Source: an uncultured Eubacteriales bacterium (GTDB lineage: Bacteria; Bacillota; Clostridia; Oscillospirales; CAG-272). From it: 64,000 nucleotides of DNA. The stretch is taken from the NCBI GenBank assembly GCA_934432725.1, contig CAKRZE010000001.1, positions 137,945-201,944 of the forward strand. The letters are read 5' to 3'. The first letter of the stretch is position 1, and each line of letters begins with the position of its first letter. The notes under the pieces were generated by a model. It saw only the letters and a program-made list of their open reading frames with translations, had not been told where the DNA came from and did not search any database. The translations under genes were made by a program, and so were the position numbers. Of the stretch, positions 1 through 64,000 are shown one piece after another.

Positions 1-488
1 CGGGTTTGAGGGAACACCGGCATTATCCGAGCAGACATTTTCTTAAGATCGTGGGCGAAATGCCGAATCCGGTTATTTACAGCTGCGATGCCCATTCTCC
101 GGATGCCGTATGGAAGCCGGAAGCGGAACGGGAAGCAGATGCACCGCGGCAGGAATTCGGTCTGATATTCGTTCCGAAAATGAAGCGAATCGGTTTGATC
201 GCGCTCGCGTTCGGCAGCCGGATTTTTATCCTCTGCCTCAAAATACATCTGCCATACGACGCAAGGGCAGCATACCCAAGCCGCGGGACCGGACAAAGCC
301 CCGGACTTTTTCAAATGCTCCGTGTCGGGACTGTAAGCGCATGGAACAAAGCGAGTCAAACTCACCGGCAAAGAATCAGCTCTGAAAGAAAGACGATAAT
401 ACAGCAGCCGACAGACACCTTCGTCAGATCCGCCCCGAACCATGAAAGCAGAATTCCCGCGACCAGAGCCAGAAGACCCGACCACTGA
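1..488 (+). CDS. PHP-family histidinol-phosphatase-like protein, C-terminal fragment (gene starts upstream of the window)
   Basis: The frame is open from the window edge. The aa stretch RHYPSRHFLKIVGEMPNPVIYSCDAHSPDAVWKPEAEREADAPRQEFGL closely matches the C-terminus of the complete PHP protein at 17218-18003. Nt 1-190 are about 92% identical by eye to the reverse complement of 17240-17430. Similarity ends near 190 after a small indel, so the tail to the stop at 488 (antisense overlap with azlD) may be frameshift read-through. Confidence 0.5.
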   Translation, partial: GLREHRHYPSRHFLKIVGEMPNPVIYSCDAHSPDAVWKPEAEREADAPRQEFGLIFVPKMKRIGLIALAFGSRIFILCLKIHLPYDARAAYPSRGTGQSPGLFQMLRVGTVSAWNKASQTHRQRISSERKTIIQQPTDTFVRSAPNHESRIPATRARRPDH

Positions 489-679
489 CTTTGGGTTGCG
501 TGCAGAATTGCGGGAAAGGTCATGACCGCCAAGGTTACATACGGCACATAATATAAAAATGACCGAAGAAATCGGTTCCGGATCTCCCTGCGGATCAGGG
601 TCAGAGGGGTCACACGGATCAGATACGTGACAAGCGCCATCACGGCAATGTAAATATATGTATTATGCTGCATGTTCAT
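362..679 (-). CDS. azlD: AzlD-family branched-chain amino acid transport protein
   Basis: Small hydrophobic protein (MNMQHNTYIYIAVMALVTYLIRVTPL...). The internal ATG at 679 overlaps the azlC stop, the classic azlC-azlD arrangement. Confidence 0.8.
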   Translation of the reverse strand: MNMQHNTYIYIAVMALVTYLIRVTPLTLIRREIRNRFLRSFLYYVPYVTLAVMTFPAILHATQSQWSGLLALVAGILLSWFGADLTKVSVGCCIIVFLSELILCR

Positions 680-1433
680 CCTTCTTTCCGTCCCTGTCCA
701 CCGGGAACAGCACTGCGGCAATGCAGGAGATCAACACCGTCAGTATGATTACACGCATTCCGTCGGACAGTGCGGATAGGAACGGAATGCAGCCGCACAA
801 AAAGCTCGCCGCAAAGCTGATCAGGACAATGCCGAGAATGACGCGGTTTTTTCTGGCTGGCGGAATGATCACGGCGATAAACATACCGTACAGTGCAACG
901 CTCAGCGCACTGACCGCCCGCAGAGGCAGAAGATTTCCCGCGAGCACGCCGAGCCCGGTTCCGACTGCCCAGCAGGGAATGGATACCAGCATCGCTCCGT
1001 AGCTGTACAGCGGATTCAGATATCCCGGCTTTGCAACCGATATGCCGAACAGCTCATCGGTCACATCAAAGCCGACAAGAAGCCGATGGATCAGGGGGGT
1101 ATCCGGAGCAAATTTCTGGCTCAGGGCGCAGCTCATCAAAAGGTATCGGATATTGGTTACGAACATTACAAGCGCCGTCTCCCAATAGGATGCCTGTGAA
1201 GAAATCAGAAGAAAGCCGGCGTATTCTCCGGCAGAGGCATTGTTCAAAAGACTCGCAATTACCCCCTGCCAGACGGAAAGTCCCGCATTTCTTGCCGCGA
1301 TTCCGAGCGTAAACGAAACCGCGAAATAGCCCACCGCAATCGGGGTTCCGTCCCGGATGCCCGACAAAAAGGCGCGGCTCCGTTCGGATTGAGCATACAT
1401 CCTGTTTTTTGATTGAACCGATCTGGATTTCAT
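663..1433 (-). CDS. azlC: AzlC-family branched-chain amino acid permease
   Basis: 256 aa polytopic protein with an AzlC-like N-terminal region (GIRDGTPIAVGYFAVSFTLGIAA...NNASAGEYAG). It is followed by azlD with overlapping stop/start. Confidence 0.8.
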   Translation of the reverse strand: MKSRSVQSKNRMYAQSERSRAFLSGIRDGTPIAVGYFAVSFTLGIAARNAGLSVWQGVIASLLNNASAGEYAGFLLISSQASYWETALVMFVTNIRYLLMSCALSQKFAPDTPLIHRLLVGFDVTDELFGISVAKPGYLNPLYSYGAMLVSIPCWAVGTGLGVLAGNLLPLRAVSALSVALYGMFIAVIIPPARKNRVILGIVLISFAASFLCGCIPFLSALSDGMRVIILTVLISCIAAVLFPVDRDGKKDEHAA

Positions 1434-1502
1434 TGCAGATGACCGTTAGCTTTCCTTCATGAAAGCGTCCTTCCGTGTTTTGTGCTGCTTTTTGTCCGGG
1501 TT

Positions 1503-3134
1503 TCAGCAAACCGGTCTGTTTCTCTCACGATCCGGCAGCTCCGTCCACAGCCGCCTGTTTTTGATGCGGCAAATCAGACGGAGAATCGCTGCCGCAGCGC
1601 CCTGAAAGCCGTATACGGCATACGGAATCATCAGAATTACGTATGTCAGAACATACTGGGACTTCGCTTCAAACAATTCATGATACAGAAAGCCTCCCAG
1701 TACAACAAGCGGGAGCAGAAACAACCGCGGATTTTTTTCGTGCAGCAGACGAATCACCGCAAAAAACATGCCGGCATAAATAAGCTGCACAAACTGATCC
1801 ATCAAAAATTTCACCGTATGCTCGCCCTCTCCGCACACATATGCAGCAATTCCCGTTTTTTCTCCGTATTGACCGCGCACCTGGTTGTTCCAGATGCTCT
1901 GAAAGCTTGTTTCGTTCCACTGGCTCAAGCCCTTACACACGAAAAAACGGACCGCGTCCAGCGGATGTTCCGAAAAATACCGCGCCCTTTCCCGAATCGC
2001 ATCAATCGCAAGTCTCGAAGTCTCCTCGCGGTTTTCTCCGGTCTGACGGAAATTTGTCACCGTATAGGCGGGGGCATACCAGCCCGGTCCGATTCCGCTT
2101 TCATGCAGCCCGAGCGCCAGCCAGCATACCATGGGGATTCCGTCTCCGAAGTCCTTTCCGGTTCTCTTTTCGTACTGCCACTGTCCGAAGCCCTTCAGCC
2201 CGAGCACCGCGGCGGCAATCAGAAGAACTGCCGAAGCTCTGCGGAGGCGTGTTTGGATATCAATCCCGGAAGAAATGCCGCGAAGGAGCCCGATCAGCAG
2301 CACCGCCACCCAGACGATCATATTATTCAGCTTCAGCCCGACGGAAACAGACAAAAGAACCGCGCTCCCCATGGCATACCGAAGCCTGTCTGACTCGCAA
2401 TACCCGAAAAACAGATACATACCCCATACAGCAAAACAAAAGCCCGGAATATTCCCGTACAGGAAGGAGCAGAAAAGCACCGGCTGTCCAAACAGAGCAA
2501 GCGCGCCTGCTGTCAAAACGGTAACTGAAAAGCGGTGAAACAGCCGGTCTGTAATCAGGACCAAGCCTGCCTCGGCAGCGGCAAGACACACGACATTGAT
2601 GATCTCAAGCGGAAGATACCAGCCTTCGTTCAGAAACAGCACATACGACCAAAGCTCCGTCCACAGCACATAGCCGAGCTGAAACGGAAAATATCTGAAG
2701 TAATAGGATTCCGCAATATAATGAGAATCTCCGTTCGCCATCGCCGCACCGGCGCGCGTGACAACAAGCGAATCATGCGTAGGTGCGGACTGCGACATCA
2801 GAATCCAGAGCACGCCGATCAGCAAAATCCAGAGAAACAGGCACAGCGCGGGAAGACGCGCATTCTGCGCCTTGTGTTCATCCAAGGCAGACAGTTTCCG
2901 GTTCAGAGCCGTGCAGCCGGTCAAAAACAGTGCGAGAATCAAAAGATTGAAAGCCCACGTGTCCCATCTGAGCTCCGCGCATTCAAGCATTTCATTGTTC
3001 ATATTCATATCTGTTGTCTGCACCAGTGCGCCGACCGAAAGGAAAAACATGGCGGCAAGAAGAAGACCCGCGATCAAAAGCATTCCCGCGCGTTCTGTTT
3101 TGCCGCATCGTTCTCCCTGAATAATATGATTCAT
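1503..3134 (-). CDS. Polytopic membrane protein, GT-C (PMT_2/ArnT-like) glycosyltransferase candidate
   Basis: Long ORF with more than 10 hydrophobic segments and a loop-rich C-terminal half typical of lipid-linked sugar transferases. The start was chosen at the internal ATG (MNHIIQ...); the ORF is open to 3245. Family assignment is by general resemblance only. Confidence 0.45.
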   Translation of the reverse strand: MNHIIQGERCGKTERAGMLLIAGLLLAAMFFLSVGALVQTTDMNMNNEMLECAELRWDTWAFNLLILALFLTGCTALNRKLSALDEHKAQNARLPALCLFLWILLIGVLWILMSQSAPTHDSLVVTRAGAAMANGDSHYIAESYYFRYFPFQLGYVLWTELWSYVLFLNEGWYLPLEIINVVCLAAAEAGLVLITDRLFHRFSVTVLTAGALALFGQPVLFCSFLYGNIPGFCFAVWGMYLFFGYCESDRLRYAMGSAVLLSVSVGLKLNNMIVWVAVLLIGLLRGISSGIDIQTRLRRASAVLLIAAAVLGLKGFGQWQYEKRTGKDFGDGIPMVCWLALGLHESGIGPGWYAPAYTVTNFRQTGENREETSRLAIDAIRERARYFSEHPLDAVRFFVCKGLSQWNETSFQSIWNNQVRGQYGEKTGIAAYVCGEGEHTVKFLMDQFVQLIYAGMFFAVIRLLHEKNPRLFLLPLVVLGGFLYHELFEAKSQYVLTYVILMIPYAVYGFQGAAAAILRLICRIKNRRLWTELPDRERNRPVC

Positions 3135-3826
3135 TGTCCGTAACCGTTGCTTTTGCGGAAGAAAAGCTTCCTTTCCCGGATTATTTTTATTACAGTATCG
3201 CTCTGCGATTCCTGACCCGCTTTCGTTTCCTGTTTCTCGGTGCATCAGGCAAAAGACTGCCGAAAACGCCTCCGGTCAAAGAGCTGCAAAAAGATACGAT
3301 AGCATAAGCCGGATTGATTATAGCACAGAGTAAAAACGCTGTCAAGTAAGGCGGATTCTCCAGCCGGAGCGCGGGCAGAAAAGGAACAGATTTTTCTTGT
3401 ACATTCGGTTATTCCCGCACAGTCACACTGTCCAAGGGGGAATTCGATTCCGGCACAGTCGGCCCGCATTGGCGGCAAGAGTACGAAGCCTGCGGGGCTT
3501 TTTTACCGAACACAGAAAGCCCGCCATGAGGTTCTCTTTCGGAAAGAAATTAACAGCTCCTCGAAAACGCCGGACTGGATTCCTGCATTTTTGATGCAAT
3601 CTTGGTGTTTTTGCCCCAGAGTCTTTGGTTTTCGGATGATTCCGCGGCAAAACCGCAGCGCCTGACCGCCGAGACCAACGCCGGCGTAGCGTAAAAACGC
3701 AAAACGTGTTTTCTACGCTCCTATTTTCCGGGAAATACGGTCCGCATTTCCTCGGAAAATGCCGCAGCATTTTTCTTTTTGCACATATTTTTTTCTGATA
3801 TTCGTACAAAACGCCGATAGTGTCGA

Positions 3827-3855
3827 TGATTGGCTCTTGCATTCAAAAAGCTTTG
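3827..3855 (+). promoter_or_regulatory. Sigma-A type promoter for the MMPL/surface-protein operon
   Basis: TTGCAT, then a 17 nt spacer ending in TGC, then TATAAT, about 95 nt upstream of the MMPL start. Confidence 0.55.
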
Positions 3856-3948
3856 ATGCTATAATAATTTCATCATATTTCATGCAAAGCCATTCGGTAC
3901 GGAGCCATATTCCGTATCGGAAAAGCATTGTTTAGCGGAGGGAACGAG

Positions 3949-6423
3949 ATGGATAAACCGACCACTGCGGGAACCGGCAGCAGCGGAATGGAAAAGGTTG
4001 CCGCGTTTATCGTCGATAAGCGCAATTTGTTTTTTCTGGTGTTTGCAGTTCTGGTTGTGTTCAGTGCATTTTCAAGAAACTGGGTCAAGGTTGAAAATTC
4101 TCTGGACGCCTATCTGCCCGCATCTTCCAAAACAAATTTGGGACTTTCCGTGATGGACCGCGACTTCACGACATACGGAACCGCAAAGGTCATGATCGCC
4201 AACCTGTCGGCAGATGAAGCCGATGCACTGCGCGAACGGATTCTGAGCTTTGACGGCGTTTTTTCCGTAGACTTTGACCATACGGAAAAGCACTATAAAA
4301 ACGCATCCGCTCTGTTTGACGTAACCTTTCTGGACGGGGAGGATACAGAGGAGTGCCAGAATGCGCTGAATTTCCTGAAGACCGAGCTGTCCGACTATGA
4401 TCTGTACATTTCGACCGGCATCGGAGATCAGACCTCCGAGATCATTGCGGCAGAAATGAACGTTATCATTATTATTGTCGCCGTTGTTGTGGTTACGGTA
4501 CTGATCCTGACCTCGGAAACCTATGCAGAGGTTCCGGTTCTGCTGATCACCTTTATTGTATCGGCAATTCTGACCATGGGGACCAACTACATATTCGGCA
4601 CGATTTCCTTTGTCTCCAATTCTGTCACCGTTGTGCTTCAGCTTGCGCTCTCCATTGACTATGCAATCATTTTCTGCAACCGGTACAAAGAAGAGCACCT
4701 GAAGCTGCCGGTCCGCGAAGCGGTGATCATTGCGCTGAGCAAGGCAATTCCGGAGATCTTCGCCAGCAGCCTTACCACGGTCGGTGGGCTGTTCGCCATG
4801 CTGTTCATGCAGTTCCGCATCGGTCCCGATATGGCGATCTGTCTGATCAAGGCAATTCTGCTCAGCCTTCTGTCTGTCTTTATTCTGATGCCGGGACTTT
4901 TGGTTTTATTCGGAAATCTCATGGATAAAACCAGACACAAAAGCTTTATCCCAAAAATCCCCCTGGTCGGAAAATACGCATATGTCACGCGGTTTATCGT
5001 CCCGCCGGTATTTGTCCTGCTTGTGGTCGGTGCTGCGCTTGTTTCCGCAAAATGCCCCTATGTTTACGGCTATGACACCCTGACCACTCCAAAGCTGAAT
5101 GATACGCAGGTTGCATCGCAAATGATCAAAGAGAATTTCTCCGACTCCAACATGGTGGCTCTGATGGTTCCATCGGGCAGCTATGAGCAGGAGCGTGAGC
5201 TTCTGAAAAAGCTGGAAGAGCGCGATGAGGTGCAGTCCACGCTCGGCTTGTCCAATATCGAAGCCATGAGCGGTTACACGCTCGCGGACCGCCTCACTCC
5301 GCGGCAGTTTGCAGAGCTTCTGGATATGGATTATGAGGTTGCCGTACTTGTTTACTCCGCCTATGCGGTCAGTGATGAAAATTACGGAAAAATCGTCAGC
5401 GGCATCTCGGATTACAGCATTCCGCTGATCGATATTTTCATGTTTGTATACGATGAAGTGGAAAACGGATATGTGACGCTGGAGCCGGAGCTTCAGAAGC
5501 AGCTTGACGATGCTTACAGTCAGATGGTCCGTGCAAAAAAGCAGCTGCAAAGCGATTCCTACAGCCGTATGCTGGTCTATCTTGACCTCCCGGTGAGCGG
5601 TCAGCAGACCTTTGACTTTATCGACACCATCTATGACACGGCAGGCGCCCTGTATCCCGAAAACGATGTATACGTAGTCGGACAGTCAACCAGCCAGTAC
5701 GATTTCTGCAAATCGTTTGAAAAAGACAACACCGTTGTTTCGGTCGTTTCGATTCTGATCGTTCTGGTAGTGCTTCTGTTCACCTTCAAATCGGTCGGCA
5801 TGCCGATCCTTCTGATTCTGGTCATCCAGGGAAGCATCTGGTTCAATTTCTCTGTCCCGACCCTGATGGGAAGCGATGTATTTTTCATGAGCTATCTGAT
5901 TGTCAGCTCCATTCAGATGGGAGCCAACATCGATTACGCCATTGTCATATCAAGCCGGTATATGGAGCTGAAAAACACCATGCCGCGCAAGCAGGCAATT
6001 ATCGAAACCATGAACCTATCCTTCCCGACGATTATCACCTCCGGCACCATGCTGGCGGTGGCGGGAATCCTGATCGGCAACATGACCTCCGAGGCGTGCA
6101 TTGCGGGAATCGGAGACGCGCTCGGACGCGGCACCCTGATATCAATCTTTATTGTCATGTTTGTTCTCCCGCAGATTCTGCTTCTCGGAGACAGGATCAT
6201 TGATAAAACCGCCTTTACCGTACCGAAAGCAATCCGGCACCGCGCAGCATCCGGAAATGTGCGGGTGGACGGTCTTGTGCGCGGCGAGATCAGGGGAACC
6301 GTGAACGGAACCGTTCATGCAACCGTAAACGGGGATGTCAATCTGAATGTCATTTCCGGCAATGTTTTGGAACAGGAGGAAAGCGGACATGAAAATCCGG
6401 AACAACCAGAAGAAAGCCGGTAA
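3949..6423 (+). CDS. MMPL/RND-superfamily membrane transporter
   Basis: Two-fold architecture with two transmembrane bundles, each followed by a conserved motif (SIDYAIIFCNRYKEEH and GANIDYAIVISSRYMELK) typical of MMPL domains. RBS GGAGGG sits before ATG 3949. Confidence 0.8.
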   Translation: MDKPTTAGTGSSGMEKVAAFIVDKRNLFFLVFAVLVVFSAFSRNWVKVENSLDAYLPASSKTNLGLSVMDRDFTTYGTAKVMIANLSADEADALRERILSFDGVFSVDFDHTEKHYKNASALFDVTFLDGEDTEECQNALNFLKTELSDYDLYISTGIGDQTSEIIAAEMNVIIIIVAVVVVTVLILTSETYAEVPVLLITFIVSAILTMGTNYIFGTISFVSNSVTVVLQLALSIDYAIIFCNRYKEEHLKLPVREAVIIALSKAIPEIFASSLTTVGGLFAMLFMQFRIGPDMAICLIKAILLSLLSVFILMPGLLVLFGNLMDKTRHKSFIPKIPLVGKYAYVTRFIVPPVFVLLVVGAALVSAKCPYVYGYDTLTTPKLNDTQVASQMIKENFSDSNMVALMVPSGSYEQERELLKKLEERDEVQSTLGLSNIEAMSGYTLADRLTPRQFAELLDMDYEVAVLVYSAYAVSDENYGKIVSGISDYSIPLIDIFMFVYDEVENGYVTLEPELQKQLDDAYSQMVRAKKQLQSDSYSRMLVYLDLPVSGQQTFDFIDTIYDTAGALYPENDVYVVGQSTSQYDFCKSFEKDNTVVSVVSILIVLVVLLFTFKSVGMPILLILVIQGSIWFNFSVPTLMGSDVFFMSYLIVSSIQMGANIDYAIVISSRYMELKNTMPRKQAIIETMNLSFPTIITSGTMLAVAGILIGNMTSEACIAGIGDALGRGTLISIFIVMFVLPQILLLGDRIIDKTAFTVPKAIRHRAASGNVRVDGLVRGEIRGTVNGTVHATVNGDVNLNVISGNVLEQEESGHENPEQPEESR

Positions 6424-9400
6424 AAGAGCCGTTTTTTGGGGGCGTGCGGCAGCCCTTGTTCTGACAGGTATTCTTCTCCTCGGCATAGCTGCGCCGGTGT
6501 TTGCCGCAGATGAGCCGGGAACCGTTTATATCGGATCGGCAAAGGAATTTGAAGAATTCGCCGAGCACTGCCGGCTTGATACCTGGTCACAGGGCAAAAA
6601 ATTTGTTATTACAAAGGATATTGATCTGTCCGGCATCCGGTTTTCCGGCATTCCGTCGTTCGGCGGCACGCTTGACGGACAGGGACATTCCGTAAGCGGT
6701 CTGGAGCTGACAGAGGCGCTCTCCCCCGCAGGACTGTTCTGCGTGATACAAGAGGGAGGCTCCGTTTCAAATCTTGCGGTTACAGGTCGCGTCACGCCGT
6801 CCGGCAGCCGGGAAAAGCTCGGCGGCATTGCCGGAATCAATCACGGAACCGTCTCATCGTGCAGCTTCAGCGGGATCATATCGGGAGAAGAGAAGATCGG
6901 CGGAATTGCCGGATATAATACCTCTACCGGACTGATTGCGGACTGTACGGTCAGGGGGGTTCTGACAGGAAGCAGCATGACCGGCGGCATCGTCGGAGAA
7001 AATGCAGGCTCTGTGACGGGATGCCGGAATGAGAGCGGCGTCAATATTACGGACGTTGAAAAAACCCTGAGGCTTCAGGATATTTCCTTTGATATTACAA
7101 GCCTCAAGCTTTCTGAAAATCTGAGCATATCCTCGGTTGATACCGGAGGAATCGCGGGATATTCCAGCGGTATTCTGATCAACAATCACAACAGCGGAAA
7201 AATCGGTTATCCGCATATCGGCTACAATACGGGCGGCATTGTGGGAAGAACCTGCGGATATATCTCCGGCTGTACAAATGACGGAGAAATATACGGCAGG
7301 AAAGAGGTCGGCGGCATTGCCGGACAGCAGGAGCCGAATGTGACGCTCCGCTTTCCGCAAAGCACGGTTGACCGGCTTGCAGAGGAGCTTGACCGGATCT
7401 ATGCACAGACCGAAAAGGCACTGGAGGATGCAGGGAATTCCTCCTCGGCGGTTTCCGTTCGCCTCAGAATGCTGCTTGCAAGCCTGAATGAGGCTAAGAA
7501 CAGCACCAAAGAGCTGAGTAATCTGACCACGGAGTGGGCAAACTCCAATATCGATGAGGCAAACCGGCTGAGCAGCATGACGGCGGAAATGCTCGAAGGA
7601 TTTGCGGGAATATCCGACCGCCTGCGTGAAATCAGCGATGTTCTGGAGCAGGCAATGCAGCAGGGCGCCGACGGCATGGGGCAGCTTGCTTCGGCTGCCA
7701 GACTCAGTGCCGATGCACTCGGTTCTGTGCGAAAAGGACTGGATGAGGCTTACGCTGCATCGGAGGAGCTTCATAAGAACGTACTGCTGATACAGGACGG
7801 CTGCGAGGTGCTGAGAAATGCATTCCGTATTCAGGATCGGGACGCTTTCAAGGCTTCTCTTGAACAGATTTCAAACGGCATGGACGCGGCAGCGCTTGCC
7901 ATGACGCAGATTTCGGCTGCCGCAAAGAAAATATCCGATCTGTTTGAGGACTGTACGTGGTTCGATCCTGCGCTGCAAAGCATCGGGCGTCTGGGGGATG
8001 ATCTTGCAGACACGGCATCTGCCGTCAAAAAGTGCTCCGATGCTTTGAAAAAGCTGGAAGACAATGTAAGCGTTGACTGGGATAAGCTGAAAGAGGGCGC
8101 GGATGAATTTACTGCCGCCTTGGATGCCGTCTGCGCACTGGCAGATGCGGTTGACCGTTCGCTTGCCTCGGTGAAGGACGCCCTTCTGGAAATCACGGAC
8201 GGAGTGACGGCGATGCGGAATGCCGTAACCGTCAATGATCCGGAAGCTGTAAAAAACGGCTTTTCCAAGATTGAGCACGGAATCTCGGCGCTTACGGACG
8301 CATGCCGCGCAATGAGCGATGCCGCCTCAAGGCTTGAAGAAAAGTGGAGGGATGCAGAATGGGTAGACCCGCTGCTTGACGGCATGGCAGATTTTATCCG
8401 CACGCTCGGAGAAATGACAAAGCATCTTTCAAACATCAAAGATGCGGAAGACCGCATCCGCGATCAGATCGTCATCAATGAGGAGCTTGCAGAGGAAGCG
8501 CTGAAGCAGCTTTCCGAAGCAGTGGATCGGCTGCTTTCGGCATCGGAGGAAATTCTTTCTGCCCTAAAGAAAATAAATACCGGATATGAAATGGTTCTTG
8601 CCGGTCTGGAGCAGCTGAAGCAGGCGCTTGTATGTAAGGATCCGGACGCTGCAAAAGCGGCTGTCGCACAGTGCCGCGCCGGAATTCTGCAAATCGCACA
8701 GGCGTATGAGGAAATGAAAGCCGCTGCGGATACCATCAGCACCATTCTGCGCGAAACAGAGGGATTGGGCGGACTTCTGAAAAATTGGAAAAGCCTTGTC
8801 GAAGCCTTCCGTTCTTTCGGTGACGGTCTTTCCGGATTTGCCGGGGGCTGCCGCACCACGGCGGAAGCACTTCTGAAATTTTCCGAGACACTGGGCGTTG
8901 ACTGGGACGCAGCCCTGCGGGGTGCATCCGATGTCATTCACGGGATCGAAACCGTTCTGGAGGGTACCAGACAGCTTGCTCAGGCAAACGCAGATATGGT
9001 TGACGCAGTTTCCGAATTAATTTCCGGTCTTCGCAAGCTCAAGCAGGCAATCACCGTGAATGATATTTCCGAAATCGTAAAAGCCGCGGAGGATATCCGA
9101 AAGGAGCTGGGGCTGCTGCTGCCGGTGTGCAGGGATGCCTGCGCCGCCGCCGAAAAGGTAATCGGAGCACTCAAGGATGCCCGCGCATGGGGAGACGAAT
9201 GCGAGGAAGATGTCAAGGCGCTTCTGGAAGCGTTCGGCAAAGCTTCGGATGCGCTCGGACAGATCAATGAAGGCATCGGAGATATCACGGAAAACACCGA
9301 AATCGATGCAGAGGCGCTTTCGGGCGGATTTTCTCTCACGCTGGAAGGTGTACGCGATCTTGCCATGTCCGCAGATTCGCTCCGCGCAGTCTGTGCAGAT

Positions 9401-11755
9401 TTAAAAACAGTCTCATCTCACCTTTCTCTTTGCGTCAAAGCGTGGAAGGATGCCGTCAAAGCCAAGGACCCGGATGCTGTCCGGGATGCCCTGACGCAGC
9501 TGAATCAGGCGGTCGCGGAAGGAGCGGACGCCGCGGCTGATGCAGGCAGGGAAGTGAGGACACTTTCCGAAATCCTGCAAGGCGCCGGTCCTTGGGCAAA
9601 GGAGCTTCAGACAGCCGCAGGTGAGCTTATAACCGCTTCCGACACCCTGACGCATGCACTGCAATCGGTGCATCAGGCAATTTCCGATATAAAAGAGAAC
9701 GTCAACATCGACGGAACGGCAGCCAAGGACGGGCTGGATAAGCTGCGCAGCGGAATCAGCGGAGTGATACGGTCTACCGACGGCTTCCGCACGGCACTGA
9801 AGCATTTTTCAGAGGCGTCCGGTACGCTTCAGGAAGCCTCCGGCACGGCATCCGATGCACTATGCAGCTTCCGTGATGCAATGGAATCTGCATCTGATGC
9901 ATCCGGCAAAATTTCAGATATGTTCTCTGAGCTTTCCGCACTGCTTGGGCGAATCACCTCTGAAAATCCCATTCATTTCTCCGGAATCAGCGGAAGCATG
10001 ACGGATGCCGGAGCCAATCTCTACCAGAATATCGGAGATATCGTTTCAGCTGCGGAGGCGCTGAATACCGACACCGAATCCGCCTCTGCCGTATTGATTC
10101 AGGATCTGAAGGAACTGACGGAAAGCATACACAACGCAATGAATCTTGCCCTTCAGATTGTAAAGGACGGCAGGGAGCTTTCACTGGATGATATCTATGA
10201 AGATATCTCGGAATCCGTGCCGGAGGATGAAACACTCGGAAAAATCGAAGGCTGCAAAAACACCGGCACCGTAAACGGCGATGTCAATACCGGCGGCGTT
10301 GTCGGCGCTATGGCAATAGAATATGACTTTGACCCCGAGGATGACCTGAACCGCACAGGCTCTGTCAAGCTGCACTTCCGGTTCCAGACGCGGGCGGTTG
10401 TCAAAAACTGCATCAACGAGGGACACATCATTTCCAAGAAAAACTGTGCAGGCGGTATTACCGGAAAAATGCAGCTCGGCGCGATTCTTTCCTGCGAAAA
10501 TTACGGAGATACGGTCAGCACGGACGGAAGCTATGTCGGCGGAATTGCCGGAGAAGCCACCTCCGCAATCAAAAATTGCTTCAGCAAATGTACGCTTTCC
10601 GGTTTAAAGTACGTCGGCGGCATATCCGGAAGCTCCAAAAAGGTTCAGAACTGCTATTCCTTTGTTAAAATTGACCGTTTTACACAGTTCGGCGGTGCAA
10701 TCTCGGGAAGCACCGAGGGCGAATTTTCGGCGAATCTCTTCCTCTCCGATGCTCTGGAGGGCTTGGACCGCTTCAGCAGCGCGGGGCAGGCTGAGCATAT
10801 CACGTTTGAAGATCTCCGGAAAACCGACGGAATTCCGGAAGCCTTCCTCTCCCTGAAGCTCCGGTTTACGGCGGATGATACCGTGCTGTCCGAAAGAAGC
10901 TTCACCTACGGCGAATCCTTTGACGAAAAGGCATACCCCGGTATTCCGGAAAAAGAGGGCTGCTATGCATATTGGAGCACGACAGCACTGGAAAATCTGA
11001 CCTTTGACACTACAGTCTCGGTCATCTATGTTCCTTTTGTGACCTCCCTGACCAGTGAGCAGAAGCGTGATCAGAAGCGCGCCGTTTTCCTTGCGGAAGG
11101 ACGCTTCATTGATCAGAATGTCATTACAGCAGAGGCTCAGCCCATCGATTCCGAGGTCTGCGAGGTAGCATCCGGTTGGCGTGAGATTTTAAAGAGCTTC
11201 TTCTCGGCTCCCTTCAAGCCGATCAGCTATGAAGTGACGGAGCAGTGGCTTCTGACCGTCCCGGACGATGGCAGCGAGACACATCTGATCCGGTATCTGC
11301 CGAAGGACGGAAAGCCGGAAAAAACCGATATTTACCTGAAAGAGGACGGAATCTGGAAAAAGGCGGATACTTCCGTATACGGAAGCTATCTGGTATTCCG
11401 CGCAACCGGAAACACCCTGGAGATCGCCGCCGTTTCCAAGCTTCCCACCCGCAGTATCATTATTGCGATCTGTATCCTTTCCGCAGCGATTCTGCTTTTC
11501 ATCATACTGATCGTCGGAAGCTGTGTTCGAAGCCGGAAAAGAAGGCGCAGCCAGACTGTTTTCCCATCGATTCAAAGCTTTGGGGAGCAAACATGGCAGA
11601 AACCCGCAGACGGGCATGACCAAACAGTGCCGGCGGATGCTCCGGGTTCCGCACCGGAGTCTAAAATACATACCGCTTCGGACACCGTTTCCGAAACGGA
11701 GCAAAGGCAATCCGAACCCACCCCTCCCGAAGACAGCACCGGCAAGTGTGAATAA
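6389..11755 (+). CDS. Giant cell-surface protein: signal peptide, GLUG-motif repeats, five ~134 aa helical repeats, GLUG repeats, C-terminal TM anchor
   Basis: RBS AGGAGGA precedes ATG 6389. The N-terminus MKIRNNQKKAGKRAVFWGRAAALVLTGILLLGIAAPVFA is signal-like. GGIAG/GGIVG/GGVVG (GLUG-type) repeats occur at both ends. There is a hydrophobic segment IIIAICILSAAILLFIILIVG followed by RSRKRRRS near the C-terminus. The start overlaps the MMPL stop by 35 nt. Confidence 0.8.
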   Translation: MKIRNNQKKAGKRAVFWGRAAALVLTGILLLGIAAPVFAADEPGTVYIGSAKEFEEFAEHCRLDTWSQGKKFVITKDIDLSGIRFSGIPSFGGTLDGQGHSVSGLELTEALSPAGLFCVIQEGGSVSNLAVTGRVTPSGSREKLGGIAGINHGTVSSCSFSGIISGEEKIGGIAGYNTSTGLIADCTVRGVLTGSSMTGGIVGENAGSVTGCRNESGVNITDVEKTLRLQDISFDITSLKLSENLSISSVDTGGIAGYSSGILINNHNSGKIGYPHIGYNTGGIVGRTCGYISGCTNDGEIYGRKEVGGIAGQQEPNVTLRFPQSTVDRLAEELDRIYAQTEKALEDAGNSSSAVSVRLRMLLASLNEAKNSTKELSNLTTEWANSNIDEANRLSSMTAEMLEGFAGISDRLREISDVLEQAMQQGADGMGQLASAARLSADALGSVRKGLDEAYAASEELHKNVLLIQDGCEVLRNAFRIQDRDAFKASLEQISNGMDAAALAMTQISAAAKKISDLFEDCTWFDPALQSIGRLGDDLADTASAVKKCSDALKKLEDNVSVDWDKLKEGADEFTAALDAVCALADAVDRSLASVKDALLEITDGVTAMRNAVTVNDPEAVKNGFSKIEHGISALTDACRAMSDAASRLEEKWRDAEWVDPLLDGMADFIRTLGEMTKHLSNIKDAEDRIRDQIVINEELAEEALKQLSEAVDRLLSASEEILSALKKINTGYEMVLAGLEQLKQALVCKDPDAAKAAVAQCRAGILQIAQAYEEMKAAADTISTILRETEGLGGLLKNWKSLVEAFRSFGDGLSGFAGGCRTTAEALLKFSETLGVDWDAALRGASDVIHGIETVLEGTRQLAQANADMVDAVSELISGLRKLKQAITVNDISEIVKAAEDIRKELGLLLPVCRDACAAAEKVIGALKDARAWGDECEEDVKALLEAFGKASDALGQINEGIGDITENTEIDAEALSGGFSLTLEGVRDLAMSADSLRAVCADLKTVSSHLSLCVKAWKDAVKAKDPDAVRDALTQLNQAVAEGADAAADAGREVRTLSEILQGAGPWAKELQTAAGELITASDTLTHALQSVHQAISDIKENVNIDGTAAKDGLDKLRSGISGVIRSTDGFRTALKHFSEASGTLQEASGTASDALCSFRDAMESASDASGKISDMFSELSALLGRITSENPIHFSGISGSMTDAGANLYQNIGDIVSAAEALNTDTESASAVLIQDLKELTESIHNAMNLALQIVKDGRELSLDDIYEDISESVPEDETLGKIEGCKNTGTVNGDVNTGGVVGAMAIEYDFDPEDDLNRTGSVKLHFRFQTRAVVKNCINEGHIISKKNCAGGITGKMQLGAILSCENYGDTVSTDGSYVGGIAGEATSAIKNCFSKCTLSGLKYVGGISGSSKKVQNCYSFVKIDRFTQFGGAISGSTEGEFSANLFLSDALEGLDRFSSAGQAEHITFEDLRKTDGIPEAFLSLKLRFTADDTVLSERSFTYGESFDEKAYPGIPEKEGCYAYWSTTALENLTFDTTVSVIYVPFVTSLTSEQKRDQKRAVFLAEGRFIDQNVITAEAQPIDSEVCEVASGWREILKSFFSAPFKPISYEVTEQWLLTVPDDGSETHLIRYLPKDGKPEKTDIYLKEDGIWKKADTSVYGSYLVFRATGNTLEIAAVSKLPTRSIIIAICILSAAILLFIILIVGSCVRSRKRRRSQTVFPSIQSFGEQTWQKPADGHDQTVPADAPGSAPESKIHTASDTVSETEQRQSEPTPPEDSTGKCE
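7823..9855 (+). repeat. Five tandem ~402 nt (~134 aa) divergent coding repeats inside the giant surface protein
   Basis: A recurrent motif (V/I)x(V/K)(N/K)DP(E/D)AxK starts at nt 7823, 8226, 8628, 9050 and 9453 (spacing 403, 402, 422, 403). Each is followed by Ala/Leu-rich helical sequence and a W..D..L / VDWD element. Confidence 0.7.
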
Positions 11756-11856
11756 GCATTCTGTTTGCTGCCCCGGTCGGTTTGCGGTTTAAACATTTTT
11801 CTGCACGCCGGATTTATATCGGCAAGCTCCATCGATTTCTGTAGTAATGCAAAGAT

Positions 11857-11887
11857 GCCCCCGGGAAGAAATTTTCGGGGGCTTTCC
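11857..11887 (+). terminator. Rho-independent terminator after the surface-protein gene
   Basis: GCCCCCG / CGGGGGC stem with a 12 nt loop, followed by TTTCC. Confidence 0.55.
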
Positions 11888-12207
11888 GTTGTGAATGGAA
11901 CCTGCTGCTTCGGGAATTTTTTCAAACGCACGGTATTCTACAGTATCATACGAACCGGGAAGAGTCACCCTTCTGTCTGCCGATAAACAATCCTCGCTTT
12001 TGTTTTTTGTTTCAAACCAAACAGAGACCGAGGCGGCTGTTATCCGCATCAGTCCCTGCTGCATGTGCCTCCCGTCCAATCCCCGTCCGGGCACATCCCG
12101 GCAGGGACAGACCGCACCCGGCGCAATCGGTGCAGGCAAAGGACAGCCAACTTGCAAAAAATCATATTTTTTACATATTTCCGGTAGAACTTTACGGAAT
12201 ATCGTGC

Positions 12208-12213
12208 TATAAT
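12208..12213 (+). promoter_or_regulatory. Candidate extended -10 box (TGcTATAAT) for hom, giving a ~210 nt leader
   Basis: GTGCTATAAT with a weak -35 (TAGAAC) 17 nt upstream. No recognisable riboswitch in the leader. Confidence 0.4.
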
Positions 12214-12429
12214 ATAAAAAATGTTGCCGCGCATGATTTGTCTTGCACCCGGAAAAATCGCTGCACTTTATGGTCAAGCGAATGGTAACAAGGAAAAAAG
12301 TGCTCTTCTTCCGGAATCAGACCGCTTCCTTTCCAATGAGGAGGCGAAGAATACGCATGCAGTGAGGCAAAGCTGCCGGAAACGCTTCGGTACAAAAAGA
12401 ATTTGATGCAGATTGGAGTAAGGAGTATT

Positions 12430-13509
12430 ATGGTTAAAATTGCATTATTGGGGTTTGGAACAGTGGGAAGCGGCGTATATGAGGTTCTTGAAAAAAACAG
12501 CGCCTTGATACACCGTCAGACCGGACTTGAAATTGAAATCAAATATATTCTGGATCTGCGGGAATTTCCGGAGCATCCACTCGGAAACCGCGTGGTACAT
12601 GATTTTGCCATCATTGCGCAGGACCCGGAGATAGCGATCGTATGTGAAATGATGGGAGGAGTCCACCCGGCATACGACTTTACAAAGGCTGCGCTTGAGG
12701 CAGGGAAGAACGTGGTCACCTCAAACAAGGCGGTTGTTGCTGCTTACGGACCGGAGCTTCTTGCACTCGCGGCAGAAAAGAAGGTTCGGTATCTGTTTGA
12801 AGCATCAGTCGGCGGCGGTATTCCGATTATCCGTCCGATGCAGACCTGCATGAACGGAAATGAAATTACGGAAATCGCGGGAATCCTGAACGGAACAACA
12901 AACTATATTCTGACCTCTATGGAAAAAGAGGGCGTTTCTTTCGAAGAGGCGCTTTCCCGTGCGCAGAAGCTCGGATATGCGGAAGCCGATCCTTCCGCCG
13001 ATATTGAGGGCGCGGACGCATGCAGAAAAATCTGTATTCTGGCAGCTGTCGCTTTCGGAACGCTGGTTCCGTATGAGTCGGTTGCCTGTGAGGGAATCAC
13101 GCGGATCACAAATGAAGATGTTGCCAAGGCTGCGGAGAAAAATGCCGCAATCAAGCTGATTGGACGCGCGGTCAAATGCCCTGACGGAAAGCTGTACCTT
13201 TCCGTTTCCCCCTATGCCGTCAGACGCGACAATCCCCTGGCGCATATCGATGATGTGTTCAACGGCGTTCTTGTGCGGGGCAATGTTTCCGGCGATCTGA
13301 TGTTTTACGGCAAGGGCGCCGGAAAGCTGCCTACCGCAAGCGCGGTTGTTTCGGATATTCTTGACATTGCTTCTCATGTCGGAAATCAACCCGTACAGCC
13401 TCAGTGGGTACGCGATGCATCGTGTCTTGCGACTGCTTTACCGGAGGAGCTTGCTTCCGAATCAGCCGAAACGCTCGGAACACCTGTTTTGCACCCGGCG
13501 CTTGCATAA
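12430..13509 (+). CDS. hom: Homoserine dehydrogenase (short form without ACT domain)
   Basis: MVKIALLGFGTVGSGVYEVL NAD-binding N-terminus, plus the catalytic region ...GILNGTTNYILT...AEADPSADIEGADA. RBS AAGGAG precedes ATG 12430. Confidence 0.85.
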   Translation: MVKIALLGFGTVGSGVYEVLEKNSALIHRQTGLEIEIKYILDLREFPEHPLGNRVVHDFAIIAQDPEIAIVCEMMGGVHPAYDFTKAALEAGKNVVTSNKAVVAAYGPELLALAAEKKVRYLFEASVGGGIPIIRPMQTCMNGNEITEIAGILNGTTNYILTSMEKEGVSFEEALSRAQKLGYAEADPSADIEGADACRKICILAAVAFGTLVPYESVACEGITRITNEDVAKAAEKNAAIKLIGRAVKCPDGKLYLSVSPYAVRRDNPLAHIDDVFNGVLVRGNVSGDLMFYGKGAGKLPTASAVVSDILDIASHVGNQPVQPQWVRDASCLATALPEELASESAETLGTPVLHPALA

Positions 13510-14812
13510 AATAACGCCGCGTCTCGGCAATGACGGTATTCGACATAAGAAGAATGCATATCACATTGACGATTGTCATGACCGATATGGAAAAATCCGA
13601 GATATCCCAAATGATTTGCGGGGCAAGGACAGCGCCGGCAAAACCCGAAAGTCCGTATAACCACAAATAAATGTGCACCCCCCGCGCCGAAGGTTTTTGT
13701 CTGTTTAAAAACCGCAGCGCTTCGGTTCCGTAATACGCCCAGGCAACCACGGAAGCAAATGCAAACAGTACAATGGATACGGATAAAAAGATTCCGGCTC
13801 CATGCCCGATGCCTTTTTCATACGCCAGAAGTGCAAGCGCCGTTCCGTCAGCCTGCCCGATCAGATCCGGCTCCAGCAGGATGACAACTGCAGTCATCGT
13901 ACACAATACAATTGTATCGACAAATACCTCGACAATGCCGAAAAAGCCCTGTTCCACAGGGCTTTTTGCTTCTGCGGATGCATATGCAAAGGGGGCGGTT
14001 CCGCAGCCCGCCTCATTGGACAAAATCCCTCGCGCGGTACCGAAACGGAGTCCGCGCATGGTCAGATAGCCGAGAATTCCTCCGATCCCAGCCTCCGGTC
14101 GGAAGGCGTCCGCCATGATTTTTGAAAAGACGCCGGGGAGGGAAGAGCAGCGGGATAAAATAATCCAGACCGAAACAATAAAATAACCTCCGCTCAGCAG
14201 CGGAACCAAAACGGATGTAAGCCGGACAATCCTTTTTCCTCCGCCCAATGTCACATACAGCACGCCCACCGACATCACAAGTCCCGTAATCCACCTCGGC
14301 GTGTGAAAAATGGTATCAAGCGCTTCCGCCGCAGCAAAGGTCTGCACCGTATTTCCAACGGAAAAATTGGCAGCAAGCAAAAAGAACGAAAAGCCGGCAG
14401 CAAGCAGGGGGAGCTTCAGTCCGTCCCGAATATAATACGGTGTGCCGCCATATGCGGCTCCGTCTTTTTTATATTGGTACTTTACCGCCAAAAGGATTTC
14501 TGCATATTTTACAAACATTGCGAAAACCGCACTCACCCACATCCAGAAAACAGCTCCAGGTCCGCCTGCGGTAATTGCAGCAGCAACCCCGGTAATATTT
14601 CCGACACCAAGTGTTCCGGCAAGCGCCATCAGCATAGATTTCCAAGGAGGAAGTGCATTCGGATCCTCCTGCTTTCGAAATAAGGCAGCCAAAACCGTAC
14701 GAAAATGCAAAATCGGAAAAAATCCAAGGCGAATGATAAAATATCCTCCGCATATGATCAGAATAACCGGCAAAACAGGTCCGAAGAAATACTGGTTCAA
14801 AAATGACAGCAT
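13331..14812 (-). CDS. Alanine/glycine:cation symporter (AGCS family)
   Basis: Typical AGCS N-terminal region (SMLMALAGTLGVGNITGVAAAITAGGPGAVFWMWVSA) in a polytopic protein. Start at the internal ATG (MLSFLNQ) with RBS AGGAGA. The last ~60 aa overlap the hom 3' end antisense and may not be genuine. Confidence 0.8.
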   Translation of the reverse strand: MLSFLNQYFFGPVLPVILIICGGYFIIRLGFFPILHFRTVLAALFRKQEDPNALPPWKSMLMALAGTLGVGNITGVAAAITAGGPGAVFWMWVSAVFAMFVKYAEILLAVKYQYKKDGAAYGGTPYYIRDGLKLPLLAAGFSFFLLAANFSVGNTVQTFAAAEALDTIFHTPRWITGLVMSVGVLYVTLGGGKRIVRLTSVLVPLLSGGYFIVSVWIILSRCSSLPGVFSKIMADAFRPEAGIGGILGYLTMRGLRFGTARGILSNEAGCGTAPFAYASAEAKSPVEQGFFGIVEVFVDTIVLCTMTAVVILLEPDLIGQADGTALALLAYEKGIGHGAGIFLSVSIVLFAFASVVAWAYYGTEALRFLNRQKPSARGVHIYLWLYGLSGFAGAVLAPQIIWDISDFSISVMTIVNVICILLMSNTVIAETRRYFMQAPGAKQVFRAFRLIRKQAPPVKQSQDTMHRVPTEAVRVDFRHEKQCQEYPKQPRLR

Positions 14813-15504
14813 ACGATATCTCCTGTATAACAAAAAGGCATTGTATCGTTCTATCATTATTTTCGAAAACGGAAGCATATGCACAGAGCGGAAAAATAAA
14901 TTTCTATTTAGAATAATAGACACAGAAAATTACACACTGCAAAATATGGAAGAAATCCCATGCAAAGAGAAATCGTCATAAAAAAACGTTTTCGCATACG
15001 GAATGAGGCTTTATGTTATCATATGACAAACAAAGAACCGGGACCGTATCACTTATACAGACAATTCTTTTGGGCTCTTTGTGATACGAAGGACAGCCGC
15101 CACGACAGTCATACAATCTCAATCTCATGAGGAGCGTCAGTATCAAAGCTGTCATAATAAGGAGCTGCGGGACGCTGTCCATCGGCAATCCGCTAAAATG
15201 AGCGACAGGATCTAAAGCCAAAATCGGGAACACCTCACATCCAAATGGAGTTCAACTACGTTTCGCAGTGCTGTATATACAGGATAACTTTATTGAGACG
15301 CGAAGCAATCGTATGATAATTATGATAATTCGGTTTTTTACTTTGGAACTCAAGTATTGTAATTCGCGAACAATTTTGAATTGCTGCAAATCGTAAACAT
15401 TAGTTTGCCTACAACTTGCCACGGGCTGCCTGTGGATAAAAAACTGTAGATGAGTAGATAAATGGCAGAAACAAAAATCAGCAATCACCAAAAAAAATCA
15501 AAAT

Positions 15505-15630
15505 TCTCCAAGTGCCGTATGGAAGCCAGAGACAGAACGGGAGTCTGATATTACACGGCGGGAATTTGATATTATATTTGAAGCAAAAAGATTACCTGAT
15601 CGTTCCAGACGGCGGCTGTATCGCCGATAA
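15505..15630 (+). pseudogene. Remnant of the 3' end of a third PHP histidinol-phosphatase-like gene, in a low-GC context
   Basis: In-frame translation SPSAVWKPETERESDITRREFDIIFEAKRLP parallels HSPDAVWKPETEREADALRQEFGLTLVPEMKL of the gene at 17218-18003. A stop lies only ~20 codons upstream, so just the tail survives. Confidence 0.5.
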
Positions 15631-15771
15631 AAATCAATAAGACCGGAAAAATCAAGCTCCGAAGGTAAAAAGCTGCCGGGGGAACAACGTAAGAACACAC
15701 GTGTTTATTATACTTGTTTTTGTGTGCCAATTATACCAAATAGAAATTTAGTACAATTGAGTGAAGCAATC

Positions 15772-15897
15772 ATGTTGTTGCGTGAACATGGTGGTAACGT
15801 TGCCGATCTTGTTCTTGATCTTGCTAACAACAATCCTGTTTACGGTGAGAACGTGCTTAAGACGCTTCAACGTTATATAGAAGCAAATTCCCAATAA
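15772..15897 (+). CDS. Small ORF (41 aa from the ATG; frame open from 15631) in the low-GC islet, weakly similar to the small ORF downstream of the intact PHP gene
   Basis: MLLREHGGNVADLVLDLANNNPVYGENVLKTLQRYIEANSQ. The REHGGNVADLVL stretch aligns with RESGRGFSDFL of ORF 17018-17182. It is followed by a strong terminator. No SD seen. Confidence 0.25.
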   Translation: MLLREHGGNVADLVLDLANNNPVYGENVLKTLQRYIEANSQ

Positions 15898-15955
15898 AGC
15901 GAAGTATTATGAAGTATTATTATGTAAAATTGTTCTACATTTATCCGAATATCCG

Positions 15956-15989
15956 AAAAACGCGTACCACAACGTGTACGCGTTTTTTC
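15956..15989. terminator. Bidirectional rho-independent terminator
   Basis: AAAAA, then ACGCGTAC, an 8 nt loop, GTACGCGT, then TTTTTT. It lies between the small + strand ORF and the convergent DUF218 gene. Confidence 0.7.
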
Positions 15990-16034
15990 ATACCTTGTAA
16001 ACATAAACCGAATCCAAAAGAATCGGAGCAAAAA

Positions 16035-16826
16035 TTACACACCGAGAAAAAGCTTGACATACGACATATATTCGCGCACCAAGCTTGTCCACAGCTGCCA
16101 CATATCGGACGAAGGCGCCGAGCAGCTGAGCACGGTCAAACCGTTCCGTCTGGCAAGCAGCTGAATACGCGCAATATGGAAGTCGGAGGAAACTGCAATC
16201 AGCGGACGTTCATTCAAACCGTTTTCCGACAGAATCGCGCGGAACCCTCCGAAATTTTCAATCGTATCCATCGCCTCGGCGTCTATGTAGATGCGTTCGG
16301 CATCAATGCCTTTTTCGACAAGATACTGCTGCATTGCAACAGCTTCCGCAATATCCTCGTCAAGTCCCTGCCCTCCGCTCACAAGGCAAACGGAGGAAGA
16401 ATCTTCCTCAAGCAGTTTCAGCGCCGTATCCAGCCGCAGACGCAGCGTTCTGGAAGGAACCGTGCCGTTGACTTTACATCCGAATACAAGCACTGCGCTG
16501 CCCTGAGGCATATTCTGCGGCGTCAGTTCCGTGTTGGCTTTGACTCCGATATAGCCGCATAATATCAGAAATGTGACAACATAAAACGTCATTCCGTATG
16601 CGAAAACGTTTTTTATTGCATAATAACTCCGCTTCAGAAGCTTTTTCCATATTTTTCTGAACAAAATAGGGACAAGCACCATCAGAATCACAGTCAGAGA
16701 CAGAATAATTGCCTTCAGATTCCCCGTTCTGAATCCGAACTGGAGTGCGAAGGAGAGATATGCGAACAAAACAAACGTACCCGTCACGCCGATCAGAATA
16801 TTCAAAAATTTATTATAGTGTTTCAT
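16035..16826 (-). CDS. YdcF/SanA-like DUF218 membrane-anchored protein
   Basis: N-terminal TM helices followed by a DUF218-type domain (AVLVFGCKVNGTVPSRTLRLRLDTALKLL...VSGGQG...EAVAMQQYLVEKGI...SSDFHIARI). Confidence 0.75.
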   Translation of the reverse strand: MKHYNKFLNILIGVTGTFVLFAYLSFALQFGFRTGNLKAIILSLTVILMVLVPILFRKIWKKLLKRSYYAIKNVFAYGMTFYVVTFLILCGYIGVKANTELTPQNMPQGSAVLVFGCKVNGTVPSRTLRLRLDTALKLLEEDSSSVCLVSGGQGLDEDIAEAVAMQQYLVEKGIDAERIYIDAEAMDTIENFGGFRAILSENGLNERPLIAVSSDFHIARIQLLARRNGLTVLSCSAPSSDMWQLWTSLVREYMSYVKLFLGV

Positions 16827-17017
16827 TTGAAAAAAGTATCCTCATACATTAAGCAAAGACCCGAGCAACGAACAATAACGAAAAGAGAACCGGGCGCATC
16901 GGCTGCCGCATGGCGACTGTCCCTCATATCGCAAAACGCTCAAATAAGTGATTTTCCCGACCGAGCGGAGAGACACCCGGGAAAACAGCTTTTCACGGCT
17001 TACGGGGACAAAAATGG

Positions 17018-17182
17018 TTACGGCATTTCCGCATATGCACCCGTAAATTCCTGAATTCCGTTTTTCACCTTTAGCAATGCCGTATTCGTTATCTGTGTTT
17101 TCAGAAAATCCGAAAAACCGCGCCCGGACTCTCGCCAAACCTCGGTCAAATTAAGCGCTGCGGCTTGGCGGTTCCGCATCAT
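17018..17182 (-). CDS. Possible small protein (54 aa) immediately downstream of the PHP gene
   Basis: MMRNRQAAALNLTEVWRESGRGFSDFLKTQITNTALLKVKNGIQEFTGAYAEMP. The only support is weak similarity to the ORF at 15631-15897, which also follows a PHP 3' end. No clear SD. Confidence 0.3.
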   Translation of the reverse strand: MMRNRQAAALNLTEVWRESGRGFSDFLKTQITNTALLKVKNGIQEFTGAYAEMP

Positions 17183-17217
17183 AAACAATGAAGTCCGTTC
17201 GGGCTGTGTCAAGCAGC

Positions 17218-18003
17218 TTACAGACAGGAAAACGGATTGCGAAGCTTCATTTCCGGAACGAGTGTCAGACCGAATTCCTGCCGCAGTGCATCCGCCTCCC
17301 GTTCCGTTTCCGGCTTCCATACGGCATCCGGAGAATGGGCATCGCAGCCGTAAATAACCGGATTCTGCATTTCGCCCACGATCTTAAGAAAACGTCTGCT
17401 CGGATAATGCCGGCGTTCCCTCAGACCCAGAAAATTAATTTCCAGGGGAATATCGCATTCCTTTGCGCAGGCACAGAGCCGACGCATTTCTTTCTCATAT
17501 ACCGCATCGTCACCGGTAAAATTCAACACATCCGGGTGTGCCATATAGGAAAAGCAGCCGGTCCGAAGCCCCTCACAGGTCTGATCCACAAAGCATTTCA
17601 GAATATCGGGGTTATCGGTGGGATTCGGACACCACCATGCACCCTCATCAAATTCATTTTTGGTAAAATGCTGCCCCATAATCAGATAATCCAACGGATA
17701 GTCATGCAGAAAAGCAAGCGTTTTCCGGAAAAGCTTCGGATAATATTCCGCTTCAAACCCGATCAGGATCCGGATATCGTTCCTGTATTCCTCCCGCAGA
17801 CGAAGAAGTGTTTCAAAATAGTCCGGGGTATCCTCGTGCGTCACACGGAAGCCGGAATATTCCCCGCCTTCAAAAACATAGGGAGAATGATCCGAAAATC
17901 CGAGGATCCGGATGCCATGTGCAATCGCCGTTTCGATATATTCGCGCTCTGTTCCGACGGCATGGTGACAACGAAAGGTGTGTGTGTGATAATTGGCGTA
18001 CAT
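17218..18003 (-). CDS. Histidinol-phosphatase, HisJ/PHP family
   Basis: MYANYHTHTFRCHHA... PHP metal-binding N-terminus with further His/Asp motifs. 261 aa, the typical HisJ length. Confidence 0.8.
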   Translation of the reverse strand: MYANYHTHTFRCHHAVGTEREYIETAIAHGIRILGFSDHSPYVFEGGEYSGFRVTHEDTPDYFETLLRLREEYRNDIRILIGFEAEYYPKLFRKTLAFLHDYPLDYLIMGQHFTKNEFDEGAWWCPNPTDNPDILKCFVDQTCEGLRTGCFSYMAHPDVLNFTGDDAVYEKEMRRLCACAKECDIPLEINFLGLRERRHYPSRRFLKIVGEMQNPVIYGCDAHSPDAVWKPETEREADALRQEFGLTLVPEMKLRNPFSCL

Positions 18004-18065
18004 AACGTTTGATACTCCTTAAAAAATGAAATGATCCTGCTGCAATCATATCTCAGGCAAGCTTT

Positions 18066-20405
18066 TCAGCCCTGCGCTTCCGTTTTATCTATGATGTCCG
18101 GATAAAATTCCCCAAACTTCAGGATACACTCCGGAATATCCTTCGGGAACCCGCCCGGAAATGTGACGCGGACAGAGATACTGACCGGCTCATCGGACAA
18201 CGAAGCATAGTCCTCAGACTGAATTAAAATATACGCGTAATACATGTCCGCATTGATTGCAGGTTCCTTTCCGAGGATATTCAGAAGGAACGAAAGGCTG
18301 TCTGCAACATCATCCCGATCGTCGGCCGCGTCGCCGGTATTGTACGGCAGACGGATATGCGCCTCCCGTGCGTTATAATTGTCGTAAAGATCAAAAACCA
18401 AATAGTACTGCCCTGTGATTTCATTCCGCTGCATGGCTTCCAGTATCTCAAATGCCCGATCGACCTCAGCCTGCTCTTCCGCCGCGACATAACTCCTGTA
18501 TTTGGCAGCTGCCTGCGGGCAGATATCCTCATAGAGCGGAATGCGCACCCGAATGCTTTTCATCTCCTGAACGGTCGAAACCGCAAAGGTGCAGAGCGGT
18601 CCGTCGGGATTGTAGGTCCGTTCCGCCGATTCTTCGTCTCCGGAACCATATGTCGGAACAGACAAGCCGTGAAGCCGGTTGTACCACGCGGTAAAATCGG
18701 AAACGGCGACCTCATACCGCATGATATCATAGACCTCCTTCAGCTGCTTCTGCGTCAGCTTCGTGCCTTCCTGATAAATCATAATATCCTGTTCGCTGCA
18801 CTCCGGCAGATTCATATAAAGCTGTCGGACCTCGTCATTGTCCCGCAGCATTCTGACAATCATCTGCATATCAACGGAAGAAATATATATGCGGCGGTAA
18901 CGGGTTCCGCCTGCCGTCCGGATGCTGCAGGTGATAGTCTCCACGAAATCCCCATAATTATTGTAAGAATCAGCCTGTTTTTCGTAATAGGACTTGATCT
19001 GCTCTTCAATATCGGCATATGGCGCTTTTTTGTTCTTCAGATTTTTCACGTTGTTCTGCAAGGACCGGGAAATCATGAGAATGGTATCATGATCCGTAAT
19101 CCGGAGTGCCCCGATTTTCTGCTCCAGATAGCCTTGGAAGGTGTATACAGAGGAAGATGAGAGTTTTGTGACGTCCGGCAGAATGCTGATGCTTTGAATC
19201 TGCTCCTCGGAGGGCGTATAGTTCAGCGCGGCAGAATGAGCACCGAACAGCCCTCCGATCAAAGCACCGTTGAGCAGCACGACAATCCCGAGCGCGGGGA
19301 CGGCGCGGAGAAGATTCTTCCACTTTTTTGTGGTAATCAGTTCATAGATAAAGTAGATCAGGATCGCAATGATATAAAGCACCGTATACTGGAAGAATTC
19401 CGTGGAATGCATCCGATGCCCGGATATCAGATTATTGAACAGAATGCAGGTAACAAGAGAGCAGTATGCCATCGTTACGGTGATCCGGTACAGTGCCTGA
19501 AGCTTCCGGTTCGGTGCCGCAGCCGAGGCGGATTCCGACGGACGCTTCCGGAACAGAATACAGCCCGCCGCAAAATAAACCGCGGCAAGACAGAAGGTAT
19601 ACAGCGCAGCCTTCCCGCTTGTGAGAATCACCGATGGAGAAACGTCAAAGTAACTGCCGAACAAAAGATCAAACGTGCCGTACACACACCCGGTCACAAT
19701 ATTGTAATCGGAACCGAACAGCGGAAAAATCCGGTTTGTCACAAGAATCGGAAGCGCCTCTGTCAGGACATAGCAGATGAGAGCGATCAGAAGCCGCGGC
19801 AGAAAGAGCAAAAGTCCGCTCAGAATCAGATTGTTGAAGCGCGTGCCCGTGATGGACATTGCCGTCACGATTACGCAGGAAACCAGAAGCGAGGCGATCA
19901 GACAGTTCAGCGCCAGCATGAGCATAGAAGCAAAATTCAGAGCCAGAAAGCGATGACAAATCAGAATGGCAGTCACGGAAATCAAAGTGCTGCCGCCGAT
20001 GATAACGGCAAGCCATGTGGAAATTGCAGCCATAAAGCTGACATAAATACAGGTGCGGGTATGCGGAAGCGCGTGGTAAAAATCGGAGGTGTTCCGCTTA
20101 TTCAGAAAGCCGAATAAGCCGAGCGTCATAATCGGAGCAGCCAGAACAAAGGCTGCGATCAGAATCGGATGCACGGAAAGACCGATGACATGCTGCACAC
20201 TCGGCGTTCCGGAAAGTGCCGATGAATAATATCTGATGCGGGAAAGCTCGTTTACAACGTATCCGATCGGAAAAAGAATTGCTTCAATTGAGAAAATAAC
20301 AAGCATCAGGATCCCGGTCAGCTTCAGTTGCCTTAACCCCTCCAGATATAAACCGATCTGAAAAAATTTATTCTTTTTCATAAATAGAACCGTTGCCTTG
20401 CGCAA
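18066..20405 (-). CDS. Large ABC-transporter-associated permease with ~390 aa C-terminal non-membrane domain
   Basis: The N-terminal half has about 10-12 hydrophobic helices and the C-terminal half is soluble-looking. TTG start at 20405 with RBS AAGGAAG. It lies directly downstream of the ABC ATPase. Confidence 0.6.
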   Translation of the reverse strand: MRKATVLFMKKNKFFQIGLYLEGLRQLKLTGILMLVIFSIEAILFPIGYVVNELSRIRYYSSALSGTPSVQHVIGLSVHPILIAAFVLAAPIMTLGLFGFLNKRNTSDFYHALPHTRTCIYVSFMAAISTWLAVIIGGSTLISVTAILICHRFLALNFASMLMLALNCLIASLLVSCVIVTAMSITGTRFNNLILSGLLLFLPRLLIALICYVLTEALPILVTNRIFPLFGSDYNIVTGCVYGTFDLLFGSYFDVSPSVILTSGKAALYTFCLAAVYFAAGCILFRKRPSESASAAAPNRKLQALYRITVTMAYCSLVTCILFNNLISGHRMHSTEFFQYTVLYIIAILIYFIYELITTKKWKNLLRAVPALGIVVLLNGALIGGLFGAHSAALNYTPSEEQIQSISILPDVTKLSSSSVYTFQGYLEQKIGALRITDHDTILMISRSLQNNVKNLKNKKAPYADIEEQIKSYYEKQADSYNNYGDFVETITCSIRTAGGTRYRRIYISSVDMQMIVRMLRDNDEVRQLYMNLPECSEQDIMIYQEGTKLTQKQLKEVYDIMRYEVAVSDFTAWYNRLHGLSVPTYGSGDEESAERTYNPDGPLCTFAVSTVQEMKSIRVRIPLYEDICPQAAAKYRSYVAAEEQAEVDRAFEILEAMQRNEITGQYYLVFDLYDNYNAREAHIRLPYNTGDAADDRDDVADSLSFLLNILGKEPAINADMYYAYILIQSEDYASLSDEPVSISVRVTFPGGFPKDIPECILKFGEFYPDIIDKTEAQG

Positions 20406-20489
20406 GCGAAGGCTTCCTTTCTGTCTCAGAGGTGATCTGCCGCAGCGTGTTCTTCGGCAGAAATAACAGCGGATTCTTCCCTTTCGTAA

Positions 20490-21386
20490 TCAGCCTTCGG
20501 ATTGAAAGGAATAGCCGAGTGCCTCCATCTCATACGTGAATACTTCTTCCAGCGTCAAGGGAAGCACATCCAGAATCACCGGATGCAGGGCAGACAGCCT
20601 GCTCACTGTCTCTTCCCTGTCGCCCTTGACAATCATATTGGAAACGGAGCCGTGCTTGACGAAATACAGGATATCAAGCCCCGCAAAAAGGTCCTTTGTA
20701 TACTCCTCCCGGAAAGCAATCTGGATCTTGAACTGCGTGGTTTTCAGCTTTTGGATATCGCTTTCCAGAACCAGACCGCCCTTGTGCAGAAGCGACAGCT
20801 GATCACAGGTATCCTCCAGCTCACGCAGAGAGTGCGAGGTGATAATGGCGGAGGCGTTCCGCTCCACAACATCTTGGCAGATCAGGCGCTTGACATAATT
20901 CCGCATGACCGGATCCAGACCGTCAAAGGTTTCATCAAAAAAGATGTAGTCCGGACGGGTGGAAATTGCAAGAATGGTAGCTGCCTGCCGTTTCATTCCC
21001 TTTGAAAAGGTTACAATCGGCTTTTCCGGGTTCAGCTTGAAGGTGCCGGTCAATTCGCGGAACCTTCCCCAGTCGAAATGCGGGTAAACAGAACGGTACA
21101 TCCGCGCCATCCGATACATGGTTGCACCGCCGAGGAAGTAAAGCTCATCCGGAACATACGCAATTCTTGATTTGACAGCGGGATTCTCCCAGACCGGCAT
21201 TCCGTCGATGAGAACACTGCCGCCGTCCGGCTTGTATACACCGGAAAGCAGTCTTAAAAACGTAGATTTTCCGGCTCCGTTTGATCCGACCATGCCGTAA
21301 ATACATCCATCCTCAATGGTGGCGGATATATGGTTCAGCGCACAGAAGCCATCGAAATATTTACACAGTTGATCCGATTTTATCAT
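20490..21386 (-). CDS. ABC transporter ATP-binding protein
   Basis: Walker A GSNGAGKST, signature-like FSKGMKRQ, and Walker B IFFDETFDGLD. Start at the internal ATG (MIKSDQL). Confidence 0.85.
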   Translation of the reverse strand: MIKSDQLCKYFDGFCALNHISATIEDGCIYGMVGSNGAGKSTFLRLLSGVYKPDGGSVLIDGMPVWENPAVKSRIAYVPDELYFLGGATMYRMARMYRSVYPHFDWGRFRELTGTFKLNPEKPIVTFSKGMKRQAATILAISTRPDYIFFDETFDGLDPVMRNYVKRLICQDVVERNASAIITSHSLRELEDTCDQLSLLHKGGLVLESDIQKLKTTQFKIQIAFREEYTKDLFAGLDILYFVKHGSVSNMIVKGDREETVSRLSALHPVILDVLPLTLEEVFTYEMEALGYSFQSEG

Positions 21387-21747
21387 AGCGGTCACTTCTT
21401 TCGCGTAACGAAAGCATCCTTTCTTACAAGATAAAACGCAAACTCCCGGAACATGTACGGCTGCCGCAAAAAAATGAAACGGAATCCGGCAGCCTTTCAA
21501 ATGGGATATAGCGCTTTGAAATGGCGGAACGGCGGAATATAGCCAGCCCTGACGGCAGGCTCGGCGCCAATCCTCAATCTTTGCAATGCTCAATCAATTC
21601 TTCAAACAGGCCTGATATTTTTGTACGGCAGTCGAAAGCTGCGTCATGGCAAGTGCTTCCGCACCGGAGCAAAACGCAGGAAAATGCTCAGAATCCGAAA
21701 TACAGCTCCCATTGGATATGTCCCAATGCGGCAAAACGCTTCAAGCG

Positions 21748-21783
21748 GATGAAGCCGGGAAATTCCGCAAAATCGCCGGCAGA
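21748..21783 (-). repeat. Degenerate copy of the X-type repeat core
   Basis: The minus strand reads TCTGCCGGCGATTTTGCGGAATTTCCCGGCTTCATC, versus TCTGCCGCATTTTGCGAATTTGCCGGCTTTGCCGTC at 43659-43694. A nearby 14-mer, GCTGCGTCATGGCA (21638-21651, plus strand), is identical to the minus strand of 24362-24375. Confidence 0.35.
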
Positions 21784-21805
21784 CGGCGTATCGCGGAAGA
21801 GCGGC

Positions 21806-22180
21806 TCAACATGAGCCTGTGCCGTACACGCTGTCCACGCAGCCGGATATTTCTTCCCGGGTTATGCCGGCAAGCGCCAGCTCGGAAAGCAGCACATAAA
21901 GCTCTTTCAGCCTTCCGCGCTTATACTGATGGAGCACTTCGATCGCGTTGTCACAGACAAAGCGTCCCTTTCCCGGGACAGAATGAATGACGCCGCGCAG
22001 ATCAAGCTCGGAATATGCTTTTTGAACCGTATTGGGGTTGATCGACAGTTCGATGGATAAATTTCGCACAGACGGAATCTGTTCACCTTCCTTCAGAAGT
22101 CCTGTCAGAATCAGTCTTTCCGTCTGCTCTATGATTTGCTCATATACAGGCTGTCTGGACATCGGATCTATCTGGAACAT
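21806..22180 (-). CDS. GntR-family (YtrA-like) transcriptional regulator
   Basis: MFQIDPMSRQPVYEQIIEQTERLILTGLLKEGEQIPSVRNLSIELSINPNTVQKAYSEL is a canonical GntR wHTH. Short C-terminal domain, located upstream of ABC genes. Confidence 0.85.
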   Translation of the reverse strand: MFQIDPMSRQPVYEQIIEQTERLILTGLLKEGEQIPSVRNLSIELSINPNTVQKAYSELDLRGVIHSVPGKGRFVCDNAIEVLHQYKRGRLKELYVLLSELALAGITREEISGCVDSVYGTGSC

Positions 22181-22224
22181 ATTTCGTCTCCTTTCACGCG
22201 TACTATTCCACATGGTACAGTTAT

Positions 22225-22253
22225 ATCATACCACCCCTTTTCCGTTTTGTCAA
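22225..22253 (-). promoter_or_regulatory. Promoter of the GntR/ABC operon
   Basis: The minus strand reads TTGACA, 17 nt, TATGAT, about 40 nt upstream of the GntR start. Confidence 0.55.
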
Positions 22254-22802
22254 GACCAATCAACCGAAGATGTAAGACTTTTTGTATCCTCCAAGCCGCA
22301 ATATCAATCAGACTTGCATTCACATAATCGGACATGGCGGGCGAATGCTTTCGGGAAGCTTTCTTTTCCTTAAAACCAAGGAGCTGTTCATGAAAAAACC
22401 GTTTTTTCGGACCGTTTATTCTCCGAAAGAATCCGGCAAGCCGATCCGAAAAAGAGGCGTTTGTGCCAAGCTTAACACTGTAGCTGCCAGCGGAAGCTGT
22501 CCGGAATTCCGATTTCTGTTATTTTTAAACGAAGCGTTTCCTGTTCCGTCCGGATACATTGCACTGCGGCACTTCAGCCGCAGCTTGGATTCATCATTTT
22601 CTCAAGCTCCGAATCACAGCATATCGCCGGGCAAATGGCGGCATATGGACCCGTTTGCAGCGCTCCGGGAAAGTACGCCACCGCAAATGCAGCCGTCTCC
22701 GGCTCCGTCAAGGGCGGCTCGGTCCGTTGGAGTCCGTGCATCCTGTTTCCCGCAGGTCAAAATCCAGGAGATTGCTCCGCGTTGGAAAAATCATGCACAA
22801 TC

Positions 22803-22831
22803 AAAAACCGCATCCCGGAAAAGGGATGCGG
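22803..22831 (-). terminator. Rho-independent terminator (minus strand)
   Basis: CCGCATCCC / GGGATGCGG stem with a 6 nt loop. On the minus strand it is followed by TTTTT. It lies 175 nt downstream of the NagD-like gene. Confidence 0.6.
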
Positions 22832-23006
22832 CTGGATTGTCTGAATTTGTGCGGAATCCAAAAACTGCCGGAGAGGGTGCTCGGCGCTTTTCAATGCCGG
22901 AGCTTCCCGATACCGGCACATGACAAGCCAGCCGTGCGGGCGCTCAAAGTCCCGGTGCAGGCTGCGTGACCTTTGCGAGCAGTCACCTTTTAGCTTGTCA
23001 CCCTGA

Positions 23007-23816
23007 TCAAGGCTCCGCTTTTGCCATAGCGGCAATATCTCCGACGCCGCTTAAAACGATGCTCGGACGGTACGCATACTTATTCAGCGTTTCGCGGGTG
23101 GAAACGCCGGAGAGCACCAGAACGGTTGTCATACCGCTCTCCATCCCGGAAATCACATCTGTATCCATCCGGTCTCCGACCATAACCGCTTCGGCAGAGT
23201 GGCATTGCAGCATCCGCAGCCCGGTACGCATCATCAAGGGATTCGGTTTTCCGCAGAAATACGCCTGCTTCCCTGTCGCCATTTCAATGGGAGAGATCAG
23301 CGCACGGCAGGCGGGGGCAATTCCGCTTTCAATGGGTCCGGAAACATCGGAATTGGCACCGATCAGCTTTGCACCTGACATGACTAAATTGGTGGCTTTG
23401 GTCAGGGTATCCAGGGAGTAGGACCTTCCCTCGCCCACCACCACATAATCCGGATTGACATCGTTCATAGTGATGCCTGCATCGTACAGCGCATTCAGAA
23501 GTCCAGCCTCCCCGATTGCAAACACAGAGCATCCCGGCGACTGCTCCTTCAGGAAAGCAGCCGTTGCCAGTGCGCTGGTATAGAAATGCTCCTCCGGCAC
23601 ATCCAGCCCCATCCGGCCAAGCTTTTGGTTCAGCTCACGCGGTGTATATCCGCTGTTGTTGGTGAGGAAAAGATATTCCTTTTTTTCATCATGAAGCCAC
23701 TGAATAAATTCAGCCACGCCCGGCAGGATGCGGTTCCCATGATAGATCACGCCGTCCATATCGCAGATGAATCCCTTTTTCTTATTGAAATCGATCGCAT
23801 TTGCCGCAGTTCCCAT
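23007..23816 (-). CDS. HAD-IIA family sugar phosphatase (NagD-like)
   Basis: FICDMDGVIYHG (DxDG motif), LFLTNNSG, and the C-terminal VGDRMDTDV motif. Confidence 0.85.
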   Translation of the reverse strand: MGTAANAIDFNKKKGFICDMDGVIYHGNRILPGVAEFIQWLHDEKKEYLFLTNNSGYTPRELNQKLGRMGLDVPEEHFYTSALATAAFLKEQSPGCSVFAIGEAGLLNALYDAGITMNDVNPDYVVVGEGRSYSLDTLTKATNLVMSGAKLIGANSDVSGPIESGIAPACRALISPIEMATGKQAYFCGKPNPLMMRTGLRMLQCHSAEAVMVGDRMDTDVISGMESGMTTVLVLSGVSTRETLNKYAYRPSIVLSGVGDIAAMAKAEP

Positions 23817-23993
23817 ACAGTATCGCTCCTTTGTTATGTAATTCGACTGAAAAAGCTTCCGGTAAAAGCTGTTTTTCGGCTGTACGCCGTTCTTTTTTGA
23901 TTTATGACCTTCCGGCGCCGAAAAGCCGGTCAGTTATGTCCGTTGTTTGATCATATAACCCGAAATTCGGAAGAAATTTTGATTTTCCGGACA

Positions 23994-24176
23994 TCAGTCA
24001 TCCATTTTTTGTGTAATGATCGGTTTTCCGTCTTTATCCAGAAGCGGAGTCAGCCCGCCCGCATGTCCGTCTTGATGAAACAGATAATTTACACCTGTTT
24101 CATTATCTACCCAGATTTCCATGGTTGTCAATGTTCCCTGCGTATAAAGCACTTCGAACCGTTTCCCTTTTGACAT
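23994..24176 (-). CDS. Small conserved hypothetical protein (DUF6440-like)
   Basis: MSKGKRFEVLYTQGTLTTMEIWVDNETGVNYLFHQDGHAGGLTPLLDKDGKPIITQ. Strong RBS GGAGGAAAAG before the ATG. Family name is from memory of similar small Firmicute proteins. Confidence 0.6.
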   Translation of the reverse strand: MSKGKRFEVLYTQGTLTTMEIWVDNETGVNYLFHQDGHAGGLTPLLDKDGKPIITQKMDD

Positions 24177-24360
24177 TTCTTTTCCTCCGAATAAATGATT
24201 TCCAAACACTGTCATGATGCAATTACAGAAAGAAGCCTGAATCAACGATGCATTTTGAAACCCGCCCGGGATTGGCACCCGCCGCCGTCAGCATCGGTCA
24301 TTTCCAAAGGAATCCCGGAGAGGAACGGTATGCAGCCGCATAATGTTGATTCCGCCAATT

Positions 24361-24478
24361 CTGCCATGACGCAGCAAAAGTGGGCATTTTTGCGAGACCG
24401 TCAATTGCGCAGCCGCGCGGGGAGCGCGGACACAGCGCACAGCGGCTGGATTTTGCCGCTTCCGCAAAAGCTCTGCGC
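24361..24478 (-). ncRNA. A-type structured module (candidate ncRNA or cis-leader), copy upstream of the DUF6440-like gene
   Basis: On the minus strand: closing helix GCGCAG (24478-24473) / CTGCGC (24412-24407) encloses hairpins TTTTGC..GCAAAA, CAGC..GCTG and CCGCGC-TCCCC-GCGCGG. This is followed by AA, then TTGACGGTCTCGCAAAAATG. Same layout as modules at 45313-45420 and 45544-45660, with compensatory helix changes. Confidence 0.45.
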
Positions 24479-24489
24479 ATGATATCTCA

Positions 24490-24578
24490 AATCAAGCAAG
24501 CCTTCATGAATTTGCGGCGAAGCCGGCAAATTCGCAAAATGCGGCAGACCAACTATGCCTCTCAGGAAAATGTTATCC
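24490..24578 (-). repeat. X-type repeat module (head ATGCGGATAACA plus core CTGCCGCATTTTGCGAATTTGCCGGCTTCGCCGCAAATTCA)
   Basis: About 85% identical by eye over ~100 nt to 43623-43720, and ~75% to 45436-45537. Confidence 0.6.
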
Positions 24579-24584
24579 GCATTG

Positions 24585-24613
24585 ATTATACCATAAATCA
24601 TCTGAAAAATCAA
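24585..24613 (-). promoter_or_regulatory. Near-consensus promoter heading the X/A composite
   Basis: The minus strand reads TTGATT, then a 17 nt spacer ending in TGG, then TATAAT (extended -10). Confidence 0.55.
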
Positions 24614-24657
24614 TGCTTTCCTGACCGCCTTCCGAAAACAGTTCCGACAGTGCAGCC

Positions 24658-24681
24658 ATATCGATATAGTCATATCGATAT
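24658..24681. promoter_or_regulatory. Twin 10-bp perfect palindromes ATATCGATAT-AGTC-ATATCGATAT (operator-like)
   Basis: Read directly. Located between the divergent X-module promoter (24585-24613) and the nfnA promoter (24694-24722). Confidence 0.4.
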
Positions 24682-24693
24682 GCAATTTTTATA

Positions 24694-24722
24694 TTGCAAT
24701 ATAGAAAGCCCTGTGCTATAAT
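24694..24722 (+). promoter_or_regulatory. Promoter of nfnAB
   Basis: TTGCAA, then a 17 nt spacer ending in TGC, then TATAAT. Leaves a ~175 nt leader before ATG 24906. Confidence 0.55.
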
Positions 24723-24905
24723 GGGAGCATGGGACATGTATATATGCCCTTCTGTACGGTCGGAGACCCCCCGCACCTTTTGTAAAGTATGAAACCTATT
24801 TTGAGTTCACAGCCGCAAAAGCGGAGCTGTCTCTTTCCGACCGCCAAGATTTTGTTATTTTTAACCGGAATTTCTCCGAATATCCGGTTCGAAAGGAGTA
24901 CAGGC

Positions 24906-25763
24906 ATGTATCAGATTGTAAAAAAGGAACGTTTGAATCCCACTGTTACGCGCATGGAAATCTCGGCACCGTTTGTCGCAGCGAAGGCTGAACCGGGACA
25001 ATTCATTATTCTGAGGGTCGATGCAGACGGTGAACGAATTCCGCTCACCATCGCTGATTTCGACCGGCAAAAAGGGACTGTCACAATCATTTTTCAGATT
25101 GTCGGCGCAACGACCGAAAAACTGAACCACAAAGAAGAGGGTGACTTCATTCAGGATTTTGTCGGTCCGCTCGGCATTGCCGCGGAAACAGACCATTTGA
25201 AAAATGTTTGTATTGTCGGCGGAGGCGTTGGCTGTGCCATCGCGCTTCCTATCGCAAAGAAACTGCACCAGCACGGCTGCAAGGTCACATCCGTGATCGG
25301 ATTCCGCTCCAAGGATCTTCTGATTCTGGAGGACGATTTCAGAGAAGCATCGGACAAGCTGGTTGTCATGACGGATGACGGCTCCTATGGGCGTCACGGA
25401 AACGTCTGCGTCCCCCTGAAGGAAATGCTGGACAGCGGTGAGACGTTCGACCGCGTTATCACGATCGGTCCTCTGATCATGATGAAATTTGTGGTTGCAA
25501 CCGTCAAGCCCTTTGGCGTACCGTGCACTGTTTCCATGAACCCGATCATGATTGATGGAACCGGCATGTGCGGCGGATGCCGTCTGACACTCCATGAGGC
25601 TGACGGCTCAAAGGTCACGAAATTCGCCTGTGTTGACGGTCCGGACTTCGATGGCTATGCCGTTGACTTTGACGAAGCAATGTCAAGAGGCGCCATGTAC
25701 CGTGATTTTGAGCGCCATGCATATGAAGAAACCTGCAATCTTTTCCGGAAGGAGGCTGACTAA
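24906..25763 (+). CDS. nfnA: NADH-dependent ferredoxin:NADP+ oxidoreductase small subunit (sulfide/dihydroorotate dehydrogenase-like FAD/NAD-binding protein)
   Basis: MYQIVKKERLNPTVTRMEISAPFVAAKAEPGQFIILRVDADGERIPLTIADFD..., with C-terminal Cys cluster CGGCRL...C. RBS AAGGAG. Paired with a gltD-like gene 3 nt downstream. Confidence 0.8.
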   Translation: MYQIVKKERLNPTVTRMEISAPFVAAKAEPGQFIILRVDADGERIPLTIADFDRQKGTVTIIFQIVGATTEKLNHKEEGDFIQDFVGPLGIAAETDHLKNVCIVGGGVGCAIALPIAKKLHQHGCKVTSVIGFRSKDLLILEDDFREASDKLVVMTDDGSYGRHGNVCVPLKEMLDSGETFDRVITIGPLIMMKFVVATVKPFGVPCTVSMNPIMIDGTGMCGGCRLTLHEADGSKVTKFACVDGPDFDGYAVDFDEAMSRGAMYRDFERHAYEETCNLFRKEAD

Positions 25764-25765
25764 GA

Positions 25766-27189
25766 TGGCGGCACATAATATGAGTCCCAAAAAGAATCCT
25801 ATGCCTTCACAGGACCCGAAGGTTCGTGCACACAATTTTGATGAGGTGGCAATCGGTTATTCCGAGGAAACAGCCATTGATGAAGCGCTGCGCTGCCTCT
25901 CCTGCAAAAACATGCCCTGCGTTTCCGGCTGTCCTGTCAACATTCACATCCCGGAATTCATCTCAAAAATTAAAGAAGGTGACTTTGAGGGAGCCTACCA
26001 GATTATTCAGCTCACCTCTTCCCTGCCTGCCGTATGCGGTCGTGTATGTCCGCAGGAAACGCAGTGCGAAGCAAAATGTGTACGCGGCATCAAGGGCGAG
26101 CCTGTCGGCATCGGCAGACTGGAGCGCTTTGTTGCGGACTGGCACAATGCGCACAGCACCGAAAAGCCCGCAGTTCCCGCTCCCAACGGTCACCGCGTTG
26201 CAATTGTCGGCTCCGGTCCGTCCGGCTTGACCTGCGCGGGGGATCTTGCAAAGCTCGGCTATGACGTTTCCGTTTTCGAAGCGCTCCATACTGCCGGCGG
26301 CGTTCTGGTTTACGGCATTCCGGAATTCCGTCTGCCGAAGGCAATCGTGCAGAAGGAAGTCGATACGCTCGCCGCAATGGGCGTCAAAATCGACACAAAT
26401 ATGGTCATCGGTAAAACGCTGACTGTGGATGAGTTGTTCGAAATGGGATTTGAGGCTGTTTTCATCGGCTCCGGTGCCGGACTCCCGAACTTTATGGGAA
26501 TTCCGGGCGAAGCATACAAGGGCGTGTATTCCGCAAATGAGTTCCTGACGCGCTCCAACCTGATGAAGGCTTACCGCGGCGACCCCGACACCCCGATCAT
26601 GAAGGGCGGAAAGGTGGCAGTCGTCGGCGGCGGAAACGTTGCCATGGATGCCGCAAGAACCGCTTTGCGTCTCGGTGCCGAAAAGGTTTACATCGTCTAC
26701 AGACGCTCCATGGAGGAGCTTCCCGCCAGAAAGGAAGAGGTCGAGCACGCACAGGAGGAAGGAATTGAATTCCTGCTTCTGAATAACCCGGTGGAGATTC
26801 TCGGCTATGAGAACCCGGATGACCGCCGCGACCCGAAGAACGGCTTTGTAACCGGCATGCGCTGCATCAAAATGCAGCTTGGAGAGCCGGATGCAAAGGG
26901 ACGCCGGCGCCCCATTCCGATTGAAGGAAGCGAATTTGTCATTGACGTTGATACCGTCGTTATGGCGATCGGAACCTCCCCGAATCCGCTGATCAAATCG
27001 ACCACCAAGGGATTGGAGGTCAATCGTCACGGCGGAATCATCGTTGAGGAAGAAACTGCAAAAACCTCAAGAGAGGGCGTTTATGCCGGCGGTGATGCCG
27101 TGACGGGCGCTGCAACAGTTATTTCCGCAATGGGTGCAGGAAAGCTTGCCGCAAAGTCTATTGACGAGTACATCAAGGGACGTCAGTAA
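25766..27189 (+). CDS. nfnB: NADPH-dependent glutamate synthase small-subunit-like oxidoreductase
   Basis: CLSCKNMPCVSGCPVNIHIPEF...CGRVCPQETQCEAKC Fe-S motifs, and two Rossmann motifs (VAIVGSGPSGLTCA, VAVVGGGNVAMDAA). Upstream in-frame ORF extension rejected. Confidence 0.85.
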
Positions 27190-27249
27190 GAAAACGGCGG
27201 TCTTTCGCACCTCGGCGCTCCCGCCTTCGATTCAGTTCTGAAAATCATG

Positions 27250-27290
27250 AAAAAGCAGTCTGCTGTCAGCAATGCAGCGGCTGCTTTTTG
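27250..27290 (+). terminator. Terminator after nfnB
   Basis: AAAGCAG...CTGCTTT imperfect hairpin followed by TTTTTG. Confidence 0.5.
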
Positions 27291-27527
27291 TGTCCTCTCC
27301 GGTGCGGCAGCCGACATCCGGCAGCTTTTCTCCGCAGCTTAATCTCCCCCGGAGCATGCCCGGCAAAGCGAGTCTTTCCGCAGCCGTACAAGCGCTAAAC
27401 AAACGCGGTTAAAGCACCGCCTTCGCATTTGCTTCGAAAATCGGACGTCAGAACATATGAAAAAAGCAAAGGAAGGTTAAGTGAGCAAAAAAGCGTCGGA
27501 AAGAAACGCCCAAAAAGCGAAAGAAAT

Positions 27528-27556
27528 TTGACAAAGCGGAAAGAATATGCTATACT
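27528..27556 (+). promoter_or_regulatory. Promoter of the ABC-F gene
   Basis: TTGACA, 17 nt, TATACT. Gives a ~150 nt structured leader. Confidence 0.6.
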
Positions 27557-27708
27557 GAAAAAGATTACTGCATTACTTCCCGCATTTTTACACTGCTGCG
27601 TACAGTGGTCGGACCGCACGGTATCGCCGCCGCATCTGCGGCATGAACCGTGCGAAAGGTCCGCACGCGAAAATACAGAATAAGGAGCGCGGTCTTCCGC
27701 AAAAAAGA

Positions 27709-29319
27709 ATGATTACAGTATCAAATGTCAGTTTTCAGTTCGGCGGACAGCTTTTGTTCAAGGATGTCGATCTGAAATTTACTCCCGGCAACTGCTATGG
27801 CATCATCGGTGCAAACGGCGCCGGCAAATCCACCTTTCTGCGTATTCTGTGCGGAGAGCTGGAACCGACGCGCGGAAATGTTTCGATTTCCCCGACCGAC
27901 CGCCTGTCCGTTTTGAAGCAGGACCACTTTGCCTACGATTCCTATTCCGTACTGGATACCGTCATTCTCGGAAATCCGAGACTGTATGATATCATGAAGG
28001 AAAAGGATGCGCTCTATGCAAAGCCGGATTTCTCCGATGAAGACGGAATCCGCGCAGCCGAGCTGGAGGCGGAATTCGCGGAGCTGAACGGCTGGGAGGC
28101 AGAATCCGATGCATCCAAGCTGATTCAGGGCTTGGGACTCTCCGATGACCTCCTGCAGGAAACCATGGCTTCCCTGAAGGAATCCGAAAAGGTCAAGGTT
28201 CTTCTGGCACAGGCACTGTTCGGAAATCCGGACATCATTCTTCTGGACGAGCCGACAAACGGTCTTGATATTGACGCAGTCACATGGCTTGAGGATTTTC
28301 TGTCCGACTATTTCGGCACGGTTCTGGTGGTTTCCCATGACCGTCATTTCCTGAACAATGTTTGTACGAATATCGTTGACATCGACTACGGCTCCATCAA
28401 AATGTATGTCGGAAACTATGAATTCTGGTATGAATCCAGCCAGCTGATGCAGCGCCTGCTCAAGCAGCAGAACAAGCGGAATGAAGATAAAATCAAGGAG
28501 CTGCAAACCTTTATTGCCCGCTTCTCCGCAAACAAGTCCAAAGCACGCCAGGCGACCTCACGCCGTAACCTTCTGGAAAAGCTCACGGTTGAAGAGATGC
28601 CCGCCTCCTCCAGAAGATATCCGTTCATCGGCTTTGACATGGATCGGGAGCCCGGCAAGGACATTCTGACGGTTTCGGAGCTTTCCAAGACAATTGACGG
28701 GACACCGCTCTTCAACAAGCTCTCCTTCTCCGTGCAGAAGGACGACAAAATTGCATTGATCGGAAGCGAGCAGGCAATTACTGCACTCTTCCGCATCCTG
28801 ATGGAGGAGGATACCCCCGATTCCGGCTCCTTCAAATGGGGGATCAGTATTACAAAATCTTATTTTCCGCACGACAATACCGCCTATTTCTCCGGCTGCA
28901 CGGACTCCATTCTTGACTGGATGCGAAGATATTCCAAGGATCAGACCGAGACGTATCTGCGCGGCTTCCTCGGCAGAATGCTGTTCTCCAACGACAGCGT
29001 ATTCAAGCCGGTCAACGTTCTGTCCGGCGGCGAAAAGGTTCGCTGCATGTTTTCCCGCATGATGCTGTTCGGCTCTAATTTCCTGATTCTTGATCAGCCG
29101 ACGGATCATCTGGACCTGGAGTCAATCACTGCGGTCAACAACGCACTCTCCGATTTTCGCGGAAACATCATGTTCTCCTCGCACGACTATGAAATCGTAA
29201 ATACTGTTGCAAACCGCATCATTGAGATTGCGCCGGACGGTATCACAGACCGCCGCTGCACCTATGAGGAGTTTGTCGCCTATAAAAAATCTCTCGGCAG
29301 CGCAACCGTCATACTCTGA
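27709..29319 (+). CDS. ABC-F family ATPase (YbiT/EttA-like translation factor)
   Basis: Two ABC cassettes with no TM domain. The first Walker A is GANGAGKST and a second cassette follows the linker. N-terminus MITVSNVSFQFG is typical of ABC-F proteins. Confidence 0.85.
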   Translation: MITVSNVSFQFGGQLLFKDVDLKFTPGNCYGIIGANGAGKSTFLRILCGELEPTRGNVSISPTDRLSVLKQDHFAYDSYSVLDTVILGNPRLYDIMKEKDALYAKPDFSDEDGIRAAELEAEFAELNGWEAESDASKLIQGLGLSDDLLQETMASLKESEKVKVLLAQALFGNPDIILLDEPTNGLDIDAVTWLEDFLSDYFGTVLVVSHDRHFLNNVCTNIVDIDYGSIKMYVGNYEFWYESSQLMQRLLKQQNKRNEDKIKELQTFIARFSANKSKARQATSRRNLLEKLTVEEMPASSRRYPFIGFDMDREPGKDILTVSELSKTIDGTPLFNKLSFSVQKDDKIALIGSEQAITALFRILMEEDTPDSGSFKWGISITKSYFPHDNTAYFSGCTDSILDWMRRYSKDQTETYLRGFLGRMLFSNDSVFKPVNVLSGGEKVRCMFSRMMLFGSNFLILDQPTDHLDLESITAVNNALSDFRGNIMFSSHDYEIVNTVANRIIEIAPDGITDRRCTYEEFVAYKKSLGSATVIL

Positions 29320-29356
29320 CACCACCCATGCTCAGTACATGTGAGCGCGTACCGTA

Positions 29357-29400
29357 TAAAAAAGGGGCTGTTAAAAACCTAAATGTTTTTAACAGCCCCT
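29357..29400. terminator. 16-bp perfect hairpin terminator (A-run upstream, so a better U-tract on the minus strand)
   Basis: AAAAAA, then AGGGGCTGTTAAAAAC, loop CTAAAT, then GTTTTTAACAGCCCCT. Confidence 0.6.
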
Positions 29401-29525
29401 TCAAAAATGTCGGTCGGGCTTTTGGTATTTTTGATGTAAGCCCGGCATTTTTTGCACCGGCACCTTTGTTTTTCGGCTTTTCCCGTGACAAAACGGCGGC
29501 GCTCGGTTCTAAAGACCCATGTCCG

Positions 29526-29570
29526 ATGGGGATAAAAAACACAAAATGAGTTTTTTATCCCATTTTTTCT
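29526..29570 (+). terminator. Strong plus-strand hairpin plus T-run in the ABC-F/thrS gap
   Basis: ATGGGGATAAAAAAC, 9 nt loop, GTTTTTTATCCCAT, then TTTTTT. Confidence 0.5.
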
Positions 29571-29797
29571 TTTCGGGCGTTCCGCGTTTTTGCACAGCGC
29601 GGTTCTCTCCGTATCACAAAATTCCCCCGGCTGCTGTGTACGGACGATTGCAATGATATGTGCAGCATGACAGCAAAACGACGGCTTTGCAGCAATCGGA
29701 AGAAGCCACGAAGCACAGCCCTTGCCTTTTCTTCCGGGCAGCCCAAAAAACACCGCGGACAGGGACGACGGCAGATAAGACCTTTCCCGAGACGAGA

Positions 29798-29830
29798 GGG
29801 GACGGCACAACCTGTGCCGTCCCCTGTTTT
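29798..29830 (+). terminator. Hairpin plus T-run just beyond the thrS stop
   Basis: GGGGACGGCACA, loop ACC, TGTGCCGTCCCC, then TGTTTT. The U-tract is present only in plus orientation. Confidence 0.5.
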
Positions 29831-29869
29831 GAATCAAACCGCAGAAGAACCTTCCCGGTTCTTTTCTGC

Positions 29870-31759
29870 TTATCTGCGTTTCTCGCGGATTTCGCAAAGG
29901 ATGTCCTCCATAAACCGGTCAACCGGCATAGCGCCGAGATCGACACCCTTTCTGCTTCGAACTGCGACCGCGCCGTTTTCCGCTTCCTTTGCACCGATGA
30001 CCAGCATATACGGAACCTTCTGAAGCTGCGCCTCACGGATTTTATAGCCGATTTTTTCGTTCCGCGCATCCGTTTCTGTCCGGATCCCGGCGGCAGTCAG
30101 CTTGTCTGCAACCGCCTTTGCGTATTCTGCCTGATCATCTCCGATCGGAAGAATTTTTACCTGCGTCGGAGCAATCCACACAGGGAGCGCTCCGGCATAC
30201 TTCTCCAGCATATAGGCAAGCGTCCGCTCATAGCAGCCGAGCGAGGTGCGGTGAATGATATACGGCGTTTTCTTCTGGTTATCGGAGTCTACATACTCCA
30301 TACCGAACTGCTTTGCAAGAAGCAGGTCGATCTGAATCGTGGCAAGCGTATCCTCCTTGCCGAAGACGTTCTTATACTGCACATCCAGCTTCGGACCGTA
30401 GAACGCTGCTTCGTCAATGCCGATCGTGTAATCCACATGCAGGTCATTCAGAATCTTTGCCATCAGGCTCTGCGCCTCTTCCCACTGCTCCGGCGTACCC
30501 TCATATTTGTTGTGCGGGTTGGCGGGATCCCACTGCGAGAAGCGGAAGGTGCAGTCCTCAAGCAGACCGACAGTGCCGAGGAAATACTGAATCAGCTCCA
30601 GACAGCCCTTGAACTCCTCCTCCAGCTGCTCCGGACGAAGAATCAGATGCCCTTCGGAGATTGTGAACTGCCGGACACGGATCAGACCGTGCATTTCGCC
30701 GCTGTCCTCATTGCGGAACAGCGTTGAGGTTTCACCGAGCCGCATCGGCAGATCGCGATAGGAACGGTTCTTGTTCAGGAAGACCTGATACTGGAACGGG
30801 CAGGTCATCGGACGGAGCGCAAAGCACTCTTTTGTATAGTCGTTCGGATCGCCCACCACGAACATGCCGTCCAGATAGTGATCCCAGTGACCGGAAATCT
30901 TATAAAGCTCCCGCTTTGCCATCAGCGGAGTTTTGGTCAGAAGATATCCGCGCGACTGCTCCGTATCCTCCACCCAGCGCTGAAGCAGCTGAATGACCCT
31001 GGCGCCCTTCGGCAGCATGATCGGCAGTCCCTGCCCTACGCAATCCACGGTCGTAAAATACTCCAGCTCTCTGCCGATTTTGTTGTGGTCGCGCTTTTTC
31101 GCTTCCTCCTGCTGTGCAAGATATGCATTCAGCTCCTCCTTGGTCGGGAATGCAATGCCGTAAATGCGCTGAAGCATCTTGTTCTTCGCATTTCCCTCCC
31201 AGTACGCGCCGGTGCACTGCGTCAGACGGAACGCCTTGACAGAGCCGGTCGAAAACAGATGCGGCCCGGCACAGAGATCGACGAATTCGCCCTGTCTGTA
31301 GAAGGAAATGTCATCCCCCTCCGGGATGCGGGCGATCAGGGCAACCTTGTACGGCTCTTCTCTGCTCTCCATCAGGCGGACAGCCTCATCGCGGGGCAGA
31401 AGAAAGCGCTCCATACGCAGATTTTCATGCACAATCTTCTTCATCTCACCCTCAATCGTCTTCAGCACCTCGGGTGTAAACGGAACATCGCTGTCGATAT
31501 CGTAATAAAACCCGTTGTCAATAGCAGGTCCGATGGTCAGCTTAGCTGCCGGATACAGGCGCTTGACCGCCTGAGCAAGAACATGGGACGCCGTATGCCA
31601 GAATACTTTTTTTCCGGCGGGATCCGCGAAGGTGACAGGCTCAGCGGTCTTTCCCGCAGCCACCTCATGGGAAAGCTCCGTGTTTGTTCCGTCCACGGAT
31701 GCGCAAAGCACATTCTTATCCATTTTTCCGGCTTCCTTTAAAATTTCATATGCAGTCAT
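29870..31759 (-). CDS. thrS: Threonine--tRNA ligase
   Basis: 629 aa with class II aaRS motifs and ThrRS-typical regions (...HRTSLGCYERTLAYMLEKYAGALPVWIAPTQV...). Preceded by a Thr T-box. Confidence 0.95.
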   Translation of the reverse strand: MTAYEILKEAGKMDKNVLCASVDGTNTELSHEVAAGKTAEPVTFADPAGKKVFWHTASHVLAQAVKRLYPAAKLTIGPAIDNGFYYDIDSDVPFTPEVLKTIEGEMKKIVHENLRMERFLLPRDEAVRLMESREEPYKVALIARIPEGDDISFYRQGEFVDLCAGPHLFSTGSVKAFRLTQCTGAYWEGNAKNKMLQRIYGIAFPTKEELNAYLAQQEEAKKRDHNKIGRELEYFTTVDCVGQGLPIMLPKGARVIQLLQRWVEDTEQSRGYLLTKTPLMAKRELYKISGHWDHYLDGMFVVGDPNDYTKECFALRPMTCPFQYQVFLNKNRSYRDLPMRLGETSTLFRNEDSGEMHGLIRVRQFTISEGHLILRPEQLEEEFKGCLELIQYFLGTVGLLEDCTFRFSQWDPANPHNKYEGTPEQWEEAQSLMAKILNDLHVDYTIGIDEAAFYGPKLDVQYKNVFGKEDTLATIQIDLLLAKQFGMEYVDSDNQKKTPYIIHRTSLGCYERTLAYMLEKYAGALPVWIAPTQVKILPIGDDQAEYAKAVADKLTAAGIRTETDARNEKIGYKIREAQLQKVPYMLVIGAKEAENGAVAVRSRKGVDLGAMPVDRFMEDILCEIREKRR

Positions 31760-31773
31760 GTTTGACCCTCCTC

Positions 31774-31995
31774 AAAAAATCGACCCCGGACAGCGATGCT
31801 GATCTGCTGTCCGGGGTGAAGATAATAGTAACTATCCGCACGGTTCCACCCGAGCTTTTCACTCATTTATGGAATTGTTCAAACGGATGGTACCCTTCCG
31901 ATGCAAAGGTCCTGCTTTCAGCCTGTGGCACGGACTCTCTGTGCAATGTCGCTTCGGTCGGACGTGTTCCGTCCTCATACAGTTTTCTCTGTATG
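31774..31995 (-). promoter_or_regulatory. T-box leader (Thr specifier) with terminator/antiterminator
   Basis: The minus strand contains the T-box GCTCGGGTGGAACCGTGCGG (31855-31836). The terminator is CCCCGGACAGC, 11 nt loop, GCTGTCCGGGG, then TCGATTTTTT (31816-31774). There is an AGAGA element, and an ACC codon followed by A in GGGTACCATCC as candidate specifier. Confidence 0.8.
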
Positions 31996-32000
31996 TTTTC

Positions 32001-32029
32001 ATTGTAGCACAGCCTTTTTCTTTTGTCAA
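32001..32029 (-). promoter_or_regulatory. Promoter of the thrS T-box leader
   Basis: The minus strand reads TTGACA, 17 nt, TACAAT. Confidence 0.6.
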
Positions 32030-32279
32030 GCAGTCTTTTGCAAAAGTACGCAGAGATTTTGTCTGCCTGTCAACGCAGTGCAAAGACGCATATCCGCTGC
32101 CGGTATAGAGACTCCCAGCCCCGAAAGGAAGGAGCGGGACGCCGCAGAGACCTCAGAGAGGCTGTTTGCTTTGCTCTTCCGGAAGCAATTGTAAAAGCAT
32201 TGCAAAGACCGCTTTAATCCGAAGCCCGCGCGTATTTCGGGCTCCGATTCCTTCTGCTGTCCTGATTTCTGTCTCCCCG

Positions 32280-33005
32280 TCAGGCGTTTACCGTCTGCGC
32301 TGAGGAGTTCGCAGAGGACGCGGGCTTTCGACCATACAAATAAGCCCTCCCCCGCTTTCCGGTCCGTTCGATTACTCCGAGCTTTAAAAGCACCGACAGC
32401 CCGCGTGCGGCAAGCGTTCTGCTAATCCGGCAGACGGCAGCAAGCTCCTTTGCCTCAAACGGGTCCTTCAGCGTATCCGGAAGCATTCCCGAAAAATCCT
32501 CGGGAGTGTCAAGAGAAATCCAGCTGTCAATCGCAACGGGAATACGCTCCGCCCGTGTGGAGCCGCGCTTTTTATCACGGCTCCAGCCGTTCAGATTCCG
32601 GTACTCCTCCGCATCCACCATGCAGATCCGAAAATGCAGACGCTCATGCGGAAGAAGCTCCCGCAAAGAATACAGCTCATAAAATATCTCCTGCGGCACA
32701 CCCGTTTTCGGCGATTTTCTCTTTTTTGTCATATCGCCGCTGGTCTGGTCGATCCAAATCAGCCACTTCACACGCGTCACCGGATAAACGACCGTGACAT
32801 CATTGCCGTTGTCCAGAAAACAGCGGAGCTTGTCCTTCATGGCATAAAAATTTCTGGTCTGAACCTCGGTAATCCGGTTTCCGTCCAGAATATCCGCCAC
32901 ATACCCGCAGCACTTTACCTCCTGCTTTGCCTGATCCGGCTGGAGATAATTTTTCAGACTGGCGTGCAGCGTTTTTTCCTTCAGCTCCCCGATTCCTTTT
33001 CCCAT
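32280..33005 (-). CDS. Hypothetical protein, PD-(D/E)xK nuclease-like N-terminal core with C-terminal winged-helix
   Basis: GYVADIL...ITEVQTRNF resembles a D...E.Q/K restriction-endonuclease-fold motif. The C-terminal LAAVCRISRTLAARGLSVLLKLGVIERTGKRGRAYLY is wHTH-like. Start at the ATG with RBS AAGAGG. Confidence 0.45.
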   Translation of the reverse strand: MGKGIGELKEKTLHASLKNYLQPDQAKQEVKCCGYVADILDGNRITEVQTRNFYAMKDKLRCFLDNGNDVTVVYPVTRVKWLIWIDQTSGDMTKKRKSPKTGVPQEIFYELYSLRELLPHERLHFRICMVDAEEYRNLNGWSRDKKRGSTRAERIPVAIDSWISLDTPEDFSGMLPDTLKDPFEAKELAAVCRISRTLAARGLSVLLKLGVIERTGKRGRAYLYGRKPASSANSSAQTVNA

Positions 33006-33145
33006 TGCCTGTACCTCTTTCGTTGCCGCCGGTGTCCGGCAGTTTTTGCGGTGCATTCCAAACTGCCGGACAGTCCTTCGGCGTACATTCCGTTGCTTTT
33101 CACGCAGGAACGGAAACGGTTTCTCCCCGTTTCATCCGCGTTCCG

Positions 33146-33949
33146 TTATTTTCTCTGGCAGCCGCAGCCGTCCGGACCGTGAAACGGCGGCGGAGAAAAC
33201 TCGCTGACCGGAAACGCCATCCGTTCAAACATCGCGCAGGGATCGTGATCTCCTGCAGGCGGGCATACCTTATCCGGAACATTGTATTCCACCGCCTGGA
33301 GCTGATACTGACCGGGACGTTCGATCCGGACCACCGAGAAGAAACCGAGCGACAGGCTCAGATACTTTTCACGGTCTCCGTCACGCTCGCACAGGCATCC
33401 GCTGAGCATGTTCAGCACGCGCTCCGGAAAATCCTCGGAGCCGCAGCACGGGCACTTGCAGACCTCCTTGACGCAGCAGCCGAGCACAACGGGATCCACC
33501 GTTTCGACTACCGCAACAGGCAGATTGTTTCCCATGCTTGCCGCGCAGCTTTGACACGGTTCGTCATCTCCGTTGCTGCGGAAAACATGCACATTTCCTT
33601 CGGAACCGTACAGAACCGACCGCTTTTCACAGCAGCAGACACCGTCAAATTCCTGCGGTCTTCCGGGCGCCACACAGGCTTCGAACACCGCTTTCACATA
33701 AAAACGGATCCGGATCTGATAAAATCCGCGATTAAATGCAACCGGCTCCACATCGATATTCATCCCGCAGATCTCGGCACATTTGGCGCGGACACTGCTT
33801 GCCTTCTCTATGATATCCTGTCCGAAGTCGGTCAGATAACACCGAACGTCCTCAAAACAATCCTTATCCCTGCAGCTGTCATAAATGCGGTTGCAGTCCA
33901 CGCAGATCGTTTCCCGGCAGTTCTGCTGTATATTTCTGCTATCGGGCAT
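33146..33949 (-). CDS. Cysteine-rich hypothetical protein (267 aa, about 10% Cys)
   Basis: Clean ORF with RBS GGGGGAA 8-9 nt before ATG 33949. Sequence CRETICVDCNRIYDSCRDKDCFEDVRCY..., CCCEK, CQSC, CCVKEVCKCPCCG, GCGC. No family recognised. Confidence 0.6.
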   Translation of the reverse strand: MPDSRNIQQNCRETICVDCNRIYDSCRDKDCFEDVRCYLTDFGQDIIEKASSVRAKCAEICGMNIDVEPVAFNRGFYQIRIRFYVKAVFEACVAPGRPQEFDGVCCCEKRSVLYGSEGNVHVFRSNGDDEPCQSCAASMGNNLPVAVVETVDPVVLGCCVKEVCKCPCCGSEDFPERVLNMLSGCLCERDGDREKYLSLSLGFFSVVRIERPGQYQLQAVEYNVPDKVCPPAGDHDPCAMFERMAFPVSEFSPPPFHGPDGCGCQRK

Positions 33950-34107
33950 ATGTTTGTTTCCCCCATTCTTTGGCATTCGGATACGAAAGCTTCCGCATCG
34001 GAAGCCGTATCTTCCTTACCATTCTATGCAGGAAACATTTTTCTGGCACACAAAAAGAATCTGCCGATTCCCCGGATTCCGGAGAAAGGGCAGATCCTCT
34101 GCTTTTG

Positions 34108-34515
34108 TCAGATCAGGGCGCGTACCGCCTCCGGAAGAGCCTCCGGTGCGCAGGAAACCGTCATCACCACGTTCAGCTCCTTGTCCTCCGCAAATGCCTT
34201 GACAGCCAGAACAAACCGTTCAAATGTATCGAGCTTGTTGTCGCAGATCTTCAGGGCAGAATCAATAAACAGATCGGTCAGATCGTGATTGCTCGCGTAA
34301 ATTCCCGCAAGGAAGCCATACAGTGCATCCGCACTGGCAATCCTGTATTCGTCGGTATCGATCAGGCGCGCCTGATAGTTAATCTCATGAATCAGCTTTC
34401 CGCCCTTTTCAAGGCAGACAACCGAACCGGGGGTTTCGTTGACCTTCGCATTGACCATCTCGATCAGTGTCTTTGTTTTTCCGGATCCCTTCAGGCCCAC
34501 AATGAGTTTTAGCAT
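34108..34515 (-). CDS. Small P-loop NTPase-like protein (135 aa)
   Basis: N-terminal Walker A (LIVGLKGSGKTKT) and candidate Walker B (LTDLFIDS). No further family recognised. Confidence 0.55.
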   Translation of the reverse strand: MLKLIVGLKGSGKTKTLIEMVNAKVNETPGSVVCLEKGGKLIHEINYQARLIDTDEYRIASADALYGFLAGIYASNHDLTDLFIDSALKICDNKLDTFERFVLAVKAFAEDKELNVVMTVSCAPEALPEAVRALI

Positions 34516-34563
34516 AAAAAATACCTCCGTTTAAGTTATTGTGAAGGTGACGGCACATGGCAG

Positions 34564-35916
34564 TCACCGGATTCGCTTCAAAAGTGCCTCGCGTTTGATC
34601 CTGTTTTTTTCGCCCGGCTTTCCGAGCAGCGCATACATATTATCTTTATATCCCTCTACTCCCGGCTGATTGAACGGGTTGACCCCGAGGATATAGCCGG
34701 ACAAGGCGCATGCCGTCTCAAAGAAGTACACCAGATATCCGAAGTGGAAAGCGTCCCGCTTTCCGAGCGTCAAAAGGATATTCGGCACTCCTCCGTCGGT
34801 GTGGGACAAAACGGTTGCGAGATAGGCGTTTTTCTGAACCTCATAAAGCGGCTTTCCCGCAACGCAATTCATCTCATCGGAATCGGCTTCATCATACGGA
34901 ATGACCGCAGTGTCCTCTTCCGCTCCGAAGAAGACAACCGTTTCAAAGAGATTTCTCTCCCCCTGCTGAATCAGCTGACCGAGAGAATGCAGATCTGTGG
35001 AGAATACGGCGGATGCCGGGAAAATCCCCTTGCCGTCCTTGCCCTCCGATTCACCGTAAAGCTGCTTCCACCATTCGCCTGTCATGGCAAAAGCGGGCTC
35101 ATATGCAGCCAGAATTTCTATCTTTTTGCCGCCTCTGTACAAAATGTTGCGCAAAGCTGCATAGCGCGCGCAGTCGTTGTCCGGCGTTGCATCCAGCATA
35201 TAGGCTTCTCTCGCCCTTGCCGCGCCCTCCATCATAGCAGATATGTCGATTCCGGCAACCGCAATCGGCAGAAGTCCGACAGCCGTCAGAACAGAATACC
35301 GTCCGCCGATATCATCCGGAATGACAAAGCATTCATAGCCCATATCAACGGCAAAGGGCTTTAGGTTTCCGCGCGCCCGGTCGGTCGTCACAAAAATCCG
35401 TTTCCGCGCCTCCTCTTTTCCGCAGCGCTCTTCCAGCATCATGCGGAAGAAGCGGAATGCGATAGCGGGTTCTGTCGTTGTGCCGGATTTCGAAATAACA
35501 TTGATGCATACCCGTTTGCCCTCACAAAGCGCAAGCAGCTCATTCAGGCAGGCAGTGCTGATGCTGTTTCCGGCAAAATAAATCTCCGGTCCCTCTTTCC
35601 CATCTTTTTTTATGCGGTTGTACAGCTGTCCGCGGCAAAATTCAATGGCTGCCCTTGCACCGAGATAGGAGCCGCCGATGCCGATAACTATAAAAATATC
35701 GCAGTTTTGCCGGATATAGGAGGCTGCCTTCTGAATGCGCGCGAACTCTTCCCGGTCATAAGCGACCGGCAGATCGACCCATCCGAGAAACGAACTTCCG
35801 GCGCCGCTGCGGTTTTTAATCAGATCATATGCATGAACAACCTCGGTCCGCATGTCGGAGCGCTGTTGATCCGTGATATAGTCCTTCAGATATTTTTCAG
35901 ACAATGTTAAATTCAT
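34564..35916 (-). CDS. pgi: Glucose-6-phosphate isomerase
   Basis: About 450 aa Firmicute-type PGI (IGIGGSYLGARA, VISKSGTTTEP, GGRYSVL...). Start at MNLTLSEKY with RBS GAGGGA at 9 nt. Confidence 0.95.
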   Translation of the reverse strand: MNLTLSEKYLKDYITDQQRSDMRTEVVHAYDLIKNRSGAGSSFLGWVDLPVAYDREEFARIQKAASYIRQNCDIFIVIGIGGSYLGARAAIEFCRGQLYNRIKKDGKEGPEIYFAGNSISTACLNELLALCEGKRVCINVISKSGTTTEPAIAFRFFRMMLEERCGKEEARKRIFVTTDRARGNLKPFAVDMGYECFVIPDDIGGRYSVLTAVGLLPIAVAGIDISAMMEGAARAREAYMLDATPDNDCARYAALRNILYRGGKKIEILAAYEPAFAMTGEWWKQLYGESEGKDGKGIFPASAVFSTDLHSLGQLIQQGERNLFETVVFFGAEEDTAVIPYDEADSDEMNCVAGKPLYEVQKNAYLATVLSHTDGGVPNILLTLGKRDAFHFGYLVYFFETACALSGYILGVNPFNQPGVEGYKDNMYALLGKPGEKNRIKREALLKRIR

Positions 35917-35945
35917 ATCACACATTCCCTCTGTTTCTTGTTTAT

Positions 35946-35974
35946 ATTATACCACATCAGTTTCCCCATTTCAA
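35946..35974 (-). promoter_or_regulatory. Promoter of pgi
   Basis: The minus strand reads TTGAAA, then a 17 nt spacer ending in TGG, then TATAAT. Confidence 0.6.
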
Positions 35975-36460
35975 GGGGAAACTATGAAAAAAATCTAAGC
36001 AAATAAAAATTCAGCAAAACATCACATTTGCAAACCTCCGGATATACTCTTTCCGATGGGAAAATCCCCGCACCGGGTGCCGAAAAAAGAGCCTTGCAGC
36101 CCGAAATCCGCACAGTGCCGCAGCGCGCGCCGGCAGTGTCTTTCTGCCGAACGGTGCAGGACATGTCTGGCAGCTCGCCGGGCGGCACCGCGCCCCGAAA
36201 AAGAAAACGGCAGGACAGCGCAGACCGCAGGAAACCGAAAAATGCTCAAAATTGCTTTCCCGATCAGACCGCTGCGCACCGAAACACTTTTCCCGTCAGC
36301 AAACAAAAGACTTGGCACAAAAGCGGCCCTCCGTTCGGAAAAACAGCGCGCAGCATCCAGTCCTGTCGGAAATCAGCTTCTTTCCATACATATGCTCCCC
36401 GGCAAAGCTTTATTTCCGACGGAAAGATAAACGGCCGCGCAAAAATCCGCCGTCTGAACG

Positions 36461-36495
36461 AAAAAACACCGCAGCCCGGAAAACCGGAGCTGCGG
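36461..36495 (-). terminator. Terminator of rnpB
   Basis: The minus strand reads CCGCAGCTCCGG, loop TTTT, CCGGGCTGCGG, then TGTTTTTT. Confidence 0.7.
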
Positions 36496-36497
36496 CG

Positions 36498-36871
36498 CTT
36501 TGACCAGACCTGTAAGCCGGGTTCTGTCATATCCCTTTCGGAACGTTACGGTCATCTGTCTTGTTCTGCCGTTACCGGCAGACTCTGTGCCACCCAGGAG
36601 ATTCCGGCGGGCAGCCGTGACGGTTTCCCGTCCTCTCCACGGTGTTGCTTCGGATAGGGTTTACATTTGCACGGTGTTACCACAGTGCCGGTGAGCTCTT
36701 ACCTCGCCTTTCCATCCTTACATGATGAAGCCATCATGCGGTTTATTTCTGTTGCACTTTCCCGGAGGTCACCCTCGGCGGACGTTATCCGTTATCCTGC
36801 CCTGCGAAGCCCGGACTTTCCTCACGCTGACACCTTTCGGCAACACAGCGCGCGATCGTACCGTCTGGTCA
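36498..36871 (-). ncRNA. rnpB: RNase P RNA, bacterial type A
   Basis: The minus strand contains GAGGAAAGTCCGGGCTTC (36823-36806), GGGAAAGTGCAACAGAAA, GGTAAGAGCTCACC, and ACAGAACCCGGCTTA (36527-36513). P1 pairs GACCAGAC (5') with GTCTGGTC (3'). It has its own promoter and terminator. Confidence 0.9.
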
Positions 36872-36877
36872 TCTTTT

Positions 36878-36905
36878 ATTATACACATTTTCGGGAAAAT
36901 GTCAA
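36878..36905 (-). promoter_or_regulatory. Promoter of rnpB
   Basis: The minus strand reads TTGACA, 16 nt, TATAAT, ending about 7 nt before the P1 5' strand. Confidence 0.6.
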
Positions 36906-37435
36906 CCGAAAAGCAAGAATCGGTTCACGATTCCGGCAGTCGGCGCTCTCTTCCGGAAATCTCCCATTGCCACGCGCCTCCTTCAACCTCCGAAAAAGCA
37001 TCGGGGCAGCGCCTGCATATGATAAGCCCCCGAACCTGACGCAAAGGTCCCCTGCGGCTCACTCCGCACATCGGACGGCAGCCTGCACCGTCCCCGCAGA
37101 ACCGGGCATTTCCTTTCCCATCATGGAACAGCATACCGCAAAGAGGATAGAAAGCCGGCGTTCTGTGCATTTTATTGCAGAGCAGGAACGCCGCCTGTAG
37201 CCTTTTCATGCCGTTCCGCGCCATACGTTCAGCCCGGCTGTCAAGTCGGTCCGGCTTCGCTTTCAACAGCGCCGCCCGGCGGGTCCGGCATTCCGTCTTA
37301 AAGTATATTCGGCAAGTCTCCGGCTGCCCCGCCCCCGGATGCTCTTCCGAAAGCAATGCCGGAAATGAAGCCGTTTTGCAACGATTTTCACACAGTTATA
37401 AGCCGCCGTACAAAGAATCCGGTCATTTTCGCCGA

Positions 37436-37481
37436 TTGACAAACGGGGCTAAACTCGTTATAATAACATTATAATAACATT
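37436..37481 (+). promoter_or_regulatory. Promoter of pdxK with duplicated -10 region
   Basis: TTGACA, 17 nt, TATAAT. The -10 lies in a tandem 11-mer, TATAATAACAT TATAATAACAT. Confidence 0.6.
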
Positions 37482-37543
37482 GCCGTGCAGTGAATCCCGG
37501 CATGCTTTCACTGCGCAAGCATCTGATTCCGGAGGTTTCCATG

Positions 37544-38377
37544 AACGATAAAAAAGTTTTGACCGTACAGGATATTTCCTGCGTCGGACAGTGCTCCCTC
37601 ACCGTTGCGCTTCCGATCATCTCGGCATGCGGGATCGAGACCTGCGTGCTTCCCTCTGCGGTACTGTCAACGCACACCGGAGGGTTTACCGGCTATACCT
37701 TTCGCGATCTGACGGGAGACATTCCCGCAATCGTCCGCCACTGGAAAAAGGAAGGGATTTCTTTTGACGCAATCTACAGCGGCTACCTCGGAAGCAGAGA
37801 ACAGATCGCCTTGGTAAAGGAAATCATGCACACCATGGGAACTCCGGACAGCATTTCCATCGCAGACCCTGCTATGGCTGACAACGGAAAGCTGTATCCC
37901 GGCTTTGACGATGCTTTTGTAGAGGATATGAAGCAGCTCTGCTCCGCGGCGGACATCATACTGCCCAACATCACAGAAGCATGCCTGCTGACCGGAACGG
38001 AATACCGTGAGGTATACGACAAAGCCTATATCGACCGCCTTCTGACCGCGCTTTCGGCAGCGGGAGCGGGCACCATCGTGCTGACCGGGGTCGGCTACAC
38101 CCCGGACACGACCGGCGTTGTCACAAAGGAGCCGGGAAAAGCTCCCGTTCACTATATTCATAAGCGGTTTCCGACCGGATGTCACGGCACGGGAGATGTG
38201 TTTGCCTCCGCCTTCACCGGTGCGCTCCTGCGGGGCAGATCCGTGTGCGAAGCAGCCAAAATAGCCGCTGACTTTACGCTTCGCTGCATTGAAAACACAC
38301 TGCCGGACGAAAAGCATCGCTACGGGGTAAAATTTGAGCAGATGCTCCCTTCTTTGATCCGCGCTCTGGAGGAATAA
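37544..38377 (+). CDS. pdxK: Pyridoxal/pyridoxamine kinase
   Basis: VLTVQDISCVGQCSLTVALPIISACGIETCVLPSAVLSTHTGGF...YSGYLGS... is typical of the PdxK/PdxY ribokinase fold. RBS GGAGG. Confidence 0.85.
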   Translation, partial: NDKKVLTVQDISCVGQCSLTVALPIISACGIETCVLPSAVLSTHTGGFTGYTFRDLTGDIPAIVRHWKKEGISFDAIYSGYLGSREQIALVKEIMHTMGTPDSISIADPAMADNGKLYPGFDDAFVEDMKQLCSAADIILPNITEACLLTGTEYREVYDKAYIDRLLTALSAAGAGTIVLTGVGYTPDTTGVVTKEPGKAPVHYIHKRFPTGCHGTGDVFASAFTGALLRGRSVCEAAKIAADFTLRCIENTLPDEKHRYGVKFEQMLPSLIRALEE

Positions 38378-38890
38378 ATCTGCCGCGCGGCTCTTTTGCG
38401 GACCAATGCAATCTGCACAGCCCAATGGCAGATCATACCCTTCCCGCATCTGCGTTTTCCGTCCGAACCGCAGCCGCACGGAGACGGGCGCACAGGCAGC
38501 ACAGCTCCCAGTCGGCATGCTCATCATTCCGGAGCCTGTGCCGCCGTGCGCTTCCGGTCACACGCCCTCCGGCAAAGCAGCCATCCCGAAAGAGCGCAGC
38601 CGGGACCCCGATTCGAACGGCGGCAGCCGGAACCCACGTCAGGACCGCAGCTTCCGTCCGCCTGCCCGGGAAATGCAAAGCCGCCGGTTTGGCAAAAAGC
38701 TTTGATTTCATTTTTTCGGAACATGCTTTCCGAAGAGGGTGTCAAGCCGATTGCGCGCCTGCCGGCACCGTTCATCCTCATCCGGTTCGGATCAAATTCC
38801 GCGCCGGTCCGTATCCCCGACGCTTTTCCGATCATTTATTCCACCGCGAGAAAGGATGCTTTCGCCTGCACGAAAGTCAGGGTCATTGAT

Positions 38891-39604
38891 ATGCGGATCG
38901 ATAAATTCTTATCCGACATGGGAATTGCCACGCGAAAAGAAGCGGCGGTTCTCGCAAAAAAAGGCTGCATCACCGTGGACGGGATATGCATCAGCCGGGC
39001 AAATGAACATATTGACCCTGTTTGCCAGCGGATCTGTGTAAACGGCGTCGGAATCGACTATACCCCATTCTTCTATCTGATGCTGCACAAGCCGGAGGGA
39101 TATGTATCCTCCACCGATGACCCCGGAGCGCCCACGGTTCTGGAGCTTCTGCCCGAGCGCTACCGGCGTGTGGGATTGTTTCCGGCAGGACGGCTTGACC
39201 GCAATACAACCGGCTTTTTGCTTCTGACCAACAACGGTCCTTTGGCGCACCGCCTGCTCGCACCCGCGTCCCACGTTGCAAAGGAGTATGCCTTCCGCGT
39301 CAAATTTCCGCTGAGTGCCGAGGATGCGGACGAACTGCGGCGAGGAGTTGAGATCGAAGGCGGATATACCACGCTCCCCTGCTCGCTCACCGTTTCCGAA
39401 TCGGATCCGAAAAGCGGAGTAATCACGCTGCATGAGGGAAAATACCATCAGATCAAGCTGATGATGAAGGCGGTTCACAATCAGATTCTTTCGCTCAGCC
39501 GCATTTCCTTTGCCGGCATTCCGCTTGACCCCGTTCTGAAGCCGGGAGAATTCCGCCCGCTCACCCCGCAGGAGGAAGAGCACCTGACGCACTCCGTTCC
39601 GTAA
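38891..39604 (+). CDS. rsuA: RsuA/RluB-family rRNA pseudouridine synthase
   Basis: N-terminal S4 domain (MRIDKFLSDMGIATRKEAAVLAKKG) and catalytic GRLDRNTTGFLLLTNNG. The upstream 165 codons of the long ORF were rejected. Confidence 0.85.
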   Translation: MRIDKFLSDMGIATRKEAAVLAKKGCITVDGICISRANEHIDPVCQRICVNGVGIDYTPFFYLMLHKPEGYVSSTDDPGAPTVLELLPERYRRVGLFPAGRLDRNTTGFLLLTNNGPLAHRLLAPASHVAKEYAFRVKFPLSAEDADELRRGVEIEGGYTTLPCSLTVSESDPKSGVITLHEGKYHQIKLMMKAVHNQILSLSRISFAGIPLDPVLKPGEFRPLTPQEEEHLTHSVP

Positions 39605-39755
39605 TGTCATGCGGCAGAAGAGCCGGCAAAAGCTCTCCTGCCGCGTTTTTATCCGGCTGTGCGAAGTCCTGTTCTTTCGTCCGGATCGGAGGCGGATCGC
39701 GCCCTGCCCCTCCGAATTTTGAAAGAACCTTTCGGCTTATCCTCCGCACGGAAGA

Positions 39756-41159
39756 TCAGTCAGGAACCTCCTCCTGCAATATGATCTGCATGAGCAGCTC
39801 CTCCCCCGCGCGGAATACCGTAACCGTCACAGTGTCGCCCGGCTTTTTTGTCTTCATCAGAGCTCTGTAATCCTCCGCGGACTGAACCGCCGTGTCATCC
39901 ACCGCCGTGATGAAATCTCCCTTGCTTATTCCTGCCTTCTCCGCCGCAGAGGAGGCGTCAACCGCCGTAATATAAATGCCGGTCTTTGACAGCTGATCCT
40001 TCACACGGGTTCCGAGCAGACGCAAATAATATTGGTAAGCCTCCGAAGCATCCGTATAGGAAATGCCGAGCGTAGCCCGCCCCCTGATATAGCCGTACCG
40101 GATAAGATCATCTGCGCTTTCCGCCGCCTGATTGACCGGCACGCAGAAGCCGAGTCCCTCTACGCTTGATGCGGCATACTTTGCCGTCACGATTCCGATC
40201 ACCTGACCGTATGCGTTAAAGGCGGGACCTCCGGAGTTCCCGGAATTGACTGCGGCATCGATCTGAAACATTTCAATCGGACCGTCGCCTGTGTCGATTT
40301 CCCTTCCCAACGCCGAAATAATTCCGCGCGTCATTGTATAGGTCAGCTCTCCCAGCGGGTTTCCGATGATCACAACATCCTCTCCGACTGCAATGGAATC
40401 GGCATCGCCGAGTGTAACCGCGCGCAATCCGGAAGCGTTGATTTTCAGAACGGCAATGTCGTTTTCCGTATCCGCACCGATGCGTGTTCCCTCATAAACC
40501 GTTCCGTCGTAAAGGGTCACCGTGTACGTGCTTCCGTTCTCGATCACATGGTGATTGGTCAGAATATAACCGTCCTCCGAGATAATAAAGCCGGTACCCG
40601 TGCTTGCCGAAGCCGAAACCTGCCCGAATATATTGGTGGTGGTCCCCTCCGTTGTGATTCCGACGACGGAATGCACATTTTCGGCATATATTTCACTTGC
40701 GCTCTTGGTGTCGCCGGATGCAGCCCGAAGCTGCGCAGAAAGGCGGATGCCGTTCGCCTCATGATTATCCGCGCTGCTTCCGGAGGAATCGGTTCGGCTC
40801 TGCTCCATTCCGCCGGAGGATGCATCTTCCGTTTCCGCAGCCTCCGTGCGGAGCGTTTCCGCTGCGCCTGTGTCCGCCGTATGCTTCGGAATCAGAAACG
40901 AAGCTCCGACTCCCGCCGCAAAGCAGACCGCACATGCAAGAAGCGCTGACAGCAAACGTCTCTTCCTTGTTCTCTTTCCGCTCAAGCCGGATCCGGAATA
41001 CCGTCCGGCCTCCCCTGCTGTCTCCGAAAAGCAGCTGCGTCCCTCCGGATTCCCGGTGTGCGTTCCATTCTGATCATAATTCATCGCGTTCCGCCCCCTC
41101 AGTTTTTTCGCTTCGTGTACGGTCTGACGGCTTTTTCCGTCTTTTATCGTATTCATCAT
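39756..41159 (-). CDS. htrA: HtrA/DegP-family serine protease with TM anchor and PDZ domain
   Basis: Catalytic motifs TNHHV, DIAVLK, GNSGGP. C-terminal PDZ-like region, and an N-terminal hydrophobic anchor LLSALLACAVCFAAGVGASFLI. Confidence 0.85.
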   Translation of the reverse strand: MMNTIKDGKSRQTVHEAKKLRGRNAMNYDQNGTHTGNPEGRSCFSETAGEAGRYSGSGLSGKRTRKRRLLSALLACAVCFAAGVGASFLIPKHTADTGAAETLRTEAAETEDASSGGMEQSRTDSSGSSADNHEANGIRLSAQLRAASGDTKSASEIYAENVHSVVGITTEGTTTNIFGQVSASASTGTGFIISEDGYILTNHHVIENGSTYTVTLYDGTVYEGTRIGADTENDIAVLKINASGLRAVTLGDADSIAVGEDVVIIGNPLGELTYTMTRGIISALGREIDTGDGPIEMFQIDAAVNSGNSGGPAFNAYGQVIGIVTAKYAASSVEGLGFCVPVNQAAESADDLIRYGYIRGRATLGISYTDASEAYQYYLRLLGTRVKDQLSKTGIYITAVDASSAAEKAGISKGDFITAVDDTAVQSAEDYRALMKTKKPGDTVTVTVFRAGEELLMQIILQEEVPD

Positions 41160-41261
41160 ATCCCCTGAAGCTTGCCTCAAGTATAACCCTGCCATCTGAA
41201 GACCGTGTGACGGAAGCCTGAAGACAAGCAAAAAAACACATGATTATTTTCCCCGCCGCCC

Positions 41262-41290
41262 TTGTTATTTTTTGCGGAATTGTGTATAAT
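41262..41290 (+). promoter_or_regulatory. Promoter of the AEC permease gene
   Basis: TTGTTA, then a 17 nt spacer ending in TGTG, then TATAAT. Confidence 0.5.
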
Positions 41291-41454
41291 ACACGTAAGG
41301 AACATACCGATACATATCCGTCAAGGCAAAAGCGCCTGCGGTCCGTTTTCAGAGGATACCTCCCGCCGCCTGCACAAAAGTGCCTCTGACAGCCCGGTCG
41401 GCACAGCCCTTGCGGAATTGTCCGTCGATTCTGTGTCTCATCAAGGAGCCGTTT

Positions 41455-42411
41455 ATGCTTGACAGCTTTCTTTACAGCATTCAGGTCATTTTCCCCATAT
41501 TTTTTCTTGTGTTTCTCGGGTGGCTTTTCGGAAGGCTCGGCATGCTCTCCTCCGCATTTTTCCGGGATGCCAACCGCTTTGTCTTCAAGGTGACGCTTCC
41601 GGTTACACTGTATCTGGAGATTCTGTCCTGCGGACTTCCCTCCTCGGGCGGAAAGCTCCTTTTATACGTGATTTCCGGCATTCTCGCACTGTTTCTGGTT
41701 CTGACACTGACGGTTCCTATGCTGATCCGCAACAATGACAGACGCGGCGCATTTATTCAGGGGGTATACCGCTCCAATATTGCGATCCTCGGTGTCCCCT
41801 TGATTGAGAACATGTTCGGCAATCGGGGCATATCCGTTCTTTCTGTTGTCATGCCGTTTTCCATTATCCTGTACAATATTCTTGCCGTTGTAATCCTCAG
41901 CATTTTTGCACCTGCCGACAAGAAAAAGAAACCCGCAGAGCTGTTTCGCTCCATCATCCGAAGCGTTATCACGAACCCATTGATTATCGGCATTGTGCTC
42001 GCTCTTATGACCGCGCTGCTTCACATCAGGCTCCCGGTGCTTGCCGAGAAGAGCCTCCGCTATCTTTCCGGACTGACCATGCCGCTTGCCCTTATGACGC
42101 TTGGTGCAACCTTTTCCGTACACAAGCTCAAGGGGCGCATTTCCATGGCAATATCCGCATCTCTGCTTCGGACCGTCATCGTCCCGCTGCTGTTTGTGAC
42201 AGCCGGCGCACTTTTCGGCTTCCGCGATGCAGAGCTTGGCGTCATTTTTGTGGTATTTGCAAGTCCGACAGCTGTTTCAAGCTATATTATGGCGGAAAAC
42301 ATGGGCTCCGACCATGAGCTTGCGGGACAGATTGTTCTGATCACCACGCTCCTGTCCCTGTTCACCCTGTTTGCCGGAACATTTCTTCTGAAACAGATGC
42401 AGCTGATCTGA
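41455..42411 (+). CDS. AEC (auxin efflux carrier) family permease
   Basis: About 318 aa with ~10 TM segments. N-terminus MLDSFLYSIQVIFPIFFLVFLGWLFGRLGML... is typical of the family. RBS AAGGAG. Confidence 0.75.
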   Translation: MLDSFLYSIQVIFPIFFLVFLGWLFGRLGMLSSAFFRDANRFVFKVTLPVTLYLEILSCGLPSSGGKLLLYVISGILALFLVLTLTVPMLIRNNDRRGAFIQGVYRSNIAILGVPLIENMFGNRGISVLSVVMPFSIILYNILAVVILSIFAPADKKKKPAELFRSIIRSVITNPLIIGIVLALMTALLHIRLPVLAEKSLRYLSGLTMPLALMTLGATFSVHKLKGRISMAISASLLRTVIVPLLFVTAGALFGFRDAELGVIFVVFASPTAVSSYIMAENMGSDHELAGQIVLITTLLSLFTLFAGTFLLKQMQLI

Positions 42412-42505
42412 GCGGCTTGGAAACTGTGCATTTCCGATTGAAATTTTATAGAATTAAATAAGAAAGGGTGCCTTCGGCAGCGAAGGCTTACGGTACTTAT
42501 GTATT

Positions 42506-43546
42506 ATGATGAATCTTGAAAAAGAAATCCGGGAGCAGCCGGACGTTTTGTCTGCGGTTCTTGTCTGCAATGAATCGGTTTATGCCGAGCTGCTTCGTCA
42601 GATCCGGCTGAAAAATCCTCGGAATGTTTATTTTGCCGCACGCGGCACCTCGGACCATGCCTGCATCTTTGCACAGTATCTGTTCGCCCTGTATCTCGGA
42701 ATCCCCTGCGGGCTTTCCACCCCCTCCGCAATCTCGCAGTACGGCGCCAGAATCAACTATGCGGATTCTCTCGTGATCGGCGTTTCCCAGTCCGGAGCCG
42801 CCGAAGACGTGATGTCTGTCCTGAATGATGCCAAGCAGAGCGGTGCAATCACGGTTGCCGTCACCAATACAAAGGATTCTCCGCTGGCAAAAATGGCGGA
42901 TTTTCATCTTGACTGCTGTGCGGGTCCCGAACTGAGCATCGCCGCAACCAAAACCTTTACGGCGCAGATGTACCTGCTTGCCGGTCTTGCTGCGCGCTGG
43001 AGCGAATCAAAGGTGCTGACGGACGAGCTTGCGCTTGTGCCGCAAACGGTTGAACATGCGCTGCGGACGCTCCCGGATCAGCTGCATGCCATCATTTCCG
43101 ATTACCGAAACATGAAAAACGGTGTTGTGCTCGGCAGAGGCATGATGTATCCGATCGCACTGGAGGGCGCCCTTAAGATTCTTGAAACCAACCGGCTCCG
43201 CATGAAGGGCTATTCGGTGTCGGACTTTTATCACGGTCCGTTTGCACAGCTGTCCGGCGATGAAACAGTGTTTCTTCTTGCGGGAGCAGGTCCGTGCTTC
43301 AATGACTCCATGGCAATGCTGAAAAAGCTGAATGATAATCAGATCAAAACCGTTGTCATCACCGATGCGGAAGCGCTCACGGAGCCTGCCGCGCAGGTCC
43401 TTCGTCTGCCGGAAACAGGCTCGGACGTTGTCTCGGCATTTTCCTCGGCTGTCGCCATGCAGCTTTTTGCCGCAATGCTGGCACAGACCCGGGGAATTGA
43501 TCCGGATCAGAGCAAGGTCCTGAAAAAGGTCACTGTCACCAAATAA
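42506..43546 (+). CDS. Double-SIS-domain sugar-phosphate isomerase/deaminase (GlmS C-terminal-like, AgaS/FrlB group)
   Basis: EIREQPDVL..., ARGTSDHA, VIGVSQSGAAEDV, ITVAVTNTKDSPLA, SIAATKTFT motifs. Confidence 0.75.
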   Translation: MMNLEKEIREQPDVLSAVLVCNESVYAELLRQIRLKNPRNVYFAARGTSDHACIFAQYLFALYLGIPCGLSTPSAISQYGARINYADSLVIGVSQSGAAEDVMSVLNDAKQSGAITVAVTNTKDSPLAKMADFHLDCCAGPELSIAATKTFTAQMYLLAGLAARWSESKVLTDELALVPQTVEHALRTLPDQLHAIISDYRNMKNGVVLGRGMMYPIALEGALKILETNRLRMKGYSVSDFYHGPFAQLSGDETVFLLAGAGPCFNDSMAMLKKLNDNQIKTVVITDAEALTEPAAQVLRLPETGSDVVSAFSSAVAMQLFAAMLAQTRGIDPDQSKVLKKVTVTK

Positions 43547-43593
43547 AGCCGACACGATTTTTGATTTTTTTACATGCAAAAATGAAAATCCCC

Positions 43594-43622
43594 TTTTCAA
43601 CCGCACATTCCTATGGTATAAT
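43594..43622 (+). promoter_or_regulatory. Promoter heading the X-type module upstream of the prs-like gene
   Basis: TTTTCA, then a 17 nt spacer ending in TGG, then TATAAT (extended -10). Confidence 0.45.
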
Positions 43623-43627
43623 AAATG

Positions 43628-43705
43628 CGGATAACATTTTCCGAATAGGTGCAACTGGTCTGCCGCATTTTGCGAATTTGCCGGCTTTGCCGTCAAATTC
43701 AAGAG
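43628..43705 (+). repeat. X-type repeat module
   Basis: GCGGATAACATTTTCC...GGTCTGCCGCATTTTGCGAATTTGCCGGCTTTGCCGTCAAATTCA. Matches 24490-24578 (minus) and 45441-45514 (plus). Confidence 0.6.
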
Positions 43706-43976
43706 GCTTTACTTGAATTTATGGATAATGTATCCGGTTTTATCTGTACATCGGTACGGCGGCAGCGTACCTGCCCTGATGTACAGTGCAAATGATGCTC
43801 CCCGGACCTGCGGCAGATGCATATATCCCTGAGCAGATGGCGCGGATATCTGATTTGCCCGCCCACGTCTGGATGTGTTTTTTCGGTTTCAAAGCTTTTT
43901 CATACGCCGAAAAGCGGTTTTTGTACACAAAACAATGTCAGCTCATCAATGATTTTGAAGAAAGGAATCCGCACCG

Positions 43977-45116
43977 GTGTGCGGATCGGGTATTTTCATG
44001 AACAGTGCTTTATACGGAGAACTCAGCGTAATCGGAACCTGCGGCTGTGAGCAGTTTCTGAAGAAGGTTGATTCTTATCTGCGCGAATGGCGCGGATCGG
44101 ACAGCTCTTTTATTACTGTACCGGAGTGCAAAAGGTTCGGTTCCGGTGAAGCAAAGGCGATGCTGCATGATTCCCTTCGCGGCTATGACGTATACATTGT
44201 CGCCGACATGTATAACTACGGTGTCAAATACCGGATGTACGGCGCGGAATATCCGATGAGCCCGGATGACCATTTTCAGGATCTGAAACGCATTATCAAT
44301 GCAATTGCAGGAAAAGCGCGCCGCATTTCTGTCGTCATGCCGATGATGTATGAAAGCCGCCAGGACAAGCGTCATATGCGTGAGTCTCTGGACTGCGCCA
44401 TGGCATTGCAGGAGCTTGAGAACATGGGAGTCTCCAACATCCTGACCTTTGACGTTCATAACATCGGCGTACAGAACGCGATCCCCCTGATCGGCTTTGA
44501 CAATATCAAATGTACATATCAGATGATCAAGGCTTTGGTTCGCGTGGAGCCGGACATTGTCGTGGATGCGGACAACCTGATGGTCGTTTCTCCGGATGAA
44601 GGCGGAATGGAACGCTGCATCTATTATTCCTCCGTGCTCGGCTGCGACCTCGGCATGTTCTACAAGCGCCGTGACTACACGATTGTTGTAAACGGAAAAA
44701 ATCCGATCGTTGCGCATGAATATCTCGGCAGACCGGTTGAGGGAAAGGATGTTATCATTGTTGACGATATCATCTCCTCCGGTGAATCCATGATGGATGT
44801 CGCATATCAGCTGAAGCAGCGCGGAGCAAAACGGATTTTTATCTTTGCGACCTTTGGTCTGTTCTGTGAGGGACTTGAAACGATTGATGCAGCATATCGC
44901 GCCGGCAATTTCACCAAGATCTTTACAACAAACCTGGTATACCGCAGTCCTGAGCTGCTTGCACGTCCATGGTATACGGAGGTTGACCTGAGCAAATATG
45001 TGGCGCTTTTGATCGATACCCTGAACCATGATGAAACGATCAATCATGTGCTGAACCCCGGCGAGAAAATCAAGGCATTGCTTGAGCGGCACAAATCAGC
45101 TCTTGAGCATTCTTAA
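43977..45116 (+). CDS. prs: Ribose-phosphate pyrophosphokinase-like protein (long form)
   Basis: Prs-type motifs: RRISVVMPMMYESRQDKR, DVHN, VSPDEGG, and the PRPP loop VIIVDDIISSGESM. A GTG at 43977 has an AAAGGAA SD 10 nt upstream. The alternative ATG at 43998 has no SD. Confidence 0.75.
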   Translation: MCGSGIFMNSALYGELSVIGTCGCEQFLKKVDSYLREWRGSDSSFITVPECKRFGSGEAKAMLHDSLRGYDVYIVADMYNYGVKYRMYGAEYPMSPDDHFQDLKRIINAIAGKARRISVVMPMMYESRQDKRHMRESLDCAMALQELENMGVSNILTFDVHNIGVQNAIPLIGFDNIKCTYQMIKALVRVEPDIVVDADNLMVVSPDEGGMERCIYYSSVLGCDLGMFYKRRDYTIVVNGKNPIVAHEYLGRPVEGKDVIIVDDIISSGESMMDVAYQLKQRGAKRIFIFATFGLFCEGLETIDAAYRAGNFTKIFTTNLVYRSPELLARPWYTEVDLSKYVALLIDTLNHDETINHVLNPGEKIKALLERHKSALEHS

Positions 45117-45178
45117 GACTTTTGTTCATTCGATCTGTAATTCTGCCTGAAGGATATCAGGTTTATACACAAAAAATC

Positions 45179-45210
45179 AGCCCGCTATCGAACCGATGGC
45201 GGGTCTTTTG
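45179..45210 (+). terminator. Terminator after the prs-like gene
   Basis: CCCGC, 13 nt loop, GCGGG, then TCTTTT. Confidence 0.5.
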
Positions 45211-45281
45211 TTCGGCGCCCGCAAGTGATTTACGAAAACCGGCATATGTTGACGTTTTCATAGAATATCAGCTTTCCAGCC

Positions 45282-45310
45282 TTGAAATTTTCCCTATATT
45301 ATGGTATAAT
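45282..45310 (+). promoter_or_regulatory. Near-consensus promoter opening the module array
   Basis: TTGAAA, then a 17 nt spacer ending in TGG, then TATAAT. Confidence 0.6.
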
Positions 45311-45312
45311 AA

Positions 45313-45420
45313 CCGCAGGAAGGGCTGCCGAGCATCCCTTCGCGGCTGACGCCTCTCCGTGCTTCGCACGGCTGCGGCATTGACGGCTTCGCAAAAATGT
45401 CTGTGCAAGCACACATTTTT
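45313..45420 (+). ncRNA. A-type structured module 1 with intrinsic terminator (candidate small RNA)
   Basis: P1 CCGCAG (45313-18) / CTGCGG (45372-77). Hairpins are GAAGGG-11 nt-CCCTTC, GGC-TGAC-GCC, and CCGTGC-TTC-GCACGG. The tail is TTGACGGCTTCGCAAAAATG (45380-99). The terminator is AAAAATGTCTGTGCAAGCACACATTTTT (45393-45420). Confidence 0.5.
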
Positions 45421-45429
45421 GCTTCATGA

Positions 45430-45520
45430 TATAATAAATGTGGATAACAATCGCACGACAGGCGCAGTTAATCTGCCGCATTCTGCGAATTTGCCGGCTT
45501 TGCCGTCAAATTCATGACAT
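45430..45520 (+). repeat. X-type module inside the array, with its own TGaTATAAT box
   Basis: TATAAT at 45430-35, TGTGGATAACAA head, and core CTGCCGCATTCTGCGAATTTGCCGGCTTTGCCGTCAAATTCA (45473-45514). Confidence 0.55.
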
Positions 45521-45537
45521 CTTGCTTCAATCTGTAG

Positions 45538-45660
45538 TATAATACGCACAGGAAATCCTCTGCCGAGGCTTTCCGGGGCTTGACAGCCCACAGCGCGGCG
45601 CTTTGCCGCGCGTGCTCCTTGACGGGCGGCGTAAAAATGTTTGTGCAAGCACACATTTTT
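45538..45660 (+). ncRNA. A-type structured module 2 with intrinsic terminator
   Basis: TATAAT at 45538-43. P1 GCAC/GTGC. Hairpins are GGAAA-14 nt-TTTCC, GGGC-TTGACA-GCCC, and GCGCGGC-GCTTT-GCCGCGC. The tail is TTGACGGGCGGCGTAAAAATG, with the same terminator hairpin as module 1 (45633-45660). Confidence 0.5.
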
Positions 45661-45668
45661 ACTTGCGG

Positions 45669-45769
45669 TTTAATACGCACAGGAAACCCTCTGCCGAGGC
45701 TTTCCGGGGCTTGACAGCCCTCAGCGCGGCGCTTTGCCGCGCGTGCTCCTTGACGAGCGGCGTAAAAAC
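45669..45769 (+). ncRNA. A-type structured module 3 (direct repeat of module 2, no terminator hairpin)
   Basis: 95 nt at 45675-45769 differ from 45544-45638 at 3 positions (period 131 nt). Preceded by a degenerate TTTAAT. Confidence 0.45.
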
Positions 45770-46104
45770 ACCACATCCTCCTCATTTTATCATATCCGGC
45801 TGAAAACTGTCCGGCATCTTGTACCGTAACGCACCCTGCACAAGGCAAGAAAAACTCTGCGGCAGCAGGCGCTCCGACCGCATGCAGATTCTGCCCACAA
45901 TGTCTCGGCAGAAATTTCATATCCTTTTTCGCCAACCATATTTCGTTTCAGCAACCGATTCATCCACGGACATTTATATACTCAACCTCTGTTTTCAAAG
46001 TGCAAAGCTGCTCTGCCGCACAGTTGCAAGCAGTACAGTATTCAACTGCGGCATTCAAACCAACTGAAGCCATCACCGGCATACGCAAGAAAGGAATTTA
46101 GCAT

Positions 46105-48507
46105 ATGCAGCAGATCAAGTATTCTTCCTCCGGCTTGACACAAGCCGAGGCAGAGGAACGGAAAGCGCAGGGACTTTCAAACACAGCCTCCGCTCATACC
46201 GGCAAAAGCATCAAACAAATTATTATATCCAATACATTTACCTATTTTAATGTTATTTTTTTCATCATAACCGTTCTTCTCTGTATTGTTCATTCCTTTC
46301 GGAATCTCACATTCCTGCCAATTGTAATCGGCAACACGCTGGTCGGAATTATTCAGGAAATCCGCGCCAAGAAGGTTCTGGACAAGATGAATCTTCTCAA
46401 CGCCCCGCATGCCGAGGTGATACGGGACGGAAAACAGCAGCAGGTCCGGTCGGAGGAGCTGGTCAAGGACGATGTAGTCATCTTCTCGTCCGGCAATCAG
46501 ATCTGTGCGGATGCGCGTGTTCTGGAGGGCTCGGCTGTCGTAAATGAATCGCTCCTGACCGGTGAAGAAGACGAAATCAAAAAAGAACCGGGCGATATTT
46601 TGCTTTCCGGAAGCTATGTCATATCCGGCGAATGCTGTGCGGTCCTTGAGAAGGTGGGAAATGCTTCTTATATCTCGGGACTTACCGCAGAGGCAAAAAA
46701 GACAAAGGACTCTGAGCAGTCCGAAATGATCCGTTCCATCAACCGTATTGTGAAATGGATGGGAATTCTCCTGATCCCGATCGGCGGTGTTTTATTCTAC
46801 CAAGGTCATTATATCAATCACGAATCCTTCGGCGACAGCATCGTGTCCATGGTGGCGGCAGTCATCGGAATGATCCCGGAGGGCTTGTACTTGCTGACCA
46901 CCGTTGCTTTGGCGCTGGGAACCATCCGGCTGGCGCGCCGGAAGGTTTTGCTGAACGATATGAAAAGCATTGAAGCGCTTGCGCGCGTTGATGTTCTTTG
47001 CGTGGACAAGACCGGAACCATTACAGAGCCGAAAATGCAGCTCCAGAAAATCATTCCGGCAAACAACGAAGAAAAGCTGCCGGAAAACAGCTTCGAAGAG
47101 CTTCTGTTTTACTATGCCGCAGCATCTCCGGACAATAATGCAACAATGGAGGCGCTCCGGACGTTCTGCCGGGATGCCATGGCTGACAAACCAACGGAAA
47201 GCCGGAATCCCACCGATGTACTCCCCTTCTCCTCCGCCGTGAAATACGGTGCCGTAGCCTTTGAAGAAGGAACATGGCTTTTGGGAGCGCCCGAATGTGT
47301 CCTCAGTGAAGCCGTCCTGCATACCTGCCGTATAAAAATCAATCCGTATATCCGAAAAGGCTACCGCGTGCTTGCCTTTGCATTTCAAAAAGAACCGCCT
47401 GAGACCCCGTTAGATTCTGCAAACCGTTACCCTGTATGTTTTCTGGCATTCTCCAACGCGATCCGGGAAAACGCGGAAAAAACATTTCGGTATTTTAAGG
47501 ATCAGGGCGTAGCCATCAAGGTCATTTCCGGCGACAACCCGGAAACCGTATCGGAAATTGCCAAAAACGCCGGTATCGAAAATACCGGACTGTTTGTCAA
47601 TGCAGCAACGCTGGATACCGATGCTGCCATTGAAAAAGCCGCTCAGACCTACACAGTGTTCGGCAGAGTCACGCCAAGACAAAAGCAGAAGCTGGTGCAG
47701 GCGCTCAAAAAGCAGGGGCATACCGTTGCGATGACAGGCGATGGAGTCAATGATATCCTTGCCATGAAAACCGCCGACTGCTCCATTGCCATGGCATCCG
47801 GGAGCGAAGCCGTATCGCAGGCGGCGCAGGTCGTTCTGATGGATTCCGATTTTGCACACATGCCCAATGTCGTAGCAGAAGGCAGACGGGTTGTAAACAA
47901 CATCCAGCGTTCTGCCAGCCTTTTCCTTGTAAAAAATATTTTTTCCGTTCTGCTCTCCATCATGGCATCGGTTCTGATGCTGACCTATCCGCTGGAGCCG
48001 GCACATATTTCCCTGATCAGTATGTTTACCATCGGAATTCCCGGTTTCCTGCTGGCGCTGGAAAGCAATAAAAAAAGAATCGAAGGAAACTTTTTGAAAA
48101 ACGTACTGATCCGTGCCCTTCCTGCCGGCTTGACCGACACGATCATTGTCGGATCCCTTACGATTTTCGGACAGGTATTTGACCTGCCGAAGGGCGATGT
48201 CGCAACGGTTTCCACGCTTGTGCTCTCGGTTGTGGGCTTTATGATTCTGCACAGAATCAGCACACCCTTCAATAAATACCGTCTGTTTGTTTTTCTGGTC
48301 AATATAACCGGCATCATTCTCTCCTTCGCCCTGATTCCGGATTTCTTCTCCATTGCCCGTATACCGATCACAAGTGTACTGCTGACCGTTATTTTCTGCT
48401 TTGCGGCAGAGTCTCTGTTCCGGATTCTGACGTGGATCACGGAGCGCGGCGGCTCCTATATCAGACACCAATGGAAGAAATGGCAGGAAAAACGGCAGCA
48501 GGATTAA
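46105..48507 (+). CDS. Cation-translocating P-type ATPase (P2/P3-like)
   Basis: DKTGTIT phosphorylation site, MIPEGL, TGDGVNDILAMKTADCSIAM hinge, and ~10 TM segments. RBS AAGGAA. Confidence 0.9.
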   Translation: MQQIKYSSSGLTQAEAEERKAQGLSNTASAHTGKSIKQIIISNTFTYFNVIFFIITVLLCIVHSFRNLTFLPIVIGNTLVGIIQEIRAKKVLDKMNLLNAPHAEVIRDGKQQQVRSEELVKDDVVIFSSGNQICADARVLEGSAVVNESLLTGEEDEIKKEPGDILLSGSYVISGECCAVLEKVGNASYISGLTAEAKKTKDSEQSEMIRSINRIVKWMGILLIPIGGVLFYQGHYINHESFGDSIVSMVAAVIGMIPEGLYLLTTVALALGTIRLARRKVLLNDMKSIEALARVDVLCVDKTGTITEPKMQLQKIIPANNEEKLPENSFEELLFYYAAASPDNNATMEALRTFCRDAMADKPTESRNPTDVLPFSSAVKYGAVAFEEGTWLLGAPECVLSEAVLHTCRIKINPYIRKGYRVLAFAFQKEPPETPLDSANRYPVCFLAFSNAIRENAEKTFRYFKDQGVAIKVISGDNPETVSEIAKNAGIENTGLFVNAATLDTDAAIEKAAQTYTVFGRVTPRQKQKLVQALKKQGHTVAMTGDGVNDILAMKTADCSIAMASGSEAVSQAAQVVLMDSDFAHMPNVVAEGRRVVNNIQRSASLFLVKNIFSVLLSIMASVLMLTYPLEPAHISLISMFTIGIPGFLLALESNKKRIEGNFLKNVLIRALPAGLTDTIIVGSLTIFGQVFDLPKGDVATVSTLVLSVVGFMILHRISTPFNKYRLFVFLVNITGIILSFALIPDFFSIARIPITSVLLTVIFCFAAESLFRILTWITERGGSYIRHQWKKWQEKRQQD

Positions 48508-48706
48508 ACGGAACAGGCTCCGTCTGATATCCGTACACCGGTATGCCGCTTTGATGCGCATAAGCCCCTTTGGACCAGCCGGCAGCAAAAAGCCGGCATC
48601 CGCCGGACGGGCACGGTATCGTTAATCTGGATTGTAGGTATGACTTTTTTCCGTACAGACTGAAGAGCGGTCATACCTCCTTCATCACTTTGGCAGTAAA
48701 AGCAGC

Positions 48707-48750
48707 AGAGCGAAGATGAAAGGGATTCCCCTTCCGTCTTCGCTCTTTCT
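48707..48750 (+). terminator. Terminator after the P-type ATPase gene
   Basis: AGAGCGAAGA, 20 nt loop, TCTTCGCTCT, followed by a weak TTCT tract. Confidence 0.45.
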
Positions 48751-48871
48751 GTATCCGGAATTGATTTCTTCTGTTTTTGTGCTTTTCTAAATTCCCGTCT
48801 TTGCTCTTTTTGTGCGGAGCCACGTCCGCTGCCTGTACAATTTTCTTATTCGGAAGCCCGCCCTTTGGTGT

Positions 48872-49729
48872 TCACCCTTTTTCAGCTTCAGCCTTCTGTT
48901 TTGCGCTCTCCGCTGCACGGTCGCCGTCCCGCCGAGCTTCCTTTTTTATACGCTTCTGTTTCCGCAGCCTGAAAAGAAGCAGCCCCGCAAAAACCGCAAG
49001 CAAGGAGAACAGTCCGATGATAACCATACGGTTTGCGTTGTCCGGATAAAAGCATCGTATCATCAGGTATGCGGGCAAAGCTGCGGAGAGCATATCCATG
49101 CAGCACCTTCCCGATCCGGAAAATCTGCCTTCTGCGGCATCAGACATCAGAACAAGCTGCAGGGCAAGCGGATACGGCAGAGAAAATGCAAAAAATGCAA
49201 TGGTTTGCGCCAGAATATGCCCGCTGAACGATGCAATACACAGGCAAACCGTCATCAAAGCGGAAAATGCGGCAAACAGCCAAAAGAGAAAACACCGCAC
49301 CTTTTTTCTGAAATTCTGTGCTTTCCCGATCCCCGCACAGATCCGAATCAAATCTCCGTAAACACGTCGAAGCAGGAACGGAACCCCGAAAAAGGAAATA
49401 CCCGCCGTCACGTAGGGTCCAAGTATAAAATCGGGTCTGGAATACGCATACTGTGCAATCGGGATCAGCAGACAGGACAGAAGCAGGCAAACAGCGGTCG
49501 AAGTCCGAAGCTTTCTTACCACAAGGTTCATCAGAAACAAAGACAATGCCAAAACCGCCACGGGAAGTTTCAGCTGCCGTAAAACCCCCGGTGCCTGCTG
49601 CGCTTTCCCCCACAATCCATTATAGAAAGGAAATGCAAAAACAGCCGCATAAACAAAAAGCAGGCAGCACACCGTCCAGCCGGCAAGCGCTATGACAAAC
49701 AGCAGCTTTTCATACCATATTTTTTTCAT
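48872..49729 (-). CDS. Polytopic membrane protein of unknown function with basic/acidic C-terminal tail
   Basis: About 7-8 hydrophobic segments. The tail is RLRKQKRIKKEARRDGDRAAESAKQKAEAEKG. Start at MKKIWYEK with RBS AAAGGA 8 nt upstream. Confidence 0.55.
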   Translation of the reverse strand: MKKIWYEKLLFVIALAGWTVCCLLFVYAAVFAFPFYNGLWGKAQQAPGVLRQLKLPVAVLALSLFLMNLVVRKLRTSTAVCLLLSCLLIPIAQYAYSRPDFILGPYVTAGISFFGVPFLLRRVYGDLIRICAGIGKAQNFRKKVRCFLFWLFAAFSALMTVCLCIASFSGHILAQTIAFFAFSLPYPLALQLVLMSDAAEGRFSGSGRCCMDMLSAALPAYLMIRCFYPDNANRMVIIGLFSLLAVFAGLLLFRLRKQKRIKKEARRDGDRAAESAKQKAEAEKG

Positions 49730-49923
49730 GACAGCCATCCTTTCCGAAGCAAACAGCGCCCGGCTCATATCACGAAACGCTTGCAGAATAAAAACAGCCG
49801 CCGCCCGGAGCATGACAGGCGGCAGCCGCATAACCGAAAAAAGCCGACAGAAGGCGCGCGGCAGCAATTCGCGCACATCCCGAAGCCCGGTTTCCGGTGC
49901 CGGATATTCCGATCGGAAATGCC

Positions 49924-50643
49924 TTATGCCTCCGGCACCGATGCCGCAACAAACGCGCGGAACAGCGCAGCGGCATCCTCAAATTCCGCCGAGAGCCGCT
50001 CCGGGTGCCACTGTACGCCAAGCACGAACCGCTTTTCGGGCATATAAATTCCCTCCGTCACGCCATCCGAGGTAAAAGCGCAGCGCCGATACCCGGGTGC
50101 AATATTGCGAACCGCCTGATGGTGGTGACTGTTCATGAAGATCGTACTTTTTCCGCCAAGAATGTCGGACAGAAGCGTATCGGGAACCACTTTGATTTTC
50201 TGTGTTGCAATATGAGACGGCGTGCATTGACTGTGCTGGAGCGGAACCTCAGCCTTGACCTGAGACGGAATATCCTGATACAATGTCCCTCCCGCCGCAA
50301 CATTCATCAGCTGAATTCCGCGGCAGATTCCGAAAATCGGCTTATCCGTTTCAATTACCGCACGGTACAGCGCAATCTCCGCTTCATCCCGCATAGGCAG
50401 CACCTCTCCGCAGGAAAGCATCGTTTCCTGCCCGTAGTACGCCGGCATAACGTCCTCTCCTCCAACGAATAAAAAGCCGTCAAAAGCGCTTATCAGCCGC
50501 CGTATGTCCTCTTTCTCCTGCGTCATGCCGAGCATAACCGGAATTCCTCCGGCGCGTGCCACCGACTCCATATAGGTCCGATATATATGATATGACTTGC
50601 CCGAATCGTCAAGACTCGCCGTCAATGCAATCAAAGGCTTCAA
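49924..50643 (-). CDS. Class I glutamine amidotransferase-like hydrolase (peptidase C26, gamma-glutamyl-GABA hydrolase family)
   Basis: GICRGIQLMNVAAGGTLYQDI nucleophile elbow, and HHHQAV. TTG start (KPLIALT) with a GGGGGAA RBS is preferred over the upstream ATG. Confidence 0.75.
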   Translation of the reverse strand: MKPLIALTASLDDSGKSYHIYRTYMESVARAGGIPVMLGMTQEKEDIRRLISAFDGFLFVGGEDVMPAYYGQETMLSCGEVLPMRDEAEIALYRAVIETDKPIFGICRGIQLMNVAAGGTLYQDIPSQVKAEVPLQHSQCTPSHIATQKIKVVPDTLLSDILGGKSTIFMNSHHHQAVRNIAPGYRRCAFTSDGVTEGIYMPEKRFVLGVQWHPERLSAEFEDAAALFRAFVAASVPEA

Positions 50644-50704
50644 TGTAATTCCCCCGTTCCTTTCCAGCCGCATGCTGCGGCAATGTGTAACAAATTGCCC
50701 GTTA

Positions 50705-51694
50705 TCAGTCTTCCCGCACGGAAGAGGACTCCACAGCACCACTGTATGCATGCTTGGTTAAAAAGTTGTTCAGCTCCCCTTCACAGCGGCTTCTGTCTGT
50801 CAGGTAACTGAGTCCGTGCCCCGCATCCTCAACAAGCACCAGCTTCTTTTCCGAAGTACACGCTTCATATGTACGGAGCGTCATTTCGGGCGGGACAAAA
50901 TGGTCCGCCAAACCGTGAAGAAAGAGGACCGGCAGATGATTTTTCCGCATCGCCTCCACCGTGCTGAAATCGGAAAAGCCGTACCCGGCTTTCCTTTTGC
51001 AGATGCGGTTCGTAAGCGGAAGGAAAATCGCGGGAGGCAGATGAAACTGCGTCCGCAGCACATGCCTGAACTCTTCCTCGGGAGAGGTAAACGGACAGTC
51101 GGAGATAATACCCCGCACCTGCTTCGGAAGACGTTCACAGGAAGCCATCAGCACGGTTGTTGCGCCCATGGAGATACCCTCCAGAAAAATATCGGTATTT
51201 TCTCCGACTCTGTCTGCAAGCCATTCTGCCCACACCGGAATATCCCGTCTTTCCAGAATCCCGAATCCGATATAAGTCCCCTCGCTCTCTCCGTGCGCAC
51301 GCTGATCAATCAGAAGAACCGCATACCCCGCCTCATGATAGTACCGCACAATGCAGGAAAAATCAAAATCGGCGCAGGAATGAAACCCGTGTGCAAGCAG
51401 AATCGCGCCCTTCATTTTACCCTCGGCAGGCAGAAACCGACCGTGCAGCTTCAGCCCGTCAAAGCTCGTCACCGTAACCTGCTCCGCCGTCTGTACACGG
51501 ATATACCGCATTCCGCCGCAGATCTCCGCGCCGTACTTTTCCCATTTGGTCCCCTGCATATCCTCCTCGGATGAGGGAGTCTGCGGAAGCCGCCTTGTCG
51601 CGGCGTAATCAAACAGCAAAAACGGAGCTGCCCCGAAAAATATCGCGGCAAGCACCAAAACAAGTCCGATTCCGATCCAGAGAATTGTCTCCAT
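50705..51694 (-). CDS. Alpha/beta-fold hydrolase with N-terminal TM anchor
   Basis: HGFHS oxyanion region, nucleophile elbow GISMGA, and late HG motif (VEDAGHG). RBS AAAGGAG before METILW. Confidence 0.75.
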   Translation of the reverse strand: METILWIGIGLVLVLAAIFFGAAPFLLFDYAATRRLPQTPSSEEDMQGTKWEKYGAEICGGMRYIRVQTAEQVTVTSFDGLKLHGRFLPAEGKMKGAILLAHGFHSCADFDFSCIVRYYHEAGYAVLLIDQRAHGESEGTYIGFGILERRDIPVWAEWLADRVGENTDIFLEGISMGATTVLMASCERLPKQVRGIISDCPFTSPEEEFRHVLRTQFHLPPAIFLPLTNRICKRKAGYGFSDFSTVEAMRKNHLPVLFLHGLADHFVPPEMTLRTYEACTSEKKLVLVEDAGHGLSYLTDRSRCEGELNNFLTKHAYSGAVESSSVRED

Positions 51695-51801
51695 ATATGT
51701 GTCTCCTTTCGGCGCATGCATGCAATGGCGGGAAAAATACAAACGCCTGCTGCATTTTTGCTTTCCGTCAATCAGACAGTCCCCCTCCGATCCCGGAGGG
51801 C

Positions 51802-52671
51802 TTATTTCTGCATCATTTTTTCAAGCTTTTCGCGTTGTCTGGCATAGCGGTATGCTGTTTCATAATCCCCCGCTGCCGCCGCACACCGTTCCCCCATCCT
51901 GTATGCCCGATATTGGTTGACGGCATCCGGTTTTTGCTTCAGCAATCCGTCAAGCAGTGCCAGACAATCTGCCGTGCGTCCTGTCTTCTCTGCCACAGCA
52001 GCCCGAAGCATCGTTTCAAGCATAGGGGAGAGCTTGTCTCTGCAGTTTAAAACGGCATCCGGCAGAGCAAGCTTGCCGCATACAGCCATTGTATAGATAA
52101 AACGCACGACAGCGGCGCTTCCGGCAGCTGCAATGCAATCCGTCAAAACAAACGGAAAATCCGCCGGATCCTCGTTCATGCACAGATCGATTGCCGACAC
52201 ATAGCGTGATGCAAACTCTCCGCATGATGCCGGATACATCGATTGAGCTGCATACGTCAGGCACTGCTGCATCAGCTCCCGCGCCTTTTTCAGTCTCCCC
52301 TTTCGGTACTCCTCTTCACCGAGATGAAAGCAGCAAACCGAAAGCATCAGAAAAAGCTCATCGTCCGGCGGCTCCAGCTGACCGGCAATGCGCAGACACG
52401 CCGCATACTGTTTTTCACAAAACAGCTTTTTCAGCCGGTCAAACACCCGATATTTGACATAAAACGCTTCGTCCTCATCCGACGAAAGAAAGTATCCGGC
52501 AGGCATTTCCAGCCGCTGTGCCAGATACAAAACCGTGGAAACGGACGGAGAAGCCGATCCGCTCTCGATCTGGCTGAGCATATTGCGTGTGATCCTGCCG
52601 CCCGCAAGCTCCGCCTGGGTCAGATTCTTTTCCTTGCGGAGTCTTCGAATCTTTTCTCCGATGGTAGCCAA
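51802..52671 (-). CDS. XRE-family HTH regulator with TPR-like C-terminal domain (RRNPP-like architecture)
   Basis: The N-terminus IGEKIRRLRKEKNLTQAELAGGRITRNMLSQIESGSASPSVSTVLYLAQRL is a canonical Cro/C1 HTH. About 220 aa of helical repeat region follow. Confidence 0.75.
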   Translation of the reverse strand: MATIGEKIRRLRKEKNLTQAELAGGRITRNMLSQIESGSASPSVSTVLYLAQRLEMPAGYFLSSDEDEAFYVKYRVFDRLKKLFCEKQYAACLRIAGQLEPPDDELFLMLSVCCFHLGEEEYRKGRLKKARELMQQCLTYAAQSMYPASCGEFASRYVSAIDLCMNEDPADFPFVLTDCIAAAGSAAVVRFIYTMAVCGKLALPDAVLNCRDKLSPMLETMLRAAVAEKTGRTADCLALLDGLLKQKPDAVNQYRAYRMGERCAAAAGDYETAYRYARQREKLEKMMQK

Positions 52672-52721
52672 ATCCTCTGCCTCCGTTCCGTCCGTGTTCC
52701 GGAGTGTTCCTCCTGCCGGTA

Positions 52722-53525
52722 TCAGTTCTTTTCGTTCCCGTCCGCAGCGTCTGCCTGCGTAATTTTGCCTTGAAGCTCCGAAAGAATCGCCTCACCGTTT
52801 TTGATAAAAGTGCTGCCGGAATTTTTCAGATGGCTCTGAATATCGGCAAGCTTTCCGTTCATTTCGGTGAGCAGAAGGCTGCATTCCGCCGCATACTGTG
52901 CACTCTGCACCCGAATCCGTTCGTCCGCTTCCAGAAGCAGCTGCTTGGTACGCAGGATCCCGTTGGTCTGCTTTTCCTTTGCCTGTCTGTCAGCCTCAGC
53001 CAGCATTTCATCGGACTTTTGTCTGGCGTCCTCAATAATCTCCTCAGCCTCTGCCTTAGCGCTGAGAATAATGTCTCCGATTTTATGGCTCATGCTTTCA
53101 TAGCGCTTGGCATTTTCCTCATTTTCGGCACTGCTTTTCACCGACTCCGCAGAATGAAGCTCCATTTGCTCCATTTTTGCATGAAGTGCGGCATTTTCCG
53201 ATGCCAAAGCCTCTTTTTCCGCGCGCAGCTGCGCAAGCTGCTCTGCCATATCGGTCTTTTGCTGCTGTGCCTGCGAAGCAATTTCATTGCACGATGTAAG
53301 CTTTTTGTTCAGCGCCTCGACCTGTCCCTTCGCATCCTCCAGAGCGGGACGAAGTGCTTCCGCCTCGGCGATCCGGTCGTTCAGACGGCGAAGCTCCTTC
53401 TGGGTGCGTTCGTTCTCTCTTGCAAACTGCTCATGAATCTGCGTGATATAGCGATTGACGTCGTCCTTCTGATACCCGCGAAAACTTTCACGGAAAACAA
53501 CGCCGTTTTGCTCTTTTCCTGTCAT
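52722..53525 (-). CDS. DivIVA-domain coiled-coil protein
   Basis: The N-terminal FRESFRGYQKDDVNRYI matches the DivIVA motif F..FRGYD..EV..Y. The rest is Glu/Ala/Lys-rich coiled coil. The ATG overlaps the ygiQ stop (ATGA). Confidence 0.75.
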   Translation of the reverse strand: MTGKEQNGVVFRESFRGYQKDDVNRYITQIHEQFARENERTQKELRRLNDRIAEAEALRPALEDAKGQVEALNKKLTSCNEIASQAQQQKTDMAEQLAQLRAEKEALASENAALHAKMEQMELHSAESVKSSAENEENAKRYESMSHKIGDIILSAKAEAEEIIEDARQKSDEMLAEADRQAKEKQTNGILRTKQLLLEADERIRVQSAQYAAECSLLLTEMNGKLADIQSHLKNSGSTFIKNGEAILSELQGKITQADAADGNEKN

Positions 53526-55570
53526 GAATGTTTTCCATCCTTTCTGTTTTTACGGTTCCCCGCCTTGCCCTTCCGGGCTTGCTCCTGCCCGGGTCGGTTT
53601 CCGCTCCGGTGACCGGAAGCGCCCTGCTTTGCCGCATGTCCGGTCTGCATTTGGGATGTGCGTCCGCTTTGCTTACCGCGTCTCCGCCCATCCTCCGGCT
53701 TTCCTGCAGAACGACCTCCAGCCGTTTTGCTTCCGCCCCGGAATTCCTCGCATCTTTCCGGTCTGACAAGCTGCCCGGGACCGTTTCCGATCAGATCCTC
53801 TCTTCCGCACCGGCGGAGAGCTTCCCGGACCATAGCGGCATTTTCCGGGCGTCCCCACTGCAAAAGTGCCCGCTGAAGCCGTTTTTCCGTATAGTCGGTC
53901 GTCACATAAACTTTTTTCATGGTAATGGGATCGATTCCGGTATAATACATACAGGTCGAAACCGTTCCGGGCGTCGGATAAAAATCCTGAACCTGCTCCG
54001 GAGAATAGCCGCCCTTTTTCAGGTATTCCGCAAGCCGCACGGCATCCTCCATCCTGCTCCCCGGGTGAGAGGACATCAGATACGGAACCAGATACTGTTC
54101 CTTTCCGCATTCCTTTGTCAACTCAAAAAAGCGCTTTACAAACCGATTATATACACTGATCTCCGGCTTTCCCATATAGTGCAGCACCGTATCGCAGCAA
54201 TGCTCCGGCGCAACCTTCAGCTGCCCGCTGACATGGTCCCTGACAAGCTTTCTGAAAAAGCTCTCGTCCCGATCGTATATCAGATAATCAAAGCGGATTC
54301 CGGAACGGATAAACACCTTTTTCACCTTCGGTACCCGCTCGATTGCCTGCAGGAGCGCAATATACTCGCTGTGATCGACCACAAGATTTTTGCACGGCAC
54401 CGGAGCAAGGCACTTACGGTCCGGGCAGACACCCTTTGTCAGCTGCTTGTCGCAGGCGGCGCGTCTGAAGTTCGCAGTCGGACCCCCGACATCATGAATA
54501 TATCCCTTGAAACCGTCCAGCTTTGTGATCTTTTCCGCTTCCCTGACACAGGATGCAATGCTGCGTGAGCGGACGCTTCTTCCCTGATGGAAGGTCAGGG
54601 CGCAGAAATTGCAGGACCCGAAGCATCCGCGGTTGTGCGTGATGGAAAACCGGACCTCGCTGATTCCCGGAATACCGCCCGCCTTTTCATAAGAGGGATG
54701 ATAGGTTCTCATATAAGGAAGATCGTAAACATGGTCAAGCTCTTCCTGCTCAAGGGGAGGCATCGGAGGATTCTGAACCAGCTTTTTGCCGTCATACAGC
54801 TCCACAATGGCTCTTCCCCGGATTGCATCCTGCTCCCGGTACTGCACGCCGAACGCCTCCGCATAGCGATGCTTGTCCGTTTTCAGCTCATCATAGCTGA
54901 AAACCGCCGCCACCGGAAAGTGCACCGGAGCTTCAGGCTGCGTCAGATAACAGGTCCCGCGGACATCCTGTATCTTCTTGACCGGAATGCCCTTGTCCAA
55001 AAGCTCTGCCACCCGAACGATGATCTTTTCTCCCATTCCGTACATCAGAATGTCGGCACGGGAATCGACAAGAATGCTTCTGCGCACCCGGTCCTCCCAG
55101 TAATCGTAATGTGCAAACCGGCGAAGCGAAGCCTCAAGCCCCCCGATCAGAATCGGAACGTCTCCGTAAGCCTCCCTGATCCTGTTGCAATACACGATTA
55201 CGGCGCGATCCGGTCTAAAACCGGTCTTTCCGCCCGGGGAATAGTAATCAAAATTCCGTTTTTTCTTTGCAACCGTATAGTGCGCCACCATCGAATCGAT
55301 ATTGCCGCTGGAAACCAGAAAACCGAGCCGCGGCTTTCCGAATTCTCGAAACGGCTCCGCACTCCGGTAATCCGGCTGCGGCAGCATCGCGACCGTAAAT
55401 CCGGCATCCTCCAGCACACGGGAAATAATCGCCGGACCGAAGGACGGGTGATCCACATAGGCATCACCCGACACATACACGAAATCCGGCTGTGTCCAGC
55501 CCAAACGGTCCATTTCCGCACGGTTGATCGGCAAAAAACCGTTGTTATTTTCCTTCATTTCTGTCGGCAT
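53522..55570 (-). CDS. ygiQ: YgiQ-family radical SAM protein (UPF0313) with Lys/Arg/Gly-rich C-terminal tail
   Basis: FLPINRAEMDRLGWTQPDFVYVSGDAYVDHPSFG is the family N-terminus, and there is a CNFCALTFHQG radical SAM cluster. The ATG overlaps the infB TGA (TGATG). Confidence 0.85.
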   Translation of the reverse strand: MPTEMKENNNGFLPINRAEMDRLGWTQPDFVYVSGDAYVDHPSFGPAIISRVLEDAGFTVAMLPQPDYRSAEPFREFGKPRLGFLVSSGNIDSMVAHYTVAKKKRNFDYYSPGGKTGFRPDRAVIVYCNRIREAYGDVPILIGGLEASLRRFAHYDYWEDRVRRSILVDSRADILMYGMGEKIIVRVAELLDKGIPVKKIQDVRGTCYLTQPEAPVHFPVAAVFSYDELKTDKHRYAEAFGVQYREQDAIRGRAIVELYDGKKLVQNPPMPPLEQEELDHVYDLPYMRTYHPSYEKAGGIPGISEVRFSITHNRGCFGSCNFCALTFHQGRSVRSRSIASCVREAEKITKLDGFKGYIHDVGGPTANFRRAACDKQLTKGVCPDRKCLAPVPCKNLVVDHSEYIALLQAIERVPKVKKVFIRSGIRFDYLIYDRDESFFRKLVRDHVSGQLKVAPEHCCDTVLHYMGKPEISVYNRFVKRFFELTKECGKEQYLVPYLMSSHPGSRMEDAVRLAEYLKKGGYSPEQVQDFYPTPGTVSTCMYYTGIDPITMKKVYVTTDYTEKRLQRALLQWGRPENAAMVREALRRCGREDLIGNGPGQLVRPERCEEFRGGSKTAGGRSAGKPEDGRRRGKQSGRTSQMQTGHAAKQGASGHRSGNRPGQEQARKGKAGNRKNRKDGKHS

Positions 55571-58362
55571 CACTGCGCAACTTCCACCATTTCAAAAACT
55601 TCAAATATGTCGTTTTCCTTCATGTCGTTGAATTTCTCAAGTCCGATGCCGCATTCAAATCCGGCAGCAACCTCTTTGACATCGTCCTTGAAGCGTCTGA
55701 GCGAGGAGATGTTGTCCTCCGCAATCACAACGCTGTCGCGCAGAATGCGGATCTTGGATTTTCTTGTAACCTTTCCGTCCATGACATAGGCGCCCGCGAT
55801 CGTCCCGACATTCGGCACATGGATGGTCTGTCTGACCTGCACGTGTCCGATGATGTTTTCCTTGAACGACGGTGCAAGCATGCCCTTCATGGCTGCCGTG
55901 ATCTCGTTGATGCAGTCATAAATGATCCGATATGTCCGGATATCAACCTTCTGACGCTCGGCGGCATCCATCGCGCTCTTATCCGGGCGGACATTAAAGC
56001 CGATAATGATCGCGTTGGAGACCGATGCAAGCATGACATCGGATTCGGTAATCCCTCCGACTGCGGCATGGACAATATGAACCTTGACCTGATCGTTGGA
56101 GAGCTTCAGAAGCGCCTGCTTGACAGCCTCGGAGGAGCCGACCACATCCGCCTTGATAATCACATTCAGCTCTTTCGCGCCGTCATTGATCTGAGCAAAC
56201 AGATCATCCAGATTGACCCGGCTGTTGGCGGAGAACTCCTCCTCCTTTGCACGTGCCTTTCTCTGCTCGGCATATTCTCTTGCCATTCTTTCGTCATCCA
56301 CGGCGGCAAAGGAATCTCCGGAAACCGGGACCTCGGACAAGCCGACGATTTCAACCGGCTCGGACGGATATACTGCCTTAACTGCCTTGCCCTTGTCGTT
56401 TGTCATGGCACGGACGCGTCCGACAGCCGTTCCGGCGATGACGATATCGCCGCTGTGCAGGGTTCCGTTCTGAACCAGAACCGTTGCAACCGGTCCGCGC
56501 CCCTTATCCAGTCTTGCCTCAATGACAATACCCTTTGCTTTTCTGTTCGGATTTGCCTTCAGGTCCTTCATCTCGGCAACCAGAAGCACGCTCTCCAAAA
56601 GATTGTCGATACCCTTCTTGGTCAGCGCGGAAACCGGGCAGCAGATGACATCTCCGCCCCAATCCTCCGGAACAAGACCGTACTGGGTAAGCTGCTGCTT
56701 GATATTTTCCGGCTGCGCTCCCGGCTTATCCATCTTATTGATGGCGACCACGATGTCCAGTCCGGCAGCCTTTGCGTGATTGATTGCCTCTATGGTCTGC
56801 GGCATGATACCGTCGTCGGCTGCAACGACCAGAATCGCAATATCCGTTGCCATCGCGCCGCGCGCGCGCATTGCCGTAAAGGCTTCATGTCCGGGGGTAT
56901 CAAGGAAGGTGATATCCTGTCCGTTGACATTCACGCGGTAAGCACCGATATGCTGGGTAATGCCGCCTGCCTCGCCCTGTGTTACGTTGGTATGCCGGAT
57001 CGCGTCCAGAATGGAGGTTTTTCCGTGGTCAACGTGTCCCATGACGCAGACAACGGGCGCTCTCGGAACCAGATCCTCCGGCTTATCCTCTGTCTCGTCA
57101 AACAGTTTTTCTTCGATGGTAACAGTCACCTCTTTCGTGACCTTTGCACCAAGCTCCTCCGCAATCAGCGATGCCGTATCAAAATCGACCGTCTGATTCA
57201 GTGTAGCCATCACGCCGAGCATCATCAGACGCTTAATCACCTCGGCACCAGATGCCTTCAGCTTCTGCGCAAGCTCCGAAACCGTCAGCTCATCGGGAAT
57301 CGAAACCTGAAGCGGCTGCTTTTTCACCGGCTCCTGCGGCTTTTTCTGACCGAACGGCTGCTTCTTTCCGTTCTTTCCCATTCTTCCGTCACGGTTATTC
57401 CAGCTGCTGCCCTGCTGCTGTTTGCCTCCGTTTCTGCCGCCCTGCATGGGAGCGCCGGACTTGTTTCCGTTGTTCTGCTTTTTAAGCTTCTGCGTTCCGC
57501 CGTCAAACTTTCTGTCCGAATCCGAGGGAACCATATTGACCAGCTTATCATCATATTTGGACAGGTCCACAGAGGTCGTGCGGGTATCGACAACTCTCGC
57601 GCCCTGCTTTCCGCCGCGCGTATCGCTGATTGCATCGGAGGAAATCGTAACCGGCTTTTCGGAGACCGGCTGAACCGGACGCGGCTTGAGGGTCTGCACC
57701 GGCACGGGCTGCTGTCTTGCCGGCTTCTGCGTGTGCTGCTCGTTCTTTCCGTTCTTTACGGAGGCACCGAAATTCGGCTTCTTGTCAAAGCGGTTCTGTC
57801 CCTGCGCACGGTTATCCGGATGAATCACATTCGGCTTCCCGGGTGTTCTTACCGCATCGGTCCGCTTCGGAGCTGCGGAAGCATCGGAGCTTCCCTCTTT
57901 TTTCGCCTCTGCGGCAGCACCGGCGCCGGATTGGCTTGCAGCAGTTGTATCGGCAGAAGCAGACGCTCCCGGCTTCCCGCTTTCGGCGGCATTCTGCTCC
58001 GGCTGATCTGCAGTCTTTTCGGAAGCTGCCGCAGGCTGAGCCTTGGCGTTCTTCACAGACGCGGAAAGAGCCTTGTCAGCCTGTACCGCATCCTCTTTTG
58101 CAGGCGCCGCAGATACCTCCGCTTCCTTTGCCTTCTGAAGCGTGATCCTCGCGCTGCCGCTGATATAAGCGTCCATATTGGAGATGGTGGCATTCTGTGT
58201 GGACAGATATTCCATCACAATACCGTATTCATCCGGCTCCAGACTGGTGGAGTGCGTCTTTCCCTCAACGCCAGCCTTGGTCAGAAGCTCCTGCAGCTCC
58301 TTGGTTTTCAGATTCAACTCTTTCGCAAGCGTACTGATTTTCATCTTTGCGTTTGTTATCAT
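55570..58362 (-). CDS. infB: Translation initiation factor IF-2
   Basis: G-domain [23 protein letters not shown]. Low-complexity N-terminal region. Position is after ylxQ. Confidence 0.95.
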
Positions 58363-58464
58363 AATGTATCCTTCTTTCATCCCGGAGATGAAATATTACC
58401 CTTTCACATTTATTATGAGCGTAAAGTGCCGTCCGTTTCCGATACAACCGGAAAACCGGAGCTG

Positions 58465-58887
58465 TTATTTACGGTCTGCCGGTGCCGCATTTTCCGAAGT
58501 TTTTCCTCCGGCATCCTCCGAAGCGTTTTCCGCACTGCGGTCAAACAGCGCTCCGACCGCCTTTGCAAAGCTCTTATCAAACAGTCCGACCACCGCCACA
58601 TCAGCGGATTTCCCCAGAATATGAGAAAGCTCTGCCATAGCCGCATCCGTGCGTTCGCAGCGAACGTTATGGTACGTGCAGGCATTGGTCAAACGCTTCA
58701 CGGTATTGGCGGAGGCATCGGCTGCAATCAGGACAATGCCGGCATTTTTGCGTTTTGGATTTTCCTCCGGCAGCTTATCCCTGCGCCTGACCTCCTCTGT
58801 CACCTGATCGGCTCCGGTCACTGCCTTTCTCGCACGCGCCGCAAAGCCCAGCAGCGACAAAAGCTTTTTATGTTCGGTATCATTCAT
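58465..58887 (-). CDS. ylxQ: L7Ae-family RNA-binding protein YlxQ
   Basis: KLLSLLGFAARARKAVTGADQV... between ylxR and infB, with an acidic/Ala-rich C-terminal extension. Confidence 0.75.
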   Translation of the reverse strand: MNDTEHKKLLSLLGFAARARKAVTGADQVTEEVRRRDKLPEENPKRKNAGIVLIAADASANTVKRLTNACTYHNVRCERTDAAMAELSHILGKSADVAVVGLFDKSFAKAVGALFDRSAENASEDAGGKTSENAAPADRK

Positions 58888-59149
58888 GTCCGGTCAGCTC
58901 CTCCTCCAGCGCATCGTAAACCTCCTGCGGTATCAGACAGGAAAGACTTTTTTCCAGCTTTTTTGCTTTCCTCGCCTTCTTCAGACATTGAAGGTTTTTA
59001 CAAAGATAGGCGCCTCTTCCCGATTTTTTACCGACAAAGTCAAGCAAAATACCCTCGTCCGGTGTGCGCACCACCCGGATCAGCTCCTTCTTCGGCGCAG
59101 CCTTGCCGCAGCCGATGCAATGACGTTCCGGTATCTTTTTTTCCTGCAT
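58880..59149 (-). CDS. ylxR: YlxR/RnpM family (DUF448) RNA-binding protein
   Basis: PERHCIGCGKAAPKKELIRVV...GRGAYLC motif, immediately downstream of nusA. Confidence 0.85.
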   Translation of the reverse strand: MQEKKIPERHCIGCGKAAPKKELIRVVRTPDEGILLDFVGKKSGRGAYLCKNLQCLKKARKAKKLEKSLSCLIPQEVYDALEEELTGHE

Positions 59150-59232
59150 GGTTCAACCGTCCTTTCCGGTCTCACAAATGAATTCCCATCAGCATTCAGA
59201 CCGTCTTTCGCTCATACGCGGTCCCTGCTTCT

Positions 59233-60300
59233 TCAGTCTCCGACCTTAATGTCGATCTTATAACCGGTCAGCTTCGCGGCAAGACGCGCGTTCTGACCCT
59301 CCTTGCCGATTGCAAGAGAAAGCTGCTCCGGCTTGACATACACCTTGCAGGTTCTTTCCCCGTCAATTTCCACGGACTGAACCTCGGCAGGAGAAAGCGC
59401 TGCCTTGATGTATTCCTCCGGCTGCTCGTTGTAGGCAATCACATCGACTTTTTCGCCGTTCAGCTCCTCTGTAATTCCGGCGATCCGCATGCCGCGGTTT
59501 CCGATGCACGCTCCGACCGGATCGACTGCGGGATCTCTGGACTCCACCGCAATCTTGCTTCTGGAGCCTGCCTCGCGGATCACGCCGCGAATCACCACGG
59601 TCCCGTCCTGAATCTCCGGAATTTCAAGCTCAAACAGCCGCTTGAGCAGACCGGAATGTGTGCGGGAAAGCGTCACCATCGGTCCCTTCATCTCATTTCT
59701 GACCTCGGTGATAAACACCTTGATATGCTCTCCCTCCGTGAAATGCTCTCCCGGAATCTGCTCGGATTTCAGGAGCGTAGCCTTGGAGGTTCCGGTTTCC
59801 ACCGTAACGTTGCCCGTCAGAGGATCGATGCGAAGCACGGTAGCCGTCACGATTTCTTCCTTTTTGTTTTCATATTCCTTGATCATCATGCCGCGCTCTG
59901 CCTCGCGGATTCCCTGAATAATCACCTGCTTGGCGGTCTGTGCGCTGAGACGGCGGAAATTCTTTGTTTTCATTTCGATTTCCACCACATCGTCAAGGCT
60001 GTACTTCTTGGAGATCTTTCTGGCATCGCTGAGAGATATCTGCGTGGTTTCATCCTCCACTTCTTCCACCACGGTTTTCTGCTGATACACTCTGACATCG
60101 TGCTTTTGCGGATCCAAAACAACCCTGACGTTGCTGTTTCCGCCCTCTTCGCGCTTGTATGCACTGACCAGAGCCGCTTCCACGCGCTCCAGCATATATT
60201 CCTTCGGAATACCCTTCTGCTTTTCCAGCATCTCCAGTGCGACAAAAAATTCTCCGACATCAATCGATTTAGAGTTAACCTTAGAGCTGTTCATTTTCAT
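59233..60300 (-). CDS. nusA: Transcription termination/antitermination factor NusA
   Basis: S1 domain and two KH domains (GACIGNRGMRI..., AIGKEGQNARLAAKLTGYKIDI). 355 aa short Firmicute form. Confidence 0.95.
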   Translation of the reverse strand: MKMNSSKVNSKSIDVGEFFVALEMLEKQKGIPKEYMLERVEAALVSAYKREEGGNSNVRVVLDPQKHDVRVYQQKTVVEEVEDETTQISLSDARKISKKYSLDDVVEIEMKTKNFRRLSAQTAKQVIIQGIREAERGMMIKEYENKKEEIVTATVLRIDPLTGNVTVETGTSKATLLKSEQIPGEHFTEGEHIKVFITEVRNEMKGPMVTLSRTHSGLLKRLFELEIPEIQDGTVVIRGVIREAGSRSKIAVESRDPAVDPVGACIGNRGMRIAGITEELNGEKVDVIAYNEQPEEYIKAALSPAEVQSVEIDGERTCKVYVKPEQLSLAIGKEGQNARLAAKLTGYKIDIKVGD

Positions 60301-60454
60301 GACCGTTGCTTTCGCCTGACGAAAGCTTCCTTTCTTCGGGAGTGAGGCGGTCTTTCCGGTTCATCCTTCTTTTCCGGCAGATCAAAACCGCAAGACCGGA
60401 TCAGAGCCGTAAAGCCCGATCCTGATACCCTCAAAATAATATCATTTGATTTTG

Positions 60455-60943
60455 TTATACATCATCCTGAGAAAAATCATAATATAGCTGCATTCTGCTG
60501 ATCTTCTCGCGCGGAACCGACCCGTTGCCGGCAGGAGCACCTTCAAAGAGCACGGAATCGTTCCCCTCGTCATAGCCTGCAAGCACCGCGCGGAACTGCC
60601 TGACGCCGTTTTCTGCCGTGAAGAGCTTCACCTCAACTGTCTGTCCGGCACAGGCTGCGATGTGCGCGGGAGTCCTTATGACGCGTTCCACGCCGGGAGA
60701 GGATACCTCCAGATCATATGCCTGCGGAATCGGATCCGCTTCATCCAGAACGGGATCAATCGCCCTGTGAACCGCTTCACAGTCGGTGATATCCACCCCG
60801 CCTTCTTTATCGATGGTAATCCGGAGAATGTAAACGCCCCCCTCCTTGCCGTATTCCACATCCCAGAGGGAGCAGCCTTTTTCTTCCACATAGGGTCTTA
60901 CAAGTGTTTCGACCGTGGCTGCAATGTTTGATGCCTTTGCCAT
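60455..60943 (-). CDS. rimP: Ribosome maturation factor RimP
   Basis: ...LEVSSPGVERVIRT... motif, located upstream of nusA. RBS GGAGG. Confidence 0.9.
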   Translation of the reverse strand: MAKASNIAATVETLVRPYVEEKGCSLWDVEYGKEGGVYILRITIDKEGGVDITDCEAVHRAIDPVLDEADPIPQAYDLEVSSPGVERVIRTPAHIAACAGQTVEVKLFTAENGVRQFRAVLAGYDEGNDSVLFEGAPAGNGSVPREKISRMQLYYDFSQDDV

Positions 60944-60961
60944 TTGTTCCTCCGTTTCTTA

Positions 60962-60998
60962 TAAAAAGATTGAAGAGCAGGTTCTCTGCTCTTCAATC
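60962..60998 (-). terminator. Leader terminator/attenuator directly upstream of the rimP RBS
   Basis: 13-bp perfect stem GATTGAAGAGCAG / CTGCTCTTCAATC with a 5 nt loop. On the minus strand it is followed by TTTTTA. It lies between the promoter (61024-61052) and the rimP start. Confidence 0.65.
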
Positions 60999-61023
60999 TC
61001 CTCTATTATTTCATTCTGACAAT

Positions 61024-61052
61024 AGTATATCACGCCTTTTCCGAAAATTCAA
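61024..61052 (-). promoter_or_regulatory. Promoter of the rimP-nusA-infB operon
   Basis: The minus strand reads TTGAAT, 17 nt, TATACT. Confidence 0.55.
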
Positions 61053-61434
61053 GTGTTTTTTGCACTTTTCGGAAAATATTCTCCTGTTTTTCGGTTGGGC
61101 GTCAGGCATCCGAACAGAAAGGCAGCTCGGTCTCCCGGAAAAGCGTCAGGTGCGGAAAAAAGGAGGCTTCGAAAAGCCGCAGCGGCTTCCGGTAAAAAGC
61201 AGCAGTCTTTTGCGGCAAAAGAGAAGAAACTCCCTTCCCGTCCCCAACCGTGCAAAAAGCCTCCCGACTCCGGAAAGCAGTCATATTTCCGCATTCCGAT
61301 CCGAAGAGCGGATCGCCCTCTCCAAATCCGGCACAGCCACGCTTTCCCGGCAAAGACAAATCCCGGATCCCCGCACATGCGGCGGTCCGGGACTTTTGCA
61401 GGTTTAAAGGCGCAAAGCGGATTCGCAGACTGCC

Positions 61435-62661
61435 TCAGAACGCCCACGTTCCGTTTCGGAAAATCGGGATTTCCTTCCCGTCCTCCGTCACGCCCGTAAT
61501 GGACAAATCCTCTGTGCCGATCATGAAATCCTCATGAATCATAGAGTCATTGATGCCCTTTTCACGGCATTCCGCAAGCGTATATTTTTCAAAATCCTTC
61601 AGGCAGTTTGTAAAGCCCATGCCGAGCGCAAGATGGCAGACCGCATTTTCATCGAAAAGCGTATTATAGAACAGAATCCCGCTCTGATTGATCGGGCTTT
61701 CGAACGGAACCAGCGCACATTCTCCGAGGTAGGATGCCCCCTCGTCCATGGAAATCAGACGCTTTAAAAGTGCCTCGTTCTTCTCCGCATGCACCTCAAC
61801 CGCCTTTCCGTCCCGGAAACGAATCGAGAAATTTTCAATCAGCTCTCCGTGATAGGACAGCGGCTTGGACGCATAGACGATTCCCTCGGCTTCTCCGCGC
61901 TTCGGCGTCACAAACACCTCCTCCGAGGGGATGTTCGGATTGTAAAACACATCTCCGCCGAGCGTGCGCTCGCCGCCGCCCATGAAAAGCGCATCAGGAA
62001 TCAAGCCGACCGTAAGATCGGTGCCGTTTCCGGCTTTATACCGGAGATACCGCAGATTCAGCGAATTCAGATAGGTATAGCGCGCCTCCAGATCGGCATT
62101 GTGCAGCTTCCATGCCTCAACCGGGTCATCGGTCGCACGGGAGGTATAGAGAATCGCTTCCCACAGCTTTTCCATGGCGCGGGCAGTGCGCTCATGCGGG
62201 AAAAGCTTTTTTGCCCATGCGGCGCCCGGAACTGCGGCAATGCACCACTGATACCGATTTTCCATTGCATCCCGGTAGGGCTTGATGATCTTATAGCGCT
62301 CCTGCATGGATTTTGCGTTCTTTTCCTGATTCATGCCGCGGGAGCCGTCCGGATCCTCGGAAACAAGATAAATCATGCACGGCAGCGTATCGGCACGGTG
62401 CTTCAGACGCTCCTCCTCCCATTTTTCCACGGTAGAAAGCGTTTTCAGGGAGCGATAGCGGACATGAACCTTGTCAAGCGGCTGATAGCTCCATTCAACC
62501 GTCACCTTTTTGGCACCGGATTTATATGCTTCCTCAACCACCATTTTTACAAACTCCGGCTGATCAAGCTCCGCGCGGACAATGACCTCCTGCCCCTTCT
62601 GAACATGAATGCCGCAGTTTACAATCAGCTGTGCATATTTCCGAAGAACTGTCTTTTTCAT
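61435..62661 (-). CDS. Aminopeptidase, M29 (AmpS/PepS) family
   Basis: 408 aa from MKKTVLRKYAQLIVNCGIHVQKGQEV... The family-typical end is ...HLALGMGF...HEDFMIG.... The upstream 157 codons of the ORF (Arg/Gly-rich) were rejected. Confidence 0.8.
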   Translation of the reverse strand: MKKTVLRKYAQLIVNCGIHVQKGQEVIVRAELDQPEFVKMVVEEAYKSGAKKVTVEWSYQPLDKVHVRYRSLKTLSTVEKWEEERLKHRADTLPCMIYLVSEDPDGSRGMNQEKNAKSMQERYKIIKPYRDAMENRYQWCIAAVPGAAWAKKLFPHERTARAMEKLWEAILYTSRATDDPVEAWKLHNADLEARYTYLNSLNLRYLRYKAGNGTDLTVGLIPDALFMGGGERTLGGDVFYNPNIPSEEVFVTPKRGEAEGIVYASKPLSYHGELIENFSIRFRDGKAVEVHAEKNEALLKRLISMDEGASYLGECALVPFESPINQSGILFYNTLFDENAVCHLALGMGFTNCLKDFEKYTLAECREKGINDSMIHEDFMIGTEDLSITGVTEDGKEIPIFRNGTWAF

Positions 62662-62708
62662 ACTCTGTAACCCCGCCTCCGCAGAACGCGAAGGCTTCCT
62701 TTCCTTCC

Positions 62709-62741
62709 TGCAATAATGCTGCAATAATGCTGTAATAATGC
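62709..62741. repeat. Three tandem 11-mers TGCAATAATGC TGCAATAATGC TGTAATAATGC upstream of the aminopeptidase gene
   Basis: Read directly. One-helical-turn periodicity, 48-80 nt upstream of ATG 62661. Confidence 0.6.
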
Positions 62742-63037
62742 TTTTCTGCCCCTGTCGTTCGCGGCGTGCGATCGGCATCAAAGGCTGCATCGCGGCGCGC
62801 CGCCGGGTCCTGTGCTTTCCTTGCGCGGGAGTAAAGCCGACAGCTCCGTGCCCCCCGCGATTGCCGCAGAATCCCCATGCGCCGAGCGGCATCCGTCCGA
62901 CAGCCGGAAAGCCGTTCAGGCTCCGGCGGAAGCGCACCGCATGGATGCCGGCTGCCGGAAAGAGCAGTCTCATAAGTGCTCGCCGGAAAATCCCTCTGTG
63001 CCGCAGCCTGCCAAGACAGCGAAACACAGAGAGCCGG

Positions 63038-64000
63038 TCAGTCCTTGCCTCCCGGCACGGCTCTTGCAATGATCGCTCTGGAATCCAATGCACCGTCGAT
63101 GCGGACCGTAAATCCGATTTCCGAAAGCGCATAGCCGCTCATCCGTCCCACGGGCACATCGTTCACCGTGACCTCATACGGAAGATCATAGGAAAGTCCG
63201 CGGAACCGAACGTGAAATTCCGGATTTTCCGGCTTTGTCAGCGTAAACACCCCGATCATAGCCACCGTGCGGTCCTTTGCCGCAAGCTCCAGAATACCTG
63301 CCGCATCCGGCGCATGCTCGTCCACAACCGGCGTGTGATGGAATACCCGGCAGCCGGGAAGCACGGGACGCAGCACCTCTTTATAGGTCCGGAGCATACG
63401 CTTGATCTTATCCGCCTGCGCTTCATTCATGGAAACCCATTCCGGGATATGGTAAGAGAATACCGGGTTGCCGAAGCGGGCGACATTCAGCTGAAAGTCC
63501 AGCGTTGCCGCGACATGCACATTCTGTCCGCCGATTCCGCGCACCATATATTCCATCGGCAAAAGCATGGAGCAGCCGTTGATCACGCGGTAAGACATCG
63601 GAGCCACCTGCTGGTCGGTGATCCATGTGTTTGACATCGGCTGGAGCATACCGGCATCGATCCGCGCTCCGCCGCCGGCACAGTTCTGGAAAATAACACG
63701 CGGATACTTTTTGCGCAGACGCTTAAACAGCGCATACCAGTTTGCGTAATACCGCAGATCGCGGTTTTCCGGAATTCCCGCATGGTCCATCACGGAGGCA
63801 AAGGAATACGCGCCGGAATCAAGCCTGAAAAAGTCAAGATCATAACGCTCGATCAGTCCGCAGATCGTATCCTCCGCCCACTTCAGTCCCTCCGGCACCG
63901 AAATGTCCGCCACGCGGCTGGCGCCGTCAATTGTATAGCCTCCGTCATAGCCGACAAGCTTCGGCGGGTATTCCGCATCCCAGAGCACACTGCGCGGTCC
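63038..64000 (-). CDS. GH36 alpha-galactosidase, C-terminal part (gene start beyond the window)
   Basis: FFRLDSGAY..., and NCAGGGARIDAG resembles the GH36 CxGGGxR(F/I)D motif. The frame is open to the window end. Confidence 0.7.
   Translation of the reverse strand, partial: GPRSVLWDAEYPPKLVGYDGGYTIDGASRVADISVPEGLKWAEDTICGLIERYDLDFFRLDSGAYSFASVMDHAGIPENRDLRYYANWYALFKRLRKKYPRVIFQNCAGGGARIDAGMLQPMSNTWITDQQVAPMSYRVINGCSMLLPMEYMVRGIGGQNVHVAATLDFQLNVARFGNPVFSYHIPEWVSMNEAQADKIKRMLRTYKEVLRPVLPGCRVFHHTPVVDEHAPDAAGILELAAKDRTVAMIGVFTLTKPENPEFHVRFRGLSYDLPYEVTVNDVPVGRMSGYALSEIGFTVRIDGALDSRAIIARAVPGGKD

Follow-up and report, generated by a model that had tools for sequence, protein, structure and literature searches.

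Tandem repeats in which each copy carries a promoter, an sRNA of ~60 nt and a terminator are known from NsiR1 of cyanobacteria, and intergenic repeats built from modules are represented by BOX of Streptococcus pneumoniae, which is composed of boxA, a repeated boxB and boxC, and by the bcr1–18 repeats of the Bacillus cereus group. Hairpins of the REP and PATE type act as single-stranded DNA with one active strand and occur in clusters and as tandem copies, while IS200/IS605 elements insert beside a short specific sequence without target duplication. REP, BIME and REPIN sequences with RAYT transposases, as well as the IS200/IS605-derived PATEs (PMC8049555), are structure-defined hairpin repeats.

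In the window, which is the whole stretch of 64,000 nt that was analysed, two types of structured unit (termed A-type and X-type) are found behind promoters. They resemble NsiR1 in being head-to-tail repeats with a promoter element and a 3′ hairpin per unit, located upstream of a gene, but NsiR1 is one locus with one sequence, whereas the present units are dispersed before many genes and keep structure rather than sequence; furthermore, their closing helix reaches upstream of the start, and their hairpin is predicted to be a weak terminator. With BOX and bcr repeats they share a small number of module types in variable number and order, an intergenic position, stable predicted folds with compensatory changes, and a copy number that varies between strains. 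They differ from these in their link to −10 boxes and in having the orientation of the downstream gene wherever one could be called, in lacking terminal inverted repeats or target duplications (none were found), and in a 57-nt block that is kept across distant species. With REP and PATE elements the units have in common that they are defined by structure and occur in clusters and as tandem copies, and they may likewise fold as single-stranded DNA on one strand. The differences from REP and PATE elements are that the present fold is a four-way junction rather than a simple hairpin, that its orientation is fixed to the promoter, that the copies are old and divergent, and that no Y1/HUH transposase was identified within the 64 kb of genome covered.

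The hairpin promoters of the phage N4 virion RNA polymerase and the very stable mini-hairpins d(GCGAAGC) and d(GCGAAAGC) provide another comparison, as the present units also place short hairpins, closed by C-G and with GNA or GNRA loops, on the template strand near start regions, and the A-family tail reads GCGAAGC on that strand. However, the present units are chromosomal, lie behind ordinary sigma-A promoters and consist of three hairpins plus a closing helix, and no N4-type polymerase is implied. Finally, the likeness to riboswitches and RAT antiterminators consists of a structured region followed by a U-run hairpin, upstream of and co-oriented with a gene, with a tail hairpin that overlaps a larger hairpin as in RAT/terminator pairs; in contrast, the present junction has no conserved core, the downstream genes are unrelated, and a promoter box follows the hairpin. 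The reading that we favour, tentatively and at somewhat less than an even chance, is that the X and A copies, modular, structure-conserving units arranged head to tail behind sigma-A-type promoters, form a promoter-embedded cassette with its fold off the primary transcript. Such a unit would stand nearer to the structured intergenic repeats of the REP, BOX or bcr kind than to riboswitches.

An X-type and an A-type unit upstream of a DUF6440 gene

The first-pass annotation of this DNA had placed on the minus strand of 24361–24613 a promoter followed by an X-type unit and then, behind a TATCAT box, an A-type unit, with a 60-aa gene starting at 24176, ~180 nt past the A-type unit. All of these were recovered at those positions, and the gene matched Pfam DUF6440. 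The features of this locus, and the further units in the window, are as follows:

24608–24613, minus strand: −35 hexamer TTGATT of the X3 promoter, followed by a 17-nt spacer ending in TGG and then TATAAT
24585–24593, minus strand: extended −10 box TGGTATAAT, with TATAAT itself at 24590–24585; in both families such a box stands before each unit
24491–24584, minus strand: X-type unit X3 (nhmmer with the X profile, E=2e-35)
24582–24577 with 24544–24539, minus strand: closing helix of X3, ATGCGG/CCGCAT
24533–24508, minus strand: hairpin of X3, GAATTTGCCGGC-TTC-GCCGCAAATTC
24479–24484, minus strand: TATCAT, a −10-like box that closes X3 on its 3′ side and opens A4 on its 5′ side, and aligns with TATAAT of the other A units
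24407–24478, minus strand: A-type unit A4, four-way junction (covariance model match 24489–24354)
24478–24473 with 24412–24407, minus strand: closing helix P1 of A4, GCGCAG/CTGCGC
24469–24451, minus strand: H1 of A4, TTTTGC/GCAAAA
about 24448–24433, minus strand: H2 of A4, weak
24429–24413, minus strand: H3 of A4, CCGCGC-TCCCC-GCGCGG
24385–24406, minus strand: conserved tail of A4, AATTGACGGTCTCGCAAAAATG, nearly invariant across the A family
24374–24393, minus strand: truncated remnant (GCAAAA...TTTTGC) in A4 of the A5-hairpin-T5 of the family
24358–24366, minus strand: 3′ box of A4, TGGCAGAAT, a degenerate extended −10 box aligned with the family 3′ box
23994–24176, minus strand: DUF6440 gene, 60 aa (Pfam PF20037, E=3.9e-26), with RBS GGAGG at 24188–24184
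24581–24696, minus strand: weak candidate for a decayed A-like unit, upstream of the promoter of X3 (covariance model 18.8 bits, E=0.05)
43614–43731, plus strand: X1, flanked by the ancestral −10 box of prs and by the prs leader; not mentioned in the first-pass annotation of 24361–24613
45302–45439, plus strand: A1, from its box to the following one; at 142 bits the best copy of the window; four-way junction fold, z=−3.5
45427–45544, plus strand: X2 (X profile search)
45535–45678, plus strand: A2 (covariance model, 78.6 bits)
45666–45770, plus strand: A3, tandem copy of A2 (97% identical), without the 3′ hairpin

A promoter scan gave the X3 promoter (TTGATT-17-TATAAT) 10/12 matches, with TG, and A4 scored 56.2 bits (E ~1e-10 in the window) with a covariance model built from 63 copies. 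This score and the X profile match of X3 lie well outside chance expectation. The third hairpin of A4 was as previously read, and so was its closing helix, in which comparison with module 1 at 45313 (CCGCAG/CTGCGG) shows a double change at the outer pair. The conserved tail was likewise found in both, as TTGACGGTCTCGCAAAAATG in A4, ending at 24385 on the minus strand, and as TTGACGGCTTCGCAAAAATG in module 1. The order of X followed by A recurs in the window, and as an X-like form in other species.

A4 is an atypical, partly degenerate member of the A family. The 37-nt stretch at its 3′ side, which contains the remnant hairpin and a second small helix, folds at −7.6 kcal/mol, compared with −12 to −14 for intact copies, and the fold of the whole unit was no better than that of shuffled sequences (z=−0.7; junction alone z=−2.2). 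Since the hairpin is truncated and the copy degenerate, transcripts from the X3 promoter or TATCAT probably continue into the DUF6440 gene, the ATG of which lies 182 nt past the 3′ box, and at this one locus A4 may physically be part of the 5′ leader of that gene. Judging by its alignment, the 3′ box TGGCAGAAT could itself be a candidate promoter element driving the DUF6440 gene. A 28-nt similarity between 24316–24343 and 773–800 looks like chance.

A-type units form a large family absent from Rfam

A-type units have a constant order, in which a four-way junction (P1, H1–H3) begins 2 nt past an extended −10 box and leads into a nearly invariant 57-nt block, the latter consisting of ATTGACGGNNTCGC, A5-hairpin-T5, TTCATGG and the next −10 box. 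This closing box is extended, lacks a −35 element and faces the next unit or gene. Arrays run head to tail with a spacing of 124–128 nt, and conservation resides in the tail, hairpin and box, while the junction and loop sequences vary; some loci have the junction deleted and retain the 57-nt block. The tail pattern was present at at least 120 metagenome loci among the matches listed, on contigs of 29–60% G+C from human gut and other assemblies, the sources of many of which were not checked. Structured units of this kind lie immediately downstream of promoters in many uncultured Clostridia of the gut and rumen (the X type was found in two species), and the 57-nt block and covariance model offer a means of annotating promoters and start regions in such genomes.

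At gathering score, a search of both strands of the whole window with Rfam 15 returned rnpB as the only match, and relaxing the threshold to E up to 10 at the two loci gave noise (≤17 bits against cut-offs of 47–80). Units from other species had no Rfam match at E up to 0.1. The A-type unit thus represents a large family absent from Rfam 15, and a search of the literature by topic and by sequence strings returned no description of these units; the family is previously uncatalogued and its fold unannotated. Searches of plasmid and phage collections with A1 gave no match, and a scan of viral contigs for the A tail gave one real copy and three chance matches. A tRNA, tmRNA or other cloverleaf was considered and dismissed, as ARAGORN finds none in the window and the loops of the units are mostly 3–4 nt. 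An 8-nt identity of ATTGACGG with the 915 region of 16S rRNA was judged a likely chance match.

The four-way junction is supported by covariation

The structure of the A unit was written by hand and then refitted with a covariance model, and covariation was assessed on 75 distinct copies. Within the junction 91.6% of cells were paired, compared with 32–53% in slid controls, with 369 double-change cells (48–74 in the controls) and a covariation score of 0.374 (≤0.067 in the controls). Compensatory changes were found at every pair of P1 and H1–H3, and an alignment based on sequence only gave the same covariation picture. From the raw MAFFT alignment, RNAalifold retrieved no more than portions of H1, H3 and the hairpin. 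The fold of the units is real, with covariation in the A family as strong as in curated RNA families. The earlier proposal that pairing is kept while sequence changes now extends to these 75 copies from many organisms, and frequent uncompensated breaks in P1 and H1–H3 were not seen. Covariation alone is silent on which strand or nucleic acid folds.

Promoter elements suggest transcription of the unit, and the 3′ hairpin is a predicted weak terminator

An extended −10 box is recognised, by sequence, before every unit, and in nearly all copies the 5′ box matches TATAAT perfectly. A −35 element (≥4/6 matches, 16–18 nt spacing) accompanies 39/75 of the first boxes, with ~11% estimated by chance, and 0/6 of the internal boxes. 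The near-perfect 5′ TATAAT suggests selection for transcribing the unit, as expected of an sRNA gene. If the unit were an autonomous sRNA gene on the promoter strand, it would yield an RNA of ~105 nt with H1 as 5′-terminal stem-loop followed by H2 and H3, and with the hairpin as terminator; the single-stranded CUGCGG-AUUGACGGCUUCGC would be a seed or protein-binding site, and the arrays would be tandem sRNA genes like NsiR1. Apart from the −10 boxes and frequent −35 elements, this would be consistent with the predicted start site 2 nt before H1, the hairpin with U-run in 49/65 minimum-energy folds, the regular spacing of the arrays, and the invariance of the 57-nt block across genomes of widely different G+C content, which fits a conserved binding partner.

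We regard such an sRNA gene as possible but doubtful. The 5′ strand of P1 would lie outside the RNA, yet covaries, and most copies are first units; folds calculated from the predicted start offered the unpaired P1′ strand no consistent substitute partner. The promoter strand shows no excess of G·U pairs, and its UNC and UNYC loops correspond to no known stable motif. Also, the loss of the junction at loci that retain the 57-nt block is not expected of an sRNA gene, and the complements of the tail in the window were the units themselves, plus the tail-like arm of the X hairpin. The hairpin with U-run that follows the junction, before the next −10 box, is predicted to be a poor intrinsic terminator, with −1.9 kcal/mol for its upper stem alone, and it is not called by a terminator scan.

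The same region might act as a general attenuator, in which the tail folds as UUG-A-CG-[GNNU]-CG-CAA, overlapping the 5′ arm of the hairpin, and a trans-acting protein would stabilise this small hairpin and allow read-through into the gene, as in RAT antiterminators. The small and large hairpins are mutually exclusive, the two variable positions NN form the loop of the small hairpin, and a co-oriented gene follows wherever one could be called. We nevertheless consider an attenuator distinctly unlikely, as the tail hairpin reaches just −1.2 kcal/mol and, being invariant, offers no covariation, the large hairpin is a poor terminator, the promoter box right after it is unexpected, and the downstream genes have no common function. 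Two promoter-like readings made by eye, a sigma-28-like GCCGTCAA and, on the strand opposite the promoters, an ECF-like TGCAAG-N16-CGTC, were rejected as weak, the latter not being conserved in variants such as A1.

The closing helix and the loops suggest a fold outside the primary transcript

The 5′ strand of P1 is located between the −10 box and the expected start site. The outermost P1 pairs involve nucleotides 3 and 4 past TATAAT, yet these covary (CG 18, AU 14, GC 11, UA 7); for comparison, the rnpB RNA of the window starts 7 nt after its own box. On the promoter strand there were 43 G·U cells versus 73 A·C cells, and 66 C·U mismatches versus 20 G·A, so that on the opposite strand the mismatches are G·A, and G·U exceeds A·C. 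The strand opposite the promoters also carries GNA triloops (30/73) and GNRA tetraloops (14/42), of which the promoter strand has 1 and 0, respectively, as well as CUUG loops. The reach of P1 upstream of the start, together with stable loops on the template strand, is explained neither by an ordinary sRNA nor by an ordinary riboswitch. Selection on RNA structure, as put forward in the first-pass annotation, is upheld as far as conserved pairing is concerned, while the position of P1, the G·U counts and the loops speak against folding of a promoter-strand RNA.

These asymmetries would also be expected if the folded RNA came from the other strand, opposite to that of the promoters (the plus strand at 24361–24613), either as a cis-antisense RNA to the transcripts nearest the promoters or as the leader of divergent genes, for example that at 24789/24907. 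Such an RNA would contain both strands of P1, have GNA, GNRA and G(CUUG)C loops and the mismatches given above, and at the A4/X3 locus the plus strand runs toward a divergent oxidoreductase operon. However, no recurrent promoter was found on that strand, with just one sigma-70-like site in three tandem units; single units have no downstream terminator there, and an upstream neighbour is found on that strand in just 36/80 loci. Triloops are, moreover, more typical of DNA hairpins than of RNA, and we consider an opposite-strand RNA unlikely.

The loop and mismatch asymmetry and the missing G·U excess fit a fold of one strand at the DNA level. For the promoter-embedded cassette that we favour, the resident promoter would transcribe into the unit, and the cassette would supply a promoter for whatever lies downstream. 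Units are duplicated, lost or replaced as blocks at the boundary of −10 box and start site. It may be single-stranded DNA, or the strand that complements the promoters, on which the helices are kept, and not the primary transcript. Counting against a DNA-level fold, covarying four-way junctions are much more characteristic of RNA than DNA, and we know of no process that exposes the template strand here as single-stranded DNA. Integron attC sites fold on the bottom strand, and by eye there was no GTTRRRY at the ends of the units. The units could turn out to be a DNA structure coupled to promoters, a system of antisense RNAs or a mobile element that targets promoters, each of which would matter for how these genomes build, insulate and exchange their promoters.

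Downstream genes and turnover of the units

A co-oriented downstream gene with a Shine-Dalgarno-like motif was present in 66/66 listed loci, about half of them ≤~110 nt from the end of the tail. The 50 downstream genes searched represent 64 Pfam families, the commonest being the OmpR-type response regulators with four genes, and in one instance a ZTP riboswitch is located between the unit array and purE. The first-pass annotation had interpreted the composite as a leader of the DUF6440 gene, but none of the 50 genes belonged to DUF6440, and because the units precede genes of so many families the composite is not a gene-specific leader or riboswitch. A ~400-nt structured leader controlling the DUF6440 gene, whether riboswitch-like or gene-specific, would agree with the upstream, co-oriented position and with likely read-through past the degenerate A4 hairpin, but is very improbable indeed: apart from the gene families, the variable junction and loop nucleotides offer no candidate ligand pocket, there was no Rfam match, and strains differ in the number of X copies at the X3/A4 locus itself. 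Look-ups of DUF6440 returned only strains of the same species, and synteny through the adjoining HAD hydrolase was discarded, as this is ~90% conserved in unrelated contexts and gave no orthologous locus.

Unit copy number differs between strains or samples, although some of the differences in metagenomes are possibly assembly artefacts. The sister species L148 (89% nucleotide identity in prs) lacks both X1 and the A1-X2-A2-A3 array, with homology stopping about 2–9 nt after the −10 box at these two loci, and three further prs orthologues have the promoter in common and lack X1. Copies within one genome are 60–88% alike, and therefore do not reflect a recent burst of the kind that active mobile elements produce. 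The units were linked to neither a transposase nor a recombinase nor a reverse transcriptase. Classification as a MITE was rejected, as P1 varies between copies, with no conserved end sequence, and terminal inverted repeats and target duplications were not found; the 5′ and 3′ boxes of single units differ (e.g. TGATATAAT versus TGGTAGAAT), and are therefore not a fresh target duplication.

The unit could alternatively be a new kind of non-autonomous element, defined by its structure, which inserts into strong promoters where these are melted, with its fold selected on the complementary strand, cDNA or single-stranded DNA, and to this we assign a low probability. The target would be the 6 nt between −10 box and start (the P1 5′ strand), read by pairing with P1′ of the element, for which group II introns and IS200/IS605, which read their targets by pairing, provide a model. 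The captured promoter would transcribe the element from its first base, and the element would return a replacement −10 box. L148 keeps AAGCCGCAG after its box with no unit present, which would then represent an empty target site; L148 also retains a possible tail remnant, ATGACGGCTTCCG, and the absence of the unit could be due to deletion rather than an empty site.

X-type units

The X-type units are known from two species only, and both of their helices covary (22 copies). A scan of viral contigs for the X core found nothing, and the likeness seen by eye between GCGGATAACA of the X unit and lacO or a DnaA box was rejected as weak. The arm of the X hairpin resembles the A-family tail.

The X3-A4 locus

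The minus strand upstream of a 60-aa gene carries, in order, a promoter, an X-type unit (X3), a TATCAT box, an A-type unit (A4) and a ribosome binding site. The description in the first-pass annotation was accurate, since all of its features occur at 24613-24358 and 24176, including the A4 closing helix and third hairpin:

24613-24585, minus: X3 promoter, with TTGATT, a 17-nt spacer with TGG at its 3′ end, and TATAAT (24590-24585)
24584-24491, minus: X3, X-type unit
24484-24479, minus: TATCAT box between X3 and A4
A4, minus: closing helix (P1) GCGCAG/CTGCGC
A4, minus: three hairpins (H1-H3), the third being CCGCGC-TCCCC-GCGCGG
3′ end at 24385, minus: A4 tail AATTGACGGTCTCGCAAAAATG
24366-24358, minus: degenerate box TGGCAGAAT, following a short remnant hairpin after the A4 tail
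24176, minus: ATG of the 60-aa gene, 182 nt beyond the 3′ box and preceded by GGAGG

The 60-aa protein matched the Pfam family DUF6440 (E=3.9e-26). P1 and H3 of A4 are perfect, H1 pairs over 6 bp around 7 loop nt, and H2 is weak. In A4 the 3′ hairpin is shortened to GCAAAA/UUUUGC, and the array unit A3 lacks it altogether; therefore the gene-proximal last units of the window genome are hairpin-less. With the hairpin lost in the last unit, transcripts from the X3 promoter and/or the TATCAT box most likely run on into the DUF6440 gene, and in this narrow sense only the composite would, judging from its sequence, belong to the leader of that gene.

The A covariance model also gave a weak hit immediately upstream of the X3 promoter (24581-24696, minus; 18.8 bits, E=0.05); this hit, also seen in strain L142, may be a decayed A unit or a chance match. 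The sequence CATATCGATATAGTCATATCGATATG at 24657-24682, between the X3 promoter and a divergent oxidoreductase gene, contains ATATCGATATG twice, the two copies forming a hairpin or palindrome of 11 bp, and is a possible operator.

Organisation and folding of the units

The other units in the window, of which X1 was unmentioned in the first-pass annotation, are:

43614-43731: X1, X-type unit
45302-45439: A1, A-type unit
45427-45544: X2, X-type unit
45535-45678: A2, A-type unit
45666-45770: A3, A-type unit, 97% identical to A2

A TGnTATAAT-type box immediately precedes each window unit. From 5′ to 3′, the A unit consists of TGGTATAAT, 2 nt, P1 (6 bp), H1 (about 10 bp, frequently with a T·C mismatch), H2 (5 bp), H3 (6 bp), the 3′ strand of P1 and the block ATTGACGGNNTCGCAAAAATGCCCTTGCAAGCAAGCATTTTTGCTTCATGGTATAAT. 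This 57-nt 3′ block is nearly invariant from low-GC to high-GC organisms, and the stems adopt the local base composition. Folded as RNA, A1-A3 form a four-way junction with a hairpin on its 3′ side (z -3.5 to -4.1 versus shuffles); the whole of A4 folded no better than shuffles (z=-0.7), and its junction folded alone gave z=-2.2. In the X hairpin, the 5′ arm and loop (ATTTGCCGGCTTCGC; 24517-24530, 43677-43690) are similar to the A tail (ATTGACGGCTTCGC), and the X and A units may share ancestry in this part.

Helices are conserved by compensatory changes

In a sequence-only alignment of A units, 85.7% of cells were paired, versus 35–49% with partners slid, and double-change cells numbered 260 versus 69–97. 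The model-fitted alignment, which is biased toward structure but concordant with the unfitted one, had 91.6% of cells paired (32–53% in slid controls), 369 double-change cells (48–74), a covariation score of 0.374 (at most 0.067) and both-sided changes in 26/26 junction pairs. For X units, 86.7% of cells were paired (35–44% slid) with 27 double-change cells (3–8), examples being the helix swaps ATGCGG/CCGCAT to ACGCGG/CCGCGT and GAATTTGCCGGC/GCCGTCAAATTC to AAGTTTGATGC/GCATCAAACTT. Frequent breakage of the pairings by uncompensated changes, which would have spoken against a conserved structure, was thus found in neither family.

Which strand or molecule folds

The earlier proposal that pairing is kept while sequence changes was borne out, and its extension to selection on RNA structure was not borne out for RNA from the promoter strand, as four observations are poorly compatible with a simple fold of the primary transcript. 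Firstly, the outermost pairs of P1 are nt 3 and 4 past the hexamer and covary strongly (first pair CG 18, AU 14, GC 11, UA 7; second pair CG 46, UA 10, AU 7, GC 6). Transcription by sigma-A is expected to start about 7 nt past the -10 hexamer, and the window rnpB gene (class A RNase P RNA, 36497-36871, minus, 256.6 bits, promoter TTGACA-16-TATAAT) provides an internal control for this distance, with its RNA 5′ end exactly 7 nt past its own box. The missing P1 strand cannot be provided by transcription running on from a preceding unit, because the majority of copies are first units. Secondly, there was no G·U enrichment in A-unit helices, with 43 G·U/U·G versus 73 A·C/C·A cells among about 1600 Watson-Crick cells (31 versus 41 with terminal pairs excluded). 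Thirdly, among 137 distinct hairpins, GNA triloops (30/73 on the strand opposite the promoters versus 1 on the promoter strand) and GNRA tetraloops (14/42 versus 0) lie on the opposite strand, where the apex of the hairpin is G(CUUG)C and the tail GCGAAGC; promoter-strand mismatches were C·U/U·C in 66 cases versus G·A/A·G in 20 (p about 7e-7), and these C·U mismatches read as G·A on the opposite strand. Finally, the conserved hairpin is by its predicted energies a poor terminator: the upper stem alone has -1.9 kcal/mol, the total of -12.3 kcal/mol relies on A5:U5 pairing, the full stem is trailed by UU only, and a terminator scan did not call it.

We consider it somewhat unlikely that the promoter strand carries tandem sRNA genes. 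RNA from the opposite strand would present the GNA and GNRA loops, and is less probable still. A protein-dependent attenuator using the tail hairpin is quite improbable.

Promoters and downstream genes

A -35 element with at least 4/6 matches at 16–18 nt accompanied 39/75 distinct first or single boxes, where we estimate a chance expectation of about 11%, and none of 6 internal boxes. The last box was followed by a co-oriented ORF with a Shine-Dalgarno-like motif at 66/66 distinct loci listed, and at about half of these the start is no more than about 110 nt from the end of the tail; there the 3′ box of the unit looks like the promoter of the nearby gene, for example on contigs L020 and L052. 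Fifty downstream genes gave 64 Pfam families, the commonest being OmpR-type regulators (4 members) and none being DUF6440. A leader specific to DUF6440, as first proposed from the arrangement at the X3-A4 locus, is therefore very improbable. On contig L056, a ZMP/ZTP riboswitch (RF01750, 45.2 bits, 559-668, minus) lies downstream of a unit array and directly upstream of purE, hence the units there are upstream of a genuine gene-specific leader.

Distribution and turnover

The X core pattern was found in a single other species, the Clostridia MAG HGM12657, on six contigs and often in tandem; an iterated profile gave approximately 25 distinct copies, all of them from these two species. L012, a viral-labelled contig, carries one real copy of the A tail pattern; the pattern also matched at least 120 metagenome stretches, of which two among those listed were chance matches within genes; many listed contigs were labelled human gut metagenome assemblies, and the contig counts contain related sequences, a kinship for which slid-partner controls correct and which shuffle controls ignore. 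A covariance model built from 63 A copies detected 77 units in 75 sources with a G+C of 0.29 to 0.60 (A1 142 bits; A2 78.6; A4 56.2, E about 1e-10). The nearest named relatives of the window prs gene, located downstream of X1, are Ruminococcaceae and Clostridia MAGs with about 69% identity. In other species, arrays adjoining A units contain a sibling X-like unit, X′, made up of ACACGGTATAACRTT...TTACCGTGTCYGCGA, a hairpin of 9 bp and TCCGACG (L014 at 6755, L035, L056, L078, L084, L113, L119); X′ is sometimes fused to an A unit lacking box and P1 5′ strand.

Searches with Rfam 15 detected only rnpB in the window, with just noise at both unit loci at E up to 10, and had no match for units from other species on either strand. 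ARAGORN detected no tRNA or tmRNA, plasmid and phage collections gave no match, and the literature, searched both by subject and by sequence string, yielded no description of the units. A riboswitch, a tRNA-like element and a MITE were each rejected on the features tested.

Strains L001 and L002 of the window species have two X copies before A4, where the window has one. One versus two A units were seen at the same locus between samples (L030/L036, L043/L055, L034/L051), for which assembly collapse is possible; the L033 type and L050 kept the 57-nt block with most of the junction gone, and L027 has an internal duplication. The sister species (L148) shares the SIS-prs-ATPase gene order, with 89% nucleotide identity in prs, and lacks both X1 and the A1-X2-A2-A3 array. 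Homology with the window stops 2 nt past TATAAT at the prs promoter, and at the A1 promoter after TATACTAAGCCGCAG, with the P1 5′ strand retained. Three further prs orthologues have the promoter in common up to the box, followed at once by a short leader. About 230 nt of the prs leader past X1 (43727-43960, plus), with a long hairpin CTGTACATCGGTACGG...CCTGATGTACAG and T-runs, are also absent from L148 and may hold further unit types. Contig L015 joins the upstream flank of a response-regulator locus (L024 cluster) to the downstream flank of another locus (L057/L125) at an A unit, either by inter-unit recombination or through chimeric metagenome assembly within the 57-nt block.

A possible promoter-embedded cassette

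There are two families of structure-conserving modular units. They are tied to -10 boxes, share the orientation of the downstream gene in every case where one is callable, are not gene-specific, and are gained, lost and duplicated as blocks. They work most like NsiR1 tandem promoter-sRNA-terminator arrays and the modular intergenic repeats BOX, bcr and REP/REPIN, although the defining features of these systems are not fully matched. As mechanism we tentatively prefer a promoter-embedded cassette: a captured promoter would transcribe into the unit, the unit would pass on a -35-less extended -10 promoter downstream, and the helices would be maintained on single-stranded DNA or the complementary strand. 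Against such a cassette, DNA would be an unusual carrier of a four-way junction, the 5′ box stays perfect and the copies are old; moreover, we know of neither an enzyme mobilising the units nor a process by which the template strand would become exposed as single-stranded DNA at these sites.

Other features of the window

A recurrent start-region layout consists of GAAAGGA(AGC), a covarying 6–8 bp hairpin, AACGGT, 4–8 nt and ATG, so that, with the hairpin unfolded, about 35 nt separate the Shine-Dalgarno sequence from ATG:

1442-1474, minus: start-region layout
3143-3175, minus: start-region layout
20389-20421, minus: start-region layout
21391-21423, minus: start-region layout
60302-60334, minus: start-region layout
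43958-44000, plus: start-region layout in the prs leader

Among four prs orthologues (L139, L140, L141, L148), this hairpin covaries. Finally, a 185-nt inverted repeat with 94% identity is present at 2-186 and 17244-17428, with weaker, more distant copies at 94-180, 15503-15589 and 17273-17336 (about 15–17 kb away).

Follow-up and report, generated by a model that had tools for sequence, protein, structure and literature searches.

A repeat family that is widespread in gut Clostridia and uncatalogued is present in several copies in the window, by which we mean the whole stretch of 64,000 nucleotides analysed here. Its A-type units are a conserved structured family without a counterpart in Rfam 15. 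Our best reading, to which we give a probability of roughly 40%, is that the unit is a duplicative DNA cassette that would pass from promoter to promoter, with its fold working in single-stranded DNA of the bottom strand; its functional role is putative. It is the architecture of the units that suggests this mode of spread.

At 45282-45772, 5' of a P-type ATPase gene, three A-type units and one B-type unit are arranged in the order A-B-A-A (Table 1). The sequence-only reading had described four consecutive promoter-headed units here, and a -10 box was indeed located at the head of each. By prediction, the sites at 45282-45310 and 45514-45543 qualify as sigma-70-type promoters at 11/12, and TGGTATAAT is conserved family-wide. 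The region holds 9 promoter-like sites versus 1.9 expected. The promoter at 45282-45310 is orthologous to the TTGAAT-17-TATACT promoter of a sister-species locus (L139) that carries no unit. Folded by itself, each of units 1, 3 and 4 forms a closing helix (P1) that surrounds three hairpins (P2-P4), and TTGACG(G/A)..CG(C/T)AAAAA is present 3' of the fold. In unit 1, this cloverleaf is the MFE fold as RNA and as DNA, on both strands. The architecture proposed earlier therefore stands for the A-type fold and tail of these three units, but unit 2, which folds weakly (z -1.07), is a separate B-type module with two more promoter-headed copies within the window. The covariance-model scores were 106.8 bits for unit 1, 55.2 for unit 3, 48.4 for a fifth unit elsewhere in the window and 18.5 for unit 4. 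Units 3 and 4 form the direct repeat that had been noticed before, with 131-nt spacing and 96% identity over 101 nt.

Units 1 and 3 end in a near-identical 28-nt element, AAAAATGTyTGTGCAAGCACACATTTTT, which has no further occurrence in the 64-kb window. Both had been taken to end in terminators. The near-identical A5/hairpin/T5 element is there, together with T5GCTT, and is predicted to be stable, but its stem is AT-rich and bulged, and a simple terminator scan did not call it. The absence of a credible ORF was borne out. A 150-aa minus-strand ORF is annotated by gene callers over the repeats in two same-species contigs, with no Pfam hit; in a third same-species contig, exactly one 131-nt unit (3 or 4) is absent and the ORF is not called, so that it is probably spurious. 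Small ORFs read by eye (an AAAAATG start, antisense frames) were rejected because they are not conserved and are incompatible with compensatory changes. ARAGORN found no tRNA or tmRNA genes in the window.

Table 1. Positions of the repeat units and associated elements in the window.
Feature	Position	Strand	Details
Promoter heading the array, unit 1	45282-45310	+	TTGAAA (45282-45287), 17-nt spacer ending TGG, TATAAT (45305-45310); 11/12, upstream TG
A-type unit 1, cloverleaf	45313-45377		P1 45313-45318/45372-45377, P2 45319-45341, P3 45344-45353, P4 45357-45371
Unit 1, conserved linker CA-TTGACGG-CTTCGC	45378-45392		reverse complement includes GCGAAGC
Unit 1, A5/hairpin/T5 element	45393-45420		terminator-like in either direction
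GCTTCA + TGATATAAT box	45421-45435	+	closes unit 1, doubles as leading box of unit 2; TGATATAAT at 45427-45435
B-type unit 2	45436-45536		closing helix AATGTGG/CCGCATT 2-3 nt past the box; hairpin 45487-45513
Promoter-like ATGACA-18-TATAAT heading unit 3	45514-45543	+	TATAAT 45538-45543; 11/12
A-type unit 3	45544-45662		P1 45546-45549/45612-45615, TTGACGG 45619-45625, A5/T5 hairpin 45633-45660
Degenerate box TTTAAT (45669-45674) and A-type unit 4	45669-45771		copy of unit 3, linker TTGACGA, without the A5/T5 hairpin
Rest of the ATPase leader	45772-46104	+	no homology to leaders of ATPase orthologues
Second B-type unit	43614-43722	+	TGGTATAAT + body, 5' of the prs-like gene
Third B-type unit, then fifth A-type unit	24485-24593, 24376-24480	-	5' of a DUF6440 small ORF; A-type unit 48.4 bits

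The A-type family extends far beyond this array. An exact-pattern scan for the A-type linker, with one genome per species, returned at least 120 loci. Among the loci listed, about 75 are true units, and all of these come from Clostridia MAGs, with the source labels Oscillospiraceae, Ruminococcus, Eubacteriales, Lachnospiraceae, Congzhengia, Ca. Avispirillum, Flemingiibacterium, Colimorpha, Ornithomonoglobus and one Syntrophomonadaceae. A viral-contig collection contained one A-type copy; a second, hairpin-anchored viral scan found only this same locus, and BLAST of a canonical unit against plasmid and phage collections gave no match. Tandem arrays are typical, with 2-3 units in 20 of 78 arrays (range 1-3).

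Helix sequences are wholly different between lineages, and RNAfold alone recovers the closing helix and three hairpins in 63 of 87 box-headed matches. A covariance model (R1) built from 17 sequences gave 103 matches in 80 sources. In the alignment of these matches, which was fitted to the model, 94.7% of the cells are paired, versus 73.2% in shuffles and 39-50% in slid controls, and double-sided changes occupy 700 cells versus 177. Compensatory changes occur at 35 of the 36 base pairs, which extends to the family the earlier remark that pairing is kept while helix sequences differ. The apparent conservation of the linker is inflated because TTGACGG served as the search anchor; of the 11 complete array partners without an anchor match, 7 keep TTGACGGC.

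The sequence-only reading knew of no RNA family to which the units could be assigned, and the database searches agree with it. At the gathering threshold of Rfam 15, only RNase P passes in the whole window. At E<=10, the array region yields only chance hya matches, at 16-17 bits against a threshold of 56.8 bits, and none of the units at 17 canonical loci has a match in Rfam 15. Keyword and exact-sequence literature searches found no description of the repeat family, and the text and first 200 of the 408 supplementary files of Fremin & Bhatt 2021 contain nothing on it.

The boundaries of the unit are sharp. Family conservation starts at T.TGGTATAAT and ends right after GCTTCATGGTATAAT, which means that each unit is bounded by two extended -10 boxes (TGGTATAAT). 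In window unit 1, it stops exactly at the trailing box (45421-45435). Right behind a sigma-A -10 hexamer, the cassette opens with the closing helix around three hairpins. Next come TTGACGG, a mini-hairpin of the form GC-NNN-GC and the A5/hairpin/T5 element, which together make up the conserved 3' module, and the cassette closes with GCTTCA and a fresh TGGTATAAT. Of the two boxes, the upstream one (here the conserved promoter of the host) points into the cassette. The trailing one is separated by a typical promoter distance from the unit that follows or from the ribosome-binding site of the host gene, and this copy of TGGTATAAT is predicted to be the promoter of that unit or gene. A direct repeat extending beyond the box is found at a few loci only; P1 is therefore not target-derived in general.

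Among the loci listed, the downstream ORF is co-directional with the array in 56 of 62 arrays and opposite in 3; on the upstream side, 35 arrays have a co-directional neighbour and 26 (about 40%) a divergent one. An element residing in the promoter of the gene that follows would be expected to show this pattern. The downstream genes themselves are unrelated (HTH, response-regulator, CinA-, RsmE-, NrdR-, ParA-, QueA- and HolA-like, as read from translated starts), and clustering of neighbour proteins revealed no recurrent family near units. Orientation relative to GC skew is weakly biased and not strict (35 positive, 20 negative).

The location of the array in the 5' region of the ATPase gene, and the resemblance of its units to aptamer plus terminator, had led to the proposal of tandem riboswitch-like or attenuator units controlling this cation ATPase. 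We consider this extremely improbable. Across the family the downstream genes are unrelated, a new promoter stands behind each unit, the conserved nucleotides lie outside the junction and the loops, and Rfam gives no match. Moreover, the ATPase has orthologues without any unit. In the sister species (L139), whose ATPase is 91% identical, the order SIS-prs-ATPase and both promoters are kept, no A or B unit is present, and homology breaks 2-8 nt past the -10 hexamer and is not regained before the ribosome-binding site. Units are likewise missing from the orthologues at 80%, 71% and 70% identity, and a metagenome scan with the prs-like protein gave 6 loci at about 50% identity, none with units. 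The units thus belong to the lineage-specific contents of leaders that are long and change fast, and they are not an ATPase control element.

Units turn over, and they are also kept in place. Truncated units retain the 3' module, and the box still marks their start. At one locus shared by three species (L021, L124, L125), the unit is far better conserved than its flanks, with two compensatory double changes in P4 and zero uncompensated stem changes. This conservation with compensation argues for a function in place, and it is not predicted by a purely selfish, decaying element. Copies within one genome are highly divergent yet intact (window units 1, 3 and 5; L013/L041; L024/L072), unlike a young MITE burst, and paralogues within one MAG differ by compensatory changes. 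The conservation in place and the divergent intact copies count against our best reading, as does the lack of a strict orientation relative to GC skew.

These observations bear on the idea of a classical DDE-type MITE, in which terminal inverted repeats and a 9-bp target-site duplication equal to TGGTATAAT would bound the unit and the hairpins would be incidental. Direct repeats of 9 bp do flank the units, truncated copies and presence/absence differences occur, and the left end of subfamily I, GCAGAAAGCCTTGC, resembles the reverse complement of the right end, GCAAAAATGCTTGC (11/14). Still, such an element is very improbable here. The repeat is always TGGTATAAT and rarely longer, so near-absolute target specificity would be needed. 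Subfamily II has no similarity between its ends. The ends of the unit are direct repeats of the -10 box, and inverted-repeat likeness is confined to one subfamily; the plain MITE that the sequence-only reading had allowed for does not look like this. Since all four internal helices covary, the helices are selected and not incidental. Finally, the strand asymmetry described below is unexpected for an element that is cut and pasted as a double strand.

A plain small-RNA gene is hard to square with how the closing helix sits relative to the promoter. P1 starts 0-4 nt past the -10 hexamer in 74 of 81 units (2 nt in window unit 1). At sigma-A promoters, transcription is expected to start about 7 nt downstream of the -10 hexamer, which places the 5' strand of P1 at roughly -6 to +2 relative to this expected start. 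With P1 so close to the hexamer, the transcript of the adjacent promoter is without most of that strand. Read-through RNA cannot provide it either, since the upstream gene is divergent in the proportion of arrays given above. All six P1 pairs nevertheless covary.

Asymmetry between the strands points in the same direction. Read on the minus strand, the loops of P2-P4 comprise 76 GNA and 33 GNRA loops (109), nearly all closed by C-G, and the plus strand shows 5 GNA and no GNRA; for GNRA and UUCG loops together, the count is 33 on the minus strand and 0 on the plus. Helix mismatches on the plus strand are pyrimidine:pyrimidine in 96 cells and purine:purine in 21, and the minus strand reads the former as purine:purine. 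G:U pairs fill 42 cells (1.8%) and A:C pairs 38, so there is no G:U excess. The minus strand is the more stable in 66-76 of about 81 units under RNA and DNA parameters (p 4e-8 to 3e-14), and the window units follow the same trend weakly. None of the marks of a structured RNA on the sense strand was seen, whether G:U excess, sense loops or sense stability. The fold thus appears tuned on the strand opposite to the one transcribed from the promoter. There are more triloops than tetraloops, and loops of the GNNA type, for example GATA and GTTA, are present; DNA rules fit this better than RNA rules. Read on the minus strand, the linker GGCTTCGC is GCGAAGCC. C-G-closed GNA triloops and d(GCGAAGC) are said, from the work of Hirao and Yoshizawa, to be hyper-stable DNA mini-hairpins.

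The main rival to a DNA cassette is a set of sibling trans-acting small RNAs, in which each box would drive a sense RNA of about 100 nt. Such an RNA would consist of three hairpins, a single strand of about 20 nt including AUUGACGGCUUCGC and a terminator hairpin, and it would act by base pairing or by sequestering a protein, with tandem copies raising the dosage. Tandem sibling small RNAs with their own promoters are known elsewhere, for example LhrC1-4 and Qrr. It counts against our best reading that the fold is framed, just as it would be in a small-RNA gene, by a near-consensus promoter on one side and a terminator-like hairpin on the other; a strong predicted promoter and such a hairpin bracket each unit. 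The single-stranded stretch is kept in 7 of 11 complete non-anchor array partners, and purifying selection, with compensatory changes, acts on the orthologous copies. Even so, we regard small RNAs as unlikely. P1 covaries yet cannot belong to such an RNA, and loops, mismatches and energies all favour the antisense strand, with G:U no more frequent than A:C. The fixed trailing promoter and the 56:3 co-orientation are unexpected for free-standing small-RNA genes, and the stem of the AT-rich hairpin escapes the terminator scan. What survives of the original suggestion of tandem small-RNA genes is a conserved, structured, tandem family; the 5' strand of the closing helix lies mostly outside the transcript expected from its own promoter, and the opposite strand is favoured.

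If the minus strand is favoured, a structured antisense RNA could be transcribed from it, for instance as the bidirectional partner of the trailing -10 box, and would include the full four-way junction. Methods of strand prediction read this kind of asymmetry as a sign of the transcribed strand, P1 would lie wholly inside the transcript, and TATAAT followed by A is TATTAT on the other strand. We nonetheless find an antisense RNA improbable, as no minus-strand promoter is conserved: the A after the box is present in only about 45% of units by a rough count of the loci listed, and past the box conservation ends. A minus-strand transcript would run into the A5/T5 hairpin ahead of the junction, and the hairpin would tend to stop transcription there; single units have no terminator past the junction. 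The excess of triloops and the GNNA loops of the GATA/GTTA type also fit DNA rules better.

The B-type units share part of this organisation. Their closing helix has the same promoter-adjacent geometry as A-type P1, and they fold weakly (z -1.1 to +0.3) except for one conserved hairpin. The L139 promoter orthologous to that of the unit at 43614-43722 carries no B-type unit, and the neighbours of the 24.4-kb site are not syntenic in the orthologue comparison. A B-type HMM had no match in 128 loci. As a separate observation, the A-type linker is complementary to the B-type hairpin over 8 nt only (GCCGTCAA), and this is lost in B-type copy b3; GCCGTCAA occurs 12 times in the window versus 2.8 expected, which may be a codon effect. 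The identity of AUUGACGG with 16S rRNA 919-926 is an 8-nt match that we treated as chance.

Comparison with known systems, which rests on general knowledge of their descriptions, places the family near several of them without a full fit. It resembles REP/REPIN repeats, IS200/IS605 derivatives, Correia elements and attC sites in some respects, without a match among those of their defining features that were compared. With REP/BIME and REPINs, which are mobilised by RAYT transposases (Y1 HUH), it shares short, clustered, extragenic, non-coding repeats, folds with compensatory changes that form in single strands (putatively in our case), long persistence and the fact that any enzyme would be encoded elsewhere. 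A REP, however, is one hairpin headed by GTAG, found mostly at the 3' ends of genes in Proteobacteria; the units have a four-way junction with a conserved 3' module, always at a -10 box that is followed by a co-directional gene, and a RAYT was not identified. As in the non-autonomous IS200/IS605 derivatives (PATEs), there are no classical inverted ends, hairpins are subterminal and, putatively here, activity is in single strands; a fixed short sequence adjoins the insertion without a real target duplication, and the first hairpin of subfamily I resembles the last. Unlike with PATEs, no linked TnpA/TnpB was seen among the neighbouring proteins, subfamily II lacks matching end hairpins, and three extra covarying helices would go unexplained. 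We know of no IS200/IS605 member with TATAAT as its target.

Correia elements of Neisseria and the BOX and RUP elements of pneumococcus are likewise intergenic repeats of about 100-150 bp that are transcribed and have promoter and terminator activity, all of which is predicted in our case. They differ in that their ends are inverted, with duplications that are TA or short, and in that insertion shows no promoter specificity, whereas our units are flanked by direct -10 boxes and keep one orientation to the gene that follows. Integron attC sites are sequence-variable, structure-conserved and arrayed in co-orientation with a short conserved boundary core, and they act as a folded bottom strand. 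Their fold is a single bulged hairpin and not a cloverleaf, and by eye the units have no R''/R' cores (RYYYAAC/GTTRRRY) at their ends and no ORF per cassette. LhrC1-4, Qrr and PrrF1/2 also stand in tandem, each unit measuring about 100 nt and having a promoter and a terminator of its own as well as a conserved single-stranded stretch (in our units by prediction), but they fold on the sense strand inside the transcript, with no obligatory trailing promoter and no fixed orientation to the next gene. The bcr repeats of the B. cereus group are Firmicute intergenic repeats, some of them structured with compensation, and 'putative mobile promoters' are promoter sequences shared by non-homologous genes; compared by description, neither offered a match in sequence or architecture.

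Taken as a DNA cassette, the unit would be a duplicative and probably mobile module that enters or multiplies at -10 boxes. It would terminate the incoming transcript and then rebuild an extended -10 box for the host gene; because the transcript is ended and a promoter restored behind it, the cassette would be tolerated. The single-stranded fold of the bottom strand would act in copying or recognition and not in the sense transcript, and a sense RNA of about 100 nt may be a by-product or have a secondary role. Here, the array would sit within a long, fast-evolving ATPase leader, with unit 4 as a decaying duplicate. No transposase, recombinase, circular intermediate or empty-site intermediate was identified for the cassette. 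A bolder proposal is that of a new class of mobile element, a single-stranded-DNA cassette of about 120 nt homing to the sigma-A -10 hexamer. We hold this to be doubtful. It would employ HUH/rolling-circle or IS200/IS605-like chemistry on a bottom-strand cloverleaf with hyper-stable GNA loops; the transcript stop and the replacement extended -10 box would neutralise the insertion, and the host would later keep copies.

In practice, the family is worth modelling and masking, as pipelines call spurious ORFs in it and its units can be mistaken for a riboswitch or a small-RNA gene. If the promoter-to-promoter cassette is the right reading, gut Clostridia would hold a class-wide structured repeat family that lives inside promoters, reshaping 5' regions, creating tandem promoters and generating short transcripts. 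A fold selected on the non-transcribed strand would be a rare signature, and the family would be a new member, possibly with a new mechanism, of the small group of interspersed repeats in bacteria to which REP, Correia and attC belong. It would further offer a concrete case in which to ask how a promoter comes to be copied from one gene to another.

Besides the second unit of the four-unit A-B-A-A array in front of the ATPase gene (unit 2, 45436-45536), the window contains two further modules of the B type, a repeat that is separate from the A-type units and is likewise headed by a promoter -10 box. The two further modules are 93-98% identical to unit 2 over approximately 45 nt, and in both of them an AATGCGG/CCGCATT closing helix starts 2-3 nt past the box. 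No B-type relatives were found among the 128 fetched loci. The ORF encoding the DUF6440 protein is followed by a gene for a HAD-family hydrolase. The RNase P RNA was the sole match at the level of the Rfam gathering threshold in the window. At one fetched locus, a Gut-1 RNA lies 2.3 kb away from an A-type unit.

Features located in the window and at one fetched locus (L025)
Feature	Position	Strand	Remark
B-type module	window 43614-43722	+	promoter-headed
B-type module	window 24485-24593	-	promoter-headed
DUF6440 ORF, 60 aa	window 23994-24176	-	immediately 3' of the B+A unit pair
Bacterial RNase P class A RNA	window 36497-36871	-	Rfam, 256.6 bits
Gut-1 RNA (RF01706)	L025 3671-3746	-	50.2 bits, exactly the gathering threshold

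With two exceptions, at 15738 (-) and 35954 (-), every exact TGGTATAAT box in the window heads an A or a B unit; after the box at 15738 comes an inverted repeat, GGCACAC...GTGTGTTC. The motif GCCGTCAA/TTGACGGC occurred at 12 sites (for example, 8021, 9452, 50476 and 50618), compared with 2.8 expected from shuffled sequences. Because most of these sites fall in coding DNA, the excess may be an effect of codon usage. The A-type linker contains AUUGACGG (e.g. 45379-45386), which is identical to a universal stretch of 16S rRNA (positions 919-926 in E. coli, where the 907R/926F primers bind); the match spans 8 nt and is probably due to chance.

At 45853-45865/46013-46025 and 45894-45912, the remaining ATPase leader carries inverted repeats and also CTCGGCAG, which shows complementarity to the loop region of P2 in units 3 and 4. 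In sister species, the leader preceding the ATPase measures approximately 480 nt, yet it is not homologous to that of the window.

Other loci show further features within or near the A-type units. In seven of them (L024, L050, L060, L069, L072, L098 and L107), an additional conserved stretch of approximately 45 nt, GATTTTGCGGCATCTAAATTGTRCAC..ATTCTATAAT, comes after the trailing box of the low-GC subfamily II units and is itself closed by a further TATAAT. Approximately 120-170 nt 3' of the unit, three species (L021, L124 and L125) have two blocks in common, the conserved AATAGTAGGTCCTAATACGAGCTTGCGAGTATCAAGGTTCTC and, as the second, GGTTCTTATTATTCACTGTTCTCC; these may represent another non-coding element. 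The second unit of the array at L013 (7347-7514) shows an internal tandem expansion of a P3/P4 segment of approximately 22 nt (CACTCCGTGCTACGCG...) that reaches the contig end. Finally, approximately 15-180 nt past the unit at L081, a structured segment of another kind is flanked by a pair of -10 boxes (TGGTAGAAT ... TGGTATAAT), suggesting that the box-to-box layout is also used by other module types.
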